NCBI GenBank assembly: GCA_029858305.1
Contig: JAOUFI010000081.1
Span: 1 to 10,166, forward strand
Source of the DNA: Candidatus Thorarchaeota archaeon
GTDB taxonomy: Archaea; Asgardarchaeota; Thorarchaeia; Thorarchaeales; Thorarchaeaceae
Reading direction: 5' to 3'
Length of the DNA stretch: 10,166 bases
Shown: positions 1-10,166 of the stretch, one piece after another
How the letters are laid out: every line of letters begins with the position of its first letter
Numbering within the stretch: the stretch's first letter is position 1
Notes under the pieces: generated by a model
Seen by the model: the letters and a program-made list of their open reading frames with translations, nothing else
The model's database searches: none
What the model was told of the DNA's origin: nothing
Position numbers and translations under genes: made by a program

Positions 1-123
1 CCTGTTTAGGAGCTCATCCACAGAGAGCCCGGGTCTGAGAGCTTGCGTGTGTTCGTCATAGATGCTTGAAATCGTCCCGCCCGTAGTTATCAAACATATT
101 TTTACAGTTTCTTTAGAGGTCAT
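1..123 (-). CDS. L-asparaginase (type I/AnsA-like), N-terminal 41 aa; gene continues off the left edge
   Basis: Manual translation from ATG at 123: MTSKETVKICLITTGGTISSIYDEHTQALRPGLSVDELLNR, open to position 1. Contains the asparaginase/glutaminase catalytic signature TGGTI. The motif starts at residue 14, so the extra N-terminal domain of GatD is absent. Not in the ORF track. Confidence 0.85.
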   Translation of the reverse strand, partial: MTSKETVKICLITTGGTISSIYDEHTQALRPGLSVDELLNR

Positions 124-202
124 TGAGGCATTCCCCACACAGGAAACACACTAGTAGATTTATTCATGTTGTGATATATAATTACTAGTTAGGTGATTAT
201 GA
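124..202. promoter_or_regulatory. Divergent promoter region between the asparaginase and reductase genes, with Shine-Dalgarno AGGTGA at 191-196
   Basis: 79-nt AT-rich spacer between head-to-head genes. TATA-like TTTATT (~159-164) and TATATAAT (~175-182). AGGTGA lies 6 nt upstream of the TTG start at 203. Confidence 0.55.
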
Positions 203-1405
203 TTGTATGACCTTCTAGTCATAGGTGGAGGACCAGCAGGGGCAACCTGTGCTAGAAGAGCGGCAGAAAAGGGATTAGATGTTATTCTTATTGAGAAATC
301 GGTACACCCTCGAGAGAAACCCTGTGGAGGAGCACTCAGTCCACGAGCTGTAGATCTTCTTGATTTTGATATTTCACATCTTTTCGAGAGAGAGTATCAA
401 GCAGCTCTCCTTCACACTCCAGATGGAAAACAAACGGTCTTGACACGTGACGGATTCAAGGGATACCTGATACAGAGAAGGAGATTCGATGATTTCCTTC
501 TAAAGAAAGCAATTGAGGCAGGTGCAGAGGTCATACAGGGAACGGAAGTCGTCGCAATCGAGCAGCTTCGAAAAGGTATACGGGCTTTGGGAGTTGGTGA
601 GTCGTACAAAGCGCATCTATTGGTAGGAGCTGATGGAGTCAATGGAATTACAAGTAATCAACTTAGAATCAGGGATAGGTGGGATCCAAATTCTGTCGCC
701 GTTTGTATCAATGCAGAAGTTCCAACAGATCCATCGCACATTGAGCTAGTTACGACACACAAGGAGGGGCGCGGTCTGACCGTTCTAAATCTATACTTCG
801 GACTAGTTGAACTGGGGTATGGATGGTGTTTCCCTCTACGTGAATCACTCAACATTGGGATAGGTTGCAGGATGGATAAGGCACAGGGGCTTCGTCACAA
901 ATGGGAGCGATTCATCACACTCATTGAGAAGACAGTAGGCTGTAAACTTGATATTACTGGAGAAGTAGCAACACGAGTCCCTTTCGGCGGCTTAGCAGGT
1001 CGCTACGTGACAAGACGCTCAATGCTCATAGGAGACGCTGCTGGTCTCGCATCACCTATATCAGGTGAAGGAATTTCATATGCCATCGAGTCAGGGATAC
1101 TGGCAGCTGACATTGCTTTCAACTCGGTTAGCGAAAAATCATCAGGCCTAATAATTCATTATGAACAAAGGTTGAAACAGGGAATAATAAGGGAATTAAA
1201 AGAGTTGAGATCTCTTGCTAAGATTCTATACAAGTCAAATACGAATATCGAACTTCTGTGCAAAATTGCCAAAGAGGATGCTTTAATGAGAGAATACATG
1301 ACGGATATCTTGGCTAGAGCAAAACCAAATGCAGACATCTGGAATCGAATTCTTAAGAGAATGCTGCTACACCACCCCCTGAAGGCAATTAGACTCATTC
1401 TTTAG
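203..1405 (+). CDS. Geranylgeranyl reductase family FAD-dependent oxidoreductase
   Basis: 400 aa, TTG start with SD. Motifs: Rossmann VIGGGPAG, KPCGG, RxxFDxxL, GADG, GYGWCFP (YxWxFP) and IGDAAGLASPISGEGI. Substrate not determinable. Confidence 0.9.
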   Translation: MYDLLVIGGGPAGATCARRAAEKGLDVILIEKSVHPREKPCGGALSPRAVDLLDFDISHLFEREYQAALLHTPDGKQTVLTRDGFKGYLIQRRRFDDFLLKKAIEAGAEVIQGTEVVAIEQLRKGIRALGVGESYKAHLLVGADGVNGITSNQLRIRDRWDPNSVAVCINAEVPTDPSHIELVTTHKEGRGLTVLNLYFGLVELGYGWCFPLRESLNIGIGCRMDKAQGLRHKWERFITLIEKTVGCKLDITGEVATRVPFGGLAGRYVTRRSMLIGDAAGLASPISGEGISYAIESGILAADIAFNSVSEKSSGLIIHYEQRLKQGIIRELKELRSLAKILYKSNTNIELLCKIAKEDALMREYMTDILARAKPNADIWNRILKRMLLHHPLKAIRLIL

Positions 1406-2358
1406 CTGGAGTCTGTGGTTACTGATTCTTTGATCGAGTATGCTCCCTCCTTATCTAGGGAGATTGTAAGTAAATCCCGAGCGAGAATAGTATTAGGAAA
1501 ATACGTCTTCCCCTCGACCAAGATTGCTGAACCATCATAGTAACGAGGACTATAATGAGTAAGGACAAGAAGCTTGACTCCAACTTCAGAAGCCATCTTG
1601 GCAATATCCTCAGCTGTTGAATGACCTCGCTCTTGGGCAAGAATTGCATGTTCTGCTGTGTACATTGCCTCTGAGATGAGAACATCTGCATCCTTCGATG
1701 TTTCTCGGAGTGCTTGACAGGGACGAGTATCCCCAGAGTAAACTATTTTCAGGGGTCTTGGACGTGGTCCTGTAACATCTTCAGGATTGATGATTGTACC
1801 ATCACTTAGAACTACTGAATCTCCTTTTGCAAGGGTACTCCAAAGAGGACCTTTAGGTACACCCAACTCCTCAGCTTTCTCTGGAATGAATTCTCCCGTT
1901 GGATTCTGAAAGAGAACTTCATATCCAAGTGCAAATCCTCGATGGTCGACCTCAAAGGCTCGAATAGTAACGGGACTCTCCTGAAATATTATACCAGATT
2001 CAGTCAGACCATATACTACAGTTTCAAAGGTCGTGCCAAGATTGATAGTTGATTGACTGATTTTGACATATTCAATGAGTTCCTTTGGTCCATAGATAGT
2101 CAATGGCTTTAGTCGCCCAAGAAGAGAGAATCTCAATAAGAGACCTGGGAGGCCAATTAAATGATCGCTATGACCGTGAGTTATGAATATAGACATGTTC
2201 TTGTTCAATCCAAGACCTGCTCGCTCGAATTGACGTTGAACATCCTCGCCACAGTCAAATAGAAAGATCCATCCTAGGTACCGTATTGCAATTGCAGGCA
2301 GATTGCGACCTTCTGTTGGCATACTTCCTCCAGTACCGAGGAACACAATATCTATCAT
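1402..2358 (-). CDS. rnz: Ribonuclease Z (tRNase Z, short form)
   Basis: 318 aa. FLGTGGSMP, FDCGE, HGHSDH (HxHxDH), GP-type exosite GVPKGPLWSTLAKG, YSGDTRP, HST and THYSPRY. Stop codon overlaps the reductase stop within TTAG at 1402-1405. Confidence 0.95.
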   Translation of the reverse strand: MIDIVFLGTGGSMPTEGRNLPAIAIRYLGWIFLFDCGEDVQRQFERAGLGLNKNMSIFITHGHSDHLIGLPGLLLRFSLLGRLKPLTIYGPKELIEYVKISQSTINLGTTFETVVYGLTESGIIFQESPVTIRAFEVDHRGFALGYEVLFQNPTGEFIPEKAEELGVPKGPLWSTLAKGDSVVLSDGTIINPEDVTGPRPRPLKIVYSGDTRPCQALRETSKDADVLISEAMYTAEHAILAQERGHSTAEDIAKMASEVGVKLLVLTHYSPRYYDGSAILVEGKTYFPNTILARDLLTISLDKEGAYSIKESVTTDSS

Positions 2359-2418
2359 GAACTACTCACTTTGGTCCTAAGATATTGTACAGATATGGGT
2401 TTTGCCGCTTAGTTGTTT

Positions 2419-3843
2419 CTACGCTAGATCAATAGGAATGTTGTGCGGGCTTGCCTCTCTTCTCATAACACTGTATGTTGTCACATCGAAGTGTTGAGAA
2501 ACATCCCATGCCCAAGTGTTTCGACGACGATCGTACATTGGAGAAACCTTGGTTGTTCCACCGATTGCTGCATCAATAATCCATGCAGAATAATCATCGA
2601 CCTTTGAGGTTTCATCATCGAGCACATCTAATACAGACTTGCCTAGACCAGTGGGGAGTGCAGCAATGAACAGCATCTTCTTATCTGATTTATCTTCGAG
2701 ATTAGAGATTTGGCTCATGTAGGTCAAAGGCAAATTATGCCATCCAGGGTTGATATTGCCACCGACTTCTGGACTACAAACTACGACAATACGATCACTC
2801 AATTGAGGTATATTCACTCGTGCACGAGGGAGAATTATTTCATCGTTAAGAAGACCGGCCCTTTTTCGAAAAGCTGAACTCTGAGAAAGATTCGTAGTTT
2901 TCACGATATCATTTGCAGTCCCATCCAGACTCTCTACAAGCGCATCCATCACCAAAGTGTCTGATTTTTTGATTCGTACAATTTCTGAAGCGGCTGATAA
3001 AGGAGCGCCTGAAATAGTGATAGGATCACTGCCCTTTCGCAACATAAGGCGGAAGTGGAATAGATCCAGAGCCTTCCATCCCTGTTGTTGAGTAGAGTAG
3101 ATACTATTGAAATTGGGATGACCTGCGGACAATCCGTAGGCTTTAGTGTTTGTACTAGAATTCCTTAAGCTCCGAACAACATCGAGGAATTCTTTTCGTT
3201 TAGAAAACGGAACTGTTGCTACTGTGAGAACAAGTGGTGATCCATCATTATCATCAATAAAGAGACTCTTTTGGCAATAAGGACCTGACAATACAAAAGA
3301 AGGATTCTCTAAGACTATCAGAACGCGTTCGAGACCCAGTTTGTGTACATTTATCATACCACCGATTTTCAAAACACCACTATCAAAGAGACGCTTCTGC
3401 GCGCGACGGCATTGAGAGTAGGTCTGATTCGCTTTGAATGAGAGGTCTTTTAGGGAAGCACCAGGATTGTGAACTACGGCTTCAAGAAAGGTCAATTCTG
3501 TCTTTGAGAGCATAGAGATGTTATCCTCCCACAGCTGTGTGATGAGACTCATAACATCCCGTTGTGTGATGATCTCTACGCCGCCAAGTTTGAGAACTTG
3601 CCCCAATCGTTTCATGAGGGAAACATACAAACTTCCACGGTAAGATGTTACGATTTGTTGCAATCGAAAAAAATCAGCATCTTCTGTCATTACATCAATT
3701 TTCCCTCCTTCTTCGAATATTCTTACAAACCTCAGAATGGCTTGGGCACTTGGAGATAATTTCTTCTCAAGTTTCAAAGTGTCATCATCGGGCATTAGCT
3801 TGTCGTCCTGAACACGGTCATCTGAATCTGACTGCGTCACCAT
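2419..3843 (-). CDS. Hypothetical protein with two tandem Lrp/AsnC-like (wHTH plus alpha/beta) modules; putative DNA-binding regulator
   Basis: Module 1: LSKTELTFLEAVVHNPGASLKDLS...RRAQKRLFDSGVLKIGGMINVHKLGL. Module 2: IKKSDTLVMDALVESLDGTANDIV..NLSQSSAFRKRAGLLNDEIILP. Both fit the Lrp-type wHTH pattern. I prefer the ATG at 3843 (preceded by GGTGG) over the GTG at 3852. Confidence 0.6.
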   Translation of the reverse strand: MVTQSDSDDRVQDDKLMPDDDTLKLEKKLSPSAQAILRFVRIFEEGGKIDVMTEDADFFRLQQIVTSYRGSLYVSLMKRLGQVLKLGGVEIITQRDVMSLITQLWEDNISMLSKTELTFLEAVVHNPGASLKDLSFKANQTYSQCRRAQKRLFDSGVLKIGGMINVHKLGLERVLIVLENPSFVLSGPYCQKSLFIDDNDGSPLVLTVATVPFSKRKEFLDVVRSLRNSSTNTKAYGLSAGHPNFNSIYSTQQQGWKALDLFHFRLMLRKGSDPITISGAPLSAASEIVRIKKSDTLVMDALVESLDGTANDIVKTTNLSQSSAFRKRAGLLNDEIILPRARVNIPQLSDRIVVVCSPEVGGNINPGWHNLPLTYMSQISNLEDKSDKKMLFIAALPTGLGKSVLDVLDDETSKVDDYSAWIIDAAIGGTTKVSPMYDRRRNTWAWDVSQHFDVTTYSVMRREASPHNIPIDLA

Positions 3844-3911
3844 TTGTCCCACCGTGATAGTTCAAAGCGAGTGTTACTAACGGTAGAATATGTTTTGCAG
3901 AGAATTTAAGC

Positions 3912-4664
3912 TCAGATTTGTTTGGAGTCTTTCCAGAGGGATTCGAAATAACTACTAGACATGGCGGCGAAGATTGCATGGCTACTGTAAATACCAAGAA
4001 ACTCGTCACTATCTTGGCCACCAGCTAACATAATCAGAGTGTCTCTATGATCAACAACCAAACCTGCACCAAAGACGCGATCACGTGTTCGAACTTCGAA
4101 CTGGTGTGGAATGAGATCCTTGAGGGTATCTGTAATTGATGATGTAAGAATACGTACTTTGGCTTTGACTCCTAGGACTCGCTCAACTACCGTATCAACA
4201 TCGTCAGCTGAGAGGTCAAATGATGGCAACGAGAGAAGAACCTCTTCTTTGGCAGAATCAAGCATCTCCATGGCTTTTGCAAGAATTGAAGCGCGCCCAT
4301 GAATGACAAATACATCCCTTGTTGTTACCTTCGTTTCCTGCTCGAATAGGGGTTGAAGCTCTTCTACAACTACTCGACTTGATTCCTTAAGCCTCTCCTC
4401 CCAATCAAGCCGAATGAGTCGCATCACCTCGGTAGGAGCTTTTGCAACATATGATGTGGGGCGACCTTTGCGAACTTGAATGAATTGTTTCTCTTCTAGG
4501 CGGCCAAGAACGTCGTATATCCGAGAGAATGGCACCTTGGACTTTGCAGAGATCTCCGAAGCAGCCATCTGACCGCCAGCTACAAGCGTCAGATAGGCAT
4601 TTGTTTCATATTCAGTAAGTCCAAGCTGTTTGAGAGCTTTTAGAGTTGCCTCACTTACGGACAT
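3912..4664 (-). CDS. TrmB-family DNA-binding protein (short, TrmBL2-like architecture)
   Basis: GLTEYETNAYLTL...SEISAKSKVPFSRIYDVLGRLEEK..GRPTSY is a classic TrmB wHTH. It is followed by a coiled helix and a degenerate PLD-fold domain (LVVDHRDTLI, YFESLW). Likely start is ATG 4664 with upstream GGTG; the ORF track uses GTG 4673. Confidence 0.9.
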   Translation of the reverse strand: MSVSEATLKALKQLGLTEYETNAYLTLVAGGQMAASEISAKSKVPFSRIYDVLGRLEEKQFIQVRKGRPTSYVAKAPTEVMRLIRLDWEERLKESSRVVVEELQPLFEQETKVTTRDVFVIHGRASILAKAMEMLDSAKEEVLLSLPSFDLSADDVDTVVERVLGVKAKVRILTSSITDTLKDLIPHQFEVRTRDRVFGAGLVVDHRDTLIMLAGGQDSDEFLGIYSSHAIFAAMSSSYFESLWKDSKQI

Positions 4665-4699
4665 CCATAACACCGAGTTTTAGGTCGTCGCATTCAAAC

Positions 4700-5272
4700 T
4701 TAAGGATTCTCAGCTATGCTCGTTCTCCACTCCAAAAAGGCTCTAAAAGCCCTTGTTCGGTGCGAGATTTGGACTTTCTCGGAGAGCGATAGCTGAGCGT
4801 ATGTAGTAGAGAAGCCATCTGGAATGAAAATTGGATCATAGCCAAATCCGCCCTTACCTGAAGGAACTTCACTGATTATACCAGACATTTGACCTATGAA
4901 AGATTTCAGATTATTCTCATCACAAAACGCAACAGCTGTCACAAACCTTGCAGACCTGTCCGAAGCTCCCTCAATAAGTCTGAGGATGCCTTGATAGCCA
5001 ATAGTTTCAAGGACATACGCTGCGTAAGACCCAGGAAAATCATTTAGAACAGAAACAAAGAATCCGGTGTCATCCACGACAACGGGTCGGTTCAGAATCC
5101 CATGGGCATGTTTTGCTGCAGTCAGTGCGATATCCTCAACATCTTGAGACCGAATCTCAAGTTTCTCTAGATCAGTGGTATCAAAAGGGACATTGAACTC
5201 GTCAAAGAGGGGTTTCAGTTCTGCAAGCTTGTGCTTGTTCTGCGTGACTAGGACGATTCTATCCCTTGACAT
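4700..5272 (-). CDS. rdgB: Non-canonical purine NTP pyrophosphatase (XTP/dITP diphosphatase, RdgB/Ham1 family)
   Basis: 190 aa. VTQNKHKLAE, VVDDTGF, FPGSY, GFGYDPIF and the C-terminal EKxxISHR signature. Confidence 0.95.
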   Translation of the reverse strand: MSRDRIVLVTQNKHKLAELKPLFDEFNVPFDTTDLEKLEIRSQDVEDIALTAAKHAHGILNRPVVVDDTGFFVSVLNDFPGSYAAYVLETIGYQGILRLIEGASDRSARFVTAVAFCDENNLKSFIGQMSGIISEVPSGKGGFGYDPIFIPDGFSTTYAQLSLSEKVQISHRTRAFRAFLEWRTSIAENP

Positions 5273-6383
5273 ACGAAAGAATCTCCTTCATCACACTATA
5301 AGAAGACCTAGTCTTCGAGAGATCGTACATTCCAGTGGTATTCCAGAGGATAATATGCTGCAGACCTTGTGCGCAGTACTCCTCGAGTTTCTTGATTATC
5401 GTTTCTGCATCACCCATCATGTAGAAATTCTCTAAGACATCCTGAGGAACTGCATCAATTGCTCTTAGAGTCGTTTCTCTATCATAGCGCATTGGAATGT
5501 AATTTTTCAGAGAATGAAACTCATCTCCAAATGGATGTTCATAGCCTAATTTCCTCCAATCGCTTGCGGGCAATAGAAGTGCGAATGCTTTTGCCAAGGG
5601 AGTATTCATCATCCGTTCGCATTCAGACGGTTCGCTATCCAAAATACACCAGTTCCAAAGTGCAGCGGTGAAGTGGCCAGTTCTATCCATCTTCTTCCTA
5701 CGAGCTTGTATAGTCCTGAGGCCTTCGCCATAGACATCTGGTTGTAAAAGGGTTGGTATCCACCCATCACCATATTCTGCAGTAATCTCAAGCATCTTTG
5801 GGCCAAGAGCAGCAATCCAGATAGGAGGAGGTCTTCCCTCAGTAGAGGGACGCAGGGACATCACAGCATCCTTCAAGGACCAGTACTTCCCCTCAAAATT
5901 GAAGGGTTCATGGGTTTCCCAAATTAACCGAATAATCTGAAGAGCCTCTTTGAGTTTTCCTACCTGTCCACTGTAGTTGAGACCATAAGGTTCAATATTC
6001 TCAAGTTCGCCAGCACCAATTCCGAGGACCGTTCGTCCGCCACTGATCTGATCTAGTGTCAGAAATGTCTGCGCAATGAGCACAGGATGTCGTCTGATAG
6101 GCTCCGTGACAGAAGAGATAAGCTTCACTTTCTCGGTTACAGCTGCACATGCACCCATAATGGTACCTAATTCATAGTACGTGTGTGGCGATTGTTGAAG
6201 AAACGCCAGAGGAGTAATGTCAGCAGTCCAAACGCTTTCAGGAATGAAACCAGCAAAATGATCCGGAAAGGCCATGCTATCATAACCCAATGAGTCTATT
6301 GTCTTGGCATTCTTCAAAGCGTTTTCCCATGGAGGAAGGAAGGGTCCCGGAGCACCTATTTCAAGGTCATGTATATCGACCAT
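5259..6383 (-). CDS. LLM-class (luciferase-like) flavin/F420-dependent oxidoreductase
   Basis: 374 aa. GYDSMAFPDH, VTEPIRRHPVLIAQTFLTLDQISGGRTVLGIGAGE, FEGKYW and PPIWIAALGPKMLEITAEYGDGWIP. Overlaps rdgB by 14 nt. Confidence 0.9.
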   Translation of the reverse strand: MVDIHDLEIGAPGPFLPPWENALKNAKTIDSLGYDSMAFPDHFAGFIPESVWTADITPLAFLQQSPHTYYELGTIMGACAAVTEKVKLISSVTEPIRRHPVLIAQTFLTLDQISGGRTVLGIGAGELENIEPYGLNYSGQVGKLKEALQIIRLIWETHEPFNFEGKYWSLKDAVMSLRPSTEGRPPPIWIAALGPKMLEITAEYGDGWIPTLLQPDVYGEGLRTIQARRKKMDRTGHFTAALWNWCILDSEPSECERMMNTPLAKAFALLLPASDWRKLGYEHPFGDEFHSLKNYIPMRYDRETTLRAIDAVPQDVLENFYMMGDAETIIKKLEEYCAQGLQHIILWNTTGMYDLSKTRSSYSVMKEILSYVKG

Positions 6384-7565
6384 TTACTCACACGTCTCTG
6401 CAAAATGAATTAGTACGTTCTTGACTGTTTCGAAGTCGGATATATGCATAAACTCGTCTATTCCATGATAGTTATTGTCATCACGCAGTGTTCCAAAGCA
6501 AGCAGTTGGAATACCATGGGCTGTGAAATAGTGGCCATCATTACCACCTAAGTCTGCAGAGATTGGAATGTCTGGGGATGCAACCTCTTTGACGCTTGAA
6601 TGGAGTTTCTTGATGTAGCTGTTTTCTTGGTCAGAGCCCCATCCAGCATGTTTAGTCTTGAAATCAAGCGTCGCTTCTACGCAGGTTTCCTCCTTAGCCT
6701 TTTCGAGAAACTCCGCCAAGTTCTTTGCAACAATTTCTACATCTTCCTCTGGAATGGTTCTGCAATCGAAAGAAATCTCAGCTTTTCCAGGAATCGTATT
6801 GGTCTTGCTTCCTGCCTTGTAGACCGTCATTGAGAATCGGCCCCAGAGGGTTTGATGTGGACTACCTGGAGGAGCTGGAAACGTAGATTCGACATTTCGT
6901 CGAATGTCAACATAATCTAGCATGACTTGCATCAATGGAATAGAGAGATGAATCGCATTGGCAAATTTGAATGGGTAACCTGCATGACCTTGGACACCAT
7001 GAACGGTTATTGTTCCTGCGATAACACCACTTGCTCCAATACTCACGTACTCTGGTCCAGAGTCCACGACAATGCCAAAATTCCCGCGGATTTTAGGAGG
7101 CCCATTCATGAGGTAGTCGATACCCCAATCACCACCAATCTCTTCGTTGGGACTAATAAGTATCTTATAGTTCACCTTAGATGTAGCCCTCTTGATGAGT
7201 TGTTTTGCAGCACTCACAGAGGCGACTATGTTCCCCTTATTGTCACTGACACCACGACCGTACGCCTTCCCTTCTTTCAGGGTTAGTTTGAATGGAGGGT
7301 ATTTCCAGTCTTCTATATCTCCAGGGGGTACAACATCATAATGTGTACAGAGGAGAACAGTTGTCTTTGAGCCAGCATCCATTGTCGCAACGATGTTCGG
7401 TTGGGACTTATTATCATGATTGGAATCAAAAACTTCTACCTTGAGCCCTGCTTCTTCACAATACCGTTTGACTACCTCAGCACATTCTTGATAGTTCTTC
7501 TTTTCGTCGCTATTAGTATCTAGTTCAACTAACTCTCGAAGAAAAGCCTCTTCCCACTTGTCCAT
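6384..7565 (-). CDS. M20 family metallo-hydrolase (ArgE/DapE-like deacylase/peptidase)
   Basis: 393 aa. Metal-ligand motifs THYDVVP, GRGVSDNKG, PNEEIGG, GHAGYP, GGNDG and YHGIDE. The stop directly abuts the next start (TAAATG on the minus strand). Confidence 0.92.
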   Translation of the reverse strand: MDKWEEAFLRELVELDTNSDEKKNYQECAEVVKRYCEEAGLKVEVFDSNHDNKSQPNIVATMDAGSKTTVLLCTHYDVVPPGDIEDWKYPPFKLTLKEGKAYGRGVSDNKGNIVASVSAAKQLIKRATSKVNYKILISPNEEIGGDWGIDYLMNGPPKIRGNFGIVVDSGPEYVSIGASGVIAGTITVHGVQGHAGYPFKFANAIHLSIPLMQVMLDYVDIRRNVESTFPAPPGSPHQTLWGRFSMTVYKAGSKTNTIPGKAEISFDCRTIPEEDVEIVAKNLAEFLEKAKEETCVEATLDFKTKHAGWGSDQENSYIKKLHSSVKEVASPDIPISADLGGNDGHYFTAHGIPTACFGTLRDDNNYHGIDEFMHISDFETVKNVLIHFAETCE

Positions 7566-7632
7566 ATTTTATCAGCTCCCATTTTCTTATGTAATAGAAA
7601 CATAGCCACCTGATTAGTATTATGACACAATG

Positions 7633-8436
7633 CTATTTTTGACATGTCTGGCAGTAACTTGTCTTGAAACGGTTTGCGCGCACCTCAGAAACTCGCCCAC
7701 CGCATAGAGGGCATATACCTCCCCCCTTATTGTGAATCATCAAGAAGTCTCGTTTCTCTGTGGTGATATCATCTAAAGATCGCTCCGCAAGAATTTCTTC
7801 GATGCGAAAAAGAACCTTCTTCATTGATAGATAGAGCATTTCAATCTCTTGAAGACTTAGCGAGACCCGTTTTCTGAAGGGCAGGATACCAGCATAAAGA
7901 AGAATCTCATCAGCATAGGCGTTTCCTATACCCTTCAAGAACCGCTGATTGCGCAAGACACTCTTTATCTGCCCATTAAACTGCTTAATTCGTAGTGTGA
8001 AATCCTCCAGAGACAATGTGGGATTCATCGCCGATGGACCACGGCCGCTAAACCCAGCCACCAAAGAATAATCGCCTCTTGGGACAAGATATACACGTCC
8101 CATCTTCTTGGTGTCCGAATACCACAGAGAAGGACCATCAGTTTGAATAGAAACCATATCTATTCTTGTTGGATTTCGATATCGTTTGAATGCTCTAAAT
8201 CTCCCAGTTAGCATAGGATTAATGACTATATCGTGATCATTAAGGTGCACTATCAGAAATTTCCCATCAGCTTCGCACTTCTGGACTGTTTCTCCAATTG
8301 CACCTCTGGAAAATTCCTCAATAGTGAGTCCATGAATGACAATATGGTTATAGACTGAAATCTGTGAAATCGCATGACCTGCCAATAGATTTGTGATATG
8401 TTCACTAATCACAAGCAATTCTGGGAGCTCTGGCAT
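7633..8436 (-). CDS. Fpg/Nei family DNA glycosylase/AP lyase (Fpg2/MutM2-like)
   Basis: The true start must be ATG 8436, giving the catalytic N-terminus MPELPEL (267 aa). Also GKFL, the H2TH motif LRNQRFLKGIGNAYADEIL and a C-terminal Zn finger CPLC...CQTCQ. Confidence 0.93.
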   Translation of the reverse strand: MPELPELLVISEHITNLLAGHAISQISVYNHIVIHGLTIEEFSRGAIGETVQKCEADGKFLIVHLNDHDIVINPMLTGRFRAFKRYRNPTRIDMVSIQTDGPSLWYSDTKKMGRVYLVPRGDYSLVAGFSGRGPSAMNPTLSLEDFTLRIKQFNGQIKSVLRNQRFLKGIGNAYADEILLYAGILPFRKRVSLSLQEIEMLYLSMKKVLFRIEEILAERSLDDITTEKRDFLMIHNKGGGICPLCGGRVSEVRANRFKTSYCQTCQK

Positions 8437-8549
8437 GATAACTCTCGCCCATTGTGTGCATCCCGGAGATAAGAACAATATGTATTTGTGAAGCATAACG
8501 ACCAAAAGGTAGGATGAATCTGTATCTTCTTGTTTAGGAGAGCACTGCC
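8437..8549. promoter_or_regulatory. Divergent intergenic region; SD-like AGGAG at 8536-8540 for the plus-strand gene
   Basis: 113-nt spacer between head-to-head genes with an AT-rich core (AATATGTATTT). AGGAG lies 9 nt upstream of ATG 8550. TATA boxes not assignable with certainty. Confidence 0.4.
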
Positions 8550-9203
8550 ATGCAATATCGCAAGAAAATGATGACTGCTGTTGCTCTAACATTAATAGTG
8601 ACACTAATTGTTTCAGTATCAACAGAAAGTCTTCGAGATTATCTATATTTCACATGGCAGGTGCAAGAAGGTGAACATTTCATCTTTGAAGTATCTGTAG
8701 ATGGGTATAGTGAGACCGGGAATGTATTATTCCCTGTCGCACAGGCGGTTTTGAATAATACCAGACTTATGGTCGAGATAGTTTCTCTTCCTATGGACTC
8801 AATTATAATAGATGGAAAGATCTATGCAGAATATATCATAGAGTATTTGAAGACAAACCTGAGCTTTGAAAATGGGACTGCAATACCCCTGAACCTGATA
8901 TTTGAGATGAATAACCTTGTTTCAAGATGCTTCGTTCCAAGAGGACCTTGGAATCTTCTAGACTCGTTTTATCCAGACAATTTTGTACAGCCAATAAATG
9001 CTACAGCAGAGTCCTACATTTCACATTTCCAGGGTAACTCATTCTACATTGGATATGTTTCATATAGCGTCAATAGGGGCACTGGCTGGAATTGTGTTTG
9101 CTCTATGAGTACAGGAGTGCCTTCAACCATGAAAACATGGGCTTGGAGTTACGGAGGATTGCATGAATATTCCTACAATGTTACTCTAAATTTGGTGGGG
9201 TAA
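8550..9203 (+). CDS. Hypothetical exported or N-terminally anchored glycoprotein
   Basis: 217 aa. Basic N-region (RKK) plus hydrophobic stretch AVALTLIVTLIVSV. Five N-x-S/T sequons (NNT, NLS, NGT, NAT, NVT) in an aromatic, beta-rich body. SD present. Confidence 0.75.
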   Translation: MQYRKKMMTAVALTLIVTLIVSVSTESLRDYLYFTWQVQEGEHFIFEVSVDGYSETGNVLFPVAQAVLNNTRLMVEIVSLPMDSIIIDGKIYAEYIIEYLKTNLSFENGTAIPLNLIFEMNNLVSRCFVPRGPWNLLDSFYPDNFVQPINATAESYISHFQGNSFYIGYVSYSVNRGTGWNCVCSMSTGVPSTMKTWAWSYGGLHEYSYNVTLNLVG

Positions 9204-9249
9204 AGACACGCAAATATCACTTAAGTCAAGATTAGACAATGGAAAAGTT

Positions 9250-9846
9250 ATGCCAGAACCGATGGTTTTTCACATTCAGAAGGGCCGTCTTGTCAAGATG
9301 CCAGATCCAGGGGCATTCGGAAGAGGAGACTGCTATCTAGTAGATGCAGGCCTGAAAATATACCTCTGGATTGGCCCCAAGTCGACCGTTGACGAAAAAT
9401 TCCTGACTGCAGCAACTGCAGTAATGCGGGACACAAATCGAGAAGGCAAGGCGGACATCGACCGTATCGAGGGAGGAAATGAACCTCCTGAGTTCAAAGC
9501 CTTGTTTGATGATTTCAGACTAACTGATGAAGATACTGAGGGAATTCTTAGGAAAGTGCACCTCGAAACTCATGAGTACAAGCTCTGGAAAGTGCATCGT
9601 GAAGGTGATGAGACCTTCTTCGCAGAAGTTCCCTTAAACAAGAATTCATTGAAGTCGGATGATGTTTTTATTCTCGACACTTGGGACGATATATGGGTGT
9701 GGCGAGGAAAGCAAGCTTCAGCCCGAGAGAAATTCGATGGGAATATCCTCGCTCGAAGATATGACGCAGAGCGTGTTGGTGTTCAAGACATCGAAATCAT
9801 TGAAGAGGGCGAAGAGCCAGAAGAGTTCAAAAAAGCATTCCCATAG
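9250..9846 (+). CDS. Two-domain gelsolin-family protein (Asgard 2DGel-type actin regulator)
   Basis: 198 aa with two gelsolin repeats: FGRGDCYLVDAGLKIYLWIGPKSTVDEK...IEGGNEPPEFKALF and LKSDDVFILDTWDDIWVWRGKQASAREK...IEEGEEPEEFKKAF. Linker GILRKV. Confidence 0.93.
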   Translation: MPEPMVFHIQKGRLVKMPDPGAFGRGDCYLVDAGLKIYLWIGPKSTVDEKFLTAATAVMRDTNREGKADIDRIEGGNEPPEFKALFDDFRLTDEDTEGILRKVHLETHEYKLWKVHREGDETFFAEVPLNKNSLKSDDVFILDTWDDIWVWRGKQASAREKFDGNILARRYDAERVGVQDIEIIEEGEEPEEFKKAFP

Positions 9847-9848
9847 AC

Positions 9849-10166
9849 TTACACAAGTCTGTAGTGACCTGGTCGGGGTTCATAAAGAACCCCTCCGTCC
9901 TTCATCCGTGCCAAGGTCTCTGCAGCAATATAGCGTTCAACTCCGGCTTCTTGAGCAATTTCATCCAGAGTTGGACCTAGAGAGCCACGTTTTCCCGTGT
10001 CAAGTAGCCGAATAGCTTTCAATACCTTGGTATTGAACTGGTGAATGCGGCTGTCTTTGCCCCAATCTGCCTCGGAGGTCCTTTTAATTTCGGATAGTTC
10101 CATGAACTCTTTTAATGCTGGTTCAAGAATTCGATCCCAGGCTTGTTTTATTTCACTTGCACTAAT
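9849..10166 (-). CDS. C-terminal fragment of a winged-helix-terminated protein, probably MCM-like; gene starts beyond the right edge
   Basis: The frame stays open upstream of Met 10103 to the window end: ISASEIKQAWDRILEPALKEF-MELSEIKR...TLDEIAQEAGVERYIAAETLARMKDGGVLYEPRPGHYRLV. The terminal GxxYEPxPGxYxxV is typical of archaeal MCM and RPA32 winged helices. Confidence 0.6.
   Translation of the reverse strand: MSASEIKQAWDRILEPALKEFMELSEIKRTSEADWGKDSRIHQFNTKVLKAIRLLDTGKRGSLGPTLDEIAQEAGVERYIAAETLARMKDGGVLYEPRPGHYRLV

Follow-up and report, generated by a model that had tools for sequence, protein, structure and literature searches.

The closest described relatives of the gene studied here are three Thorarchaeota two-domain gelsolins, 2DGel, 2DGel2 and 2DGel3, which share 76-89% identity with one another; 2DGel3 stems from assembly SMTZ1-45 (PMC7444086). 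These proteins are reported to consist solely of two gelsolin domains (PMC9433394). In the published assays, which used rabbit actin throughout, they were inactive in EGTA and active at 0.3-1 mM calcium, and the activities described were severing, capping and monomer sequestration, with nucleation by 2DGel2 and 2DGel3 (PMC7444086). Pyrene assays gave calcium-dependent severing for all three. Under TIRF, filaments were bundled by 2DGel; 2DGel2 severed them and did not bundle, and 2DGel3 first severed and afterwards bundled and annealed. These differences were ascribed to substitutions at actin-contact residues (PMC7444086). Affinities were weak, with a Kd of 135 uM for 2DGel3 and 54-113 uM for the other two. 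Co-crystals of the orthologs with rabbit actin give the position of D1 on actin and place D2 differently from human G2 (PMC7444086).

Type I and Type II calcium signature residues are described as conserved in both 2DGel domains (PMC9433394). In the Thor2DGel/G-actin crystal the D1 Type I, D1 Type II and D2 Type II sites are occupied and the D2 Type I site is empty, and on the actin side the D1 Type I site is liganded by residue 167; the same source already reports AlphaFold2 models of Thorarchaeota 2DGel with its own actin (PMC9433394). The WH2-like motif is defined as a leucine, two basic residues and a valine or threonine, the Thorarchaeota example being LRRV (PMC9433394, PMC7444086). Heimdallarchaeota and Lokiarchaeota 2DGels (7whf, 7whg) have in common with the Thorarchaeota proteins the two domains, the signature residues of both site types and a WH2-like motif in the centre. 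They differ by their additional calcium sites and by C-terminal extensions (Tail, Link, Zn), and in the Lokiarchaeota protein LVDV replaces the basic motif (PMC9433394). Eukaryotic members of the family are reported to act at micromolar calcium, compared to 0.3-1 mM in the Thorarchaeota proteins.

The window analysed here is a stretch of 10,166 nucleotides that makes up one entire contig (C110) of a Thorarchaeota assembly (3.04 Mb, 205 contigs, 88.9% complete). Near its end lies an open reading frame for a two-domain gelsolin, the features of which are listed below. Repeat positions on the DNA were taken from a six-frame Gelsolin search of the source genome. Conservation refers to an alignment of 32 sequences, namely the window protein and 31 orthologs out of 37 related loci (L012, L024, L035, L038, L041 and L043 were excluded because they are near-duplicates, truncated or partial). 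We assign the residues G26, D27, E49, D61, D138, E160 and D172 to presumed Type I or Type II sites by homology, from human gelsolin numbering, the alignment to horse gelsolin and the published site descriptions (PMC9433394); on the same grounds we take D61 to be the signature residue of the Type I calcium site that gelsolin and actin share.

9250..9846, + strand: two-domain gelsolin (2DGel ortholog), complete CDS, ATG start, 198 aa and stop (ORF list)
9310..9498, + strand: Gelsolin repeat 1 (D1 core, aa 21-83), Pfam on DNA 50.8 bits, long helix H47-62 in the model
9325..9330, + strand: codons G26-D27, presumed D1 Type II calcium site, invariant in 32/32 orthologs, aligned with horse gelsolin G-D
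9394..9396, + strand: codon E49, start of the D1 long helix, presumed Type II site, at least 90% conserved, aligned with a horse gelsolin Glu
9430..9432, + strand: codon D61, end of the D1 long helix, presumed Type I site, at least 90% conserved, aligned with a horse gelsolin Asp
9547..9558, + strand: inter-domain WH2-like motif L100-R101-K102-V103, L100 invariant, V103 at least 90% conserved
9622..9831, + strand: Gelsolin repeat 2 (D2 core, aa 125-194), Pfam on DNA 57.1 bits, long helix H158-174 in the model
9661..9663, + strand: codon D138, presumed D2 Type II calcium site, invariant in 32/32
9727..9729, + strand: codon E160, presumed D2 Type II calcium site, invariant in 32/32
9763..9765, + strand: codon D172, presumed D2 Type I signature position, at least 90% conserved

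The frame is intact, uninterrupted and without introns, and its stop lies 4 residues past repeat 2, leaving exactly two gelsolin domains and no C-terminal extension. The protein matches Pfam Gelsolin (PF00626) in two stretches with an E-value of 2.2e-30 and 104.7 bits (cut-off 21), at the sequence level a match far beyond chance. An earlier note on this DNA had claimed two complete gelsolin repeats in an otherwise archaeal, intron-less context, with acidic residues at the expected calcium positions, and had named the Pfam model as a check. The profile search bears out the repeats; the uninterrupted frame, the prokaryote-style neighbours and relatives that are mainly Thorarchaeota MAGs agree with the context; and all seven residues named (G26, D27, E49, D61, D138, E160, D172) were found, each invariant or at least 90% conserved in the 32 orthologs. 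The Type II signature, a Gly-Asp on a strand plus a Glu opening the long helix, occurs in both repeats (G26-D27/E49 and D138/E160), and LRKV at 100-103 has the leucine, the two basic residues and the valine of the WH2-like definition. NCBIfam holds no family for the protein. Residues 35-82 of D1 (window 9352-9495) also score barely above the cut-off of Pfam DUF7904 (PF25480; 31.3 bits vs 30), a family that presumably overlaps the gelsolin fold.

From the ortholog alignment, AlphaFold2 gave a model with two alpha/beta units, each made of strands around one long helix (H47-62; H158-174), with a mean pLDDT of 76 and a pTM of 0.47. As modelled, each repeat thus adopts the gelsolin/cofilin alpha-beta fold that the earlier note had expected. 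Foldseek against the PDB placed the crystal structures of Thorarchaeota 2DGel bound to actin on top (7c2h_G, E 4.4e-34, 87% identity; 7c2g_G, E 3.2e-32, 79% identity), followed by the Heimdallarchaeota and Lokiarchaeota 2DGels (7whf, 7whg; E 6e-20 and 5e-16), CapG and gelsolin G1-G3; every PDB match listed is a gelsolin-family chain. The linker of the free model is of low confidence, with residues 98-107 below pLDDT 50, and taken together with the pTM of 0.47 the relative placing of D1 and D2 is therefore not predicted. Over the whole chain the TM-score is about 0.48 and the rmsd near 10 A between the free model and the structures, which most likely reflects a differing or undefined inter-domain arrangement in the free model.

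Sequence comparison led to the same proteins. With phmmer against all PDB chains, the best match was 7c2h_G ('2DGel3', E 9.1e-118) over residues 1-198, followed by 7c2g_G (E 1.7e-107); eukaryotic gelsolins reached about 1e-34 to 1e-36, the Heimdallarchaeota 2DGel 8.5e-29 and the Lokiarchaeota 2DGel 2e-22. The labelling of 7c2g_G is inconsistent: the sequence file calls it '2DGel3', and the entry title reads 'Thorarchaeota 2DGel/rabbit actin complex'. The window protein resembles 2DGel3 (7c2h chain G) in its 198-aa length, its two-domain architecture lacking a C-terminal extension, its full-length match, its identical calcium-site residues and the place of its WH2-like motif. It differs in belonging to another species, in the linker (LKKV in 7c2h, LRKV here) and at 27 positions, counted against the SMTZ1-45 locus (L015; 171/198 identical = 86.4%). 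Thorarchaeota 2DGel (7c2g chain G) has the identical architecture but is more divergent (79%), carries LRRV, and in TIRF bundled rather than severed (PMC7444086). Identities of 79-87% to the characterised members thus fall inside the 76-89% range published for those members among themselves. Identity to 7whf and 7whg is just 31-34%, and the window protein lacks their extensions. Eukaryotic gelsolin, CapG, adseverin and villin share the repeat family and the fold (best phmmer E 8.6e-36) and retain the G-D...E calcium signature and the W-x-G core motif, but they are only about 24-29% identical and contain three or six repeats, against two here.

The closest loci, L007 (93%) and L008 (91%), are both titled Candidatus Thorarchaeota. 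At least 74% identity was found in 32/37 related loci. The titles of all 37 read Candidatus Thorarchaeota (20), 'uncultured archaeon' (6), Promethearchaeota (5), Helarchaeota (2), and Promethearchaeati, Hermodarchaeota, Thermoproteota and 'archaeon' (1 each). The titles of the closest loci and synteny support a Thorarchaeota origin of the gene, which answers the question of contig taxonomy that the earlier note had raised. Among 15 orthologs of identical length dN ran from 0.04 to 0.23; synonymous sites were saturated in 13, and the two computable pairs gave dN/dS values of 0.029 (against L007) and 0.033 (against L017). These ratios argue strongly for purifying selection on the gene; separated by domain, only 2-3 pairs were usable owing to saturated synonymous sites. 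Among the 21 public runs listed for window 8000-10166, none was an RNA run. The gene is present in 57/61 sampled genomes of the family (the source genome and 56/60 others), a 3.16-Mb chromosome record included. It belongs to an already known class and orthologous group that is near-universal in the family. The earlier note had called the class already described and had presented Asgard gelsolins as calcium-dependent regulators of actin, and both statements agree with the structures and biochemistry of orthologs published in 2020 and 2022 (PMC7444086, PMC9433394). In genus g4 (G042, G103, G032) a divergent 2DGel paralog with 45-48% identity to the window protein was seen, and G042 and G103 have an additional 2DGel copy elsewhere (76-77% identity).

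The source genome carries a single actin gene (C185:53737-54840, Pfam 442 bits). Its best PDB match is the Asgard 'HC1 actin' (625 bits), ahead of eukaryotic actins (about 530 bits), and in the column of actin residue 167 it has a Glu, within 'PIYEGFS' (ORF residue 184). Pfam Profilin (PF00235) matched nothing in the source genome at E 0.001 or at E 10. A profilin at C155:19780-20157 was found via a same-genus bridge protein (83% identity, E 1.6e-65), for which the PDB search gave the Thorarchaeota profilin structure 7pbh (E 2.2e-54); a divergent profilin-like frame lies in tandem (C155:20266-20592; 30% identity to the bridge query, E 4.7e-15). The two genes that the earlier note had proposed to look for, actin and profilin, are thus both present. 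Two ORFs of 141 and 183 aa between actin and the gelsolin gene that have no Pfam family were tried as profilin candidates and gave no relevant PDB sequence match. The genome further encodes two single-domain gelsolins, a ProGel ortholog of 92 aa (C127:16616-16780; L004:1474-1752, - strand; 7c2f_B at E 1e-36) and a protein of 93 aa (C16:1982-2125; L005:1471-1752, - strand) that matches villin (E 6e-13), 2DGel domain 2 (E 2e-11) and, more weakly, ProGel (E 3e-9).

Across the family, 6 of 55 actin match rows (53/60 genomes) are 30 nt longer and contain one in-frame stop (TGA or TAA): G074:C24:27517-28650, G160:C90, G156:C13, G080:C3, G157:C1 and G161:C103. Possible causes are an assembly error, a frameshift, a small insertion or an element resembling an intron.

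Very probably, the window ORF belongs to another Thorarchaeota species and is orthologous to 2DGel, 2DGel2 and 2DGel3, and its product is a calcium-dependent actin severing and capping protein whose mechanism we reconstruct by homology. By this analogy the protein would be inactive without calcium. Calcium would occupy the Type II sites within D1 (G26/D27/E49) and D2 (D138/E160), and a Type I site would be shared between D61 of D1 and an actin glutamate. The LRKV linker would run along actin in the fashion of a WH2 motif and D2 would touch the side of the filament. The predicted outcome is calcium-dependent filament severing and barbed-end capping, together with monomer sequestration or nucleation, and the target would be the single actin of the source genome. 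Actin binding, calcium dependence and the dominance of severing, bundling or nucleating are properties that we infer for the window protein from its orthologs. Given 27 substitutions relative to 2DGel3 and the divergent behaviour of the orthologs, the exact activity is therefore not readable from the sequence.

That last point bears on the most serious of the competing readings, in which the gene is a true 2DGel ortholog but its main cellular role is to bundle, anneal or nucleate filaments rather than to sever and cap them. The three characterised orthologs do behave differently under TIRF and two of them nucleate (PMC7444086), and the window protein, 86% identical to the SMTZ1-45 locus behind 2DGel3 and 79% identical to 7c2g, need copy neither. 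Since all three nevertheless severed in a calcium-dependent manner in pyrene assays (PMC7444086), and since the window protein retains every element that severing requires (D1, the WH2-like motif and D2), we consider this role unlikely, while giving it appreciable weight. A gelsolin fold put to a use unrelated to actin has a precedent in Sec23a, for the gelsolin-like domain of which actin binding is described as not demonstrated (PMC7444086), and the weak affinities of the 2DGels for rabbit actin would fit such a use. Against it stand the co-crystallisation on actin of orthologs with 79-87% identity, the conserved WH2-like actin-binding motif, and an actin gene less than 20 kb away, tail to tail, in 25/26 family genomes in which both genes share a contig; we hold it to be very improbable.

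The gelsolin repeat is a eukaryotic signature domain, and a control Pfam Gelsolin search matched 0/14 well-known prokaryote genomes, which might suggest a eukaryotic contaminant or a recent eukaryote-derived transfer binned into an archaeal MAG. In each of three Thorarchaeota MAGs, however, one contig is colinear with the window over about 10 kb, orthologs occur in 57/61 sampled family genomes, identity to eukaryotic gelsolins is merely about 25-29% (Foldseek), introns are absent, and TrmB, Fpg and other prokaryotic genes flank the gelsolin gene. Synteny and the family-wide distribution rule out this reading, to which we attach next to no probability. An archaeal 2DGel ortholog that severs and caps actin in response to calcium is the reading that we prefer.

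The position of actin relative to the gelsolin gene became apparent from a contig join. The final 612 bases of C185 (70710-71321), read as reverse complement, match window positions 9555-10166 at 98.7% identity, and single contigs of L008, L007 and L015 are colinear with the window and then with the reverse-complemented C185. The 612-nt overlap and the colinearity in three relatives therefore indicate that C110 and C185 dovetail. The overlap has 8 mismatches, 2 synonymous within the gelsolin gene and 6 within the neighbouring ORF, and it looks like strain variation kept the contigs from being merged. With the two joined, actin lies 16.2 kb downstream of the gelsolin gene in convergent orientation. 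Pfam families in the intervening 16 kb are metabolic and housekeeping only, with no cytoskeletal genes among them, and an actin-2DGel operon was ruled out on this basis.

A sample of 60 further family genomes yielded 2DGel in 56, actin in 53 and both in 51. The two genes share a contig in 26/51, always tail to tail with actin downstream (26/26), and these genomes represent 12/16 genera; in 25/26 the distance is 537 nt to 19.3 kb (median 8.3 kb). The exception within one contig is G145, with 75.9 kb between the genes, and G181, G156 and G125 have 21-48 kb of contig downstream of 2DGel without actin. G103 has an additional 2DGel copy without actin linkage, and in G042 and G032 of genus g4 the actin-linked 2DGel is the divergent 45-48% paralog. 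A separate five-genome linkage set overlaps this sample (at least 3 genomes with identical contig coordinates) and is thus not independent evidence. In the 37 named loci, extracted with 10 kb on either side, actin lies inside 1/37, and 22 have 10 kb of downstream sequence without actin; the same length downstream is free of actin in L039, L041 and L042, distant relatives from outside the family.

In genera g3 and g7 the gene order is a 257-aa ORF (divergent), actin, a 503-aa ORF on the actin strand, 2DGel (convergent), and the M20 and luciferase-like genes that the window also has. In genus g11 actin and 2DGel are 537 nt apart and the 503-aa ORF is absent between them. The entire block is syntenic, and the linkage may therefore reflect simple inheritance rather than selection. 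The Asgard actin and gelsolin literature, in the portions of the papers available to us, makes no mention of an actin-2DGel gene linkage, which may thus be unreported so far. That 2DGel sits in an old, conserved Thorarchaeota actin neighbourhood (257-aa CARF-like ORF, actin, with or without the 503-aa ORF, 2DGel) is a doubtful proposition in our view. If such an arrangement were kept by selection, it would represent a primitive cytoskeleton locus in which actin is co-ordinated with a calcium-switched severing factor; if true, a CARF-type small-molecule-sensing regulator might control the locus, which would add a novel input to the regulation of archaeal actin.

Asgard gelsolins count among the findings which indicate that a regulated, calcium-responsive actin cytoskeleton is older than the eukaryotes. 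The window gene adds one further species-level ortholog and leaves the picture of pre-eukaryotic actin regulation unchanged. The tail-to-tail linkage of actin and 2DGel in at least 12 genera lends context support to archaeal actin as the physiological target, and this is valuable because the published assays used rabbit actin. The linkage also points to uncharacterised neighbours as candidate cytoskeleton-associated factors.

One such neighbour is the 257-aa ORF (L044:664-1434, - strand, corresponding to C185:52663-53433), which is divergent from actin and occupies this place in each of the four genera compared (35-44% identity). It had no sequence-family match, NCBIfam included. Its AlphaFold2 model (pLDDT 71.7) is confident in the C-terminal half and poor over the N-terminal 100 residues, which are predicted to be helical. 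The model matches CARF domains, with Csm6 at E 2e-6 and also Cam1, Card1, Can2, ring nucleases and Csa3. As modelled, this CARF-like protein may be a ligand-sensing regulator beside actin.

The C-terminus of the 503-aa ORF lies at window 9849-10166 (- strand), 3 bases past the gelsolin stop (full length L044:17517-19025, + strand). Genera g3 and g7 retain this ORF in the interval from actin to 2DGel (46-49% identity), and in the source genome its 5' end overlaps the 3' end of an N6/N4 DNA methylase gene. Neither Pfam nor NCBIfam gave a matching family, and the leads obtained, to the MCM C-terminal winged helix, were weak (PDB E 0.1-0.3; Atlas scores <0.9).

On the other side, a 217-aa ORF (window 8550-9203, + strand) precedes the gelsolin gene on the same strand, with 46 nt between its end and the gelsolin start. 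Searches of Pfam and NCBIfam found no family for it, and no counterpart was detected next to 2DGel in genera g3, g7 and g11. A hydrophobic N-terminal segment, several N-x-S/T sequons and only 38-49% identity in close relatives suggest a protein that evolves quickly and is secreted or sits in a membrane. The remainder of the window holds a TrmB regulator and tightly packed prokaryote-style genes. Among these is a 477-aa ORF (window 2419-3852, - strand) without a Pfam or NCBIfam match, which adjoins the TrmB-family regulator in close relatives and also in genus g7 (35% identity).
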